Assembly: GCA_963737265.1 (NCBI GenBank) | Contig: CAVTRY010000011.1 | Coordinates: 1,088,001-1,152,000 of the forward strand | Source of the DNA: an uncultured delta proteobacterium | Lineage (GTDB): Bacteria; Myxococcota_A; Polyangia; Fen-1088 | Direction: 5' to 3' | DNA: 64,000 nt | In this document: positions 1 through 64,000 of the stretch, one piece after another | Layout: every line of letters begins with the position of its first letter | Position numbering within the stretch: the first letter of the stretch is position 1 | Program-made: the position numbers and the translations under genes | Notes under the pieces: model-generated | What the model saw: only the letters and a program-made list of their open reading frames with translations | Told to the model about the DNA's origin: nothing | Databases searched by the model: none

Positions 1-1978
1 GCTCTTGCGCCAGATGGATGAGATCCCAATAGGCCGGATTGTCGCCGTCGTCGCCTTGGGTCCAAAGCGCGCCGACCGGAAAGCGCCTGAGGATGCGAAA
101 CAACCCATTCATGTGGTCGGGATGAGGATGAGACAAGAGCACCAGATCGAGCTTTGTGATTCCACGCGCGCGCAGCACCGGCTCGACGATGCGCGCTCCG
201 GTGTCGAAGTTGCCGTCGTAGTGGCCTCCACCGTCGACCAGAGCGACAAATCCGGCGGGCCCCTCAATCAAAGCCGAGTCGCCCTGCCCGACGTCGATAA
301 AGGTCACGCGCAGATCGTCCCTGGTTCGCCTCGCCACGTCGCGCGCCAGCAGGCTGCCGATGGCGAACGCCGTGGCCAGCGCGCCGATTGCGAGCCAGCG
401 CCTTCGATGGCGGCCGCCAGCGCTCAACCCCTGGAGCAGGCAAGCGGCCGCGCAAACCAGCAGGAGCGTCTCGCACCAATTGGGAAATCGCACCAAAATG
501 ACTGGGGCGAAACGGCGAAAGATATCAGCCAGGGCAAGCGCCACTCGGGCAGCGAACCCCGCCGCGAGCAGGGGCAGCGCGCCCAACCAAGGTCGCGCCA
601 ACGCAAGCAGCGAGCCGACAAGTCCGCACGGCAACACCACCAGCTCGACGATGGGTACCAGGGCAAGATTGCCCATCGGTGCTGCGGGCGTAATTTCGCC
701 GAACTGGTGCGCTACCAGCGGCAGGGTCACAAGGCTAGCGGCGGAACTCGCGGAAAGGGATCGAAAAAGCCAGGCCAACGACCGGCGCCAAGGGCCGGAC
801 CTTCGCGCGAAGTCTGGCGGCAAAAGCCAGCCCGCAAAGAGGCCCAACCCGATGACCGAGGCGAAGGAAAGCTGGAATGAAACATCAAGGAGCGCGAGCG
901 GCGAAAGCACGAGCAGAACGATGGCCGCGGCGGCAATGCTGGCGGAGATAGAGAGCGGGCGATTGATGACAGCCGCGCCGAGGACGATGGACGCCATGAT
1001 CGCGGATCGAACCGTGGCAACAGCCTCGCCGGTGAGAAGCGTGTAGAGCGCGACGGCAGGCAATGACAGCGCCGACGCCAACGCCTTGGGAGGAACACGC
1101 AGGGACCAGGATGGAAAGCGAGCGATGAGCCTGTGCAAGAAATGAAAGACCAGGGCGGCTACGACCGCCAGATGCAGGCCCGAAACCGACAGAACGTGGG
1201 TGGCGCCCGCGGCCCGGAATCCGTCCTCAACCAGAGGCGGCACGTCGGTCCGCTCGCCGACCACCATGGTGCGCACGAAGCCGGCGGCCGGCTCCGTGAG
1301 GCGGCGGTTGATGGCACGGGACATGGCCTGGCGCAGACGAAATGCGCAGCGCCGAAAGCCGGACAAAAAGCTCGCGCGGCCATGAACCCGGCGCAACTCG
1401 ACTGAGGATCGCAGCGAGGCGACGAGGTCGATCCCCTGCGCACGGGCGAGCAGGCGCGAATCCGGCAAGCCAGGATTTGCATAGCCGCGCGGCACGTACA
1501 GACGACTCGAAAACTGAACCGAGTCGCCGGGAGCAACGTCCGGAACTCCGTCGACGACCGTCAGAGCCACCCGCGCAGAGACGGGTCTACCGTCGACCGT
1601 CCGTAAGTCAACCAGCAAGTGGCACCGCTTGGCAGGAGAGTCTCGCTTGCCTCCAGGCGCCTGGGAAGGGTCGGACACCCCAGCTATCGCCGGCTCGTCG
1701 GTGACGTCTGCTCCGCGCACGATCTCGCCGAAGATGTCCGATGGCTTGTCTTCCTCGATAGCGGCGGGTGCCGTTGCGCGCAGAACCTCCTGGCTGCCCA
1801 ATCCGATTCCGCACGCCAAAGCGATGACCGCCAGTCCCGTTGTCCAAGCTCGCCAACGCACGAGGGGAAGCACAGCCAGCACGGCGAACGCGGCCACGAC
1901 CCACGAAGCCGTCCGCCCGGCCGCGACGGCAAACGCGATCCCGCCGGCGAAGGCCGTGGCCCAGAATGCGAGTTGCAT
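1..1978 (-). CDS. comEC: ComEC/Rec2 DNA-uptake competence protein (runs off the window start; absent from the ORF track because no stop is in view)
   Basis: Manual minus-strand translation from ATG 1978: hydrophobic N-terminus, competence motif HVLSVSGLHLA, then metallo-beta-lactamase domain FIDVGQGDSALI...DGGG...SHPHPDHMNGL. Confidence 0.9.
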   Translation of the reverse strand, partial: MQLAFWATAFAGGIAFAVAAGRTASWVVAAFAVLAVLPLVRWRAWTTGLAVIALACGIGLGSQEVLRATAPAAIEEDKPSDIFGEIVRGADVTDEPAIAGVSDPSQAPGGKRDSPAKRCHLLVDLRTVDGRPVSARVALTVVDGVPDVAPGDSVQFSSRLYVPRGYANPGLPDSRLLARAQGIDLVASLRSSVELRRVHGRASFLSGFRRCAFRLRQAMSRAINRRLTEPAAGFVRTMVVGERTDVPPLVEDGFRAAGATHVLSVSGLHLAVVAALVFHFLHRLIARFPSWSLRVPPKALASALSLPAVALYTLLTGEAVATVRSAIMASIVLGAAVINRPLSISASIAAAAIVLLVLSPLALLDVSFQLSFASVIGLGLFAGWLLPPDFARRSGPWRRSLAWLFRSLSASSAASLVTLPLVAHQFGEITPAAPMGNLALVPIVELVVLPCGLVGSLLALARPWLGALPLLAAGFAARVALALADIFRRFAPVILVRFPNWCETLLLVCAAACLLQGLSAGGRHRRRWLAIGALATAFAIGSLLARDVARRTRDDLRVTFIDVGQGDSALIEGPAGFVALVDGGGHYDGNFDTGARIVEPVLRARGITKLDLVLLSHPHPDHMNGLFRILRRFPVGALWTQGDDGDNPAYWDLIHLAQE

Positions 1979-2009
1979 GCTGGGTTTTCGTCAAGAAGAT
2001 CGAAGAAGT

Positions 2010-2043
2010 TGCGAAAAAGCTGCGAAAAGCTGCGAAAAAGCTG
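2010..2043. repeat. short tandem repeat, ~3 copies of TGCGAAAA(A)GC
   Basis: tgcgaaaaagc tgcgaaaagc tgcgaaaaagc tg between the tRNA-Pro 3' end and the comEC start. Confidence 0.7.
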
Positions 2044-2049
2044 TGTCTG

Positions 2050-2123
2050 TCGGGGCGAGAGGATTTGAACCTCCGGCCTTTCGGTCCCGAACCGAACGCG
2101 CTACCAGACTGCGCCACGCCCCG
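2050..2123 (-). tRNA. tRNA-Pro(CGG)
   Basis: Reverse complement CGGGGCGTGGCGCAGTCTGGTAGCGCG-TTCGG-TTCGGGA-CCGAA...GGTTCAAATCC...CGCCCCGA folds as a cloverleaf, anticodon CGG. Confidence 0.95.
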
Positions 2124-2238
2124 ATGTTCCCCCTGCCGCGAAGGCTTTCAGGCCGAAACCCGATTGCCCTCCTACGCCGCCAAGGCGGCGAAAATTATCA
2201 CGAACGGGCTCCACCGCCACAAAAAACGCCAAGCGATG

Positions 2239-2457
2239 CTAATTGCCCTCGCCGTCACCAGCCTTCGCCAACGGTGAAGCATCCAGATCCTCCTCGGCGG
2301 CGGCGTTGCTGATGCGATAGTTCGCATCGAGCCAGCCGCCGAGGTCGATGGTCTTGCACCGGCTCGAACAAAACGGGCGAAACGGCGCTGCCCGGTCGGC
2401 CGCCGGGATTGCGCGCTTGCAGATGGGGCAACGTGGGCCCTGTGGATTCTCCGCCAT
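2239..2457 (-). CDS. yacG: DNA gyrase inhibitor YacG
   Basis: CPIC...FRPFCSSRCKTIDLGGWL zinc-finger signature; start trimmed to ATG 2457. Confidence 0.9.
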   Translation of the reverse strand: MAENPQGPRCPICKRAIPAADRAAPFRPFCSSRCKTIDLGGWLDANYRISNAAAEEDLDASPLAKAGDGEGN

Positions 2458-2518
2458 GGGGAATGTCCTACCACGCCGGCGCGCACCCAAGGCGCTTGCG
2501 TCGTGCTACGGTTGCGCC

Positions 2519-5336
2519 GTGAAATCCGCACTCGCCTTCTGCGCTCTCGCGACCCTGGCCGGTTGTGCTGGGAGTTTCGCGAGCTCTTCGGGCGGGTCGG
2601 CGCAACCAGAGGATGTGGAAGGGAGACCTAAACGCGTGGAATTCAAACTCGATAACGGCCTGGAGGTGGTTCTGGAAGAGAACCACGCGGCACCCGTCGT
2701 GGCTTTTCAGGCTTGGGTAAAGATCGGCTCGGCCGACGAGCCACCCGAGCTGGCTGGCATCGCGCATGTGTTCGAACACATGCTTTTCAAGGGCACGAAG
2801 AAGCGCGGCGTGGGCCAGATCGCTCGCGAGGTGGAGAGCTCGGGCGGCGAAATCAACGCCTGGACCAGTCACGACGAAACCGTCTACCACCTGGTCTTGG
2901 CCAGTCGCTTTTTCGACACGGGCCTCGATATTTTGGCCGACACCCTCATGAATTCCAGCTTCGACGCCGCCGAGCTCGAGCGCGAGCGCAACGTCGTACT
3001 TGAGGAAATCAAGCAAGGCCTCGACGATCCCGAACGGCAGGCCGGCCAGGGGCTTTTCCAAACCGTGTTCGACGTCCACCCCTACGGACGGCCCATCATC
3101 GGCAACGAAGCCACCGTGCGGAAGCTGCGGCGCGACGACATCCTCGCCTTCTTCGCCAAGAATTATGTGGCCAGCAACGTGACGATGGTGGCGGTCGGCG
3201 ATTTTGATGCCACCGCCGCGAAAAAGAAGATAGTGCAGGCATTCGCTGCCATGCCCGAGGGTTCTCGCGTCGGCCCTCGCCCGAGCCAACCCGAGCAAAG
3301 CGCGCTCCGCGTTCAAGCAGCAAGCCGCGACGTCAAAGAGGCGCAGCTCCTGATTGGCTTCCGCACCCCAGCCATCAACCACCCCGACATCGCGGCCCTC
3401 GACCTGCTCGCGGTCTTGCTTGGGCAAGGCGATAGCTCGCGCCTGAATCTGGAGGTCGTACGCAATCGGCAGCTCGCCACCAATACCTCGGCCTACCTGT
3501 TTTCGGCCAGGGATCCCGGTGCCTTGGTCATCGGTGTGAGCTTGTCTCCGTCGCGCATCGAGGACGCCACCCGTGCCGTGCTCGACGAGGTTTTTCGCCT
3601 TACCCAGGAGGAGATCCGGCCCGAGGAACTGGCCAAGGCCAGAACCATCCTGGAAAGCGACCGCGTCTACGACAAGGAAACGGTTCAGGGCTATGCCCGC
3701 AAGCTGGGATTCTTTTCGGCCATCGCCGGCGACGCAAACTTCGAGGAACGCTACCTGGCAGTCCTACAGAAAACCACGGCCGCCGACCTACGTCGGGTCG
3801 CCGCGCAGTATCTGCGGACCGCCAACATGGCCGTCTACGTCCAGGCGCCCGAGCGCAAAGCGAACAAACAGCAGGACAAGGCGGACAGGGTCGCGGCGCG
3901 CGTGCGCGCCGTGGTCGAGGCTGCCCAGGCCCGAGCCAGCGCGCGCTTTGCCCGCGCGACGACGACTGCGCCGGACTCCGATCGCGTGATCCGTCACGTC
4001 TTTCCCTCCGGACTCAAACTGCTCATCCTGCGCGACACCTCGGTGCCCATCGTCGCCCTGCGCGCAACCTGGGTCGGAGGGCTGCGCTACGAAGACGACC
4101 GTTCCAACGGGATTTCCAACATGCTTGCCGCCCTGCTCGCGCGCGGCACCAAGACCCGCAGCGCTGAACAGATCATGAACGAGGTCGAAGGCATGGCGGG
4201 CTCGCTGACTGGGTACGCCGGGCGCAACAGCCTCGGCCTGCAGGCGGAATTCCTGTCCCGCTACTTCGATCGAGGCTTGGATCTCGTGGCTGACTGCCTG
4301 CTCAACGCCACCTTCTCGGAAGATGAGCTGGAAAAAGAACGGCGCATCGTGCTCGACGACATTCGTGCCCAGGAAGACAATCTCGGCCAGGTCGCCTTCA
4401 AGCTATTCCACGCGGCCATGTGGCAGAAGCATCCCTATCGTCTCGATCCCATGGGCAGTGCCGAGTCGATCGCCGGACTCACGCGCCGCAAGCTCATCAA
4501 CCATTACCGCCAGCGCTACAACACGTCGAACCTGACGATCGCGGTGGTGGGCGACGTAGATCCGGCGCGGGTGCGGGCCAAGGTTGCCGCCGTTCTCGGC
4601 GAGGCTCCGGACGGCAAGCTGGAAAAGCCGACGGTGCCGGTCGAGGCCGCGCGCACCGAACCGGTCCAGGTTTTCAAATTCCTGTCCAAGGAACAAGCCC
4701 ACTTCGTGCTCGGTTTCCAAGGCGTCGGCTTTGCCAGCCCGGATCGCTTCCCTTTGGAAGTCCTGGCCTACGCGCTTTCCGGGCAGGGCGGCCGGCTGTT
4801 CACTGAAATCCGCGAAAGGCGCGCCCTCGCTTATCGGGTGAGCGCGTTTTCCATGGAAGGAATCGATCCCGGCTACTTCGCCGTCTACTTCGCCAGCAGC
4901 CCGGACAACCTGGATGAGGCCGTCAAGGTGGTGCGACAAGAGCTTCATGCAGCGGCGGAAAAGGGAATCTCGGCGGACGAGCTAGCGCGTGCCCAGCGCT
5001 ACCTCATCGGCGTGCATGCCATCGGCCTGCAACGCAAGAGCGCTATCGCGGCGGCACTGGCCTTCCACGAGGCCTACGGCCAAGGATGGAAGTCCTACCG
5101 TCAATACGGCGACAACATTATGAAGGTCACGGTGGCGGACGTCGCCCGCGTGGCACATAAGTATCTCGACCCACAGCGCGAGGTCGCCGCGGTCGTCAAG
5201 CCGCCCGCCGAATCGCCGGGTGCAGCGCGCGCCGCGGCCCGCGCCGGTCGGGTTGCGCTGCCGGCGCGAGCAGCCGGCCCAGCGACCAGCGATCGCGTTC
5301 GCAACGATCACGCAGATCGACGAAGACTGGAAGTAG
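2519..5336 (+). CDS. M16 family zinc peptidase (two M16 modules), probable lipoprotein
   Basis: GTG 2519 gives lipobox LAGC; active HVFEH in first module, degenerate second module. As sequenced it reads through into the CPBP gene; probable true stop is TAG 5334-5336 in the +1 frame. Confidence 0.85.
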
Positions 5337-5341
5337 CGCGC

Positions 5342-6050
5342 GTGGCGGTCCAAGAGAACAGTCCGAGGAATCTCCTTACCAGCCTGATCCTGGTCTTTCC
5401 GCTCTTCCTCATCTACCAGATTGGTGTGCTGTTCACGCTGCCCGTGCTCAATGGGGCGGACTTTGTGACCGTACTGCTCTTCAACTCGCTCGGCCTGACC
5501 ATCAAAGGCTATCTGTTGTTTCTTGCCGCCGTGGTCGCTCTTTTCGCGCTCGCGCTGGCGATGCTCGGACGAAAGCAGCACTTCAACGCCAAGGTGTTCC
5601 TGCCGGTTTTGCTCGAAAGCACCGTCTACGCCCTGACCATGGGATCGCTCATCGTCTTGCTGATGACCAAGGTGCTCGGGATCTCTCCCAACCTGGCCGC
5701 TGGGCTGCCGGCGCAAGGGCTGCTGGCCCGCCTCGTGATGTCGCTGGGCGCGGGCGTTTACGAAGAGGTGGTCTTTCGCCTCGGCTTGCTCGGCGGTCTC
5801 ATCGTCGTTTTCGAGAAGGTGGCGCGAATGAACCGCTGGGCAGCCGTCTTGGGCGCCTTTTTTCTGTCGTCAGCGATCTTCTCGGGCGTGCACTGACATT
5901 CCTCCCTACGGAGACACCTTCGGGCTCGGGTCGTTTGTGTTCCGAGGTCTCGCTGGAGTTGTGTTCGGCGTCTTGTTCAGAACCCGCGGCTTCGCGGTTG
6001 CAGTCTACACCCACGCCTTCTACGACATCTTCGTGCTGGCCATCCGCTAG
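5342..6050 (+). CDS. CPBP (CAAX/Abi) family intramembrane glutamic protease, frameshifted at ~5895
   Basis: Motifs EEVVFR and FSGVH; after removing one G (CAC T[G]AC ATT) the frame continues YIPPYGDTF...AVYTHAFYDIFVLAIR* to TAG 6048-6050. Confidence 0.8.
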
Positions 6051-6072
6051 CTAGTTGGGACGGACCCGGGCC

Positions 6073-6966
6073 CTACTTGTGCTTCTTGTGGCCGTGTTTC
6101 TTGCCCGCTGACTTCTTGTCCGATCGCTTCTTCTTCTCGGCGGCCTTCTTTTTCGCCTTGTCGGCCGAAGGTTTCTTGGCCGCCGATTTCTTGTCGCTAG
6201 CCGACTTCTTCGCCTTCTCGGTCGCTGGCTTCTTCTCGGAAACCTTCTTGGTTGCCTTCTCGGCCGCTGGCTTCTTCTCGACCACGGCCTTTTTCTCGAC
6301 GAGCTGCTTTTTGACCAAGGGCTCTTCCTCGGCGGACTCTTCGGCCCGTTCCTCGACCTTCTTGGCCGGTGGCTTCGCTGGCCCAGCGGCGTCCCTGCCG
6401 GCGACCGACTGTTTGGCGGCCGCCTTGTCAGCCTTCTCGGATGCCTTCGAGGTCCCCTTGGTGCCAGTCTTGGTCGGGACCGCTGAGGACGACGGCAGAC
6501 CGTCATCCTCCCTGCCGACCGGTGAACCGGGGATGTCCTTCCGGTTATGCACGAGAATTCGGCGCGCGTCGGTAAAGGTGACCTCTACCTTGCTTTCGGA
6601 AACCACTTCGGACACGAAGCCCTTACCAAACTTGGGATGGAAGACGATGGCGTTCTCGCGGTAGGTGTCGCGGAACTCATATGGCTTGGCGTTCTTTTCG
6701 CCATGCTTGGCGAAGAACTCTTCCCAGGTGAGCTTTTTCAACAGCGCGCGTTTGCGCGCCGCCACCGGCTCGGGGATATCTTCCTCGGCTTCGCCGCGCG
6801 GCTTGCGAAAGGAATGTACATCCCCACAAGGGTTGCATTGCACGCGGCGGATTTCGTCTTCGTATTTGGAGATGACGACATGAGTCGTGTCGGTCTTGCA
6901 TTTCGGGCAGTACGCCTCAACGTCAGACCCAACCTCGTCGACATCATCCTCGAACATGAAGTCCAT
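6073..6966 (-). CDS. hypothetical protein: Zn-ribbon + Tudor/SH3-like segment + Lys/Ala-rich tail
   Basis: CPKC...CNPC, VFHPKFGKGFV...KVEVTF, very basic C-terminal ~70 aa; start set at ATG 6966 (uncertain). Confidence 0.75.
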   Translation of the reverse strand: MDFMFEDDVDEVGSDVEAYCPKCKTDTTHVVISKYEDEIRRVQCNPCGDVHSFRKPRGEAEEDIPEPVAARKRALLKKLTWEEFFAKHGEKNAKPYEFRDTYRENAIVFHPKFGKGFVSEVVSESKVEVTFTDARRILVHNRKDIPGSPVGREDDGLPSSSAVPTKTGTKGTSKASEKADKAAAKQSVAGRDAAGPAKPPAKKVEERAEESAEEEPLVKKQLVEKKAVVEKKPAAEKATKKVSEKKPATEKAKKSASDKKSAAKKPSADKAKKKAAEKKKRSDKKSAGKKHGHKKHK

Positions 6967-7215
6967 GGTTTTAACCTGGTTCTCGATGATTTCGCCTAGT
7001 AACACGTTAGCCCGCTACCTGCAACAAATCCGAATATTTCAGTAAGTGGGGAAAACAGCCAGGAAATGATTATGTTCATTTTGACTGACAAATATCCATA
7101 TTAATTCATTTATTTACGACGTAACAGCAATGTTTCACTTCATCTTCGTCATAGTTGAAGGTGGCCATGGCTTTCGAGTGGCCTGGCAGTGTAGAAAGCG
7201 TGCGCAAACAAACTC

Positions 7216-8046
7216 ATGCGGTATTTTGACGCGAGAATCATAGAAAACCGGTCGCTAGGTGGCGGATATTTTGTGTTGCGTCTAGGGGGCTGCGAGCCGC
7301 TCGCCGCGAGCCGGCCCGGACAATTTATCATGCTGCGTGGCGACTGGGGGAGAGATCCCCTGCTGCCACGCCCCATGTCGCTACTGTCGGTCGCTCCGGA
7401 AGGACGCGCCGACTTGCTGGCCAAGGCGGTCGGAAGGGGAACGACGCTGCTCGATAAATCCACTTCAGGATCGAGAGTGTCGGTGCTCGGTCCGCTGGGA
7501 AATGGCTTCCCCGCCCCGGCGGCTGACGCGCTGGACCTCCTTGTGGCGGGCGGCGTGGGAATGCCGCCGCTTTTCATGCAGGCGGAACACGCGTCCCGGC
7601 GAGGTCTCTCCGACAGATGCGAGATGCTCTATGGCGGCCGAAGCTCCCGCGATCTAGTTTTGCTCGGCGAAATGCGCGCTCTTGGCCTCACAACGCATCT
7701 CGCGACCGAGGACGGTTCGACAGGCCGACGGGGACGGGTGACGGCCTCACTCGAGGCTCGCATCGACTATCATCGTGGCGCTGCACCTCAGCAAAGGCTG
7801 CGGATTATGGCGTGCGGACCGAAGGAAATGTTGTGGGCGGTTGCTCGCATCGCCGAGGGCCACGGAATCGAATGCCACCTTTCGGTGGAGGAGCACATGG
7901 CATGCGGCATAGGCGTCTGCCTTGGCTGTGCGATGCCGTCTCGTTCCCTTCCGTTCCGCTACACCTGCAGTGAGGGCCCGGTGTTCTTGGCATCGGATCT
8001 GGTCATTCCCCAAATCTCCTCCCATTCGCCCGAGGTCACCCGGTGA
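7216..8046 (+). CDS. pyrK: dihydroorotate dehydrogenase electron transfer subunit
   Basis: PGQF, RPMS, AGGVG, EEHMACGIGVCLGC...C [2Fe-2S] motif; overlaps pyrD start. Confidence 0.92.
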   Translation: MRYFDARIIENRSLGGGYFVLRLGGCEPLAASRPGQFIMLRGDWGRDPLLPRPMSLLSVAPEGRADLLAKAVGRGTTLLDKSTSGSRVSVLGPLGNGFPAPAADALDLLVAGGVGMPPLFMQAEHASRRGLSDRCEMLYGGRSSRDLVLLGEMRALGLTTHLATEDGSTGRRGRVTASLEARIDYHRGAAPQQRLRIMACGPKEMLWAVARIAEGHGIECHLSVEEHMACGIGVCLGCAMPSRSLPFRYTCSEGPVFLASDLVIPQISSHSPEVTR

Positions 8047-9002
8047 GTGCGGTGCCAATCGACGACTTGACCGAGGCCAACCGCCCTTCCCTGCGGACGA
8101 CTTGCGGACGGATCGATTTCCTCAACCCAGTTCTTACCGCATCCGGTACCTTCGGGTACGGCAAGGAATTCGACAGCCTGCTTTCCCTCTCGGCCCTCGG
8201 CGGATTGGTGACGAAGGGTATCTCGCCCAACCCTCGCTTCGGCAATCCGACACCACGCATCTGCGAAACAGCGTCGGGAATGCTCAATTCCATCGGCTTG
8301 GAGAACGTCGGCGTGGAGGGCTTTGCCAAGAACAAGCTGCCGTTCCTCCGCACCTGCGGGACCAAGGTCCTGGTGAACTTCTTTGGCACAACCTTCGATG
8401 AATACATCGACTGCGGAGAACGGTTGGGGAAGCTGGACGGAGTCGACGGGTTGGAGATGAATGTCTCCTGTCCCAACATCAAGGCGGGCGGCATCGAGTT
8501 CGGCCGCAAAGCGCAGGTCCTGGGAGATCTGGTCCGCGTCTGCCGCGACGTCATCGCCAAGCCTCTTTGGGTCAAGCTGACGCCGAACACCTCGGACATC
8601 GTGGCGCTCGCCCGAGCCTGTGCCGACAACGGTGCCGACGCCGTCTCCATCATCAACACCATTACCGGTATGGCGATCGACGCACGAACCCGAAGGCCCA
8701 AGCTGGCGACAATCTTCGGCGGCTTGTCCGGCCCGGCCATCAAGCCGGTAGCCCTGCGCATGGTCTACCAAGTCCACCGCGCCGGCATCGGAATTCCAAT
8801 CAGCGGCATCGGCGGAATCCAGAACGGCATCGACGCGATCGAATTCATTTTGGCGGGCGCTAGCACGATCCAGGTGGGAACGCAGAACTTCATCGATCCC
8901 GCCTCGCCCGAGCGCATCGTTCGCGAAATGGAGGAATTCTGCCGCCAAAGCGGGGTTGGTGACGTGCGCGAGCTCGTCGGGGCGCTAAAGCCGGAAGCCT
9001 AG
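8043..9002 (+). CDS. pyrD: dihydroorotate dehydrogenase (class 1B) catalytic subunit
   Basis: ASGTFG, NSIGLEN, NVSCPN, KLTPN, GGLSGPAIKP motifs. Confidence 0.95.
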   Translation: MSAVPIDDLTEANRPSLRTTCGRIDFLNPVLTASGTFGYGKEFDSLLSLSALGGLVTKGISPNPRFGNPTPRICETASGMLNSIGLENVGVEGFAKNKLPFLRTCGTKVLVNFFGTTFDEYIDCGERLGKLDGVDGLEMNVSCPNIKAGGIEFGRKAQVLGDLVRVCRDVIAKPLWVKLTPNTSDIVALARACADNGADAVSIINTITGMAIDARTRRPKLATIFGGLSGPAIKPVALRMVYQVHRAGIGIPISGIGGIQNGIDAIEFILAGASTIQVGTQNFIDPASPERIVREMEEFCRQSGVGDVRELVGALKPEA

Positions 9003-9108
9003 CGAGGCCGGGTGCCAGCAGCTATCCACGCACAGGGTTACTATAAATTCGCGGGCGCGAAATACGCCGGAAATCTTTCGCCGCTAGTCTTCAGGGACCA
9101 ATTCCTGA

Positions 9109-9501
<393 letters not shown>

Positions 9502-9903
9502 GAGCGGATCTCCACGAGTTGGGCCTCCAGGCGGAGTTCGACGGCGCTGCTGGCAGGCGACTGCATCGCCGCCCGGGGCGCTGGCGTGGCCTTGCATTTC
9601 GGGCTTTGTTAGATCGCCGTCCCTGACCTCCGTGTTCCGTGCTGCCACTGGGACGTAGACGGGCACTCGAATGTCGGCTTGCGCGCGAGCCATCCGACCA
9701 GCTCAACGCGCATGATTTTACGTCGACGAAACAAAACTTGTGATGCAGTCGCAACGTTGTCTGCGCTAGATCTTGCCCCTGAAAGGCATCTGCTTGTCGC
9801 GGTGGAGGCCAATTCTTGCGGATTTCTCTACATCGCGTCGGCAGCGGCCACTAGAAGAGAGCCGAGAACAGAGAAAGAACACCAACAAAACTGAGGACAC
9901 CAC

Positions 9904-12048
9904 ATGACAGCCCGCAGAAATGCCGTTGCCGCAATTGCCACAAAGAAAGTTGAATCTACCGAAAACTACCTGGAGCATGCCGGTGAGGATATCTACGGCA
10001 GCTACGTGTTCGGAGACGACGCCCAGCGCGAGTACCTGCCCAAGCCGGTCTATCGCCAACTTCGCCGCACGATCGCCGGGCTAGAGCCATTCGATTCCGG
10101 CATCGCCGATGCCGTGGCGCAAGGTATGAAGGCGTGGGCGCTTTCGCATGGCGCCACTCACTACACGCATTGGTTTATTCCGCTCACCGGCACCACCGCG
10201 GAAAAGCACGACTCGTTCCTCAATCCTGACGGTGACGGCAAGACCATCGTCGAGTTCTCGGGCAAGGCGCTCATCCAGGGTGAGCCCGACGCCTCCTCGT
10301 TCCCCTCTGGCGGCGTGCGCTCGACCTTCGAGGCTCGCGGCTACACCGCGTGGGACGTCACCTCGCCGGCCTTCTTGCAAGTCGAGCCGAACGGCGTCAC
10401 GCTGACTATCCCCACGGCCTTCGTCTCGTACACGGGAGAGGCCCTGGACCAGAAAATCCCCCTTTTGCGCTCGCAGGAGGCGATTGCCAAGCAGGCACTA
10501 CGCATCCTCAAATGGTTTGGCAATACCACCACCAAGAGGGTCTTCACGACCATCGGTCCCGAGCAGGAGTACTTTCTCGTCGATCGCGGTCTGGCCGAGC
10601 TCCGTCCCGACCTGGTGCTGACCGGTCGCACGCTGTTTGGTGCGCCATCCCCCAAGGGCCAGGAGCTGGAAGACCAGTACTTCGGCTCGATTCGCGAGCG
10701 CATCCTGGCCTTCATGCAGGACCTCGATCGCGAGCTGTGGCGCCTGGGTATGCCGTCGAAGACCCGCCACAACGAGGTTGCTCCGGCCCAGTTCGAGTTG
10801 GCTCCCATGTTCGAGGCGACCACGGTGGGCTCGGATCACAACATGCTGTTGCTCAATCTGATGCGCAAGATCGCCTTCCAGCACGGTCTGGCGGCGCTGG
10901 TGCATGAGAAGCCCTTCCGCGGCGTCAACGGCTCGGGCAAGCACAACAACTGGTCGATGGCCACCGATGACGGCGAGAACCTTCTCAACCCGGGCCACGA
11001 CCCGCATGCCAACGCGCAGTTCCTGACCTTCCTGGCCGCCACCATCCGCGCGGTCAGCCTGCACTCCGATCTGCTGCGCGCCTCGGTCGCCGACGCCGGC
11101 AACGACCATCGCTTGGGCGCCAACGAGGCTCCACCCGCCATCGTCTCCATCTTCCTCGGTGCTCAGCTGGAAGACATCGTCCAGCAACTGGAGAAGGGCA
11201 CCGCTTCTTCGTCCAAGCAGGGCGGCAAGCTAGAGCTGGGTGTCACCACCCTGCCCATTCTGCCCAAGGACTCCACAGACCGCAACCGCACCTCGCCTTT
11301 CGCCTTCACCGGCAACAGGTTCGAGTTCCGCGCGGTTGGTTCCTCGGTGCCAATCTACTGGCCCCAGACCGTGCTCAACACCATCGTGGCCGAGTCGCTT
11401 TCGGTCATCGCCGACAAGCTCGACAAGCTCAAAAGCAACGACTTCGCCGGCCTCACCAAGATCCTGTCCGAGGTCATCAAAGAGAACAAGCAGGTGCTCT
11501 TCTCGGGCAATAACTACGCCGAGGAATGGCATGCGGAGGCCGCCAAGCGCGGACTGCCGAACAACAAGAGCACGGTCGACGCCTTGCCGGCTCTCCAAAC
11601 GGAAAAGGCCAAGAAGATCTTCGCGCAGTTCGGCGTGCTCTCCGAGCGCGAGCTTGAGAGTCGTTACGAGATCGCTTGGGAGCGATACGTCAAGGTGCAG
11701 AACATCGAGGCCAACGCGTCCATCGAGATCGCACGGACGCTCCTCGTCCCGGCAGCCGTGAAGTACCTTGGCGAGCTTGGCGCGGCATCGAAATCCAAGG
11801 GAGCCAACAAGCTCGCCGACAAAATCGCCGGGCTGGTTGACAACTTGGTGGAGAACATTGACGCGCTCGAAAAGGCCCAGCATGCAGCCCATGCGGCCGG
11901 TTCGCTCCACGCCGAGGCCAAGGCGTTCAAGGAGAAGGTGATTCCGGCCCAAGACTTGGTGCGGGAAGTGGCGGACGCGCTCGAGACCTTGGTTTCGGAC
12001 GAGCTCTGGCCGCTGCCCAAGTACCGGGAGCTGCTCTTCCAATACTAG
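9904..12048 (+). CDS. glutamine synthetase type III
   Basis: 714 aa; HYTHWF, EPDASSFPSGG, GPEQEYFL, HNEVAPAQFE, HEKPFRGVNGSGKHNNWS, DRNRTSPFAFTGNRFEFR, C-terminal WPLPKYRELLF. Confidence 0.95.
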   Translation: MTARRNAVAAIATKKVESTENYLEHAGEDIYGSYVFGDDAQREYLPKPVYRQLRRTIAGLEPFDSGIADAVAQGMKAWALSHGATHYTHWFIPLTGTTAEKHDSFLNPDGDGKTIVEFSGKALIQGEPDASSFPSGGVRSTFEARGYTAWDVTSPAFLQVEPNGVTLTIPTAFVSYTGEALDQKIPLLRSQEAIAKQALRILKWFGNTTTKRVFTTIGPEQEYFLVDRGLAELRPDLVLTGRTLFGAPSPKGQELEDQYFGSIRERILAFMQDLDRELWRLGMPSKTRHNEVAPAQFELAPMFEATTVGSDHNMLLLNLMRKIAFQHGLAALVHEKPFRGVNGSGKHNNWSMATDDGENLLNPGHDPHANAQFLTFLAATIRAVSLHSDLLRASVADAGNDHRLGANEAPPAIVSIFLGAQLEDIVQQLEKGTASSSKQGGKLELGVTTLPILPKDSTDRNRTSPFAFTGNRFEFRAVGSSVPIYWPQTVLNTIVAESLSVIADKLDKLKSNDFAGLTKILSEVIKENKQVLFSGNNYAEEWHAEAAKRGLPNNKSTVDALPALQTEKAKKIFAQFGVLSERELESRYEIAWERYVKVQNIEANASIEIARTLLVPAAVKYLGELGAASKSKGANKLADKIAGLVDNLVENIDALEKAQHAAHAAGSLHAEAKAFKEKVIPAQDLVREVADALETLVSDELWPLPKYRELLFQY

Positions 12049-12063
12049 CGACAACCCACATGG

Positions 12064-12102
12064 AACGAGGCCGGTTGGTAACAGCCGGCCTCGTTTTGTT
12101 TT
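12064..12102 (+). terminator. rho-independent terminator after GS III
   Basis: AACGAGGCCGG...CCGGCCTCGTT stem followed by TTGTTTT. Confidence 0.85.
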
Positions 12103-12217
12103 GCCTGTCAAGGTTGTGCACCCTCGGCTGGATGACAACGAGCACCCTATGCGAAACTCGTTGCGGAGAATCAAAGACCTCCCTAGAGTTGCGCCCCTCC
12201 CTGTCGGCAGTCGTTCT

Positions 12218-13120
12218 ATGTCCAGTATTTCTTTTGGCGAGCGAGTAGCAAGAGACGCGTGGCGCATTGCGCCCAAGGCGCTCCTTTCCAGGGTGATTGG
12301 CTGGGGCTCCAGACGAGAGCTTCCCCGACGTCTTCAGACCCTACTGCTCAACTCCTACGCTCGGACCTACGGCCTCGACTGCGCCGAAGCGGAGCTCTCC
12401 ATAGACAGCTACAAGAGCTTGCACGCATTTTTTGCCCGACGCTTGCGACCAGATGCTCGCACCCTGCCTGCCGATAGAAATGCGATCATGGCCCCTTCCG
12501 ATGGCACGATCTGCGAGGCTGGACTTGCTTCCGCTGGCAGGCTGCTGGAGGCCAAGGGTTCACTCTTCACCTTGGCTAACCTTTTGGCGGACGACACCCT
12601 GGCCGCTCGCCTTGCCGGCGGACCCTATATCGTCATCTACTTATCTCCTCGCGACTATCATCGCGTGCACTTTCCGATGGGCGGCAAGGTTGTCTCGTGG
12701 ACCCATATCCCAGGGAAGCTTTTTCCGGTGGGCAGCAGCAGCGTCAGACGCGAGCCCGGCCTTTTCGCGAAAAATGAGCGCTTCGTTACTGTCGTGGATG
12801 GCCCGGCTGGTCGCTACGCGGTCGTCATGGTTGCCGCGGTTGGAGTCGGACATATCACCGCTAGCTACGATTCCGAAGTCGCGACGCATGACGCCGGTTT
12901 TGCAAAAATCTCCATGCGACATAGGCAATTCGAGTCGCCCGTGCCCGTTGAAACTGGACAGGAGCTCGGGATCTTCAACCTCGGCTCGACCACCATCACG
13001 ATTTTCGAGCCGGGCCGGGTTGAGCTGGACGATCTTGTTTCTGACACACAAATGAGGATGGGAGCTGAAGTTGGCCGTATCATAACAAGACACCTGCACG
13101 GACAGACGCCCCGCCAATGA
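12218..13120 (+). CDS. psd: phosphatidylserine decarboxylase proenzyme
   Basis: FFARRL, APSDG, YLSPRDYHRVHFP, NER, FNLGST autocleavage motif; start uncertain (12101-12218). Confidence 0.9.
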   Translation: MSSISFGERVARDAWRIAPKALLSRVIGWGSRRELPRRLQTLLLNSYARTYGLDCAEAELSIDSYKSLHAFFARRLRPDARTLPADRNAIMAPSDGTICEAGLASAGRLLEAKGSLFTLANLLADDTLAARLAGGPYIVIYLSPRDYHRVHFPMGGKVVSWTHIPGKLFPVGSSSVRREPGLFAKNERFVTVVDGPAGRYAVVMVAAVGVGHITASYDSEVATHDAGFAKISMRHRQFESPVPVETGQELGIFNLGSTTITIFEPGRVELDDLVSDTQMRMGAEVGRIITRHLHGQTPRQ

Positions 13121-14718
13121 GTCGAAACGGCGACACGCCCCAAGCTCCGACCACGGTCTCGACCCCGGACCATGATGATTCGGTTAGCGCGCGGTTGGAG
13201 ACGGATATGGCTGTCTTGGCCGATCACGATCCGACCCTGAAGTGGATTGTTTCAGACCTTGTGGAAGGGAACGAACAAACTCCGCCGCCTCTGACGTCCG
13301 AGCATTTCGCGCGAACGCCGCCCGCGGAAGAGACGCGGGTCGGTGACCGAACGCCGCCCCCGGAAAAGACGCCGGTCGGTGAACGAACGCCGCTCCCGGA
13401 AAGGACGCCTAGGGCGGCCGTGCGTTTGGTCGATTTCAAGGGCGCTGAGCCCGACGAGTTTTTGGCCGCAGATCCCACGCCTCCTCCGCCAAGCGCGGCA
13501 CCACGGGCCGATGTCTTGGGCGCGGAGCCCACGGCGATACTGCCCGGGCCCACAGGCAGTGATTCCGAGCTGCCCGCAGATGCCGTCGAGATCATTCCTC
13601 ATTCGGCTGGCGAAGTGGGTGCCACACCCTCGGCCTCCGACCTTGCCGACACGCCACCGGACGGAATCCCCACAAACCCAGACTCGTCCTCGCCAGCATC
13701 CTCGGCTGCGGCCGAACCACGTGAAGTGGAGCCGGACCTTCTTGAAATGATGGAGTCGGCTGAACACTTGACGTTATCCGAGGCGGAAACGCCCCCCGAG
13801 GCATCTCAGCCTCCGACGCCTCCTCCGGTCCCGGTCGAAGCTTCCGGCCCAGCGGCGCCAGCCCCGCAACCACCGACGCCTGCGTCTCCCTTGTTCGAAG
13901 AAAGCGCGGCGGCGATCGGCGAATCGCAAATACCTGAAGCTCTCGCACGGCGCTCGCTCAAGAAACGCTCAAAACCCTGGTTCGAGGAGGTGTTTGACGA
14001 GGACTTCCTGCGAACGCTTCCCTTCTCGACCCCAGAGCAGACCGCGCGCGAGGTGACGTTCATTCGCCAAGCCCTGTCCCCGCCAGCGGGTGGCGAGGTT
14101 CTCGATCTCGCGTGTGGGTACGGCCGGCATGCCCTGGAGCTCGCTCAAACTGGGCTCCGCCTAACCGGCCTCGATCTCTCGCTGCCGCTGCTCATCCGAG
14201 CGGCGGACACTGCCCAGCGACGCGGACTCGCCGTCAACTTCGTGCATGCCGATATGCGGGAGATGACGTTCGACAGCCGGTTTGACGCCGCCTACTGTGT
14301 GTTGTCGTCGTTTGGTTACTTCGACGAAGAGACCAATCTGCGGGTTGCAAGCGGCATTTGCCGAGCTTTGAAACCTGGCGGACGATTCCTGCTCGACATC
14401 ATCAACCGCGACTACATCGTCGCTGATCTCCCGAGCCGCACGTGGTGGGAAGGAGACGGCTGCGTTGTGCTCGAAGAAGTGGATTTCAACTACCACACCA
14501 GCCGCGTTCTGATTCGACGTTCAGTCGTTTTCGCCGATGGTCGCCAGGTGGAACAAGAGATATCGATGCGAGCCTACAGCCTGCACGAGGTTGGTAAGCT
14601 GCTTTGCCAAGCGGGTTTCCGGGTCTTGGAAGTTTCCGGCGGCCTAGCAGTGAGATCCAAATTCTTCGGATCGGCTTCGCGCAACATCATTGCTGTCTGC
14701 GAGAGGCCCGTGCCCTAG
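13117..14718 (+). CDS. class I SAM-dependent methyltransferase with long Pro/acidic N-terminal region
   Basis: VLDLACGYGRH, GLDLS, ADMR, LKPGGRFLLD in the C-terminal half; start overlaps psd stop (ATGA). Confidence 0.85.
   Translation: MSRNGDTPQAPTTVSTPDHDDSVSARLETDMAVLADHDPTLKWIVSDLVEGNEQTPPPLTSEHFARTPPAEETRVGDRTPPPEKTPVGERTPLPERTPRAAVRLVDFKGAEPDEFLAADPTPPPPSAAPRADVLGAEPTAILPGPTGSDSELPADAVEIIPHSAGEVGATPSASDLADTPPDGIPTNPDSSSPASSAAAEPREVEPDLLEMMESAEHLTLSEAETPPEASQPPTPPPVPVEASGPAAPAPQPPTPASPLFEESAAAIGESQIPEALARRSLKKRSKPWFEEVFDEDFLRTLPFSTPEQTAREVTFIRQALSPPAGGEVLDLACGYGRHALELAQTGLRLTGLDLSLPLLIRAADTAQRRGLAVNFVHADMREMTFDSRFDAAYCVLSSFGYFDEETNLRVASGICRALKPGGRFLLDIINRDYIVADLPSRTWWEGDGCVVLEEVDFNYHTSRVLIRRSVVFADGRQVEQEISMRAYSLHEVGKLLCQAGFRVLEVSGGLAVRSKFFGSASRNIIAVCERPVP
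13312..13410 (+). repeat. 36-bp in-frame tandem repeat (~2.7 copies)
   Basis: Encodes RTPPAEETRVGD / RTPPPEKTPVGE / RTPLPERTP. Confidence 0.8.
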
Positions 14719-14954
14719 CCGTCCGGTCTCCCGCCGTCACACATCGTCGCGTCAATTGTGACAACCCGACTGGCGCGGTGGCACTAACACGGTCATGGCA
14801 GTTAGTTTACAAGCCATACAACCGATCTATCGGGTCAAGCATCTTATCGTAGGATGAAAGCCAAGGAAGACCAGGAATATTTCTTCGCCTACATTGGTAT
14901 GAAGTGTGGGAGAAGTGGCGATATGAAAGCGGCAACGCGGAAACGGAATGCGCG

Positions 14955-16580
14955 ATGCGTCGAATAGCAGCTAAAATGAAACCAGTCAGAAAACAACGAC
15001 CTATACGCGAGGATCGGCGCGCGAGGATGGTCGAACGCGTGACCTCGACGGCATCGGCCGATGTTGCTGTACCATTTGCCCGTCCGGCAAATGACACCGG
15101 TGCTGAACTCGACTTCGTCGGGGATCCCACGGTTGAGCCTGGATTCGGTCGCGTTGTGGACGAACTGGATTCGGTTGCTGACACTCTCGCGGTCGTAGAA
15201 CCGGAGGTTGAGGACGATTCCCTCCCCGCTGTGTTGGCCGCCAACGCTGCCGTGGGTGAGATTGAGCCAGCCGAGGATCTCCCGGACGAACCCGAAGCTG
15301 ACGACGATGCCGACCCCGAGGTTGGCGCCGAGGCAGAGTCCGCGGACTCTGACGATGAGTCCACCGCTGCGACTCCGGGTGGTCCCAAGTCGGACGAGCC
15401 TCAGAGCTTCCTGGCCATGTATTTTCGCGATATGGCAGAGCTATCGGTGCTCAAGCCTGAACAGGAATTTGAAACGGCTCGGCACATCGAAGAGCTGGAA
15501 TTGGACCTTTGGCAGGCCCTGCTCGCCTACACGGCCTGGGCATCGCATCTTGCGATCACAGTCGAAACCGCGATGGGCAGAGCTCTTCCCGAGCTCAAGA
15601 CCTACCGCATGCTCTCCGAGCGCGTCGGCCGCAAGGGGCCGACCCCCGAAAAGCGCAAACTCTCCAAAACCATGGTTGCCTTAGCGGCCCAGCTCAAGGA
15701 GCTCGACATCGACCGAGTCTTTGTTGATGCTGCCCTTACCGAGCTCCAGCGTCTGAGCGGTGCGGCGCGCATGGGGCGCCCGATCGAGAGGCTCGGATTC
15801 AATACCGAGACCAAGCCATTTCAGGAGTTCGCGTCGACCATCACCAACAAGTCCGGAATCGTCAAACGCGCCAAGAATGAGTTCGTGAAGGCAAATCTGC
15901 GCCTCGTGGTTTCCATCGCCCGTCGCTTTAACCATGGACGACTGCCGCTGCCCGACCTAATCCAGGAAGGGAACATCGGCCTCATGAAGGCGGTCGAGCG
16001 CTACGACTACCGACGGGGATTCCGCTTCTCCACCTACGCGAGTTGGTGGATTCGTCACGCCATCAGCCGAGCGCTCGCCGACAAAGGCCGCGCCGTGCGG
16101 TTACCGGTACACATGATCGATGCGTACCATCGCATTGCCAAGTCCGAGCGCGAGCTCCAGTCGAAGCTCGAACGTCCAGCCACGACCGAGGAAATCGCCT
16201 CGGTGACCGGCATCGAGGCCGAGAAGCTGGAAAAGATGCGCACTTTCCTGGCGGACAATCCAGTTTCCCTGGATCGGTCGCTCTCCGAGGACGATGGGCG
16301 CCGCCTCATCGACGTGCTCGTGGATCCCAACGAAGCGCCGAGCCCGCCCGATCAAATGATGAGCAGCGAGACCCAGCAGGAAATGCTCAAACTGCTGAGC
16401 GTCCTCAAACCTATCGAGGCTGACATCCTGCGCAAGCGCTTCGGGCTCATCAACGACCACGAACGCACTCTCAAGGAAATCGGTGACGAATACCGTTTGT
16501 CCCGCGAACGCGTGCGCCAGTTGCAAGAGCAGGCCTTGGGCAAAATGCGCAAGGCAATGGCCAAGCGCGAGATCGTCTAG
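14955..16580 (+). CDS. RNA polymerase sigma factor, RpoD/RpoS-like (probably group 2)
   Basis: Region 1.2 LAMYFRDM, region 2 [12 protein letters not shown]...[16 protein letters not shown]...[10 protein letters not shown], region 4 TLKEIG...SRERVRQL; start uncertain. Confidence 0.92.
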
Positions 16581-16589
16581 CTAGCTAGC

Positions 16590-17528
16590 CTAGCCCTCGG
16601 TCGAAAACGGAGCCAGGATGGTGCCTGGTGGGATGCGGTGCCCCGCCAGGAGTGCCTGGGCGAGCATGCGCTTGCGACCTGGCATTTGAAGCTCGGCGAA
16701 GGCGAGTGCGCCCTCGCCGCAGGCTACCGCGAGACCCGCGGGGACGAGACCTAGGACCTCGCCCGGTCTTCCCGAGCCGGCGACCAACGTAGGCCGAAAG
16801 ACCTTGGTGGGCGCGCCAGCCACAACGACGGTCGCTCCGGGCCACGGGTCAACTCCGCGCGCCTGCGCGGACACGCTCGGAGCTGATTGCCCGAAGTCGA
16901 GCAGACCATCTTCCTTTTTCAGCAATGGCGCGAAGGTCGCGGCTGCGTGGTCCTGCGGCTGCAAAACGACGGTTTCCGCGCCGATCCGCGGAAGGGTTTC
17001 CGCCAGCAACCGTGCCCCGAGCGGCGCCAGGCGGTCGGCCAAAGATCCTGCCGTGTCGTCGTCCCTGATTGCATCCTTGGCAAGAGCCGCGACCGGTCCC
17101 GTGTCGAGTCCCTCTTCCATACGCATGATCGTCACGCCGGTCGTGTGCTCGCCCCGGATGACCGCCCACTGAATCGGTGCCGCGCCCCGAAACTTGGGCA
17201 GGATTGAGGCATGCACATTCCACGGGCCGAGCCGGGGTACGGCGAGAAGGTCGGGCGGAAGAATTCGGCCGTAGGCAACGACGACGAACAAGTCGGGCTC
17301 AAGCGCCATGAGCTCGCGGGCCAGTGCGCCATCACGAAGTTTGGTCGGCTGAAAGACCGGAAGCCCGCGCTGGCTCGCCAGTACCTTGACCGCCGGGGCC
17401 TGAACCTTTCCGCCTCGACCCGCCGGACGATCGGGCTGGGTGACGACGGCGACCACGTCGTGGTGATCGGCCACCGCCACAAGCGATGGAACGGCAAAGT
17501 CGGGCGAGCCGAAAAAAACGATTCGCAC
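16590..17528 (-). CDS. fmt: methionyl-tRNA formyltransferase
   Basis: FFGSPDFA, VTQPDRPAGRG, VVAYGRIL, NVHASILPKFRGAAPIQ, GLDTG. Confidence 0.96.
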   Translation of the reverse strand: MRIVFFGSPDFAVPSLVAVADHHDVVAVVTQPDRPAGRGGKVQAPAVKVLASQRGLPVFQPTKLRDGALARELMALEPDLFVVVAYGRILPPDLLAVPRLGPWNVHASILPKFRGAAPIQWAVIRGEHTTGVTIMRMEEGLDTGPVAALAKDAIRDDDTAGSLADRLAPLGARLLAETLPRIGAETVVLQPQDHAAATFAPLLKKEDGLLDFGQSAPSVSAQARGVDPWPGATVVVAGAPTKVFRPTLVAGSGRPGEVLGLVPAGLAVACGEGALAFAELQMPGRKRMLAQALLAGHRIPPGTILAPFSTEG

Positions 17529-17534
17529 GGCCGG

Positions 17535-18764
17535 TCAGCTTCGCGAAAAGCCCGCAGGCGATGGCGTTGCATCCCGAGACCCCGGCTCGCCGTCCGCGTC
17601 CGGGCCATGGGCCAAGTTGAACTCGTAGGCCGAGCGAAGGACTGGGGTCGAGAGCACGCGCAGTCCCTCGTCGAGCACGTCCTGGATGGTTTCAATCTGT
17701 TGCTTCAATTCATGCCACAGCTCCGGCCCGACGGTTTCGGGTGCGATTTCCTTGCGCAGCCTGGTGTAGGCCCGGCGGACGTCATTCGCGTCCGCGCGGC
17801 GATCGAGACCAAGCGACTGGAAGTAGTCGCTTTCCACGGCAAGCGCGTAGCGAGACTGAATGCGCTCGCGATCGATGCCAAGATCGCGCAAGCCCACCCG
17901 CGCGCCGTCCCGCACACTCGTGCCCGCGTCCACGGGCCGCAACACACCAAAGATGGATAATGTTAGTGCAATCCGCGCCACGGTTGCGTCCGAAAGGCCG
18001 CTGTCTCGAACCACGTCAACGAGCGAACGGATACCGTCGAACAGCGATGGCACACGCGTTTCCGCTTTTTCGGCGGTGGCGGCCAACTCGGACACCGAAT
18101 CCGCCGCGCCCGTAGAGTTGTCGAGCAGGAAGGCGATCTTACCCGTCCCCAAGCGCGCCGCGATCTTGTCGCTGGGGTAGTCGCGCGCCAAGCCCTCGCA
18201 GACGAGCACGATGGGATGGCGAAGCAAGCGGGTTCGGTCGGGCCCCGCGGTGACATTGGGATCGATTTGCCAGCGCCCCGTCGTCCAGGCGAAAAGCGAC
18301 AGAATGATGCTTTCGTAGTGGCGCCGAACGGCGGGCAAAAGCTCATCGCTGCGCAAGAAACCCAAGTCGACCAGAACGGCGCCGACCTTCCGTCCCGTGG
18401 CATCGACTACGCGCACAGTCTCTTTGTTCTGGCGGGCGTCGAGCACGCCTTCGCGGGTGAGCATGGCGAGCATTCGATCGGCGGCATCGTCGGAGGCTGC
18501 CATCACGGGGAGGCCGGCCTCGAAGTAGACCGACTTTTCCGCCTGCTCGCCGCGCACGCGCAGCCGGCCGGTCATGCCTTCAAGGTAGATTCGGCCGAGC
18601 AGCAACGGCATGTCGAGATCGGCCAAATCGCCCCCCACGGCCGGACCGCCGCCGACGACGATGGTGCGCAGCGTGCTCGACATCTCCGCGTCGAGAATGC
18701 CGTCGATGCTTTCGGCGAGCCTCCCGAGCAGCTTGGTCGAATCTTCATTGGTCGGCTTCATCAC
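17535..18764 (-). CDS. DUF4388-like protein with C-terminal J-domain-like region lacking HPD
   Basis: GDLADLDMPLLL...TGRL...KSVYFEAG N-terminal pattern; DYFQSLGL...DVRRAYTRL...APE...LSTPVLRSAY J-like C-terminus. Confidence 0.65.
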   Translation of the reverse strand: MMKPTNEDSTKLLGRLAESIDGILDAEMSSTLRTIVVGGGPAVGGDLADLDMPLLLGRIYLEGMTGRLRVRGEQAEKSVYFEAGLPVMAASDDAADRMLAMLTREGVLDARQNKETVRVVDATGRKVGAVLVDLGFLRSDELLPAVRRHYESIILSLFAWTTGRWQIDPNVTAGPDRTRLLRHPIVLVCEGLARDYPSDKIAARLGTGKIAFLLDNSTGAADSVSELAATAEKAETRVPSLFDGIRSLVDVVRDSGLSDATVARIALTLSIFGVLRPVDAGTSVRDGARVGLRDLGIDRERIQSRYALAVESDYFQSLGLDRRADANDVRRAYTRLRKEIAPETVGPELWHELKQQIETIQDVLDEGLRVLSTPVLRSAYEFNLAHGPDADGEPGSRDATPSPAGFSRS

Positions 18765-21025
18765 AGGACACTCTGCGGATCTACGTCTACCTCAAGACGC
18801 ACGTTGCGGGGAAGCGGCGCACGCTGCATCACTCGGGCCACGGTGAGTAGTTTCGCCCGATCTGTGCCGGACAGCCAGACTTGAAAGCGAGATCGCCCAC
18901 GCAGGCGGGCAATGGGCGCCTCGGACGGTCCCAAGACGCGAACGGCGGAATCCGCCACCGCTCGGGCACGCGACGCCACGGCGCTAGCACCCTCGCGGAC
19001 CGCTTTCTCATCGGGGCTATCCAAGCGCACGGCGACCATGCGCGAAAAGGGCGGATAGCCCGCAGCTTCCCGATGTGACAGCTCGTCCTGCACAAAACCT
19101 TCATAATCGTGCTGCCGCAGAAACTGAATTGCCGGATGCTCCGGACAGTAGGTCTGGACCACGATACGCCCAGCTCGTTCGGCCCGCCCTGCTCTTCCCG
19201 CCACTTGCTCCATGATTTGGAACGTGCGTTCGGCCGCGCGAAAATCCGGCAAATGGATTCCTTGATCGGGCTGCAGAATTCCGACCAAGGTCACGCCGCC
19301 AAAATCGTGGCCCTTGGTCACCATTTGCGTCCCGATGAGAATGTCGATTTCGCCGCGATGAACTTTGGCGAGCAACGCTTCCAGGCGCCCGCCGTCGGCG
19401 GTATCGCGGTCGAGCCGTGCCACCCGCGCTTGCGGGAAGCGCTCCCGCACCAGCGTCTCGACGCGCTCGGTGCCGCTGCCCATGCCTTCAAGGCTTGTTC
19501 CCTTGCACTGCGGACAAATCTCGCGGATTCGCTCCGCGCGACCGCAGTAATGACAGAGCAGGTGAGCGCGGGCTCGATGCAAGGTCAGCGATACCGCGCA
19601 CGAAGGGCAACGCATAACGTGTCCGCAGGCGCGACAGTGAACAAACGTGGAGAAGCCGCGCCGGTTGAGAAACAGGATAGTTTGCTCGCCTGCCGACAGC
19701 GCCTGCTCTACCGCCAGGGCCAAGGGTGGTGAAAGGATGCCATCGCCGCCGGGCGGGTGTCTGCGCAGGTCGATGACCTCGACGGGTGGCAGTGGCCGAT
19801 GGGCCGCCGCTGGGTTGGCCCGTGTCGGCAAGAGCAAGCGGGTGAACCGGCCCAGCACAACATTGCGATAGGTTTCAAGACAGGGTGTCGCGGAGCCCAG
19901 CACGGCGAGCACGTTGCCCTGGCGTGCCCGCATGACGGCGAGGTCGCGGGCGTGGTAGCGAAAGCCCTCCTCCTGTTTGAACGATCCGTCGTGCTCCTCG
20001 TCGACCACGATGACGGCCAGCTCGCGAACCGGGGCAAACACCGCGGACCGCGCGCCGACCGCGATGCCGACCTCGCCACGACGCAACCGCCGCCAGGCAG
20101 CAATTCGCTCGCCCGCCGGCAAGGCGCTGTGCAGGACCGCCACGTCGTCGCCGAAGCGGGCACGAAAGCGCGCGGCGAGCTGGGGTGTCAGCGCAATTTC
20201 GGGCACCAACACCAAGGCGCCGAGCCCACGCTTTCGCGCCTCGGCAATGAGGCGTAGGTAGACTTCCGTCTTGCCTGAGCCGGTGATCCCTTGCAGGACG
20301 AAGGTTCCATAGCCACCGCCCAGCGCCTGCAAAAGTGCGGCGAACGCAGCTTGCTGGTGTTCGTTCAGTTTCGGCAATGCCTCGCCGTCGAAGACCTGAC
20401 GATCGGGGCTGTCTTCGCCGGCCGTCTTTGTCCGCCGTTTGGCCCCTCGGATCGCGTCCGCAACCTCGACGAAACCGCGCTCAACGAGAAAGCTCACGCG
20501 TGCTGCCTCGGCCGACGACGTGCGTGCGAGACCAGTCATGCCGAGCGTCTTCGCCTTCTTCAACCTGGCCAACATCGCGCGATCGCCAGCATCGAGTGCC
20601 ATCGTGGCAAGCGCGGAGGCGCCGGTCGCTTCCGTCGCTCGCCGCCCTGCCTCAGTCAGGTGCACGCGCCGCGAAGACGAAGCGCGCTCTCCGCGCGGCA
20701 GCGCCGCACTCAATACCTCGCCGAGTGGAGCAAGGTAGTAGCTCGCTGCCCATCGGCACAGTTCGAGAACTTGCTCATCGAGTGCCGGTCCGTCGCCTAC
20801 GACCTCCGCGATTTCGCGCACGTCAACCGGCGCTTTCTCGGCGTAGCCGACGACGAATCCAGTGATGGTTCGCCGACCGAACGGCACAACGACCTGTGTT
20901 CCGAGGGGCGCGCGCGCGCCTGGCCGAGGATCGCGATAGGTGAACAGATCCGTCAAGGGAAGCGCAACGGCCACTTCGTACAAGACGCCGCCAGCTCCTC
21001 CGGGTCGCGGGCCGGAGCTACTCAT
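18761..21025 (-). CDS. priA: primosomal protein N' (replication restart helicase)
   Basis: GITGSGKTEVY, DEEH, LGSATP, CRAC/CPSC/CHYC/CPQC Zn motifs, GTQMVTKGHDF, QVAGRAGR. Confidence 0.97.
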   Translation of the reverse strand: MSSSGPRPGGAGGVLYEVAVALPLTDLFTYRDPRPGARAPLGTQVVVPFGRRTITGFVVGYAEKAPVDVREIAEVVGDGPALDEQVLELCRWAASYYLAPLGEVLSAALPRGERASSSRRVHLTEAGRRATEATGASALATMALDAGDRAMLARLKKAKTLGMTGLARTSSAEAARVSFLVERGFVEVADAIRGAKRRTKTAGEDSPDRQVFDGEALPKLNEHQQAAFAALLQALGGGYGTFVLQGITGSGKTEVYLRLIAEARKRGLGALVLVPEIALTPQLAARFRARFGDDVAVLHSALPAGERIAAWRRLRRGEVGIAVGARSAVFAPVRELAVIVVDEEHDGSFKQEEGFRYHARDLAVMRARQGNVLAVLGSATPCLETYRNVVLGRFTRLLLPTRANPAAAHRPLPPVEVIDLRRHPPGGDGILSPPLALAVEQALSAGEQTILFLNRRGFSTFVHCRACGHVMRCPSCAVSLTLHRARAHLLCHYCGRAERIREICPQCKGTSLEGMGSGTERVETLVRERFPQARVARLDRDTADGGRLEALLAKVHRGEIDILIGTQMVTKGHDFGGVTLVGILQPDQGIHLPDFRAAERTFQIMEQVAGRAGRAERAGRIVVQTYCPEHPAIQFLRQHDYEGFVQDELSHREAAGYPPFSRMVAVRLDSPDEKAVREGASAVASRARAVADSAVRVLGPSEAPIARLRGRSRFQVWLSGTDRAKLLTVARVMQRAPLPRNVRLEVDVDPQSVL

Positions 21026-22074
21026 GACCCAGATTCCTCGGTGTGCGCGACGCCGACAAGCAGTTCCGCAACCCTGTCGTAGAGGATCTCAGGGATCTCG
21101 CAGCCCTCCTCGACACCCTGGAGAGCACATGCGAGGTGATTGTCTTCGACGATCGGCACCTTGCTGGTCCGCGCGACATCTTCGATCTTCTGCGCGACCC
21201 GGCGCTCGCCTTTGACCAAAACCACCGGCGCTCCCTGGCCGGTGCGGTCGTAGCGGATGGTCGCCGCCAGCACGCCTCGTTCGACCACGACCAGATCGGC
21301 GCTTTCCACTTCGGCCAGTGCGTGCTGTTGCAAGATTTCACCGTGGAGACGCTGACGTTCCGCCCGGCGCGCGGGATCGCCTTCGTTTTCCTTGTGCTCT
21401 CGCCTTACCTCATCCCGACTCATGCGCAACGATTTCCTATGACGATGGATCTGCCATCCGTAGTCCACGCCGCCGAGCACCACCATAGCCACCGCCAATC
21501 GGAGCCCCAGGATATTTCCCATCTTGGCGATGGTCAGGAGAATCCGCGAGGCCCCTGCGCCACCTAGATGCACGATCTCGGGCGCCCAGGCGCGAAGCGA
21601 CCAATAGCCGACCAAGCCGACGACGGCAATCTTGAGCAGCTCTTTCGCCATTTCCACGCAGGCATCGCGCCCCACGAGTCGACCGCGCGAAGGAACGAGG
21701 CGATTCGTGTCCAACCGGACCCGCCCGAGCGAGAAGAAAGCGCGAGTCTGTGCGAGACCAACGAATAACACGATGGCGACCGTGGCTGTCACGGGAGCAA
21801 CGAGCGCCATGAGCCACTCTCTTAGGCAGGACTGAACCACGCCGGAGAACGACGTTGCGCTGGCAGCCACACCCAGGGTCATGCGCATGGTTGCGACCAA
21901 TCCACCGGCCCAAGACGGACCCGCCGCAATGAGAGCCACGCATGCCGCAAGCGCGCCAAATCCAGAATTGAGATCGCGACTGAGCGCGATCTGCCCCTCG
22001 TGGCGCGCCCGTTCCAGTCGTCGCTGGGTGGGCGCCTCGGTCTTTTCCTCCAGCGCCGGATCAGCCATGGGCAC
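21022..22074 (-). CDS. flhB: FlhB/SctU family type III export switch protein, lacking NPTH
   Basis: EKTEAPTQRRLERARHEGQ, four hydrophobic segments, LRMSRDEVRREHKENEGDP, YDRTGQGAPVVLVKG, VPIVED..LA..L, EIPE.LY..VAELL. Confidence 0.9.
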   Translation of the reverse strand: MPMADPALEEKTEAPTQRRLERARHEGQIALSRDLNSGFGALAACVALIAAGPSWAGGLVATMRMTLGVAASATSFSGVVQSCLREWLMALVAPVTATVAIVLFVGLAQTRAFFSLGRVRLDTNRLVPSRGRLVGRDACVEMAKELLKIAVVGLVGYWSLRAWAPEIVHLGGAGASRILLTIAKMGNILGLRLAVAMVVLGGVDYGWQIHRHRKSLRMSRDEVRREHKENEGDPARRAERQRLHGEILQQHALAEVESADLVVVERGVLAATIRYDRTGQGAPVVLVKGERRVAQKIEDVARTSKVPIVEDNHLACALQGVEEGCEIPEILYDRVAELLVGVAHTEESGS

Positions 22075-22095
22075 GCTGGCGAGTCATCGGGCGCA

Positions 22096-22914
22096 TCATC
22101 GTCCCAGCCGCGCGGCTGCTTGGAAAATGCCGAGAAATTCCTGAAACGTGTGTTGCATGGCCACGTCCAATGTTGCCAGCCCCACCAGCACGGCGCCGAC
22201 GCCCAACAGCGCTTTGAGCGGCATGCCGACGAAGTAGAGTGGAATCTGCGGAGCCGCACGCCCGAGCACCCCAAGCGCGATGTCGGCAAGCAACGACGCA
22301 ACGACCACGGGAGCACACAGGCCAATCGCGGTCTCGATGAGCTTGCCTGACGCACTGATAGTCAGAATGGCCAGCGCGTGCGTGGACTCGCGAAACGGTA
22401 TCTGCGGGGTCAGCGGGATTGCCTCATAGCTGCGTGCCAGAGCCAACGCAACCGTGCCAACACCTCCAATTTCATGGAACACGACGATGAACAGCAGGAG
22501 CATGACGACACCGAGAGGGCTGCTCACCGTCTCGCCTGCCGGGGAGATTGCCTCGGCGAGATTGGCTCCGCGCAGAACGTCCGTCAGCTGTCCCGCGGCT
22601 TCGGCTGCACGAAACGCGCAGGAACAGACGAATCCTATCGCTGTCCCGACGACTGCCTCGCGCCCAACCAGAAGCAACCAGATGAGAATGCCACCCGTGG
22701 GTGGATGCGCAGAAAGCATGGGAAAGCAAAGCGCCGAAAGGCCAATTCCCAGGGCAAGGCGAACCTGGGCCGGCAACGTGGGACCGCCAAATGCCGGAAT
22801 CGACCACACCAGGGGAACGGTTCGCGCGGCACCCAACGCCACAATCAGGAGATCTTGCAGGAGATCTTGCAAGAGATGTTGATCGAGGCTTCCGGGTAGC
22901 AAGGCGGCAGGCAC
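22096..22914 (-). CDS. fliR: FliR/SctT family export gate protein
   Basis: P.FG...P..VR, AGQLTDVLRG, SYEAIP, DIALGVLGRAAPQIPLYFVGMPLK; start trimmed to GTG 22914. Confidence 0.88.
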   Translation of the reverse strand: MPAALLPGSLDQHLLQDLLQDLLIVALGAARTVPLVWSIPAFGGPTLPAQVRLALGIGLSALCFPMLSAHPPTGGILIWLLLVGREAVVGTAIGFVCSCAFRAAEAAGQLTDVLRGANLAEAISPAGETVSSPLGVVMLLLFIVVFHEIGGVGTVALALARSYEAIPLTPQIPFRESTHALAILTISASGKLIETAIGLCAPVVVASLLADIALGVLGRAAPQIPLYFVGMPLKALLGVGAVLVGLATLDVAMQHTFQEFLGIFQAAARLGR

Positions 22915-22915
22915 C

Positions 22916-23194
22916 CTAGCGGATCGTGGGAATTGCGAGCAACAGAGCCTGCGCGAAACGCAAGACTTGCGCACCCAGCAACGGCCCCATCGCAAGCAGA
23001 ACCAAGGCGACCGCCACCAGCTTCGGTACAAAGGCCAGAGTCTGGTCGTGAATCTGCGTCGCTGCTTCCAGAATGCCGACCACGAGCCCCACGGCCAAGC
23101 TTGCAAGAAGCGGCGGCGCGGACACCAGAAGCACCAACATCAGCCCCTCCCGAACCGCGCGCAAAATGACATCCGGAGCCCCGCTGCTAAACAT
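22916..23194 (-). CDS. fliQ: FliQ/SctS family export gate protein
   Basis: SAPPLL...GLVVGILEAATQIHDQTLAFVPKL. Confidence 0.9.
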   Translation of the reverse strand: MFSSGAPDVILRAVREGLMLVLLVSAPPLLASLAVGLVVGILEAATQIHDQTLAFVPKLVAVALVLLAMGPLLGAQVLRFAQALLLAIPTIR

Positions 23195-23909
23195 AACTTT
23201 CCACCAGTCCCCTCAAGAGAAGCTGCCAGCCGTCGGCGAGCACGAAAAGCAGCAGCTTGAAGGGCAGCGACACCGTTGTCGGCGAGAGCATGTGCATGCC
23301 CAGGGCAAGAAGCAGGTTGGATATGACCATGTCCACGACCAAAAACGGAATGAACAGCAGGAATCCGATCTCGAAGGCTCTGCGCAACTCCGTCGTGAGA
23401 AACGCCGGAACCGCGACCAGGAAATCACGATCCGTGATGCCTGCCCTATCCGCCGGCGCCCGCATACGCAGGGCCAGATTGTGGAACAGGTTTCGATCCC
23501 TCGAAGTCCCGTGCTTGAGCAAGAATTCGCGCAGGGGTTCCTTGGCCTTTTCCACCGCCGAGCCCAGCGCCTCTAGACTTTGCCTGCTCAGGAGCTCCGC
23601 GCCGACTCCCTGACCAAGCACCGGCTCGACGGCCCGAAACATCCGCTCCCCCGTTGGCGCCATGACATAGACAGTGAGGATCAAGGCGAGACCGGTAATG
23701 ACCTGCGAGGGTGGAATATTGGGCGTGCCAAGCGCGCTCCTCAAGATCGACAGCACCACGGCGATCTTCACGAAGCTGGTCATGAGCAGCAAAGCGAATG
23801 GCAGAATCGACAGCGCCGCCAGGGCGACAAGAAACAATGCCGGCCGGGAAGAAAATCCCTGCGTCCTGTCCAGGTTCGCAGCAGCCACGCTTGCGACCAG
23901 CGCAGTCAT
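23187..23909 (-). CDS. fliP: FliP/SctR family export gate protein
   Basis: MTSFVKIAVVLSILRSALG...PP, PAFLTTELRRAFEIGFLLFIPFLVVDMV, LGMHMLSP...LPFKLLLFVLADGW. Confidence 0.93.
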   Translation of the reverse strand: MTALVASVAAANLDRTQGFSSRPALFLVALAALSILPFALLLMTSFVKIAVVLSILRSALGTPNIPPSQVITGLALILTVYVMAPTGERMFRAVEPVLGQGVGAELLSRQSLEALGSAVEKAKEPLREFLLKHGTSRDRNLFHNLALRMRAPADRAGITDRDFLVAVPAFLTTELRRAFEIGFLLFIPFLVVDMVISNLLLALGMHMLSPTTVSLPFKLLLFVLADGWQLLLRGLVESYV

Positions 23910-24271
23910 CGTCTGCCCCGCTTTAGCACCCGGACCAAGACGTCAGGGAAAGACGATCCTGTCTGGTCGCCGGCGCCTGCAGCCGGAATGCTTGGCAACG
24001 CCGACTTCTCGATCTCGGCCAGCATCGTCATTGGACCGTCCCCGACACCGACCAAGAAACAGCGCCCGCCCGACTCGATGAGGTAGACCGCTCGGCGAGC
24101 CTCCAGGGCACATCGGCCGATGAGGCGAATGGAACTGTCTCCCCGCCCGACACCACGTCGCGCCAGCCAGCGCAACACTACGAACGCGGCTAAGCAGACG
24201 ATACCCAGGGAAACAAAAGAAAGCGCTAGAGAACTTCCTAGTCCTGGAAGGTCAGACGCTGGCGCATCCAT
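23906..24271 (-). CDS. fliO: FliO-like protein
   Basis: Single TM helix then IRLIGRCALEARRAVYLIESGGRCFLVGVG...LAEI pattern; immediately upstream of and overlapping fliP. Confidence 0.75.
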   Translation of the reverse strand: MDAPASDLPGLGSSLALSFVSLGIVCLAAFVVLRWLARRGVGRGDSSIRLIGRCALEARRAVYLIESGGRCFLVGVGDGPMTMLAEIEKSALPSIPAAGAGDQTGSSFPDVLVRVLKRGRR

Positions 24272-24277
24272 GATCCG

Positions 24278-24307
24278 GAATTACCGCCATCGGGCATTCC
24301 GTGTCAA
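24278..24307 (-). promoter_or_regulatory. candidate sigma70 promoter for the fliO cluster
   Basis: Minus strand TTGACA (24307-24302), then 16-18 nt to a weak -10 GGTAATT a few nt before the fliO ATG. Confidence 0.45.
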
Positions 24308-24328
24308 CCGGGCAATTCACCTCGGGTG

Positions 24329-24958
24329 CTACTCGCCGCCCCGGCTTCGTCCGGCCCGCTTCATGGTCGCAGCCGACTTCGCGGGTGCGCCTGCCCCTAG
24401 ATTCTTCTTCACTTTCGGGGCCGTCGCTGCTTTCGTCTTGGCTTTGGGCTTGGCTTCGCCGGCGGCCGCCGACTTCTCCTTGCCCTTTGCCTTCGCTTCG
24501 CCTGGTTCCTTGCCCTTGGGAGACGGCTTCGCACCGGTCTCGCCGGGCTCACCCGGGATAAGTTCCAGCAAAGCCATGGGGGCTGCGTCGCCCGGACGCT
24601 GGGCCATCTTCACAATGCGGGTGTAACCGCCATGGCGAGAGAGAAAGCGTGGTCCGATTTCCTCGAACAGCTTCATGACCGCATCGCGATCGCGAACCAC
24701 CCGCAACGCCATCCGCACCGCATGTACCATCCGGGCGCGCTCTTCATCCGTCCGCTTGTCGGGCTTCTTGGTGAGAATTCCGCCCAATCGGCGAGCCCAG
24801 GTAATTGCTCGCTCTGCGAGACGACGAATCTCCTTGGCCTTGACCTCCGTGGTGCGAATGCGCTCGTAGGTGAGCAACGCCGCCACCATGTTGGAGAATA
24901 GCGCCTTGCGGTGCGCCGCCGTTCGGGAAAGATGTAGTCCAGCTCTCTTGTGTCGCAT
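24329..24958 (-). CDS. rplQ: 50S ribosomal protein L17 with basic C-terminal extension
   Basis: MRHKR...HRKAL...RIRTTEVKAKE...GGYTRIVK...GDAAPMA. Confidence 0.96.
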   Translation of the reverse strand: MRHKRAGLHLSRTAAHRKALFSNMVAALLTYERIRTTEVKAKEIRRLAERAITWARRLGGILTKKPDKRTDEERARMVHAVRMALRVVRDRDAVMKLFEEIGPRFLSRHGGYTRIVKMAQRPGDAAPMALLELIPGEPGETGAKPSPKGKEPGEAKAKGKEKSAAAGEAKPKAKTKAATAPKVKKNLGAGAPAKSAATMKRAGRSRGGE

Positions 24959-25032
24959 GTTGGCCTAGGTACTCGTTGGCTCTGCCTGTTTACAATTCCT
25001 GCCTGTTGTCGCCTGGCTCTGCTTGAGAACGC

Positions 25033-26079
25033 CTAGGCCTTCTTCGGCGGACCGTCGCCCGGCCAGCCTTCCAGCTTCATGCCGAGAGAGAGCCCCATCG
25101 CAGCCAGGATCTCTTTGATTTCCTTGAGCGACTTGCGTCCAAAGTTCTTGGTCTTGAGCATGTCGGATTCGGTCTTCTGCACCAGCTCGCCGATGTAGCG
25201 GATGTTGGCATTCTGCAAGCAGTTTGCCGAGCGAACCGACAATTCCAAATCATCGACCGACTTCCACAAGTTCTCGTTGAGCTTCTGTTGCTCTTCGGAA
25301 ACCGTCGCTTCCGGGGCCGGCTCCGCGCCCTCCTGGAAGTTGATGAAGATAGAAAGCTGGTCCTTGAAGATCTTGGCCGCGTAAGCAACGGCGTCCTCGG
25401 GACTCACCGTGCCGTTCGTCCACACTTCGAGGGTCAAACGGTCGTAGTCGGTCTGCTGGCCAACGCGCGCGTTGGTCACCGCGAAATTGACCTTGTGAAC
25501 CGGCGAGAAAAGAGAATCGATGGGCACCACGCCGACCGGCATGTTCGGCTGTTTGTTGCGGTCGGCTGGCACGTAGCCGCGCCCCACCCCGATCTCCAAC
25601 TCCATGCGAACCTTGGCCCCCTTGGAGCAGGTCATGACGTGATGGTCTGGGTTCAAAATCTCGATGCCTTCCGGGCACTGAATATCCTTGGCGGTGACCT
25701 TTCCTTCCCCATCCTTGTCAATCCGCACCGTGCGCGGCTTGCCGTCGTGGGAAAGGATGATCACTTCCTTCAGGTTCAGCACGATGTCCGTAACATCCTC
25801 GGCCACCTCGGGCAACGAGGTGAACTCGTGCACGGCGCCCTCGATTTTCACGGAGGTGATAGCCGCGCCTTGCAGCGATGACAACAACACCCGGCGGATG
25901 CCGTTGCCTATGGTCGTTCCGAAGCCGCGCTCAAGCGGCTCACAGGTAAACTTCCCATAGGTTGGCGTCAACGATTCGACATCCACCTCAAGCTTGCGCG
26001 GCTTGATGAGGTCTCGCCAATTCCTCGCAATAAACGTAGACGGCGTGACAGCGGCGGTCTGGGCACTAGCGCTCGACAT
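25033..26079 (-). CDS. rpoA: RNA polymerase alpha subunit
   Basis: [32 protein letters not shown]. Confidence 0.98.
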
Positions 26080-26130
26080 CCTGTTCTCCTGTTAGATTCT
26101 AGGAATCAAAAAACTTCGCGGCGGCGTTCG

Positions 26131-26760
26131 CTACTTAGAATAAAGTTCGACGACGAGCTGCTCGCGAACCGTCATCGTGAGGTCTTCTCGCGACGGCAAC
26201 GTCACGAGCTTGCCCTGAAAATTGTCCTTGTCGAGTTGCAGCCATTTGGGCACGCCTCGACGATCAACGGCACCCAGGCTCTCAAGGATACGGGTCACCT
26301 TCCGCGACGGCTCGCATACCACGATGCTGTCGTTCATACCGCAAAGAAAGGACGGAATGTTCACTTTCTTCCCGTTGACCAGGAAATGACCGTGACGAAC
26401 CAACTGCCTTGCCTCGGCGTGATCGGACGCGAAACCAAGACGGTACACCACGTTGTCGAAACGACGTTCCAGCAATTGCAGCAGGTTTTCGCCGGCAACC
26501 CCCTTCATGGAAGTTGCCTTCTTGTAGTAGCCGCGGAACTGGCGCTCTGCTAGCCCATACATGCGCTTCAGCTTCTGCTTCTCTCGCAATTGCGAGCCAT
26601 AGTTGGAAAGTTTTCTTCGTCGCGCCTGCCCATGCTGGCCAGGAGCGTACGCTCGTCGTTCGTAACCACATTTGTCGGTGTAGCAGCGGTCGCCCTTCAG
26701 GAAGAGCTTGGTGTCTTCCCGGCGACATAGGCGGCAAACCGGACCGGAATACTTCGCCAT
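26131..26760 (-). CDS. rpsD: 30S ribosomal protein S4 (Zn-binding type)
   Basis: CRLCRRE...C...[20 protein letters not shown]. Confidence 0.98.
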
Positions 26761-26817
26761 CGGTGTCTTACCTTCCTCGTTCTTTCACTGTCCTAGAAGC
26801 GCCCCAACCAAGTCCCG

Positions 26818-27225
26818 TCATACCCTGCGCCGCTTGGGCGGCCTGCAACCATTGTGCGGGATGGGCGTAAGATCCCGGATCACGTTGATTTTGAAGCCCG
26901 CCGCAGCCAGCGCGCGCAGGGCTGACTCGCGGCCAGACCCCGGCCCACGAATAAAAACATTGATAGACTTCATGCCGTGCTCCATCGCCTTGTGAGCCGC
27001 ATCGTCGGCGGCAAGCTGGGCGGCAAACGGCGTCGACTTACGCGAGCCCTTGAAGCCTTTCACCCCGGACGAGGACCAAGACACCACATTCCCAGAAACG
27101 TCGGTGATGGTGACGATGGTATTGTTGAAGGAGGCCGTGATGTAGGCGATCCCGCTTTGGATGCTCTTGCGGGCCTTCTTCGCTTTGGCCTTTGGCTTTA
27201 CTACTACTTCGTTCTCAGTCGCCAT
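26818..27225 (-). CDS. rpsK: 30S ribosomal protein S11
   Basis: [29 protein letters not shown]. Confidence 0.98.
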
Positions 27226-27272
27226 ATCTTGTCCGTTCTGTTTCTAAGGGTGCCAACGATGGAGCCCGAAGC

Positions 27273-27662
27273 CTATGCACCGGTGCCTTCGGTCTTGCGT
27301 TTGATCATCTGGCCCTTACGTGGGCCCTTGCGTGTGCGCGCATTGGTCTTGGTGCGCTGACCTCGGACCGGCAGGCTGCGGCGATGTCGCAAACCGCGGT
27401 AGCAGCCGAGATCCATGAGCCGTTTGATGTTCATGGAAACCTCGCGCTGCAAATCGCCTTCGACCTTGAGCCCCATCTGTTCGATCACCTCGCGGATGCG
27501 GCGAGATTCCGCATCGTCAAGCGCATCGCTGCGCTTGTCCAAGGAGATTCCGGCGGCCTTGAGCACCTCGCGAGCCTTGGTGCGGCCGATGCCGTTGATA
27601 TAGGTCAGCGCAAATTCCATGCGCTTGTTTCGTGGGAGATCGACGCCTGCTACGCGTGCCAT
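27273..27662 (-). CDS. rpsM: 30S ribosomal protein S13
   Basis: [36 protein letters not shown]. Confidence 0.98.
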
Positions 27663-27714
27663 AAGGTTCGGGTTCCTTTCCTATCCGTGCCGTCAGAACT
27701 TGCGGTTCTACCGC

Positions 27715-27828
27715 TCAGCCCTGCCGCTGTTTGTGGCGGGAATTCTCGCAAATCACCCGCACGACACCACGTCGCCGGATCACCTTGCACTTGTCGCAGA
27801 TCTTCTTGACTGATGCTCTGACCTTCAT
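27715..27828 (-). CDS. rpmJ: 50S ribosomal protein L36
   Basis: [37 protein letters not shown]. Confidence 0.97.
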
Positions 27829-27844
27829 AGGACACTCATCCGTT

Positions 27845-28600
27845 TCACGCCCGCGAGAGAACCAACGGGCCGTTTTCGGTGATCGCCACCGAGTGCTCAA
27901 AATGGGCCGAGAGGCTACCATCTTTCGTTACCGCAGTCCACCCATCGTCCTCGATGACGACTTGGGGTCCGCCTTCGTTCACCATCGGCTCGATGGCGAC
28001 GACCATGCCGACGCTCAGGCGAGGGCCACGACCGGCCGGGCCGTAGTTCAGCACCTGCGGCGGCTCGTGCATGTGGCGGCCGATCCCGTGTCCGGCGAAC
28101 TGCTCCACGACGGAGTAGCCGCGCTTCTCCACATGGTTTTGCACCGCCCAACCGATGTCGCCAAGACGGTTTCCCGGCACGCACTGCTCGATGGCCTTTT
28201 CCAGGGATACCCGCGTCGCCTCGACCAAGGCTCGCGCTTTCTCGGAAACATTGCCGATGAGAAGCGTCCGTGCCGAGTCCCCACACCAGCCATCCTTGAA
28301 GGCGCCAAAATCGATGGACAGGATATCCCCGTCTTTCAGAACGACATCTTTGCGCGGGATGCCGTGCACAATGACGTTGTTCACCGAGGCGCACAGAACC
28401 GCGGGGTATCCGCGATACCCCAAAAACGCGGAATCGGCCGAAAGTTCCTTCAGCCGTTTGCGCGCGACCAGCTCCAAGTCCCAGGTGGTGAGGCCGATGG
28501 CAGCCGCGGCTGAAAGCACATCGAGGACGTCCGACACAATCAGATTGGCCTCGCGTAGCTTGGCGATCTGCGCAGCGGTCTTGAGCTCAATCCCCTTCAC
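27845..28600 (-). CDS. map: methionine aminopeptidase type I
   Basis: [28 protein letters not shown]...HE, AIEPM, SAHFEH; start GTG 28600. Confidence 0.95.
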
Positions 28601-28710
28601 GCGCGCCTCGCCCACGCCGGCAGGACGGCAAACCATCCGACAGCACGACGTGCCTCGGCGCGAAGAATGGGGCTTTTCGCCATAGAGAATGTTCTCCAGG
28701 TTTCCCAAGC

Positions 28711-30057
28711 CTACCCACCGACCGGAGCTGTCACACGTCCGCCACGCCCGCGAATGCGTGGGCCTTTGGGACCGGTGAAGCCCTCGTAGTTCCTGGTGAT
28801 GAGATGCGACTCGATCTGCTGAACTGTATCGAGGGCAACACCAACGACGATCATCAAGCCCGTACCGCCGAAGCGGAAGGGAACACCAAGATTGTCGGAA
28901 AGCAGGTTGGGGAGAACGCAGATGATAGACACGTAAAGTGCGCCGCCCGCGGTGATTCGGGTTAGGACCTTGTCGATATAGGACGCGGTTGCCTTTCCCG
29001 GTCGGATGCCGGGAATGAATCCGCCGTACTTTCGCATGTTGTCGGCGACGTCCACGGGGTTGAACGTCACCGCGGTGTAGAAGTAGCAAAAGAACACGAT
29101 AAGCGCGACGTAGAGCACGTTGTAGCGCCAATCGCCGGGATGAAGGGCGTCCGACAGCGCGCGTGCGATGGGGTTGTTCAAGAACGACGCGATCTGCTGG
29201 GGAAACATCAGGATCGACGAAGCGAAGATCGGTGGAATGACGCCTGCCGTGTTCACCTTCAACGGTAGGTGGGTCGATTGCCCGCCGAACATCTTGCGTC
29301 CAACCACACGCTTCGCGTACTGCACGGGAATTCGTCGCTGGCCACGCTCGAAGAAAATGATCGCTGCAATAACCACCACCACAATGAGGCCCATCAGCGC
29401 CAATGAGAACGCGGTGAGGTTGCCTTCGCGCGCACGACCGCCAAGCCGAACCAAGGCGTTCGGAATTTCAGTCACGATGCCGGCAAAAATGATCAACGAA
29501 ATGCCGTTGCCCACGCCGCGCTCAGTGATTTGCTCGCCCAACCACATGATAAAGGCCGTCCCGGTGGTCAGCGAGATCATCGTGAGAAGGTAGAAACTCC
29601 ACCCTGGATCGGGAACGACTTCGCCTAGGTTTCCGTAGGCCGAGTTGTTGGATATCAGCCAACGTGCAATGAAATACGACTGAATCAACGATAAGATCAC
29701 ACAGCCGTAGCGCGTGTACTGGTTGATCCTGCGCCGCCCTGCCTCGCCCTCCTTCTGGATCTGTTCCAGCTTGGGAATAACGACGGTCAACAGCTGAATG
29801 ATGATGGACGAGCTGATGTAGGGCATGATGCCCAGGGCGAAGATCGACATCTTCTCCAAAGCGCCGCCCGAGAACATGTTGAAGAGCCCTAGAAAACTGC
29901 CGGACGACTGGCTGACGATCTTGCTCATTACGGCGCCGTTTACGCCGGGCGTGGTCACGAACACGCCAATCCGGTAGATCGCCAAAAGCGCAAGCGTGTA
30001 GAGGAGACGCCGGCGAAGTTCCGGAATCTTCGTCATATTCTGGAAACCAGAGGCCAT
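28711..30057 (-). CDS. secY: preprotein translocase subunit SecY
   Basis: [46 protein letters not shown]. Confidence 0.98.
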
Positions 30058-30181
30058 CTAGCTCCTCCTTTGTGGAGACGGGTCTTGATCCTCGGGCGCC
30101 CAGCAACACGACAACGGCAAACAGAACACCGCGCCCGAAGCCAACTTCAGGCCCGCGATCCCCTGTGTGCTATGGACTCGA

Positions 30182-30637
30182 TCAGCCATCAACCAGCTCG
30201 GCGCGGCCGCCCTTCTTTTCGATTTTATCTTTCGCGCTTGCCGAGAACGCATCGGCCTTGACCACGAATTTCTTGGTCAGCTCGCCATTGCCCAGCACCT
30301 TCACGCGATCGCAGCGACGCGGCACCAGTCCGACGTGGTGCAGCTCGGCCAAGGTCACCGTGCCAGCTTCGAAGCGCTCATCGATATCGGACAGATTCAC
30401 CGCGAAGATCTCCTTGCGGAAAATGTTCTTGAACCCCTTCTTGGGAAGCCGCCGCTGCATCGGCATCTGGCCACCTTCGAAACCAAAACGCGCGCCATGG
30501 TGACCGGTGCGGGCCTTCTGGCCCTTCACACCGCGCCCGGATTGCTCGCCGGTTCCCGAACCAGGGCCGCGTCCCACGCGCTTGCGATTTTTCGTCGCAC
30601 CCCGCGGTCCCTTCAAATTCTGCAACGTCGTACCCAT
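30182..30637 (-). CDS. rplO: 50S ribosomal protein L15
   Basis: RVGRGPGSG, GFEGGQMP. Confidence 0.97.
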   Translation of the reverse strand: MGTTLQNLKGPRGATKNRKRVGRGPGSGTGEQSGRGVKGQKARTGHHGARFGFEGGQMPMQRRLPKKGFKNIFRKEIFAVNLSDIDERFEAGTVTLAELHHVGLVPRRCDRVKVLGNGELTKKFVVKADAFSASAKDKIEKKGGRAELVDG

Positions 30638-30670
30638 GTCTAGCTACCTTTCGGAAATCGTGTGCGTTCT

Positions 30671-30856
30671 TTACTCCGCCGCTTCGACCTTCACCAGGTG
30701 AAATACGGAGCGGATCATCCCGCGCACCGCGGGATTGTCGGGCAACACCACCGTGCGGCCGTGCTTGCCGAGTCCAAGCTTCGCAATGGTCAGCTTGTGC
30801 TGTTCCGGGCGGTTGATGCCGCTGCGTACGAGAGTGACTTTCAATTTCGTTGCCAT
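30671..30856 (-). CDS. rpmD: 50S ribosomal protein L30
   Basis: LKVTLVRS...LGL...PAVRGMI; position in spc operon. Confidence 0.95.
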
Positions 30857-30859
30857 GAG

Positions 30860-31366
30860 CTACCCCACTGCCAGGATTTCTTCAAGGCGCTTTCCGCGCA
30901 AAGCAGCCACGGCCTCGCCGCTGCTGAGCCGCTTGAGAGCGTCAATCGTGGCGTGAATGACATTGTGAGGATTAGAGGTTCCGATGCACTTGGTGAGAAT
31001 ATCCTGCACCCCGGCGACTTCCAGCACCGGACGAACCGCGCCGCCGGCAATAACGCCGGTTCCCGGACTTGCCGGGCGCAACACGACGGTGCCCGCCCCG
31101 AACGTTCCCTTGACCTCGTGCGGAATAGTGTGCCCAGCCAAGGGAATCTTGAATAGACTCTTCTTGGCTTGCTCCGTTCCCTTGCGGATGGCCTCGGGAA
31201 CTTCGTTGGCCTTACCCAGGCCAGCTCCGACGTAGCCGTGCTGATCTCCGACAACGACCAAGGCCGAAAACGAAAACCGCCGGCCGCCCTTGACGACCTT
31301 CGCCACGCGGTTGATGAAGACGACGCTGTCGACGAGCTCGCCGACCTCTTCGTAGTTAATCGCCAT
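30860..31366 (-). CDS. rpsE: 30S ribosomal protein S5
   Basis: [24 protein letters not shown]. Confidence 0.98.
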
Positions 31367-31414
31367 TCTTGCTCCTAGACCTCAGTGCCTTTGTAACTGC
31401 CACTCTGAAACCTT

Positions 31415-31786
31415 CTAAAACTTCAACCCTGCTTCGCGTGCGCCGTCGGCAACGGACGACACCCGGCCGTGGTACCGATAGCCCGCCCGATCGAACACCA
31501 CGGAAGAGATGCCCTTTTCCTGGCACTTCTTGGCCACCAGCGCGCCGACCTGCTTGGCCCGATCGCGCTTCTTTCCCTTGGGCGCGTCTGCCGGTACATC
31601 CTTTTTCGGAATAAGGTCGGACGCAGCCACAATGGTCTTGTTGCCCAAGTCGTCAATGACCTGAGCGTAGATATGACGGGCACTGCGATAGACAACCAAC
31701 CGCGGGCGTTCCGGCGTGCCCGCCAGACGCTTCCGCAACGAACGGTGTCTCCGTCTACGCGAGTCGAATTTGCTCTTGCTAGCCAT
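31415..31786 (-). CDS. rplR: 50S ribosomal protein L18
   Basis: RPRLVVYRS, VVFDRAGYRYHGRV, AREAGLKF. Confidence 0.97.
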   Translation of the reverse strand: MASKSKFDSRRRRHRSLRKRLAGTPERPRLVVYRSARHIYAQVIDDLGNKTIVAASDLIPKKDVPADAPKGKKRDRAKQVGALVAKKCQEKGISSVVFDRAGYRYHGRVSSVADGAREAGLKF

Positions 31787-31825
31787 GCGTTATCTTCTTC
31801 CAGCTTGGTCCGGTTACCTAGGCGA

Positions 31826-32374
31826 CTAACCGCCACCGCCCGTGGCAGCAGCCTTGCCAACCTTCTTCTTAATGACTTCCTCGGCGTACTTCACACCCTT
31901 ACCCTTGTAGGGCTCGGGGGCGCGCAGCTCGCGCAGCTTCGCCGCGGTCTGCCCGAGAGTGTCCTTGTCCGCGGAGGTTAGAATCAAGCGATTCTTCTCG
32001 ACCTTCGCAGTCACGGACTTGGGCAATTTGAACACGATCGGGTGCGAATATCCGAGCGCGAACGTTATGGAATCTCCGGCCACTTCGGCGCGGTAGCCGA
32101 CGCCGTTGATCTCCAGCTCGCGTTGCCAACCCTCCGTCACACCCTTCACCATGTTGGCGAGATGAGCACGCACGAGGCCGTGCTTGGAGCGGTTCTGTCG
32201 CGAGTCGTCCTCGCGCGAGACGACCGCCTTGTCAGCCTCCACCTTGATGGACACGCCGGTCGGCATAGCCTTGGCCAGCTCCCCTTTCGGGCCCTTGACC
32301 GCAAACTGCCCCGCCTTCTGAAGAACCGACACCCCCTTGGGAAGCGTCACGGGCTTACGTCCGATGCGTGACAT
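31826..32374 (-). CDS. rplF: 50S ribosomal protein L6
   Basis: MSRIGRKPV, PEPYKGKGV. Confidence 0.98.
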   Translation of the reverse strand: MSRIGRKPVTLPKGVSVLQKAGQFAVKGPKGELAKAMPTGVSIKVEADKAVVSREDDSRQNRSKHGLVRAHLANMVKGVTEGWQRELEINGVGYRAEVAGDSITFALGYSHPIVFKLPKSVTAKVEKNRLILTSADKDTLGQTAAKLRELRAPEPYKGKGVKYAEEVIKKKVGKAAATGGGG

Positions 32375-32776
32375 CTACCAAACCTCGCAAAGAAGCTCGC
32401 CGCCGATACCGGCCTTGCGCGCGGCCCGGTCGGTCATGAGACCGTTTGACGTGGAGAGTATTGCAATCCCGAGCCCCGATCTAATCTTGGGAATCCGGTC
32501 GCGTCCGACATACACGCGTTGCCCCGGGCGGGATCGTCGACGCAAGCCTGTGATTGCGTTCGAGCCCGGCTCTGGCCAGCGCAGACGAACGATCAATTCG
32601 GCGTGGCCGTCGAAGCCAGGCCGAACATCGTGGCCCTGGATGTAGCCCTCTTCTTTCAGCACCTCGGCGATGCGGACCTTGAGCGTGGACGACGGGCAAA
32701 CCACGTCACCCCGGCGGGCCATGATGGCGTTGCGAATTCGCGTGAGAAAATCAGCAATTGGATCGGTCATTGGCAT
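32375..32776 (-). CDS. rpsH: 30S ribosomal protein S8
   Basis: MTDPIADFLTRIRNA, GLGIAILSTS. Confidence 0.97.
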   Translation of the reverse strand: MPMTDPIADFLTRIRNAIMARRGDVVCPSSTLKVRIAEVLKEEGYIQGHDVRPGFDGHAELIVRLRWPEPGSNAITGLRRRSRPGQRVYVGRDRIPKIRSGLGIAILSTSNGLMTDRAARKAGIGGELLCEVW

Positions 32777-32956
32777 CTACCAGCTCGATTTGATGACCCC
32801 GGGGATATCACCACGGAGAGAAAGCAATCTGAAACAAATACGGCACAGCTCGAATTTTCTGAGAAATCCACGCGACCGACCGCACTGTTTGCAGCGATTG
32901 TGGTGCCGAACTCCGAACTTCGGGGTCTTGGGTAACATGTCGACAGTCTTCGCCAT
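32777..32956 (-). CDS. rpsZ: 30S ribosomal protein S14 type Z (below the ORF-track length cutoff)
   Basis: Manual translation [59 protein letters not shown]. Confidence 0.95.
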
Positions 32957-32962
32957 GATTCG

Positions 32963-33706
32963 CTAGCTCCTAAACGGCATTCCAAGGTGGCGCAACAAGG
33001 CGCGCCCCTGTTCGTCGCTGCGCGCGGTTGTCGTGATGGTTATGTTCATGCCTTTGGATTTTTCCAGCTTCTCGATGCTGGTTTCGGGGAAGATGTTTCC
33101 TTCGCGGATACCCATGGTGTAGTTACCGCGGCCATCGAACCCCTTGGGGGACACGCCCTTGAAATCGCGAACCCGCGGCAAGGCGAAGGAAATCAACCGA
33201 TCCAAGAATTCATACATGCCATCGCGCCGCAGCGTCACCATGGCGCCAATCTTCTGACCACCCTTGAGTTTGAAGGCAGCGATGGCCTTGGCCGACTTCG
33301 TCACGACCGGCCGCTGTCCCGTGATGGCAGCCAGATCCTCTACCCCGGAATCGAGAATCTTGGGGTTGGTGATTGCCTCGCCGAGCCCCATGTTGATGGT
33401 GACCTTGGTCAGGCGCGGGCACTGCATGACGTTTGTCAACCCAAGCTCCGTCATCAAGCGACCACGAACCTCAGTCTCGTAGATTTTGCGCAGGCGAGCT
33501 GGCTCGGTACGCTTGACCTTCTCAGTCGCGAGCGCTGACTTCTGTCCGCCGCCCTTGCCGAAATCCTTGCCCTTGCCGCCCTTGCCCGCGGCACGAGCTG
33601 CCTTCTTGGCGGCGGCTTCCGCCTCCTGCTCCGGAGTCAGCGTCGGCTTGCCGGCCTTGGGCGCCTTCTCGGTTGCCTTTTCGGCCTTCTCGTTCTCATC
33701 AGCCAT
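32963..33706 (-). CDS. rplE: 50S ribosomal protein L5 with N-terminal extension
   Basis: [28 protein letters not shown]. Confidence 0.97.
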
Positions 33707-33733
33707 CTTGAGTGTTCCTTCTACCCGCGGACG

Positions 33734-34051
33734 CTACGTCGACTCGAACAGTGTTCCGCATTTCACACACACCCGGCGCTTCTTCTGCCCTTCCCGTATC
33801 TCCGCCTTCGCCCGCCTGCCAGCGCCGCACTTTCCACACCACAGCGCCACGTTGGCAACGGCGACCGACCCTTCCTTTTCGAGGATTCCACCGCGCTGGT
33901 TGGCCTGGCTCGGCTTGGTGTGCCGCTTGACCATGTTCACCCGCTCCACCACGAGGCGCTCTTTTTCAGTGACGACGCGCAGAACACGCCCGCGCTTGCC
34001 CTTCTCTTTTCCGGCGGTCACCACCACCGTATCGCCCTTGCGAACGTGCAT
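33734..34051 (-). CDS. rplX: 50S ribosomal protein L24
   Basis: KGDTVVVTAGKEKGKRG KOW motif. Confidence 0.96.
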   Translation of the reverse strand: MHVRKGDTVVVTAGKEKGKRGRVLRVVTEKERLVVERVNMVKRHTKPSQANQRGGILEKEGSVAVANVALWCGKCGAGRRAKAEIREGQKKRRVCVKCGTLFEST

Positions 34052-34419
34052 TACAAAACCTCCGGCGCGAGCGAGATGATTTTCATGAAGCGTTTGGCTC
34101 GTAGCTCGCGTGCCACGGGGCCAAAGATGCGCGTCCCGATGGGCTCGTTGTCCTTGTCGACCAACACGGCCGAATTCGAGTCAAAGCGGATGTAAGAGCC
34201 ATCCTGGCGCGAGACTTCCTTCTTCGTCCGCACGATAACGGCGCGGGCGACCTCGCCCTTCTTGACTTTGGAGTTGGCGATCGCTTCCTTGACGGACACC
34301 ACGATCACGTCCCCCAAGGATGCATATTTCCTCTTCGTGCCGCCGAGCACGCGGATGCACATGATTTTCTTGGCACCCGAATTGTCGGCTACATCGAGGG
34401 TTGTTGTCGTTTGGACCAT
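34051..34419 (-). CDS. rplN: 50S ribosomal protein L14
   Basis: [28 protein letters not shown]. Confidence 0.98.
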
Positions 34420-34461
34420 GTTGTGAACCTGCCGTCTCTGTTGTTCCTCAGCCAGGCCTGC

Positions 34462-34776
34462 CTAAACGTCCTGCGGCCGCTCCAGGAGGCGTTGCACGCG
34501 CCACCGCTTCTCGCGCGAGAGCGGGCGAGACTCGATGATTTCAACGCGGTCGCCAACGTGATACTCGTTCTTCTCGTCGTGCGCCTTGTACTTCGTTCGC
34601 CGGGTCATGTACTTCCCGTACTTCGAGTGGGCCAGGCGGCGCTCGACCACGACCACACGGGTCTTGTCCATTTTGTCGCCGATCACGACGCCAACCAGCT
34701 TGCGCTTCGTGCTCTGATCCCGCCCCGCCACGTCGGGCGTTGTGGCGGCTGCGGAGGGTGAGTATTCTTTCGCCAC
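34462..34776 (-). CDS. rpsQ: 30S ribosomal protein S17
   Basis: KMDKT, KYKAHDE, ESRPLSREKRW. Confidence 0.97.
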   Translation of the reverse strand: MAKEYSPSAAATTPDVAGRDQSTKRKLVGVVIGDKMDKTRVVVVERRLAHSKYGKYMTRRTKYKAHDEKNEYHVGDRVEIIESRPLSREKRWRVQRLLERPQDV

Positions 34777-34779
34777 GGT

Positions 34780-35010
34780 CTATTTCTCCTTGGCAGCCGT
34801 CACCGCCGCTACACGCGACTTCTCGGCAAGCACCGTACAAACACGGGCAATATCGCGACGGGTAGTCCGAATCACCATGGTGTTCTCAATCTGATTGGTG
34901 TTGTGCTTGAGGCGCTGTTGGAAGAGATCCTCCTGCAGCTTCCGCAAGGTTCGCTCCAACTCGGCGGTCTCGTTGCCGCGCAGGTCTTTTGCCTGAATCT
35001 TGCTCTTCAT
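34780..35010 (-). CDS. rpmC: 50S ribosomal protein L29
   Basis: RRDIARV motif; position between rplP and rpsQ. Confidence 0.93.
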
Positions 35011-35423
35011 AGCACCTGCTCCCGTCCGATGACGCGCGTCCTAACCGACAGCTTGTGCTCGGCGAGGTGAAACGCCGCCTTGGCGAGATCGGAAGACACG
35101 CCTTCGAGCTCGTAGAGAACGCGACCTGGCCGCACGACCGCCACCCATTCTTCCGGAGCGCCCTTTCCCTTTCCCATGCGGGTTTCGGCCGGCTTCTTCG
35201 AAATCGGCTTGTCGGGAAAGATGCGAACGTACAGCTTTCCGCCGCGCTTCACGTGGCGCGAGATGGCGGTACGCGCCGCTTCGATCTGTCGCGCCGTCAC
35301 GAATCCACAGGTCAGCGCCTGCAATCCGAACTCGCCGAAGGCCACCACGGTGCCACCCTTGGAGACACCGCGCATCTTGCCCTTCTGCTGTTTGCGCCAC
35401 TTAACTCTATCTGGTGCTAGCAT
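35007..35423 (-). CDS. rplP: 50S ribosomal protein L16
   Basis: RQIEAAR, FPDKP...[12 protein letters not shown]. Confidence 0.98.
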
Positions 35424-35454
35424 GACTTCCTCTCGTCGCTGTCGCCGCTATCGA

Positions 35455-36102
35455 CTAGGCCAGACGGCCGGTCCGCTGGGGCAGGACCTCGCCTTTGAAG
35501 ATCCAGCACTTCACGCCAATGGCGCCGTACGTGGTGTGGGCCTCGGTCGTTCCGTATTCGATGTCGGCACGGAGGGTATGCAAGGGCACGCGGCCCTCGT
35601 GATACCATTCGTAGCGTGCCATTTCCGCGCCGCCGAGACGGCCCGAGCAGGCCAGGCGAATGCCCTTGGCGCCGAACTTCATGGCAGTCTGAACCGCCTT
35701 CTTCATGGCGCGACGAAAGGCCACGCGTCGCTCCAGCTGGGTCGCCACGTTCTCGGCAACCAACTGCGCGTTGGTCTCGGCCTTGCGAACTTCCTGGATG
35801 TTGAGAAAGACCTCGCTCGTCGTCAGCGCCTGGACTTCCTTCTTCAGGGTCTCCACGCCCGCGCCCCGCTTGCCGATGACGATGCCGGGACGCGCGGTGT
35901 AGATATTGATCTTCACCTTGTTCGCCGCCCGTTCCACCTCGACCGAGGCAACGCCGGCGTGTCCCAACTTCTCCTTCACGAATTTCTTGAGGCGCAGATC
36001 CTCATGCAGCCATTTCGCGAAGTCCTTCTCGGAATACCACTGCGACGACCATCCCCGGACGACGCCGAGGCGAAAGCCTATTGGATTGGTTTTCTGACCC
36101 AT
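35455..36102 (-). CDS. rpsC: 30S ribosomal protein S3
   Basis: [35 protein letters not shown]. Confidence 0.98.
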
Positions 36103-36106
36103 CTGA

Positions 36107-36442
36107 TTACTCCTGCGACACGTCGACCACGATGGTCACGTTGGAGGTCCGTCGATTGATGCGATTGGCGCGACCCATGGAACGTGCCAGCCACCGTTTT
36201 TCGACCGGTCCGGGATCCACGGTAATCTTCGTCACCATGAGAGCGTCGGCGTCGGCCTTTTCATTGGTCGTCGCATTCGCGACCGCGGAGCCAAGGACCT
36301 TGCTCAACATCTTGGCAGCCTTGCGCTGCTGAAAATTCAGGATGGAGAACGCATCAGCCACCTGGCGCCCACGAATCATGTCCGCGACCATGCGCACCTT
36401 GCGGGGCGATTGACGAAATTTTCTCAACACTGCGTGTGCCAT
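36107..36442 (-). CDS. rplV: 50S ribosomal protein L22
   Basis: [20 protein letters not shown]; start trimmed to ATG 36442. Confidence 0.96.
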
Positions 36443-36458
36443 GTGAGCTCTGCCTTCC

Positions 36459-36812
36459 CTACTTCTTTGCCGCCGACGCCGCCGGTGCGGCGGCCGCGGG
36501 CGCGGCACCGGGAGCAGCGCCCCCTGCCGACGATCCACCTGCCGCGGCTTTGCGATCACCCGAGTGAGACACGAAAGTTCGCGTCGGCGAAAATTCACCA
36601 AGCTTATGGCCAACCATGTTCTCGGTGATAAAAACCGGCAGGAACTTCCGGCCGTTGTGAACCGCAAAGGTGAGAGCGACCATCTCGGGCAGAATGGTCG
36701 ACCGACGCGACCAGGTCTTGATGACCTTCTTTGATTTTTGCTTCTGCATCTCGACCACCTTGGCCAAAAGGTGGTGATCCACGAAAGCGCCTTTCTTAAC
36801 AGAGCGAGCCAT
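36459..36812 (-). CDS. rpsS: 30S ribosomal protein S19 with Ala-rich tail
   Basis: [22 protein letters not shown]. Confidence 0.98.
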
Positions 36813-36814
36813 GG

Positions 36815-37648
36815 CTAAGCCTTCTTTCCGCGGCGCTTGATGATCATGCGATCCGTCCTCTTGTTCTCACGCGTCTTGAGCCCCTTGGCCAACTGCCCCC
36901 AGGGCGAGCAAGGATGGCGACCACCCGACGATCGGCCTTCGCCGCCGCCCATGGGGTGATCCACCGGGTTCATCGTGACGCCACGGTTGTGGGGTCGGCG
37001 ACCAGCCCAGCGCGTACGACCGGCCTTGCCCCCCTGGACGCTGCTGTGCTCGACGTTGCCGAGCTGGCCAATGGTTGCGCGGCAGTCCAGGTGAACCTTG
37101 CGAACCTCGCCCGACGGCAGTCGAACCTGACCCCAATCCCCTTCTTTGGCCATCAGCTGCGCGCCATCGCCGGCCGACCGCACCAATTGGGCGCGTCCGG
37201 CAACGTGAAGGCTGACATTATGGATGGTGGTGCCAAGGGGAACATAGCGCAGCGGGAGGCTGTTTCCTGGCTTGATGTCCGCCTCGCGCGACGACACCAC
37301 CGTATCGCCGACCTTCAATCCGACCGGCCAAAGAATATAGCGCTTCTCGCCATCCGCGTAGTTGAGCAGAGCAAGCCGCGCGCTGCGGTTTGGATCGTAC
37401 TCGATGCTCGCGACCTTGGCCGGCACGCCAATCTTGTCGCGGCGAAAGTCGACAATGCGGAAACGCCTCTTGTGACCGCCGCCGCGAAAACGCGACGTGA
37501 TTCGGCCAAAGTGATTGCGTCCACCTGACGACGGCTCGGCCCTCGTCAGCGACTTGAGCGGCTCGTTCCCTTTGGTGAGCTCGGAGAAATCCGGCGCCAC
37601 TCTTCCCCGCACGCCAGGCGTGGTCGGGTTCATTGTACGAAGGCCCAT
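36815..37648 (-). CDS. rplB: 50S ribosomal protein L2
   Basis: [21 protein letters not shown]. Confidence 0.98.
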
Positions 37649-37651
37649 GTC

Positions 37652-37984
37652 CTAGACTCCTTCGAAGAATTCGATCTTCTGCCCAGGCGCAAGCGTCACC
37701 AGGGCACGTTTCCAATTGGGACGGCGACCGAGATAACGGCCGACGCGCTTCTGCTTGCCGCGAACGATAGCCGTCCGCACCTTGAGAACGTTCACGTTCC
37801 ACAGCTTCTCGACTGCGTGCTTGATCTCGATCTTGTTCGCGTCGCGCGCGACTTCGATGAGCAACTGCGGCGGGACCTGTTCGGGATCGCCGATGTCCTC
37901 TTCCGCTCGGCCGCCGGTATCCTTGAGGAAGGTGCCCTTCTCGGTGAGAAGCGGGCGCTTAATGATGGTTTCAGGAGAACGCAT
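37652..37984 (-). CDS. rplW: 50S ribosomal protein L23
   Basis: [25 protein letters not shown]. Confidence 0.95.
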
Positions 37985-37995
37985 GATGTGCCTCT

Positions 37996-38640
37996 TTACG
38001 CTACGCTGGCGTCGGTTTCAGCCCCAACGATGCGAGCCTCGACCGCCTTGATTGCGTCCTTCGCAATGACCAATCCCCCATGGTTGAGGATGTCGTAGAC
38101 ATTCAGACCTTCAGGCGGCAAACAATCGTGCGCCGTCAGATTGCGGATGGACTTGACGAGGTTATGGTTGCCCTTGGCGTCCACCACCAGTGCCGAGGCA
38201 AATCCGAGCGCCTTCAGCATGCCGGCGATGCGCTTTGACTTCGGCGCTTCGATGACGATCTTGTCAACAACGACCAACTTCTTCTCTTGGGCTCGCAACG
38301 ACAGTGCGGATGCCAGCGCCGCCCTCTTGACCTTCTTGGGCAAGGTGTATTCGTAACTGCGGGGATGGGGGCCGAAGACGACGCCGCCGCCGACAAAATT
38401 GGGCGATCGGATGGACCCCTGGCGTGCATTGCCGGTCCCCTTCTGCCGGTACGGTTTCTTGCCGCCGCCGCGGACGAACTTGCGCGTCTTGGTCGAATGC
38501 GTTCCCGCGCGCTTAGCAGCCTGCTGGGCCTTCACCGATTCCCAGAGCAACGGCTCTTTGACCTTGGTCGCGAAGACTTCGTCCGCGATTTCCATCTGGC
38601 CGACTTTGCGGCCATCAATATCTACGACATCGATCTGCAT
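37996..38640 (-). CDS. rplD: 50S ribosomal protein L4
   Basis: [23 protein letters not shown]. Confidence 0.97.
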
Positions 38641-38648
38641 GGCCGTCC

Positions 38649-38954
38649 TCAGGTCTTGATCTCGACGTCCACGCCCGCCGACAGGTCGAGCTTCATGAGG
38701 GCGTCCAGCGTCTGTTGCGTTGGATCCAAGATGTCAAGCAGCCGCTTATGCGTTCGAATCTCGAATTGCTCGCGCGACTTCTTGTCGACGTGGGGCGAGC
38801 GCAACACGCAGTATTTGTTGATCTTCGTCGGCAGCGGTATTGGACCAGCAACCTTGGCACCTGTCCGTTTGGCGGTGTCGACGATCTCGCCCGCCGATTG
38901 GTCAAGCAGGCGGTGGTCGTAGGCCTTTAGCCGTATTCTGATTTTGGGTGTCAC
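38649..38954 (-). CDS. rpsJ: 30S ribosomal protein S10
   Basis: [31 protein letters not shown]; start GTG 38954. Confidence 0.98.
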
Positions 38955-39000
38955 GTTGTGCCCCCTTTTACTTTGCTCTCTTGAACTCCGCCAGCGTTTC

Positions 39001-40197
39001 TTACGCAATAATCTTGGTAACGACGCCGGCGCCAACGGTCTTGCCGCCTTCGCGTATTGCGAAACGCAGACCCTCTTGGCACGCAATCGGTGTAATGAGC
39101 GTGATTTCCATGCTCACGTTGTCTCCAGGCATCACCATCTCCATCCCGTCGGGCAACTTCACGTCGCCAGTCACGTCCGTCGTCCGGAAGTAGAACTGCG
39201 GCCGGTATCCCTTGAAAAACGGCGTGTGCCGCCCGCCCTCTTCCTTCTTCAGAACGTAAACCTCTCCCATGAAGTTCTTGTGCGGCGTGATCGATCCCGG
39301 CTTCGCCAACACCTGACCACGCTCGATGTCTTCTCGCTTCGTTCCGCGCAACAGCGCCCCAACGTTGTCCCCCGCCCGACCTTCGTCCAGCAGCTTTCGG
39401 AACATTTCCACCCCGGTCACCGTCGTCTTCGCCGTGTCCTTGAACCCCACGATCTCAACTTCCTCTCCCACCTTGACGATCCCGCGCTCGATACGCCCGG
39501 TCACCACCGTTCCACGACCTGAAATCGTGAACACGTCTTCAATGGGCATCAGGAATGGCTTGTCCGTCTCTCGCTTCGGCTCCGGTATGAAACTGTCGAG
39601 TGCGTCCATCAGTTTCGCGATCGACCCTTCGCCGATTTCCGACGGATCCCCTTCCAGCGCCTTGAGCGCACTCCCGCGAATGATTGGCGTCGTGTCGCCG
39701 GGAAACTGGTACTTCGAAAGCAACTCCCGCAGCTCTAGCTCGACCAGGTCCATCAGCTCCGCGTCTTCCTTCGCCACCATGTCCACCTTGTTCAGGTACA
39801 CCACGATCGAAGGAACACCCACCTGCCGCGCCAACAGAATGTGCTCCCGCGTCTGCGGCATCGGTCCGTCCGGCGCCGACACCACCAACACCGCCCCGTC
39901 CATCTGCGCTGCGCCCGTGATCATGTTCTTGATGTAGTCCGCGTGCCCAGGGCAATCCACGTGCGCGTAGTGCCGCTTCTCCGTCGCGTATTCCACGTGC
40001 GCAATCGCGATCGTGATGCCCCGCTCTCGTTCTTCGGGCGCCTTGTCTATCTGGTCGTACGCCGTGAACGTCGCCAGGTTTCGCTTCGCCAGCGACTTCG
40101 TGATCGCCGCCGTCAGCGTCGTCTTGCCATGGTCCACGTGTCCGATCGTCCCTACGTTCAGGTGCGGCTTATTTCGTACGAATTTTTCTTTGGCCAT
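39001..40197 (-). CDS. tuf: elongation factor Tu (str operon copy)
   Basis: [18 protein letters not shown]; 398 aa. Confidence 0.99.
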
Positions 40198-40226
40198 GGT
40201 GCGTATCCTCCTACCGACGAAGCTGA

Positions 40227-42305
40227 TTACGAACTGCGCACGCGATTGGCAATGCCATCGACCACGTGGTTCGGAACTGCGGCAAAGCGCAGAAACTGCA
40301 TAGTGAACGTAGCCCGCCCCTGCGTCAACGAGCGAACATCCGTTGAGTAACCAAACATGCTGGAAAGTGGAACCTCGGCGCTGACCGCCTGCGCCCCGCC
40401 CCGCGGCTCGACGCCCACGATCCGGGCGCGCCTTGCCGAAAGGTTTCCGACCACGGCACCGACATACTGATCCGGCACAACAACATCGAGCGACATCAAG
40501 GGTTCAAGCAATACGGGGCCAGCCTGCGCAACTGCATCGGCGATCGCCTGCGCCGTGGCGATTTGGAAGGCCATCTCGTTCGAGTCTAGCGGATGGTAGG
40601 CGCCGTCAAGCAGCGTTACCACAGCGTCTTCAATTGGGTAGCCGCCGACAGAACCACGGGCCAGCGCGGTCCGCGCGCCCCGCTCCACTGCAATGACAAA
40701 TTCACGAGGCACTGCGCGCGTCGATGCCTGATTGTGAAAGACAAACCCAGAACGCTCGTCGCGCGGCTCAACGCGCAACTTCACTCGCGCGAAGAGCCCG
40801 CGCCCGCCGATCGAATGCTCAAAATGTCCCTCGGCTTCCGCCGATCGAGTAATGGCTTCGCGGTAGGCGACCTGGGGCCGTCCGATTGAGGCTTGCAGGT
40901 TGAATTCACGAATCAGACGGTCAACGATGATCTCAAGGTGCAATTCGCCCATGCCCGAAATCACGGTCTGTCCCGTCTCACCATCGGTCTTCAGACTAAA
41001 GGACGGATCCTCGACGGCTAATCTCTCCAGCGCCCTCAGCAGCTCTTGTTGCCCGGCACTTGTTTTGGCCTCGATAGCGACCGAGCAAGTCGGCTGAGGA
41101 AAATCGATAAGCTCAAGCGTGATGGGCGCGTCGACGTCACAAAGGGTGTCGCCGGTCGACGTCGTACGCAGCCCAACGGCCGCCGCGATGTTACCGCAGG
41201 TGACCTGGCGAATCTCTTCGCGCCGGTTGGCGTGCATGCGCAGAAGACGTCCGATTCGCTCGCGCTTGCCCTTGGTCGCGTTGAACACCGTGGCACCGGT
41301 AGCCACTCGCCCCGAATAGACGCGGAAATAGGTGAGCGGCTCCGAGACGACATCACCCATGATTTTGAAGGCGAGCGCGGAGAACGGCTCTTCGTTCGTC
41401 GCGCGGCGGGTGGCCGGCTGGCCATCCTGGGTGCGGCCGGTCACCGGCGGCATGTCAGCCGGCGACGGCAGATAGTCAACGACGGCGTCGAGCAGAGGCT
41501 GCACGCCCTTGTTTTTGAAAGCCGATCCCAGCAATACAGGGACTGCCTTGCCAGAAATAGTCGCTCGGCGAAGCGCGGCGCGAAGGTTCTTCGAGGAAAT
41601 CTCTGCGCCTTCGACGTAGAGCGCAAGAATCTCGTCATCCACCTCGCCCAGCGCCTCGATCATCGCCACCCGGGCATTTTTCGCCGCCTTTACCAAACTG
41701 GCAGGCACCTGCCGCTCCATGAAAACCGCGCCCGTCGTGTCGCCAACCCATTCGAGAACACGCATTTCGACCAGGTCCACGACGCCTGCAAACGAATCCT
41801 CAATGCCGAGTGGAATCTGCGTCAAGACGGGATGTGCCTTGATGCGATCGCGAATCTGATGCACGCAGCGCCACGGATCCGCTCCCGGCCGGTCGCACTT
41901 GTTGATGAATGCGATGCGCGGGACACTGTACTTGTCCGCCTGGCGCCAAACTGTTTCGGATTGCGGTTCCACGCCGCCGACTGCGCAGAAAACCGTCACC
42001 GCGCCATCGAGCACGCGCAGGCAACGCTCGACTTCGACGGTGAAATCGACGTGCCCAGGAGTGTCGATGATATTCACGCGATGGTCGCGCCAAAAGCAGG
42101 TCGTGGCGGCGGCGGTAATGCTGATGCCGCGCTCCTGTTCCTGTTCCATCCAGTCCATGACCGCGGTGCCGTCATGCACCTCACCTAAGGTCCGCGACAC
42201 GCCTGTGTAGAACAGGATACGCTCGGTAGTCGTGGTTTTCCCCGCATCGATATGCGCCATAATCCCGATATTCCGGGTATGATCTATGGGTACTTGCCGA
42301 GCCAC
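40227..42305 (-). CDS. fusA: elongation factor G (divergent)
   Basis: [26 protein letters not shown]; 692 aa in str operon position. Confidence 0.93.
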
Positions 42306-42540
42306 GATTTGTGTTTTTCTCCGCGCTCAAGTGGATCAATTGACGGGCTTCTCGCCCTCAGTTGACCACAGGGTCCGCGGTCCCTACTTACCTGGTCAAG
42401 AATTGGTCCAGGCCACTTCGGTCGGCTGGAAGGATTGGCAAAAGCAACTTACCTTTGCCAATCCCTTCAACGACCTATCGAGCCCGAATCTTCCCGCCGC
42501 TATTTGTTTCTTCCCTGTTCGCTGCCGATCCCTTGTTCTT

Positions 42541-43032
42541 CTACCAGCGGTAATGCGCGAACGCCTTGTTCGCTTCCGCCATCTTGTGCGTATCTTCGCG
42601 CTTCTTCACCGCGGATCCCTTGTTATTCGATGCATCCAGCAGCTCAGCCGCAAGCTTTTCGCGCATGGTGCGTCCGTCGGAGCGATCGCGCGCCGAATGG
42701 ATGAGCCAACGCATCCCGAGCGCCAACGCGCGATCCGGTCGAACATCGACGGGAACCTGGTAGGTCGCGCCACCAACGCGCCGTGACTTCACCTCAATTT
42801 TGGGCTGGACATTGGTCATCGCCTTGTCCCAGACCTTGACCGGATCATCGGCGGACTTTTCGGCCACCAAGTCGAAGGCGCCATACACGATCCCCTCGGC
42901 AATGGCCTTCTTGCCCGACTCCATGACGGTATTAACGAACTTGGTAATCCGCCGGCGAACGTCAACTGTCTGATCCGTAAACTTCGGATCCGGAAGTGGT
43001 TTGCGCTTGGGAACTTCACCTTTACGTGGCAT
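42541..43032 (-). CDS. rpsG: 30S ribosomal protein S7
   Basis: [25 protein letters not shown]. Confidence 0.98.
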
Positions 43033-43074
43033 CTATCGACAACTCCGTGTGGGCAGCAAGTCCGTATTGGCCCG

Positions 43075-43446
43075 TTACTTGGGCCGCTTGGCCCCGTATT
43101 TAGAACGCCCCTGCCGGCGATTGCTAACGCCGGCCGTATCGAGGCTGCCGCGGATAACGTGATACCGGACACCTGGCAAATCCTTGACGCGACCGCCGCG
43201 AATCAGCACCACCGAGTGCTCTTGCAGGTTGTGTCCTTCGCCCGGGATGTAAGTGGTGACTTCCATCCCGTTGGTCAGGCGAACACGGGCGACCTTGCGC
43301 AAAGCCGAGTTCGGCTTCTTCGGCGTGGTCGTGTAGACACGCACACACACACCGCGGCGCTGGGGACAACCCTTGAGCGCGGGCGAATCGGTTTTCCGCC
43401 GCATGACTTGGCGGCCGAATTTTACGAGCTGATTGACTGTAGGCAT
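43075..43446 (-). CDS. rpsL: 30S ribosomal protein S12
   Basis: [27 protein letters not shown]; start ATG 43446. Confidence 0.98.
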
Positions 43447-43530
43447 CTTTGTTTCTTCTTCGGGAAACAGACACTCCAGACTTTGGAATGCCGGCTCCAC
43501 CCGGCAATTACCAGGCCCGAGGAGTGGTGC

Positions 43531-43558
43531 ATTATAGGGATCGCGATCTCAATGTCAA
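43531..43558 (-). promoter_or_regulatory. sigma70 promoter of the str operon
   Basis: Minus strand TTGACA-N16-TATAAT, both hexamers at consensus, upstream of rpsL. Confidence 0.85.
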
Positions 43559-43613
43559 CGATAACTTCAGGTTTCTAACTGCCTGAATTTATGCGCCCTG
43601 GTAGCCGGCACGC

Positions 43614-47798
<4,185 letters not shown>

Positions 47799-47835
47799 AG
47801 CTGGTCACTCCCGTGGCGGATCGTCATCGATCAGT

Positions 47836-52050
<4,215 letters not shown>

Positions 52051-52185
52051 TTGCGTTCTCCCCTCGCCGTTAGTTATCTACGAACTCCAAACAGTCGAAT
52101 GCCGGAGGGCACCTAGGCGCCCCCGGCCACGACCGTTTCCGAATGTCGACTGATGTCGACTGTGTATTCTCAACTGTCGACGTGC

Positions 52186-52572
52186 CTACTTTATTTCAAC
52201 TTTCGCGCCCGCATCTTCGAGCTTCTTCTTGAAGCTCTCGGCGTCGGCCTTGGAGACGCCTTCCTTGACGTTCTTCGGGGCGCCGTCCACCAGGTCCTTG
52301 GCTTCCTTCAAACCGAGCTGGGTAAGCTCACGTACGGCCTTGATAACTTCGATCTTCTTGGCACCCGCCTCCTTGAGGACGACCGTGAACTCGGTCTGCT
52401 CCGCGGCGGCGGCGGCGCCACCAGCGGCGGGCGCTGCGCCCGCGGCAGCAACGGCAACGGGAGCCGCCTTGACGCCCCACTTATCCTCGAGCTCCCTGGT
52501 GAGGGAAGCGATGTCCATCACGGACAGCTGGGAAAGAAAATCAACAACTTGCTCCTTCGTCACATCGGCCAT
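52186..52572 (-). CDS. rplL: 50S ribosomal protein L7/L12
   Basis: Ala-rich hinge, [10 protein letters not shown]. Confidence 0.98.
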
Positions 52573-52638
52573 ATCAAGGTCTCCTTCTGGGTTTCAAAAT
52601 CGTGTTGGTGAAATTTCGCGGTCGGGTGCGGGCTCGGG

Positions 52639-53169
52639 CTACTTCTTCTCGCTGTCCTTGAGACCGCCCTCGCGCGCGGATAACAGGTAAACAAAGTTCT
52701 GCGGTGCAGCGCCAAGCAGGCGCAGGAAGCCCTGGGGTGCGGCCAGCAACGTTGCCAGGAAGGTCGCGCGAGCCTCGTCTTTGCCGGGCAGCGTGGAAAG
52801 AGCTTCGACACCCTTCTGGTCTAGCAACCGGCCGCCGATGTAGCCACCCTTGATGACGAACTTGCTCTCGGCCTTGGCCACCTTGGTCGCGACCTTGGCG
52901 GGCGCGGACGGATCCTCGACCGAGTAGGCGATCGCGGTCGGACCAGCGAGGAGCTTTTCGAGCACCTCCATGGCCGTGCCCTTGACCGCCTTACCGAGCA
53001 ATGTGTTCTTGACGACTTGGTATTCGCAGCCCACGGCGCGAAATTCGCGTCGCAGTTTGTTGTCGCTCTCGACGGTGAGACCGCGAAAATCGGCGATGAT
53101 TAGGCTCTGCGCCGAAGCAAGCCGCGTCTTGAGTGCGTCGATATTGGCGTTTTTTTCTGTGGAATTCAC
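52639..53169 (-). CDS. rplJ: 50S ribosomal protein L10
   Basis: DFRGLTV, VVKNTL, GPTAIA; GTG start. Confidence 0.96.
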   Translation of the reverse strand: MNSTEKNANIDALKTRLASAQSLIIADFRGLTVESDNKLRREFRAVGCEYQVVKNTLLGKAVKGTAMEVLEKLLAGPTAIAYSVEDPSAPAKVATKVAKAESKFVIKGGYIGGRLLDQKGVEALSTLPGKDEARATFLATLLAAPQGFLRLLGAAPQNFVYLLSAREGGLKDSEKK

Positions 53170-53183
53170 GATGAAAGTCCTTC

Positions 53184-53897
53184 CTATTGCACGCCGAATT
53201 CGGCGACGAGCGGGACGGTGTCAACCTTGATCCCAGGACCCATCGTAGTGGAAAGAGTAACCGACCTCATGTACGTGCCTTTTGCCGAGGCCGGTTTCAT
53301 CTTGATGAGCGTCTCGACCATGACACGCGCGTTGGCGAGAAGCTTGTCCCCGCCAAAGGAGGCTTTGCCGATTCTCGCATGAACCACGCCAGCCTTCTCG
53401 ACGCGAAACTCGACGCGCCCGGCTTTGAGCTCGCGCACGGCCTTGGCCACATCGGTGGTCACCGTTCCGACCTTGGGGTTCGGCATGAGACCCTTGGGAC
53501 CAAGCACCCGCCCCAAACGGCCAACCAAACCCATCATGTCGGGCGTGGCAACCATGGAGTCGAAATCGGTCCAGTTTTCCTTCTGAATCTTTTCGACTAA
53601 GTCCTCCGCGCCGACGAAGTCAGCGCCGGCGTCCTTGGCGTCCTTGGCCTTGTCGCCCTTGGCGATGACAGCCACGCGCAGGGTTTTGCCGGTTCCGTGG
53701 GGCAGCACGACCGCGCCACGTACCATCTGATCGGCATGTTTAGGATCGACGCCGAGCCGAACTGCGATGTCGACGCTCTCGTCGAACTTCGCGACCTTGG
53801 TCTCGGGCAATAATTTGCATGCGTCCGCCAAGGTGTATCGCTTGGTGCGATCCACCTTCGCCTCGGCCTTCTTGTACTTCTTTCCTGTTTTGGGCAT
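53184..53897 (-). CDS. rplA: 50S ribosomal protein L1
   Basis: [31 protein letters not shown]. Confidence 0.98.
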
Positions 53898-53917
53898 GTT
53901 TTCCTACTCTGCGGCGG

Positions 53918-54364
53918 TCAGCCTTCCACCTCGACGCCCATCGATTTTGCGGTTCCCGCAATGGTCCGCATCGCCGATTCGACGCTGGTGGTGTTGAGGT
54001 CAGGGAGCTTGGTGGTGGCGATGTCGCGCAGCTGTTTCTTGCTGAGCTTACCCACCTTGACTTTGTTGGGCTCTTTCGAGCCGGATCCCGGTTTCTTGGC
54101 CGTGGACAGCCCGACGGCTTTCTTGATTAGCACGGCCGCGGGTGGCGTTTTGGTAATAAACGTAAATGAGCGATCCGAAAACACCGTGATGACCACGGGG
54201 ATCGTCATCTCGTCCTTCGCCTGAGCCTGCGTGCGCGCGTTGAACTGCTTGCAGAAGTCCATGATGTTCACGCCGTGCTGACCCAGCGCGGGCCCAACGG
54301 GTGGTGCCGGATTGGCCTTGCCGGCTGGAATCTGGAGCTTGATGTATCCTGTTACTTTCTTCAT
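53918..54364 (-). CDS. rplK: 50S ribosomal protein L11
   Basis: [22 protein letters not shown]. Confidence 0.98.
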
Positions 54365-54381
54365 GGAATCAACCTAGCGGT

Positions 54382-54909
54382 TCAGACTTTCTCGACCTGA
54401 GCGAAGTCGAGCTCGACCGGGGTAGCCCGGCCGAAGATGGAAAGATTCACGCGAAGCTTCTGCTTCTCTTGCTTCACTTCGACAACGATGCCCGTGAAGT
54501 TCGCAAACGGCCCTTCGGTCACGCGAACATTGTCGTTCTCTTTGAAATTCTCTCGCGGCCGAGGGCGCGACGCACCCTCGGTAATAGCCGTATTGATATT
54601 TTGGATCTCGGTTTCCTTCACCGGTTGCGGGTTCATCCCGCCCAGAAACCCCGTGATGCGCGGCGTGTTCTTCACCAGGTGGAAGGTTTCCTGGTCCAAA
54701 TCCATCTGTACGAACATGTAGCCAGGGAAGAATTTCCGCGTCGTGGAGCGCTTCTGCCCCTTCACCAATTCGACAACCGTGTCGGTGGGAATGAGAACAC
54801 TGCCGAACTTTTCGTTCAGCCCAGCCTGTCGCACCCGATCGAGCAACGACAAACGTGCTTTGTTCTCATGTCCCGAATACGTATGCACGACATACCATTT
54901 CATCGCCAT
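54382..54909 (-). CDS. nusG: transcription termination/antitermination factor NusG
   Basis: WYVVHTYSGHE, FPGY, KOW GPFANF...IFGRATPVEL; start trimmed to ATG 54909. Confidence 0.97.
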   Translation of the reverse strand: MAMKWYVVHTYSGHENKARLSLLDRVRQAGLNEKFGSVLIPTDTVVELVKGQKRSTTRKFFPGYMFVQMDLDQETFHLVKNTPRITGFLGGMNPQPVKETEIQNINTAITEGASRPRPRENFKENDNVRVTEGPFANFTGIVVEVKQEKQKLRVNLSIFGRATPVELDFAQVEKV

Positions 54910-54929
54910 GGAGCTCACCGCCTCAGGTG

Positions 54930-55286
54930 TCACTTGAGGATCTTGCCCGCAAGAAACGCCCAAATAACGTCGAAAAACGACAGAATGAGCGTTGCGATGA
55001 GGACCGTAACGATTACAACAATCGTTGCGTAATAGGTTTCCTTCTTGGTCGGCCAGGTGACCTTCTCGAGCTCCCTGGTCACGTCGGATGCCGTCGCGAA
55101 CACACGTTCGTTGCGATAGGCAATAACGCCTCCGACGACGCCACAAACCAGCGCGACCCCCTGCATCGCCAACTCGTTCGGCTTGGCGAAGTAACTCCAG
55201 ATCCAGTCCCCAGTCTTATAGATCAGGAACGAGAGCAAGAGCACTCCGACGGCGAATGTCAAATGGATGTATTTATTAGGGCCCAT
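54930..55286 (-). CDS. secE: preprotein translocase subunit SecE
   Basis: ELEKVTWPTKKE motif, three hydrophobic segments, upstream of nusG. Confidence 0.93.
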   Translation of the reverse strand: MGPNKYIHLTFAVGVLLLSFLIYKTGDWIWSYFAKPNELAMQGVALVCGVVGGVIAYRNERVFATASDVTRELEKVTWPTKKETYYATIVVIVTVLIATLILSFFDVIWAFLAGKILK

Positions 55287-55318
55287 GATTGCCCGCTAAG
55301 CTCCCCGTGAAATCGCAG

Positions 55319-55391
55319 CAGGGCAGGAGGGACTCGAACCCACAACACGCGGTTTTGGAGACCGCTGCTCTACCATTGGAGCTACTGCCCT
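55319..55391 (-). tRNA. tRNA-Trp(CCA)
   Basis: AGGGCAGTAGCTCCAATGGTAGAGCA-GCGGT-CTCCAAA-ACCGC...GGTTCGAGTCC. Confidence 0.96.
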
Positions 55392-55397
55392 ATTGTA

Positions 55398-55669
55398 ATG
55401 GGAACCCTGGGAGGGTTCCCAAACCCTCCCGCGCTCTGGCTGCGGCGGGCATAGCTCGCCTACGCCAACGCGACCGATGGGAACTTCGCTGGGAACCCTG
55501 AAAGGGTTCCCATACCCTCCCGCGATGGTCCGCGGCGAGCCAAGCTCGCCGACTCCCCACGCGCCGTTGGGAACCCACGATGGACCGGAGGTGACGCACT
55601 GGCGAAGGCGGGCTTTGCCTGCCGGAGCCAGAGCGCGGGTGGGTTTGGGAACCCTCCCAGGATTCCCAT
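55398..55669. repeat. cluster of three ~70-bp palindrome-containing repeats (two direct, one inverted); REP/BIME- or MITE-like
   Basis: Copies at ~55398-55467, ~55490-55559 and inverted ~55600-55669; each begins GGGAA(C/T)CCT...AGGGTTCCC. Confidence 0.8.
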
Positions 55670-55681
55670 CAAAATAACCCA

Positions 55682-55840
55682 TCACTTCGCCTCCTTGTGC
55701 TCCGTGTGCTTGCGGCAGCGGCTGCAAAACTTCGACAGCTTGAGCTTTTCCGCATTCGCGCGCTTGTTCTTCGTACTGGAGTAGTTGCGCTCGCGACATT
55801 CTTGACACTCCAGGGTAATGATGACTCGCGCGGTGGCCAC
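55682..55840 (-). CDS. rpmG: 50S ribosomal protein L33 (Zn-binding type; below the ORF-track cutoff)
   Basis: Manual translation [52 protein letters not shown]. Confidence 0.95.
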
Positions 55841-55875
55841 GGGCGTCCTCCTCGTTCAGTTTCCGTTGAAGGTCG

Positions 55876-57072
<1,197 letters not shown>

Positions 57073-57151
57073 CGTCTGATCTCCGGAAGAGCGTCTCGTT
57101 TGTTCTGTTCAGCCCTGTCGACAATCTTGCTCAAGTATCTTGCTCACGCAG

Positions 57152-57225
<74 letters not shown>

Positions 57226-57320
57226 GACCCCTATCTGCTTTGGTTAGTTCCGCTTTTCGAATCCCCTTCTACATCGTTCTTTGGGCATTCTGCCAGGATT
57301 GGGTAGCAGCCTGCCCGCTG

Positions 57321-57393
<73 letters not shown>

Positions 57394-57445
57394 ATCGATT
57401 CTCGCTATTTTGTTTTCGGTCCGTTCCAAGAAAGCCCGCTGTATC

Positions 57446-57530
<85 letters not shown>

Positions 57531-57618
57531 GAAACACGTCTTCTCCGACAATGCACCCGGCCATATGTAGAAACCGAACGCTTCGTTATTTTTTCTATGG
57601 ATTCCTCGATAGGTGCGG

Positions 57619-57690
57619 AGCTGGCGATGGGAATCGAACCCGCAGCCTGCTGATTACAAATCAGCTGCTCTACCATTGAGCTACGCCAGC
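57619..57690 (-). tRNA. tRNA-Thr(TGT)
   Basis: GCTGA-TTTGTAA-TCAGC; cloverleaf. Confidence 0.95.
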
Positions 57691-57782
57691 GCCGGGTTTT
57701 CATCAGATTTCCTGTGATTTCGCCTAGTTAATCGGTCTCGCCCTGCGGGTGCAGCTATATCCTCCGCACGCAGAGGCGCGAA

Positions 57783-57811
57783 CGTATATGTCGGTATTGG
57801 GAGCCTGTCAA
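57783..57811 (-). promoter_or_regulatory. sigma70 promoter of the tRNA-tuf operon
   Basis: Minus strand TTGACA-N17-TATACG followed by GC-rich sequence. Confidence 0.7.
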
Positions 57812-57882
57812 GCAGAATCCTGGCCGAGCAGCCTTGCTCGGCTCGAAACAGGCCGCGGCTCTCCAATCCCAGGCGCATGACA

Positions 57883-59151
57883 TCATAAGACGTGGCGTCT
57901 TATTGCGTCACCTTCACTCGGCGACGATTCTTCCGGGGACTCGCCGCGACGGAGCGGCGCCTTGGGCACGGGCGGAGCCACCGGGTCCGGGCTCGGCAAG
58001 GGCGCGCTGTTCTTGAGGCTGTCGTCATCTCCGGGCGGCAGCTTGGGATCGAGCAGCCGGAGCAGCTTGGCGTAGGCCAATTTGCTCTTCGCCGCCCAAT
58101 CGGTCGTGACGCCGAGGCGTTCGACCATCAACAAGTTTTCGCGCTGCCAGCGCATGGACTTTTCAAGCAGGATGCGAATCTTCTTGTGCAGCTCTTCCTG
58201 ATATACCTCGCGCGCCTCGGCGTTCAGCTCGGGTGGGATGGGCACGTTCATGAATGCGTCGTAGAGCTCCTCGTAGAGAGAGCCGACCTGAAAACCCGCT
58301 GCGGACGCCCACGCTGGGTTGCCGAACTTGATGGTATCGATGTAGGCACGCTGGGCGGTTAGAAGCAGGTGCGCCTTCTCCTCGAGATCCTTGTCGAGTC
58401 GCGCTTCCGGAAGTCGCAACGCCGCGTTGCGAAAGCGCAGATGATAAATCTGCCCCAGGTGGTACTGCGAAAAAGCCAGGTAGAAGTCCGTCGCGAGGCG
58501 CTCCTCGGTCTCGATGCGCTGCTTGTACGACATGGCTGCGCGAAAGGTCTTCTCGGCTGTATCGAGATCGCCCAGGTTGAACTGGGCAAAGCCGCGTCGG
58601 GCGATGGCTTCGATGTGGTCATCCGCATTCAGATCGGTTCGTTCGAGGATGCGAGCGAAGACCTCGGCCGATGCGGGCCAGTTGGTTTGCTCGGCGTAGC
58701 AGGCGCCTAGCTGAAACAGCGAGTCCTTGGCGTCGGGGTGTTTCGGGTACTTTTCGACCAGCACTTTGAACGACTCGATGGCGGCTGGCCAGTCCGCCTG
58801 ACCGACCTGGGCCAGGCCAAGATTGTAGAGCGCGGGGCGGGCGTAGGACGACTCGGGGAAGTTCTTGAGCAGTTTGCCGTAGGTCTTCACCGCGTCCTCC
58901 AAGCGCTTCTCGGACAACGCGGTGCCTGCCTGTTCGAACAGCTCCGGCGCATCGAAAGCATCCATGTGGATGCCGTCGGCGCTGCTCGTGGCCTCGATCT
59001 TGATGGGATCCATGTCGAGGTGAAGCGCCGGCTCGGGGCCGGCCGCGGGCGGCTGCCGCTGGGCCGTGGTCCCGCAACCGGCCGCGAAGCCCAACATGAC
59101 CAGCAGCAGGTACCTTTGCGCTTTGTCCTTTGTTTGGTTGAAATTCCTCAT
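57883..59151 (-). CDS. tetratricopeptide-repeat lipoprotein
   Basis: Lipobox FAAGC after ATG 59151; repeated ALYNLGLA / SLFQLGAC / ARRGFAQFNLG TPR-like units. Confidence 0.75.
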   Translation of the reverse strand: MRNFNQTKDKAQRYLLLVMLGFAAGCGTTAQRQPPAAGPEPALHLDMDPIKIEATSSADGIHMDAFDAPELFEQAGTALSEKRLEDAVKTYGKLLKNFPESSYARPALYNLGLAQVGQADWPAAIESFKVLVEKYPKHPDAKDSLFQLGACYAEQTNWPASAEVFARILERTDLNADDHIEAIARRGFAQFNLGDLDTAEKTFRAAMSYKQRIETEERLATDFYLAFSQYHLGQIYHLRFRNAALRLPEARLDKDLEEKAHLLLTAQRAYIDTIKFGNPAWASAAGFQVGSLYEELYDAFMNVPIPPELNAEAREVYQEELHKKIRILLEKSMRWQRENLLMVERLGVTTDWAAKSKLAYAKLLRLLDPKLPPGDDDSLKNSAPLPSPDPVAPPVPKAPLRRGESPEESSPSEGDAIRRHVL

Positions 59152-59225
59152 GGTGCCCCCTGCCCCTATGGACAACCCATCCCCGGCCGGGTTCCAGTCT
59201 ATCTTATCGGCGGAAGGAGAAGGCT

Positions 59226-59801
59226 TTGGATCATAGTTTCCCAAACAACATCGTACCACCGCCCCAGCTCATTTCGGCCGCGCAAATCGCCACCCGGGTA
59301 GCCACGCTGGGCCGCGAAATCGGGTCGGCGCTGCCTGACGGGACAATCCACGTCATCGGCGTTCTGCGGGGCGCCTTCGTCTTCATGTCGGATCTCGTTC
59401 GTGTGCTGCCCAGGGAAACGCGCTGCGATTTTCTGGCCGTACGCAGCTACGGCTCGACCACCGAAACCTCGGGCGTCGTCGAGATCACCCACGACCTAGG
59501 CTTGCCCATCGCCGGTGAGCACGTCCTCCTGGTCGAAGACATCGTGGACACCGGCCTCACGCTCCTTTATCTGCTCGATGTCCTGAAAGCCCGCCAGCCC
59601 GCCAGCGTGAGCGTGTGCGCCCTCCTCAACAAGCCTTCCCGCCGCCGGGTGGAGGTTCCGCTCGACTTCCACGACTTCACTATCCCCGATCTGTTTGTCG
59701 TCGGCTATGGACTCGACTACGATCAACGCTATCGAAATCTCCCGTACATCGGCGTCATCCAAGAACACACCAAGCAAGAACACACAGAGCAAGGCCAATG
59801 A
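59226..59801 (+). CDS. hpt: hypoxanthine phosphoribosyltransferase
   Basis: GVLRGAFVFMSDL, VLLVEDIVDTGLTL, FVVGYGLDY...YRNLPYI. Confidence 0.95.
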   Translation: MDHSFPNNIVPPPQLISAAQIATRVATLGREIGSALPDGTIHVIGVLRGAFVFMSDLVRVLPRETRCDFLAVRSYGSTTETSGVVEITHDLGLPIAGEHVLLVEDIVDTGLTLLYLLDVLKARQPASVSVCALLNKPSRRRVEVPLDFHDFTIPDLFVVGYGLDYDQRYRNLPYIGVIQEHTKQEHTEQGQ

Positions 59802-60544
59802 GACAAGCCATCGTTCTTCAGCACGTCGATCGTGAAGGGCCGGGGTACATCGCGGACCTTTGCCGGCAGCGCGGGTTCAGCGTGCACATCCTTCGCCTGG
59901 ATCTCGGCGTCCCAGTGCCGGCCTCGCTAAGCGACGGTGATCTGCTGGTGGTCATGGGCGGATCGATGGGCATCGGGGATCTCGAGGACGCCCGCTTTCC
60001 CTTTCTCGCCCGCGAGGTCGGCCTTCTTCGCGAAGTCCTGGCGCGGGGGCAGCCGGTGCTCGGCGTGTGTCTCGGCGCTCAGCTGCTCGCGCACGCGGCC
60101 GGCAGCCGCGTGTATCCCAACCAACGCCGAGACGAACACGGCGTCTTGCGACCAGCGCGCGAGGTTGGATTCGGCGAGGTTCGCCTGCTGGAAACCCCGC
60201 GCGAGCCGGCTTTCGCGGGATTTGGCAAGACCATCAAGGTGCTGCACTGGCACGGCGATACTTTCGATCTGCCGGCCGGATCGGTGCATTTGGCGGCGAG
60301 CGACGCCTGCGCGAACCAGGCATTTCGCATCGGTCGGCGCGCCTTCGGGCTGCAGTTTCACGTCGAAACCGACGCCGAGTTGGTGCGCCAGTGGGCGAAT
60401 GATGATTCCGACTTCGCCGTCAGCGCGCTCGGTCCCGACGGCCCCGCGACCGTCGCAGCGATGAGCGAGCAAGGCGCGCGCGAAGTCGGCGCGACGGGAA
60501 GAAAGCTCATCGAGAACATTCTCGGCGAGATGCTGACAGAGTAG
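59798..60544 (+). CDS. class I glutamine amidotransferase (GuaA-like, stand-alone)
   Basis: VVMGG, LGVCLGAQL, WHGDTF, LQFHVE (Cys-His-Glu triad); ATG overlaps the hpt stop. Confidence 0.9.
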   Translation: MRQAIVLQHVDREGPGYIADLCRQRGFSVHILRLDLGVPVPASLSDGDLLVVMGGSMGIGDLEDARFPFLAREVGLLREVLARGQPVLGVCLGAQLLAHAAGSRVYPNQRRDEHGVLRPAREVGFGEVRLLETPREPAFAGFGKTIKVLHWHGDTFDLPAGSVHLAASDACANQAFRIGRRAFGLQFHVETDAELVRQWANDDSDFAVSALGPDGPATVAAMSEQGAREVGATGRKLIENILGEMLTE

Positions 60545-60635
60545 AGCCGCTGCTCTTTTTCGGGGCGAGGAGCAAATCGAACCTGGCAGGTAACACTTCT
60601 GCGCAGCGCCGGTGTTCTGGTAGGAGAGAGCCCGC

Positions 60636-61130
60636 ATGGCGGTAGACATCGAAAGCTTCTATCGGCTTCACGGACCGATGGTTCTGCGTCGGTGCCGCCG
60701 TCTCCTGCGGGACGAAGCAAAGGCGGTGGATGCCATGCACGACGTTTTCGTTGAAATTTTGCGCCGCAAGGACACCCTGGACGCAAGCGCGCCCGCCGGG
60801 CTGCTGCTGACCACGGCGACCCACGTCTGCCTCAATCGGCTACGCGGCGATCGCCGCAAACCAGAGGATTCCGACGACGAGATGATGTTTCACATCGCGG
60901 CGCTCGGAAGCGGGGCGAACCCCGAAACACGCACGCTGGCTGGCCGGATCCTGGACCGACTGTTTGCCGGCCAGCCCGAGTCGACCCGCCTCATCGCCGT
61001 TCTCCACTATGTCGATCGCCTGACGCTCGAAGAAGTGGCCAGCGAGGTTGGCCTGTCCGTGTCCGGCGTACGCAAGCGTCTGCGAACGCTCAAAGAACGC
61101 TTGCCAGCCGCGGTGGAGGCAGCGTCGTGA
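60636..61130 (+). CDS. ECF sigma factor
   Basis: 164 aa; sigma2 (AVDAMHDVF...VCLNRLR) and sigma4 (LTLEEVASEVGLSVSGVRKRL); GGAG-like SD. Confidence 0.9.
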   Translation: MAVDIESFYRLHGPMVLRRCRRLLRDEAKAVDAMHDVFVEILRRKDTLDASAPAGLLLTTATHVCLNRLRGDRRKPEDSDDEMMFHIAALGSGANPETRTLAGRILDRLFAGQPESTRLIAVLHYVDRLTLEEVASEVGLSVSGVRKRLRTLKERLPAAVEAAS

Positions 61131-61918
61131 AGCCCACCGACGAAAGAGCTCCTGACTGGCTAGTCGAACGATTGGCCGCGGGCGAATTGCCCGAAGCGCG
61201 GGCGAACGATCTGCGCGCCCGACTGCACGCGCGCGGCGAAGAACACCGCATGTCCGCTCTTGTCTCCTCCAACGCAGAGATTTTGGCTGCGCTGCCGCCG
61301 GAACGCGCGCTGCCCGAGATTCGGCGCCGAGCAGACCGCCAGCCACGGAATGTGCCGCGGCCTACCCGCTTGTGGTGGACGCTGTCGATGGCCACGGCTG
61401 GCGTCGCAGCCTTCGCCATGATTCTTGCCGTGCAAGAGCACAAGGGATCGCGAGCGCCGGATCAGGTTTCAGAAGATCCGCTTTCTGAATCGGAACAGGC
61501 CGAGGGCATCGGCATCAAAGGCGACCTCAAACCCGTGCTGCGCATTTATCGCAAGTCCGCGGCGGGCGCGGAGGCGCTGCGACCCGGCGCAAAGATTTAC
61601 CAAGGCGACGCTTTACAGATCCGCTATGTGGCCGCCGGGCGGCGTTTCGGGATCATCGCTTCGATCGATGCCCGCGGAACCATCACGCTTCATCTGCCGG
61701 AAACACCGGGCCGGGCCGTTGCGCTCGAACGCGACGGAGAGCGAGCCCTTCCTCACGCCTACGAGCTCGACGATGCCCCTGGCTTCGAACGATTCGTGTT
61801 CGTGACCGCGGACTCGCCTTTCGATTCTGCCGACGTGACCCGCGCGCTCGGAAGCGGTGGCGCCCTGCCCGCTCCGCTCACTTCGTTCGACCTTACCTTG
61901 AAGAAGGAAAGACCATGA
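61127..61918 (+). CDS. putative single-pass membrane anti-sigma factor with extracytoplasmic DUF4384-like domain (ActD-like)
   Basis: N-terminal ERLAAGEL helical domain, one TM (LWWTLSMATAGVAAFAMILAV), GIKG motif, GDALQIRY...AYELDDAPGFERF; overlaps the sigma stop. Confidence 0.7.
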   Translation: MKPTDERAPDWLVERLAAGELPEARANDLRARLHARGEEHRMSALVSSNAEILAALPPERALPEIRRRADRQPRNVPRPTRLWWTLSMATAGVAAFAMILAVQEHKGSRAPDQVSEDPLSESEQAEGIGIKGDLKPVLRIYRKSAAGAEALRPGAKIYQGDALQIRYVAAGRRFGIIASIDARGTITLHLPETPGRAVALERDGERALPHAYELDDAPGFERFVFVTADSPFDSADVTRALGSGGALPAPLTSFDLTLKKERP

Positions 61919-64000
61919 CCCGCGCCATCCTATTTTTAGCCGCTGTGCTCGGATTCGCCGGACCGTCCCTGGCCGCCGAGTCTCCCGCCGAGGCAACCGC
62001 GCTCCGCCGGTTCGCCCTCGTGGCGTCGTCGAACGACGGCGGACCAGGCCGCGCAAGGCTGCGTTTTGCCAACTCCGACGGCGACTCGGTTGCGCGCATC
62101 CTCGCCAGTCTGGGCGGCGTGCACGCGGACGACCTGCTCGTCGTCCGCGACGCCACGCGAGCCCGTTTGCTCCAGGCCTTTGGCGAGCTCAAGACCGAGA
62201 TCGGGCGCGAACGGCGGCCGTTCGTGCGCCGCGAGGTGTTCGTGTACTACTCGGGACATTCGGACGAAGAAGGTCTTCTTCTCGGAGAAGAACGCGTCGG
62301 CTACCGCGAGTTACGCCAGTGGATCGATGGTGTGGGCGCCGACGTCCGCATCGCCATTCTCGACTCGTGCGCCTCGGGGACACTCATTCGGCTTAAAGGC
62401 GGCGTCCATCGCGCACCCTTTCTTAGCGATGTTTCCACCCAAGCGCGCGGCCACGCCTTTCTTACCGCCAGCTCCGCCGACGAAGCCGCGCAGGAGTCGG
62501 ACCGCGTGGGCGCCGCCTTCTTCACCCACTACCTGCTTTCCGGCATGCGCGGCGCTGCCGACGCCAACCACGACCAGCGCGTGACCCTCAACGAAGCCTA
62601 CCAGTTCGCCTACAACGAGACCCTGCAGCGAACGGAAACCTCGCGCGCGGGTGCGCAACATCCCGCCTACGATATTCAGCTCGCCGGCACCGGCGATCTC
62701 GTGATGACCGACTTGCACGCCTCCGGCTCGCGCCTGGTGCTGGCGCGCGAGCTTTCCGGCCGCATCTACATCCGCGACGCTGGCGGTCGTCTGGTGGTGG
62801 AATTGCACAAAGAACCCACCTATCCCGTTCGAGCTCGGTCTTGAACCTGGTTCGTACCGCGTCGTTCTCGACAGTGACGGCCGCATTTCCGAGGGTACGT
62901 TCGATCTCGCGGGCAACGGCCGCGTGGAGCTATCTGCCGACCAGCTCAAACCCGTCGCGGCGCTCGTCAGCACCCGGCGTGGCGACGAGCCGACCGGTGT
63001 GCTGCCCGCGGCTTCCCCGTCCGTGGCGGCCGAGCCAGAGACAAATCGACACTACCGCCACGTCGGTTTCGATCTCGTTCTGGCGCCAGGCTTCCGCATG
63101 TCCGGGGACACCGGCCTTCCGGTCGAGCACGGATTTGTCCTGGGCGTCGTCGGCCATTCCGATAGCCTGCGCGGCGCCCAGCTTTCGCTCGCCGGCAACA
63201 TCGCCCAGGATGGCGTGGTCGGTGCCCAGGTCGGCGGCGCCTTCGCGCTCAGCTATGGACCCGTTCTCGGCGCCCAGCTGGCGGCCTACAACATGGCGAT
63301 GAGCGGCCTGCGCGGCGCCCAAGTCGGCTGGATTGCGAACGTCGCGCGCGGTCCCGTGCGAGGCGCGCAAGTCAGCATGGTCAATGTGGCCAATGGCCCC
63401 ACTCGCGGCGCGCAAGTTGGATTGGTCAACGTGGAAAAGGGCGACATCAACGGCGCCCAGATCGGCCTCGTCAACGTCGATAGGCCCGCCGCCGAATCAC
63501 GAGGTGCTCAGATCGGCTTGGTCAACGCCACCGGGGGAACGGGCGCCCGCACGGCTTCGAGCGTGGGCCTTGTGAATGTGGCGACCAAGCAGCACGGCGT
63601 CCAGGTCGGATTGGTCAACGTCGTCGACGAGATCGACGGGGTTCAGGTCGGGCTGGTCAGCTTCGCACGCAAGAACAACGGCGCATCCATCGCGCTCGTC
63701 CCCATCGTTCTCGACGGCGACAATCGCTTGACCCTGGGCTGGAGCGACGCCAGCGCTGGCAATCTCGGCTTCAAGCTCGGAACCCGCCGGTTCTACGTCG
63801 CGGCTGCCTTGGGCATCACGCGCGACATCGACCGCGACGGGCATCGCGAGTATTCGAGCACGTTTGGACTTGGCGTTCATATCATCCCGCGCGGGAATCC
63901 GTTCTTCCTCGATGTGGACGCATCGAGCGCGAGCTTCGCGACCCTCGCCCACGCCCACGACGAGCAGCGCTGGATCCACAGCCTGCGCCTGCAAGTCGGC
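61915..64000 (+). CDS. exported caspase-like (C14) peptidase with GAQxGLVN repeats; frameshift at ~62829; runs off the window end
   Basis: Signal peptide; YYSGH and ILDSC dyad; +1 frame from 62831 is open to 64000 (ELGLEPGSYRVVL...~11 repeats...alternating beta-strand pattern). Confidence 0.82.

Follow-up and report, generated by a model that had tools for sequence, protein, structure and literature searches.

Needle-less type III secretion systems (T3SSs) of myxobacteria are thought to resemble a transitional form between flagellum and injectisome; their function is still poorly understood. The "Myxo" group of nonflagellar T3SSs, as described by Abby and Rocha (2012; PMC3459982), corresponds to two Myxococcus xanthus systems, T3SS* (MXAN_2434 to MXAN_2464) and T3SS(2) (MXAN_5643 to MXAN_5654). 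FliO homologs have been reported in nonflagellar T3SSs of Myxococcota, including both M. xanthus systems (PMC12403147), so that the view that injectisomes lack FliO, which a first-pass annotation of the DNA studied here had adopted, is outdated. According to the survey results cited here, needle-less myxobacterial T3SSs are mainly confined to Myxococcia/Myxococcaceae (bioRxiv 10.64898/2026.07.10.737566; PMC11821767; PMC10196010); as described there, these surveys either count homologs of the M. xanthus clusters or detect T3SSs as gene clusters. The nonflagellar T3SS genes of Chlamydiae are distributed over several loci, and constitutive expression has been suggested to relax selection for clustering (PMC3459982).

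The locus described here was found in a window of 64,000 nucleotides (the whole stretch of DNA that was analyzed) on contig C11 of an uncultured delta proteobacterium. It consists of five intact, overlapping minus-strand genes for an export gate, encoding a FliO-like protein, SctR, SctS, SctT, and SctU, between rplQ and priA. Positions in the window are as follows.

24329-24958, minus strand: rplQ, which ends the ribosomal alpha operon and flanks the gate upstream (PF01196, 108 bits)
23906-24271, minus strand: FliO-like small membrane protein of 121 aa (PF04347, 49 bits; cut-off, 22)
23187-23909, minus strand: SctR (FliP family), export-gate pore subunit (PF00813, 221.5 bits)
22916-23194, minus strand: SctS (FliQ family) (PF01313, 89.8 bits)
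22096-22914, minus strand: SctT (FliR family) (PF01311, 153.6 bits, profile positions 3-229 of 230)
21022-22074, minus strand: SctU (FlhB family) (PF01312, 270.3 bits, full length)
18761-21025, minus strand: priA, downstream flank of the gate (PriA domains)
17535-18764, minus strand: gene with DUF4388 and DnaJ domains in the same tightly packed gene string (PF14332, 54 bits; DnaJ weak at 19.6 bits, below its cut-off)

The matches to PF00813, PF01313, PF01311, and PF01312 were all full length and above the gathering cut-offs, in the order R-S-T-U. The FliO-like protein is likely an assembly factor for SctR. The junctions between the gate genes are operon-like: the fliO-like stop and the sctR start overlap as ATGA, sctS starts inside the 3' end of sctR, and the likely start of sctT is a GTG at 22914, 1 nt past the sctS stop (the listed open reading frame [ORF] extends to 23106). 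At the downstream end, the sctU stop overlaps the ATG of priA, whose own stop overlaps the start of the DUF4388/DnaJ gene (GTGA). The Pfam matches and overlapping junctions confirm the claim of the first-pass annotation that five tightly packed, intact genes lie between rplQ and priA. A scan of positions 17000 to 26500 returned no promoter-like sites and 10 terminator-like sites, compared with 9.3 expected from shuffles. The spacer between rplQ and the fliO-like gene is 57 nt long. It contains a perfect TTGACA without an acceptable -10 hexamer.

No other T3SS gene was found within the 64 kb. Genome-wide searches for the FHIPEP, FliI/YscN, YscJ_FliF, FliMN_C, secretin, FliG_C, and rod families gave matches that were all located outside C11:1088001-1152000. 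Pfam searches of 37 of the 63 greedy ORFs of the window (8 + 29) identified only housekeeping genes besides the gate, and the remaining 26, which are located in the ribosomal-protein runs, were covered by the genome-wide family searches only. Thus, the earlier claim that nothing else in the window is T3SS-like holds.

The gate proteins were then typed with NCBIfam models. SctR passed NF009438 (EscR/YscR/HrcR; 251.3, cut-off 179) and TIGR01102 (yscR; 219.8, cut-off 208.6) and scored below the flagellar equivalog TIGR01103 (fliP; 203.1 versus 217.45). The flagellar equivalogs were also failed by the other subunits (fliQ, 83.7 < 88.9; fliR, 120.2 < 168.6; flhB, 225.4 < 349.25), and SctS, SctT, and SctU passed neither flagellar nor Sct models. 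The FliO-like protein was slightly below the TIGR03500 cut-off (52.2 versus 55.25). In phylogenetic trees, a flagellar clade (100*, 99*) held the genome's own flagellar gate and excluded the rplQ-priA gate. The three injectisome references included (Asc, Rhc, and Spa) formed a separate clade (100*, 99*), also without the rplQ-priA gate, which fell within a third group of Myxococcota gates that includes metagenome-assembled genomes. The backbone between the three groups was weak (63 to 91 SH-aLRT, from quick searches only). Judged by these models and trees, the rplQ-priA gate genes are not flagellar, and SctR is classed with injectisome proteins by NCBIfam. The fli and flh names first given to these genes are therefore not retained, since SctR satisfies the SctR models but not the FliP equivalog and the set lies outside the flagellar clade.

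The genome also encodes a flagellum. A complete flagellar regulon is present with its own FliOPQR-FlhB-FlhA, whose gate is located at C11:~64.8-69.7 kb, about 1 Mb away. The first-pass annotation had named a complete flagellar or T3SS gene set elsewhere, grouping with these genes, as a finding that would speak against its reading; a complete flagellar set does exist, but it has its own gate and does not group with the one studied here. The flagellar paralogs typed in the opposite direction (FliP, 239.6 > 217.45; FlhA, 797 > 772), and the rplQ-priA gate is linked to no flagellar gene. A second flagellum was ruled out: FliG is single copy, and the rod genes and all flagellar genes examined are at C11:61-105 kb.

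The partners of the gate, which lies at 1.11 Mb of C11, were found at four other places in the genome. The SctV gene, on C22, adjoins hisD, and its product scored 698 on TIGR01399 (cut-off, 692.25) and 603 on the FlhA model (cut-off, 772). The SctL-SctN genes, on C16, adjoin a HIT gene; SctN scored 609.4 on TIGR02546 (cut-off, 604.75), and its Walker A (GSGVGKST) and Walker B (LLMMDS) motifs are intact. SctJ is encoded on C7 near pspA/holB/metG, with a sigma-28-like factor directly upstream (FliA/WhiG model, 150.6 bits, below the cut-off of 189.6). The SctJ-like protein scored slightly below its equivalog cut-off (159.5 versus 161.95) and has a lipobox-like motif, LVLGC, and a C-terminal hydrophobic stretch. 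A divergent SctQ-like gene is located on C21 (FliMN_C, 27.8 bits; 27 to 40% identity among relatives). The genome (G000) has an estimated contamination of 7.6%, and the partner loci are on contigs other than that of the gate. The neighborhoods of each Sct locus are conserved in relatives. These data support the first-pass suggestion of one piece of a split, reduced T3SS; its other suggestion, a minimal translocon working without SctV or an ATPase, is unsupported because both exist in the genome. We therefore regard the gate as probably one piece of a dispersed, needle-less, Myxococcota-type nonflagellar T3SS (probability of roughly 0.78). The trees contained no named M. xanthus or Anaeromyxobacter sequences, so that membership in the published "Myxo" group is an inference.

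A different use of the same core, as a membrane platform rather than for classical secretion, is suggested by the reported implication of the T3SS export core in nanotube formation (PMC9380563) and by a gene set dominated by core-complex genes. Here, however, a dedicated ATPase, a stator, the SctJ ring, and the SctQ-like gene are conserved together, which points to active substrate export and makes a nanotube role very unlikely.

Several standard parts were not recognized. The genome's two secretin genes belong to a PilM/N/O-PilQ cluster and a type II secretion (T2SS) E/F/G/J/K cluster, leaving none for SctC. The needle family PF09392 (SctF) had no match in the genome at E <= 0.1, a search in which short, fast-evolving proteins can be missed. 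For SctD, TIGR02500 gave only N-terminal, FHA-level matches of at most 34.7 bits in the genome (cut-off, 86). Because neither a stalk (SctO/FliJ) nor SctD, SctI, or SctK was recognized in the genome, the complete machine could depart from the standard T3SS architecture. A 149-aa ORF upstream of sctV was considered as a possible stalk and is left unassigned; it had no Pfam match below E 0.01 and matched only unnamed Atlas clusters with a score of 0.84, and it may not be a gene.

By analogy with FliPQR/FlhB/FlhA and SctRSTUV, the genes of the dispersed T3SS, scattered over the chromosome and fixed inside housekeeping neighborhoods, would specify a machine in which the FliO-like protein aids SctR assembly and the R/S/T/U pore sits within the SctJ ring. 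The SctV ring and SctL-SctN would feed unfolded substrates across the inner membrane, using the proton motive force and ATP. Since neither a needle nor a secretin nor SctD was found, export would most likely end in the periplasm or with hand-over to another envelope machine.

Hand-over to a partner is how a counterpart of the M. xanthus T3SS* could work, lysing prey cells together with another envelope machine. In general composition, the set matches the published T3SS*, which has an export apparatus and an ATPase complex but no secretin, needle, or translocon (PMC12075869; PMC3459982). The M. xanthus T3SSs also have FliO homologs (PMC12403147), and the host belongs to the Myxococcota. However, T3SS* is reported to be recruited by the Kil Tad-like pilus (PMC12075869), and the genome secretin search found no Tad-type secretin, because the only two secretin genes are in the PilMNO-PilQ and T2SS clusters. 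The genes are also wired into ribosomal, replication, and amino acid neighborhoods rather than a dedicated inducible cluster. A role in predation is thus possible but doubtful.

The Sct set was conserved among relatives. Across 24 same-family genomes, SctR was present in 24 (orthologs 58 to 81% identical), SctJ in 24, SctN in 24 (70 to 82% identity), SctV in 23, and the SctQ-like protein in 21. The synteny asked about in the first-pass annotation was borne out: the fliO-like gene was upstream of R in 42/42 named orthologous loci with at least 2.5 kb of upstream sequence, rplQ was upstream of the gate in 39/42 with enough flank, and priA was downstream in 34/44 with at least 6.5 kb of sequence. 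The DUF4388/DnaJ gene after priA was kept in relatives, and SctT was detected in nearly all orthologous loci with a purpose-built HMM. In some relatives, additional ORFs separate sctT from sctU; of 15 such ORFs, none had a Pfam match. Dispersal was also seen in G001, G014, G021, and G027, with the loci on different contigs or hundreds of kilobases apart. Four relatives that retain the gate (G001, G009, G017, and G027) matched 0/4 rod families, and each has one FliP/FlhA/ATPase/FliF-family copy, which is the Sct copy. Among other loci of Polyangia, sctR occurred without S/T/U within 6.5 kb, and the large phylum genomes sampled (f45 and f41) had flagellar-context loci or partial R/S pairs, which were left out of the comparison. 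The Sct set is vertically inherited across one family, with or without a flagellum.

All five gate genes are under purifying selection, which is most relaxed in SctU. In the three closest pairs, dN/dS values were 0.10 to 0.22 for O, 0.07 to 0.15 for R, 0.07 to 0.17 for S, 0.18 to 0.31 for T, and 0.36 to 0.42 for U, compared with 0.09 to 0.26 for priA. Within the genus, SctS was 75 to 77% identical. SctT was 57 to 60% identical in global alignments (tblastn values of 33 to 36% are underestimates) and SctU 44 to 45%, versus 79 to 80% for both flagellar FliR and flagellar FlhB in the same genome pairs. SctU of this genus has also lost the NPTH autocleavage motif: in the gate studied here, ERGV stands at the aligned position, starting with residue 265. 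NPTH is retained in the flagellar FlhB of the genome, and NPDH occurs in other lineages of the clade that includes the rplQ-priA gate. With its Asn-Pro lost, SctU of this genus cannot autocleave. By analogy with noncleaving FlhB/YscU mutants, this would probably disable switching between substrate classes and keep the machine in a single export mode. The fast evolution of SctU and SctT may mark incipient decay of the switch subunit.

The altered SctU, the faster divergence of SctU and SctT than of their flagellar paralogs, the standard parts not found, and the isolated sctR loci of other Polyangia could all suggest that the gate is left over from a lost T3SS and decaying, or that it is a spare for the flagellum. 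However, the five ORFs are intact with dN/dS values of 0.07 to 0.42, R, S, N, and J match priA in conservation, and the system is kept in the four relatives without rod-gene matches. Nor is the gate a flagellar spare, because SctV, SctN, and SctJ of its own exist. Decay, an alternative already raised in the first-pass annotation, is unsupported by these dN/dS values, and the relic or spare reading as a whole is disfavored as extremely unlikely.

Putative regulatory genes occur next to sctJ and on C23. The pair of sigma-28-like factor and sctJ was retained in G001, G014, G021, and G027 of another family. On C23, a FleQ-like sigma-54 activator is followed by a sigma-70-family factor (regions 2/3/4) and a 62-aa FlgM-like ORF (PF04316, 26.3, barely above the cut-off of 25). 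The order of sigma factor and FlgM-like ORF was repeated in two genomes without rod-gene matches, G001 and G009, and the ORF was found in 17/24 same-family genomes and 12/12 of the genus. These arrangements suggest a refinement of the preferred reading that does not exclude it: the reduced T3SS would mainly export the small FlgM-like anti-sigma factor, switching on a sigma-28-like regulon once the machine is assembled or active, with gene regulation rather than effector delivery as its main output. Export of the FlgM-like protein is, however, pure inference, and the ORF was not found in 7/24 family genomes or, with this query or family, in G027, although the gate is present. Flagellar FlgM is a late substrate that requires cleaved FlhB, and a noncleaving SctU fits poorly with such a substrate. 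We consider this regulatory checkpoint unlikely. A fuller and more speculative scenario, which we rate as improbable, is that an ancient needle-less T3SS in an uncultured Polyangia lineage dissolved among the housekeeping genes, its gate being added to the ribosomal alpha operon, with coupling to priA. The machine would be constitutive and serve inner-membrane export and regulation, for example, through FlgM-like anti-sigma export gating a sigma-28-like regulon. It would depend neither on flagella nor on the Kil predation pilus, and with its noncleaving SctU it would, in this genus, have abandoned substrate-class switching altogether.

A whole family of uncultured Polyangia-type genomes thus retains a selected T3SS core set, and because this set is scattered, survey methods based on clusters or homologs would undercall it. 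If the dispersed-T3SS reading is true, it widens the host range of ancestral-type needle-less T3SSs and provides a second natural case of a fully dispersed T3SS, after Chlamydiae. It would also supply naturally occurring SctU proteins that lack the autocleavage site and are directly relevant to the purpose of the switch in a machine that builds no needle.

Compared with known systems, the gate shares with the flagellar FliOPQR-FlhB-FlhA gate its protein families, the order O-P-Q-R-B, and a FliO-type gene, but it scores below the FliP equivalog cut-off, branches outside the flagellar clade, is unlinked to flagellar genes, and is kept without rod-gene matches. Like canonical injectisomes, it has SctR, SctV, and SctN proteins that pass Sct models (SctJ is slightly below), whereas no dedicated SctC, SctF, or SctD was found in the genome and the gate is outside the Asc/Rhc/Spa clade. 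The spread of T3SS genes over several loci resembles that in Chlamydiae, an unrelated lineage that keeps a secretin, needle, and translocon, parts not found here, and injects eukaryotic cells. The closest match is with the "Myxo" T3SSs: a Myxococcota host, an export apparatus with an ATPase and a small inner ring, SctJ (core RSTUV + N + J), a set without secretin, needle, or flagellar rod/hook genes, a FliO homolog with the apparatus (as reported in PMC12403147), a position outside both the flagellar and canonical injectisome clades, and vertical inheritance and purifying selection that argue for function. The published systems are described as "short" and "long" loci, with one large cluster for T3SS* (PMC3459982), whereas the genes here occupy at least five separate places, each in a conserved housekeeping neighborhood. 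The host family is uncultured and of Polyangia type, with a full flagellum in some members as well, and SctU of this genus no longer has the cleavage motif. On this reading, the scattered set belongs to a known kind of T3SS but differs from its described members in genomic arrangement and sequence.

The open reading frames (ORFs) of the window were listed in all six frames and matched to Pfam. The interval between rplQ and priA contains five intact minus-strand genes for a type III export gate, in agreement with the first-pass annotation. The gate genes and their flanks are as follows.

24329-24958, rplQ, flank of the gate genes
23906-24271, minus strand, FliO-like gene (O; PF04347, 49 bits)
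23187-23909, minus strand, sctR, FliP family (Pfam, 221.5 bits)
22916-23194, minus strand, sctS, FliQ family (Pfam, 89.8 bits)
22096-22914, minus strand, sctT, FliR family (Pfam, 153.6 bits)
21022-22074, minus strand, sctU, FlhB family (Pfam, 270.3 bits)
18761-21025, priA, flank of the gate genes

The gene junctions are operon-like: an ATGA is common to O and sctR, the 3' end of sctR contains the sctS start, and the stop of sctU overlaps with the ATG of priA. In turn, priA overlaps through its stop with the start of a DUF4388+DnaJ gene. The mechanical ORF of sctT extends to 23106, and the GTG at 22914, one base past the sctS stop, is the plausible start. The remaining window holds the rpoB/C, S10, spc and alpha ribosomal string and metabolic genes. 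Genome-wide family searches found no further type III secretion system (T3SS) family match inside the window, all others lying outside it, as had been noted for these 64 kb. The EF-Tu gene, tuf, is present twice with the same Pfam score (39001-40197, after fusA, and 55876-57072, near nusG/secE), the usual tufA/tufB duplication. On the plus strand, 60636-62844 carries three consecutive ORFs, one for an ECF-type sigma factor, one of 263 aa of unknown type and one for a protein with a caspase domain (Peptidase_C14).

The gate had been annotated with fli and flh names. When typed with NCBIfam, the window FliP-family protein scored above both SctR cut-offs (251.3 against 179 and 219.8 against 208.6) and below the FliP cut-off (203.1 against 217.45). 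The Q, T and U proteins fell below every equivalog cut-off, with Sct and flagellar models scoring alike. Because of these typing results, fliP, fliQ, fliR and flhB are the wrong names for the window genes.

The source genome, G000, is a 6.55-Mb metagenome-assembled genome (MAG) in 25 contigs (completeness, 99.49%; estimated contamination, 7.6%) with two FliP-family and two FHIPEP genes. One of each belongs to a complete flagellar regulon (C11:~61-105 kb), which comprises FliL, FliM, FliN, a 436-aa FliO, FliP, FliQ, FliR, FlhB, FlhA, FlhF, a MinD/ParA-type ATPase gene and FliA; rod genes, FlgH, FlgI, FlgM, FlgK, an FlgL-like gene, flagellin and FliD; and FliI, FliG and FliF. These paralogs type as flagellar (FliP, 239.6 against 217.45; FlhA, 797.3 against 772.1). 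Concatenated trees of R+S+T (54 rows, 589 columns) and R+S+T+U (54 rows, 924 columns) were built by IQ-TREE quick searches under the LG+C20 PMSF model, with SH-aLRT as the only support. Loci lacking required genes and many near-duplicates from the family were left out, and the rows include no named Myxococcia reference. A flagellar clade (100 and 99) united the Salmonella Fli reference, the G000 flagellar gate, all flagellar-context loci, and MAG loci from Synergistia and Vulcanimicrobiota; a separate clade (100 and 99) held the Asc, Rhc and Spa references. The window fell outside the flagellar clade, in a third assemblage with its family, other Polyangia-titled loci and family f25, which has stand-alone O-R-S-T-U gates. 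Support for the backbone joining the three groups is weak (63-91), with long branches flagged. The annotation had considered a flagellar set elsewhere in the genome that groups with the gate; a flagellar set is present, and in these trees it does not group with the window genes. Two Acidobacteriota-titled lineages lie near the third assemblage. The R-S-T gates of L115, L127 and L128 (titled Terriglobia and Pyrinomonadaceae) branch near the Myxococcota-type group, apart from flagella; transfer of the genes, common possession of an older system or mis-binning of contigs could explain this placement.

The second, non-flagellar set in G000 is dispersed over contigs. The gate had been read as possibly one piece of a split reduced T3SS, and this reading is supported by the partner genes, all on contigs other than that of the window.

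C22, between hisD and proA, SctV, 719 aa (TIGR01399, 698 against 692.25)
C16, overlapping the SctN start, SctL/FliH-like (PF02108, 63 bits)
C16, with a HIT-family gene next, SctN, Walker A and B intact (TIGR02546, 609.4 against 604.75)
C7, SctJ, 263 aa (TIGR02544, 159.5 vs 161.95)
C21, SctQ-like, 355 aa (FliMN_C, 27.8 against 23.8)

SctJ has a lipobox-like LVLGC motif and, at its C terminus, a hydrophobic stretch; its gene is preceded by that of a FliA/WhiG-like (sigma-28-like) sigma factor and has pspA, holB, a PSP1 gene and metG as neighbors. The SctQ-like gene was missed by the whole-genome family scan of G000 and was located via its orthologs in relatives. The only two secretin genes of G000 belong to the type IVa pilus and T2SS clusters. 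Searches of G000 gave no SctF match at an E value of ≤0.1 and SctD matches at the FHA level only. Between hisD and sctV, a 149-aa ORF (G000:C22:215770-216219; L010:9770-10219) has a 52%-identical counterpart in the relative G001. It matched no family and gave no lead in the Atlas; if it is a real gene, it would encode a small T3SS accessory protein. In divergent orientation to the SctQ-like gene (G000:C21:8185-10961; L182) are a 120-aa ORF with an anti-sigma-type zinc finger (zf-HC2) and genes for two proteins with a zinc ribbon and an FHA domain, the first of which is 88% identical to its G001 counterpart. The FHA domains of the two narrowly pass the Yop-YscD_cpl model (33.9 and 36.2 bits; cut-off, 33.2), and these proteins may be SctD-like or regulatory partners.

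Relatives contain these pieces as well. Among 40 sampled genomes, 24 were of the same family, and these contained orthologs of SctR (24/24; 58-81% identity), SctN (24/24; 70-82%), SctJ (24/24), SctV (23/24) and the SctQ-like gene (21/24; 25-40%). Of 80 named loci, some are the same contigs as the sampled genomes and hence not independent. Since such kin are not independent, the counts indicate retention within a lineage rather than repeated events. At the 61 named loci with R identity of at least 60%, the rplQ-gate-priA order proposed for examination was largely kept: rplQ was upstream in 39 of 42 loci with at least 2.5 kb upstream, and sctU and priA were downstream in 44 and 34, respectively, of 44 with at least 6.5 kb downstream. 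Neither rplQ nor priA was near the gate in 19 more distant named loci (0/19). The partner neighborhoods of hisD-sctV, sctL-sctN (two of the three with the HIT gene) and pspA at sctJ were kept in G001, G014 and G021; the sigma factor, sctJ, holB and PSP1 gene stay together in these and in G027, from another family. The pieces are also separated in relatives, by hundreds of kilobases or on different contigs; in G021, R (2.01 Mb), N (1.12 Mb) and J (3.09 Mb) map to a single contig and V to a different one. The SctQ-like gene, on a separate contig in G000, is usually 11-24 kb from sctN in relatives.

Several family members (L071, L075, L103, L068, L109 and others) carry 1 to 3 kb of extra ORFs between sctT and sctU, with Pfam matches in 0 of 15 tested. 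Sandaracinaceae-, Polyangiales-, Polyangiaceae- and Haliangiales-titled loci and some unnamed class members (L121, L122, L119, L113, L124-L126, L129, L130, L043, L045, L050 and L054) have sctR without S, T or U within 6.5 kb, and with or without a FliO-like gene; the gate seems to be further split in these lineages. In f25, of another class, the (O)-R-S-T-U gates of L156, L157, L159 and L161 stand alone: V, N and J are all absent within 6 kb, and neither rplQ nor priA adjoins them. Dispersal of the Sct system extends beyond the family of the window.

Rod-family matches were found in none of four relatives (G001, G009, G017 and G027; MAGs of 90-100% estimated completeness), and G000 gave 5. In these four, the FliP, FlhA, ATPase and FliF families are each single copy and are the Sct ones, consistent with a set that does not depend on the flagellum. 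Three consecutive genes of G000 (G000:C23:525768-528526; L176:5768-8526) encode a sigma-54 activator with a FleQ-like receiver, a 265-aa sigma-70-family factor with regions 2, 3 and 4, and a 62-aa FlgM-like ORF (PF04316, 26.3 against 25). The sigma factor is followed by an FlgM-like gene also in G001 and G009, both without rod matches, and the FlgM-like ORF is present in 17/24 family genomes and 12/12 of the genus. This trio looks like a flagellar-type regulatory cascade retained without a flagellum.

The alternative that the gate is a decaying relic was addressed by Nei-Gojobori dN/dS for the three closest pairs (dS, 0.12-0.66; saturated pairs with dS of >1 were not relied on). Values were 0.10-0.22 for O, 0.07-0.15 for R, 0.07-0.17 for S, 0.18-0.31 for T and 0.36-0.42 for U, with 0.09-0.26 for priA. 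This range of 0.07-0.42 argues against decay. With flagellar paralogs as the internal control, identities between G000 and same-genus genomes were 86% for FliP vs 77-81% for SctR, 83-86% for FliQ vs 75-77% for SctS, 79-80% for FliR vs 57-60% for SctT, and 79-80% for FlhB vs 43-47% for SctU. At the N|PTH autocleavage motif position, SctU has ERGV in the window, QSGV or QDGV in the same genus, and DGDR, EPGV, DPGV and similar in other sublineages; NPDH is retained in most of the remaining lineages of this clade and NPTH in flagellar FlhB. Among 58 distinct SctU/FlhB sequences, with a few flagellar-type loci included, 28 have NP.H, 5 have NP with other residues and 25 have no NP. Outside the motif, conservation of the C-terminal domain is still recognizable, with identities of 40-53% in NP-lost lineages vs 65-76% in NPDH keepers. 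With this motif lost, the window SctU is probably non-cleaving, which, by analogy with non-cleaving FlhB/YscU mutants, suggests a single export mode.

By homology, the FliO-like protein would aid SctR assembly, R, S, T and U would form a pore inside the SctJ ring, and SctV with SctL-SctN would drive unfolded substrates across the inner membrane. Since no needle, secretin or SctD was found, the export endpoint would most likely be the periplasm or a handover to another machine. The leading ideas for the role of the set are lysis of prey, as for the needle-less Myxococcus xanthus system (T3SS*), and export of the FlgM-like factor, singly or together.

In the literature, T3SS* functions together with the Kil pilus (Herrou et al., PMC12075869), FliO is found in Myxococcota non-flagellar T3SS (PMC12403147), and T3SS homologs are reported mainly in Myxococcales, Myxococcaceae or Myxococcia (PMC10196010, PMC11821767, bioRxiv 10.64898/2026.07.10.737566). 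Among the papers listed by literature searches, titles and abstract openings describe neither a dispersed Polyangia T3SS nor a natural NPTH-less SctU; supplementary presence/absence tables may bear on this point. Scattered systems are recorded for Chlamydiales and a few others, and the "Myxo" group of non-flagellar T3SS is secretin-less and needle-less, with clustered short and long loci in Cystobacterineae (Abby and Rocha, PMC3459982). The loci of the "Myxo" group are clustered, whereas the Sct genes of G000 are dispersed.

Follow-up and report, generated by a model that had tools for sequence, protein, structure and literature searches.

The window, a stretch of 64,000 nucleotides from the genome of an uncultured delta-proteobacterium of the Polyangia, a soil myxobacterium, carries on its minus strand a gene coding for a protein of the FlhB/SctU family, here called flhB*, which lies between other genes of a type III export gate and priA. 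The genes and features of this locus are:

18761..21025, minus strand: priA, with PriA Pfam domains
21022..22074, minus strand: flhB*, sctU-like gene, 350 aa from GTG 22074, full-length FlhB/SctU
21025..21429, minus strand: cytoplasmic domain of FlhB* (about residues 216-350), alpha/beta, with substrate-docking pocket residues kept
21058-21060, minus strand: pocket residue L339, mapped via FlhB alignment
21067-21069, minus strand: pocket residue A336, mapped via FlhB alignment
21226-21231, minus strand: pocket residues A282 and P283, mapped via FlhB alignment
21271..21282, minus strand: ERGV (codons E265-R266-G267-V268), at the NPTH autocleavage site of the family
21430..22074, minus strand: N-terminal membrane domain of FlhB* (about residues 1-215), four long helices and a low-confidence loop (111-135)
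22096..22914, minus strand: fliR/sctT (PF01311, 153.6 bits, the match beginning at residue 88 of the long ORF)
22916..23194, minus strand: fliQ/sctS (PF01313, 89.8 bits)
23187..23909, minus strand: fliP/sctR (PF00813, 221.5 bits)
23906..24271, minus strand: fliO (PF04347, 49 bits; TIGR03500, 52.2 bits against a cut-off of 55.25)
24329-24958, minus strand: rplQ (Pfam), directly upstream of fliO
25033-26079, minus strand: rpoA (Pfam), forming the block 24329..26079 with rplQ

The rplQ and rpoA genes are the end of a block of ribosomal-protein genes, after which the gate genes follow, with fliO, fliP, fliQ and fliR immediately upstream of flhB* on the same strand, as expected for the neighbourhood of an FlhB/SctU gene. 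The start codon of fliR/sctT is likely the GTG at 22914, two bases past the fliQ stop codon; the longer ORF, extending to 23106, overlaps fliQ. FliR/SctT scored 131 with the SctT profile (TIGR01401) and 120 with the FliR profile (TIGR01400), and FliP/SctR passed the cut-offs of NF009438 (251, cut-off 179) and TIGR01102 (SctR; 219.8, cut-off 208.6) and fell below that of TIGR01103 (FliP; 203, cut-off 217). The order rpoA-rplQ-fliO-P-Q-R-flhB was conserved in related Polyangia loci of sufficient length, and the order flhB-priA in most related loci, with intervening genes present or absent. The ATG of priA and the stop codon of flhB* overlap within the sequence ATGA (21025-22), and this implies that the two genes are co-transcribed and translationally coupled. 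Scanning positions 16000-26500 for sigma-70 promoters and terminators gave counts that were not above those of shuffled sequences, and by the tool's criterion the rplQ-fliO interval contained none.

The ORF of flhB* (21022-22074) is uninterrupted and encodes 350 aa, the ATG at 22068 (MAD..., as in orthologues) being a likelier start than the GTG at 22074. Its product matched PF01312 (Bac_export_2) over profile positions 1-333 of 335 with 270.3 bits (cut-off 24.4), and stayed below the NCBIfam cut-offs of both the flagellar FlhB equivalog (TIGR00328, 225.4 bits, cut-off 349.25) and the non-flagellar SctU equivalog (TIGR01404, 222.8 bits, cut-off 358). Autocleavage at the NPTH motif is regarded as a defining trait of all FlhB/SctU proteins. 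In flhB*, the minus-strand codons 21282-21271 are GAA CGA GGC GTG (E R G V), and in a phmmer comparison with PDB chains query residues 202-304 aligned to a 383-aa flagellar FlhB chain (...ADVIVTNPTHYSVALQYD in the chain over ...ADLVVVERGVLAATIRYD in the query), an alignment free of gaps in which N269/P270/T271/H272 of FlhB (Salmonella-type) correspond to E265/R266/G267/V268. The Asn-Pro positions of self-cleaving switch proteins are thus filled by E265-R266, and the Asn-Pro that self-cleavage requires is absent; the four codons lie about eight bases away from the usual N, P, T and H codons (AAY, CCN, ACN and CAY, counted by hand). A reading made beforehand from the sequence alone (the sequence-only reading) had claimed that ERGV replaces NPTH at 21271-21282 in an intact frame with the flanking motifs kept. 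The codons and the gap-free alignment bear out the replacement, the 350-aa ORF and full-length PF01312 match agree with the intact frame, and all four motifs were located (EGDP, 231-234; AP.V..KG, here APVVLVKG, 282-289; VPIVED, 306-311; EIPE, 326-329).

In an AF2 model of FlhB* (mean pLDDT 78.7), the helices of the membrane domain span residues 33-72, 76-110, 136-168 and 175-215, and a Foldseek match of this domain was the FlhB chain of the FliPQR-FlhB complex (6s3l_K, TMt 0.62). The cytoplasmic domain was matched to FlhB-C, EscU-C and YscU-C with a probability of 1.00; most of the top matches had an rmsd of 1.2-1.8 A across 89-98 columns, and a few YscU mutant chains one near 8 A. Both AF2 and Foldseek therefore assign to FlhB* the architecture of the family, a four-helix membrane domain followed by an alpha/beta cytoplasmic domain, and the structure prediction that the sequence-only reading had proposed for the latter returned the family fold. 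In the model, ERGV occupies the last part of strand 261-265 and the turn leading to strand 269-274 (block mean pLDDT about 90). The residues A282, P283, A336 and L339 correspond to A286, P287, A341 and L344 of flagellar FlhB, which form the substrate-docking pocket as defined in excerpts of PMC9307174, and the first three were invariant in the alignment of relatives (A1).

The closest representative of FlhB* among 1.84 billion proteins, the metagenomic protein P0001 (71% identity), also reads ERGV. Among the 10 same-genus orthologues examined (three further members of the genus gave no locus and were left out), nine lacked the Asn and the remaining one read NPHV. Scanning contigs with alignment A1 yielded 366 relatives, the best 80 of which were kept; an earlier scan with a single protein query had given 81 pattern matches, none of them confirmed. 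In the rplQ-linked orthologous clade, 20 of 51 rows were without Asn and 31 retained NPDH, NPEH or NPTH, NPDH being the commonest variant among orthologues of the window gene, and the tree of this clade requires a minimum of four changes of Asn state. All 36 alignment rows outside the clade retained Asn-Pro (34 NPTH, one NPDH and one NPTQ). The best 150 representatives comprised 41 proteins without Asn-Pro (38 of these without Asn), 107 with Asn-Pro and two fragments; in the 41, the pocket positions were occupied by A (33/41), P (39/41) and A (40/41), and the fourth by L in 24 and by M, V, I or F in a further 14. The motif site itself was hypervariable in Asn-less sequences, which read ERGV, QSGV, QDGV, EPGV, DPGV, DPGR, DGDR, GLEH and about 30 further variants. 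A sequencing error or strain-specific decay is ruled out by the ERGV of P0001 together with the Asn-less orthologues in the genus and the clade. The loss is hence clade-wide and not confined to the window strain, and the retention of NPTH by close orthologues that would have spoken against the sequence-only reading was not what we found. The replacement is a natural variant that has become fixed across entire clades in which purifying selection still acts, Asn having been lost at least four times.

The same contig carries a full flagellar regulon with an NPTH-containing FlhB of its own (C11, 60-106 kb), that is, the second, NPTH-bearing copy for which a search had been suggested, and FlhB* is a paralogue belonging to a second system. 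Searching the genome with PF01312 gave two matches from five scored candidates, both full-length, and no protein consisting of FlhB-C only, the other possibility raised at the outset; the same search detects the FlhB-CC-only ORFs (93-104 aa) of Myxococcus-type genomes. The second system is spread over four loci on four contigs or regions. Besides the FliO-SctRSTU genes between rplQ and priA, these are one with SctV alone, one with SctL and SctN, and one in which the SctJ lipoprotein accompanies a FliA-like sigma factor; several genes of the system sit among housekeeping genes (rpoA-rplQ-fliOPQR-flhB-priA-fmt, hisD-sctV and holB-pspA-sctJ-sigma). Non-flagellar equivalog cut-offs were passed by SctV (698, cut-off 692), SctN (609, cut-off 605) and SctR (220, cut-off 209), and SctJ scored just under its cut-off (159.5, cut-off 162). 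SctV2, SctN2 and SctJ are encoded on other contigs, and the genome bin has an estimated contamination of 7.6%; they were assigned to this organism because they are present in its relatives: SctV2 was found in 34 of 36 genomes of the family and 11 of 12 of the genus, SctJ in 35 of 36 and 12 of 12. This scattered type III-like apparatus occurs widely among uncultured Polyangia of soil and wetland, and a full-text literature search for a description of such an apparatus in Polyangia found none.

In Pfam searches of the genome, which would miss rod or needle proteins that are small and divergent, all matches to rod, hook, filament, FliG and FliM/N families fell within the flagellar cluster, and none of the rod, hook, C-ring or filament genes turned up a second time. 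The needle family PF09392 had no match in the genome, nor in the control genomes, and the FliK/ruler family PF02120 had none genome-wide, the flagellar system included, so that neither outcome is informative. Two secretins are encoded, both distant from all four loci. The flagellar rod family PF00460 had no match in five relatives (90-100% complete) that carry the orthologous system with one FlhB, one SctV2 and one SctJ match each, the single FlhB being the second-system orthologue, without Asn in G001, G009 and G027 and with NPDH in G017 and G030. The co-occurrence of FlhB with rod, hook and filament genes was not found for FlhB*, which, unlike flagellar FlhB, is unlinked to these genes and is also present in genomes that lack them. 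An apparatus without hook or needle, as put forward in the sequence-only reading, is therefore in keeping with what was found for the second system, but not with the genome as a whole, which has a hook in its flagellar regulon. Nor does the lack of a hook or needle, which that reading had seen as fitting, by itself explain the motif loss, because NP[D/E]H is retained in the majority of needle-less orthologues; the 31 of 51 rows of the same system and the three Myxococcus-type homologues with NP[D/E/T]H suggest that cleavage is normally retained even without a needle.

A similarly reduced part list has been reported for the 'Myxo' NF-T3SS (Abby and Rocha 2012), or T3SS* of Myxococcus xanthus, for which excerpts of PMC3459982 and PMC10849154 list an export apparatus, an ATPase and a small inner-ring lipoprotein and no needle, translocon or dedicated secretin. 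That list contains SctJ, SctI and variably SctD besides the export apparatus and the ATPase; the search made here, which among these covered the export apparatus, the ATPase and SctJ, found SctRSTUV, SctN and SctJ, and SctL besides. The highest similarity of SctV2 from the window genome (48%) was to an SctV encoded at a Myxococcus-type locus, the SctU of which has NPDH, whereas identity between FlhB* and the Myxococcus-type SctU was only about 30%. Moreover, Myxococcus-type genes are clustered, whereas those of the window genome occupy four loci among housekeeping genes, and Asn-Pro is kept by all three Myxococcus-type FlhB/SctU homologues but lost in FlhB*. The 'Myxo' systems in the published excerpts come from Cystobacterineae only, whereas the relatives found here are titled Polyangia, Myxococcales or delta-proteobacterium MAGs.

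Taken together, FlhB* is probably (roughly 0.6) a naturally non-autocleaving FlhB/SctU paralogue that serves as the fifth gate subunit (FliO-SctR-SctS-SctT-SctU) of a second, flagellum-independent type III-like apparatus of uncultured Polyangia (Myxococcota), and most likely a functional subunit that would be unable to cleave and hence to switch. Its membrane domain would wrap the SctRST core in the manner of the flagellar FliPQR-FlhB complex, and its cytoplasmic domain is predicted to have kept both the fold of the family and a hydrophobic pocket for docking. With Glu and Arg in place of the Asn and Pro of NPTH the chain should not be able to cut itself, and the C-terminal subdomain would stay covalently attached. 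In a 2026 model of the flagellar system (excerpts of PMC13344023), the early mode is maintained by FlhB-CCD, whose FliK-dependent ejection after cleavage triggers the switch to late substrates. If ejection is needed for this switch, the tethered subdomain would hold the gate permanently in a single 'early-type' specificity state, so that a single substrate class may be exported.

The predicted lack of cleavage draws on homology to mutants of other species. The nucleophilic Asn is missing from FlhB* as it is from FlhB N269A, SpaS N258A, YscU N263A and EscU N262A/P263A, and in FlhB* the Pro is missing too. The preserved fold, in FlhB* a predicted one, is shared with these engineered non-cleaving mutants, of which the single-chain structures 3bzp, 3bzr, 3c03, 2v5g and 2jlh are among the top Foldseek targets. 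The data on SpaS given in excerpts of PMC4620466 are that N258A abolished cleavage and the secretion of substrates of the middle and late classes, P259A was partially cleaved, and T260A and H261A behaved normally; FlhB N269A was deficient for late substrates (excerpts of PMC7911332). In these two sources the engineered mutants are thus loss-of-function alleles of switching systems, whereas the variant of FlhB* is natural and fixed in clades.

An alternative that we consider unlikely, but give real weight, is that the SctRST gate still needs FlhB* only for its membrane domain, which would act as a structural component, and that the cytoplasmic domain no longer takes part in substrate handling and is drifting, the loss of NPTH being one symptom and not a 'locked switch'. 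The median dN/dS of the cytoplasmic domain rose from 0.03 in five NPDH pairs to 0.29 in five non-overlapping Asn-less pairs (0.19-0.35), a roughly ten-fold difference with no overlap of ranges, in Nei-Gojobori estimates (own script) from GC3-rich genes in a small set of pairs, the NPDH pairs coming mostly from one subclade. The domain thereby reached the level of the membrane domain (0.28 in Asn-less and 0.21 in NPDH pairs), and such an increase fits a partial loss of domain function equally well as a 'locked' function. The hypervariable motif site and the low conservation of FlhB, the least conserved gate subunit (38-50% identity, compared with 62-80% for FliP at the same loci), point in the same direction. 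However, the values are well under 1, the orthologue matches contained no stop codons, truncations or frameshifts, the pocket residues and about 20 other cytoplasmic positions were invariant or nearly so, and the domain was confidently predicted in the family fold. The Asn-less cytoplasmic domain is thus less constrained and yet under purifying selection, and FliP, FliQ and FliR are tightly constrained (medians of 0.11, 0.12 and 0.14 in Asn-less pairs). One pair (L084/L094) had short and ill-matched segments of FliP, L17 and PriA (n=131-183 codons, w 0.40-0.52), and its values were treated as alignment artefacts that inflate the Asn-group medians.

Decay of the whole second apparatus in the genus, with flhB* becoming a pseudogene, would account for the many missing canonical parts, the scattered genes and the long terminal branch of FlhB* in the clade tree (0.56). 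This is improbable in view of dN/dS values of 0.04-0.29 for FliP, FliQ and FliR in Asn-less pairs, as low as those of L17 and PriA at the same loci, and of the conserved gene order, the near-universal SctV2 and SctJ in the genus and the translational coupling of flhB* to priA. It is also improbable, and still more so, that FlhB* is split all the same, either through a different chemistry at some other position or through the action of a separate protease, with normal switching. An engineered SpaS that is cut by an external protease was fully functional (excerpts of PMC4620466), indicating that being cut matters rather than the manner of cutting; however, neither a candidate site nor a dedicated protease was seen beside any of the four loci, and the loop varies in sequence between Asn-less relatives, which speaks against a new specific cleavage site. 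That FlhB* is an alternative 'early-only' subunit of the flagellar gate beside the canonical FlhB, as the flagellar-type fliO, the marginally higher score on the flagellar equivalog and the best PDB sequence matches (flagellar FlhB chains, E 9e-35 to 4e-25, among them the Salmonella/Vibrio type of PDB 6s3l, 3b0z and 6z0w, which shares the full-length PF01312 architecture and the gene position after fliO-P-Q-R and has NPTH, or NPEH in the Vibrio-type chain, where FlhB* has ERGV) might suggest, is hardly credible and largely refuted by the rod-less relatives that carry the system, and the second system has its own SctV, SctN, SctL and SctJ.

On the reading of FlhB* as a non-cleaving gate subunit, the cut would have been removed at least four times in nature while other gate parts of the same machine stayed under strong selection. 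Since close sister lineages keep NPDH, matched natural pairs are available that bear on whether cleavage is needed for export itself or for switching only, and on how the residues of the cytoplasmic domain divide between those that serve switching and those that serve docking; a needle-less type III system also raises the question of what cargo such a machine exports. More speculatively, and on balance doubtful, the apparatus could be an appendage-less, vertically inherited type III channel, embedded in housekeeping operons, for constitutive protein export across the inner membrane, neither flagellum nor injectisome, in which several lineages have dispensed with the self-cleaving switch. Such a channel would be a natural demonstration that cleavage of FlhB/SctU serves only the switching of substrate class and is dispensable for type III export, and a living model of a possible pre-flagellar or pre-injectisome exporter.

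The chlamydial type III system has a needle, a secretin and a translocon, and its SctU (CT091) autocleaves. One of the Foldseek matches of FlhB*, PDB 3t7y, is titled 'autocleavage-inactive mutant' of this chlamydial SctU. As in the window genome, the core genes of the T3SS of Chlamydiales are distributed over several loci, according to excerpts of PMC3459982.

The window protein FlhB* matched the FlhB/HrpN/YscU/SpaS family (PF01312) end to end (270.3 bits), and in a phmmer search of all PDB chains its best matches were flagellar FlhB (E 9e-35 to 4e-25), followed by the cytoplasmic domains of EscU, YscU, PscU and SpaS. Residues 202–304 aligned to a 383-aa FlhB chain with zero gaps, the query ...ADVIVTNPTHYSVALQYD lying over the chain's ...ADLVVVERGVLAATIRYD, which places E265, R266, G267 and V268 at the positions of N269, P270, T271 and H272. 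A sequence-only reading had claimed that ERGV replaces the NPTH autocleavage motif while the flanking motifs are kept; both points were borne out, with the codons precisely at its position and EGDP, APVVLVKG, VPIVED and EIPE all present.

21022–22074, minus strand: flhB*/sctU-like open reading frame, 350 aa
21282–21271, minus strand: codons GAA CGA GGC GTG (ERGV) at the NPTH site

Orthologues were found in all 36 family genomes among the 60 relatives' genomes searched, at only 38–47% identity. Ten same-genus genomes yielded a locus (three further members, with weaker matches and no loci, are outside this tally), and in these the site reads ERGV (window), QSGV (three genomes), EPGV (two), and QDGV, DPGV, DPGR and NPHV (one each). 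Among the aligned related loci, DGDR or DDDR occupies the site in another clade, made up of MAGs from wetland and soil, one lineage has GLEH plus an insert of four residues, and the remaining family members have mostly NPDH or NPEH and in a few cases NPTH. In a tree of 87 distinct rows with the motif columns left out (quick IQ-TREE search, LG+G4, SH-aLRT support only), orthologues encoded in rplQ-fliOPQR-flhB loci formed a clade of 51 rows (SH-aLRT 99), 20 of which lack the Asn, with a minimum of four changes of Asn state; all 36 rows outside this clade (Polyangiales, Sorangium, Myxococcaceae and flagellar FlhBs from other phyla) keep Asn-Pro (34 NPTH, one NPDH, one NPTQ). A HMMER search of 1.84 billion representatives found ERGV in a 71%-identical protein as well, and among the best 150 representatives 41 are without Asn-Pro (38 without Asn), 107 have it and two are fragments. 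The loss spans most of the genus and further lineages, many orthologues keeping Asn-Pro, and the ERGV relative together with the Asn-less genus and clade members rules out a sequencing error or a loss private to this genome.

For SpaS, N258A is described as uncleaved, secreting early substrates and not middle and late ones, P259A as intermediate, and T260A and H261A as normal, cleavage being constitutive and needed for a switch-competent conformation (PMC4620466). Late substrate export is reported to fail in FlhB N269A (PMC7911332), and the cleaved C-terminal subdomain of FlhB to hold the flagellar gate in early mode, FliK-dependent ejection flipping the switch (PMC13344023). From these mutants and the ejection model we infer that NPDH and NPEH orthologues probably still cleave and that autocleavage is very likely absent from the ERGV protein. 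Asn-less forms, ERGV included, would be unable to cleave, and the tethered C-terminal subdomain would hold the gate in one specificity state with its docking pocket intact. The early-substrate docking pocket described for Salmonella FlhB (A286, P287, A341 and L344; PMC9307174) corresponds to A282, P283, A336 and L339 of FlhB* in the phmmer alignment, and of the 41 representatives without Asn-Pro, 33 (A), 39 (P) and 40 (A) match it at the first three positions, while at the fourth 24 have L and a further 14 have M, V, I or F. An AlphaFold2 model (mean pLDDT 78.7, 15-row alignment) contains four long helices in the membrane domain and a cytoplasmic domain with the fold of the family, with E265 at the end of strand 261–265 and R-G-V in the turn before strand 269–274. 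Foldseek matched it to the cytoplasmic domains of FlhB, EscU, YscU, CT091 and PscU (probability 1.00, most rmsd 1.2–1.8 Å) and also to FlhB of the FliPQR-FlhB complex, so the predicted cytoplasmic domain appears to keep the FlhB-C-type fold known from crystals.

The main rival reading is that, in Asn-less lineages, the cytoplasmic domain no longer performs its full role and the membrane domain alone is still essential. Nei-Gojobori dN/dS (own script, non-overlapping close pairs, dS 0.05–0.6), from only five pairs per group, with NPDH pairs mostly of one subclade, GC-rich third positions and no likelihood model, was 0.19–0.35 (median 0.29) for the cytoplasmic domain of Asn-less pairs and 0.03–0.17 (median 0.03) for that of NPDH pairs; membrane-domain medians were 0.28 and 0.21, respectively. 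As controls, FliP, FliQ and FliR had medians of 0.11, 0.12 and 0.14 in the Asn-less pairs, not higher than in the NPDH pairs (0.23, 0.13 and 0.14) and near the values for L17 and PriA, so that constraint on the remaining gate genes matches that on housekeeping genes. Since the raised values are confined to the cytoplasmic domain and FliPQR are low, the relaxation is specific to that domain of FlhB.

The genome (6.55 Mb, 25 contigs) contains two FlhB genes. The sequence-only reading had raised a second NPTH-bearing copy or an FlhB-C-only protein; the former exists, on the same contig within a complete flagellar regulon, and no FlhB-C-only gene was found in the genome.

Contig C11, 60–106 kb, flagellar regulon: FliM/N, FliP, FliQ, FliR, FlhB and FlhA; five rod/hook-family genes; two flagellin-family genes; FliI, FliG and FliF
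L049:10534–11223 (contig C7 of the window's genome), minus strand: FliA/WhiG-family sigma factor, directly upstream of sctJ

The partners of FlhB* are scattered. A second FHIPEP protein (SctV2) stands by itself, with hisD on one side and a proA-like gene on the other; another contig carries a further FliH-like gene paired with FliI/SctN; and an SctJ-type lipoprotein adjoins the sigma factor, with pspA and holB alongside. By NCBIfam these partners group with the non-flagellar equivalogs (SctV 698 bits against a cut-off of 692, SctN 609 against 605, SctR 220 against 209, SctJ 159.5 against 162), FlhB* itself scoring under both the FlhB and SctU cut-offs. For FliG, FliM/N, rod, hook and flagellin, this genome gave no match beyond the flagellar set, and its only two secretins lie far from all four loci of the second apparatus. 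SctV2 and SctJ orthologues occur in 34 and 35 of the 36 family genomes, respectively. Five relatives that are 90–100% complete have no flagellar rod-family match, and each has one FlhB match (the orthologue of FlhB*) together with SctV2 and SctJ, which indicates that the apparatus is independent of the flagellum. Of 11 relatives' loci examined, 10 retain the sigma factor next to sctJ, among them loci of genomes that lack flagellar rod genes; the remaining locus is a short one. The sigma factor may be a dedicated regulator of the second apparatus, not the flagellar sigma-28. In many relatives (e.g. G010:C24, G002:C16, G009:C239) SctV2 matched in two pieces (query ~5–465 and 508–719) within one open frame, so the membrane-cytoplasmic linker (~residues 462–507) is hypervariable in the family.

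A locked gate fits an apparatus in which no rod, hook, needle or ruler in need of timing was found. It leaves unexplained why most of the sister lineages, whose apparatus is equally reduced, keep the motif under very strong constraint; either substrate-class switching persists in them or they depend on the cleaved conformation in some other way. The earlier interpretation of a non-switching gate therefore stands in part, favoured by the clade-wide motif loss and the reduced apparatus, and weakened by the complete flagellum also present and the motif-keeping sister lineages. We put the probability that FlhB* is a functional, non-switching gate subunit at roughly 0.6. FlhB* is recognisable as an FlhB/SctU but very likely fails the functional hallmark for which the family is best known, and it belongs to a needle-less type III-like system about which little is known. 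The literature covered, which leaves out most subscription journals, held only engineered NPTH mutants or deletions and no natural FlhB/SctU without NPTH, nor any description of a scattered Polyangia type III-like system.

As a type, the system is similar to the 'Myxo' NF-T3SS or T3SS*, which lacks a needle and is known from Cystobacterineae (PMC3459982, PMC10849154); it differs in being scattered, in its strong divergence (SctU ~30% identical) and in its class. Two Myxococcus-type genomes carry SctV/FlhA and FlhB/SctU as three genes apiece, plus a small FlhB-CC-only ORF. The nearest of these SctVs to SctV2 of the window's genome (48%) comes from the locus in which SctU reads NPDH, the other two SctU genes reading NPTH. 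The match of the small ORF is confined to the stretch of FlhB/SctU that follows the cleavage site; it begins at about the NPTH loop, reads DPEM there, and has the look of the cleaved C-terminal subdomain encoded on its own.

L167:2566–2877 and L168:2583–2861, plus strand: FlhB-CC-only ORF, 93–104 aa, directly after the NPDH-type SctU

In the third locus, FliP-Q-R-FlhB-FlhA (L097, L108 and L114, from Myxococcus sp., Myxococcaceae and Myxococcales MAGs), FlhA and FliP are 64–65% identical to the flagellar set of the window's genome (G000:C11:64–70 kb), and FlhB is 48–49% identical to its flagellar FlhB; the locus groups with that gate (SH-aLRT 100). Judged from these similarities, non-flagellated Myxococcaceae, besides their two other SctV/SctU sets, may retain what is left of a flagellar gate of the myxobacterial ancestor.

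In the window, flhB* is the last gene of fliO-fliP-fliQ-fliR-flhB, flanked by rpoA-rplQ and priA-DUF4388-fmt, all on the minus strand, its stop overlapping the priA start (ATGA). The order rpoA-rplQ-gate-priA recurs in related loci long enough to show it (titled Polyangia, Myxococcales, delta-proteobacterium or Proteobacteria MAGs). In some relatives fliR and flhB are separated by one to three additional genes with no Pfam match, candidate accessory parts or substrates, and a nucleotidyl-transferase gene stands between flhB and priA. Several related Polyangia loci have a PilZ-domain gene between rplQ and fliO, which may point to regulation of the apparatus by c-di-GMP there; the window has none in its spacer.

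L082:3786–5967, L085:3250–5970, L072:5193–5942, plus strand: extra genes between fliR and flhB, and nucleotidyl-transferase gene between flhB and priA
L082:763–1308, L072:2396–2818, L096:1852–2421, L085:428–853, all plus strand: PilZ-domain gene
24272–24328, minus strand: window spacer from rplQ stop to fliO ATG, 57 bases

This spacer contains a perfect TTGACA (24307–24302, minus strand) and, 16 bases on, GGTAAT about 9 bases before the fliO ATG. The pair was absent from a consensus promoter scan, position 2 of the second hexamer not being A; by its sequence it may serve as an internal promoter, from which fliO would be transcribed with almost no leader.
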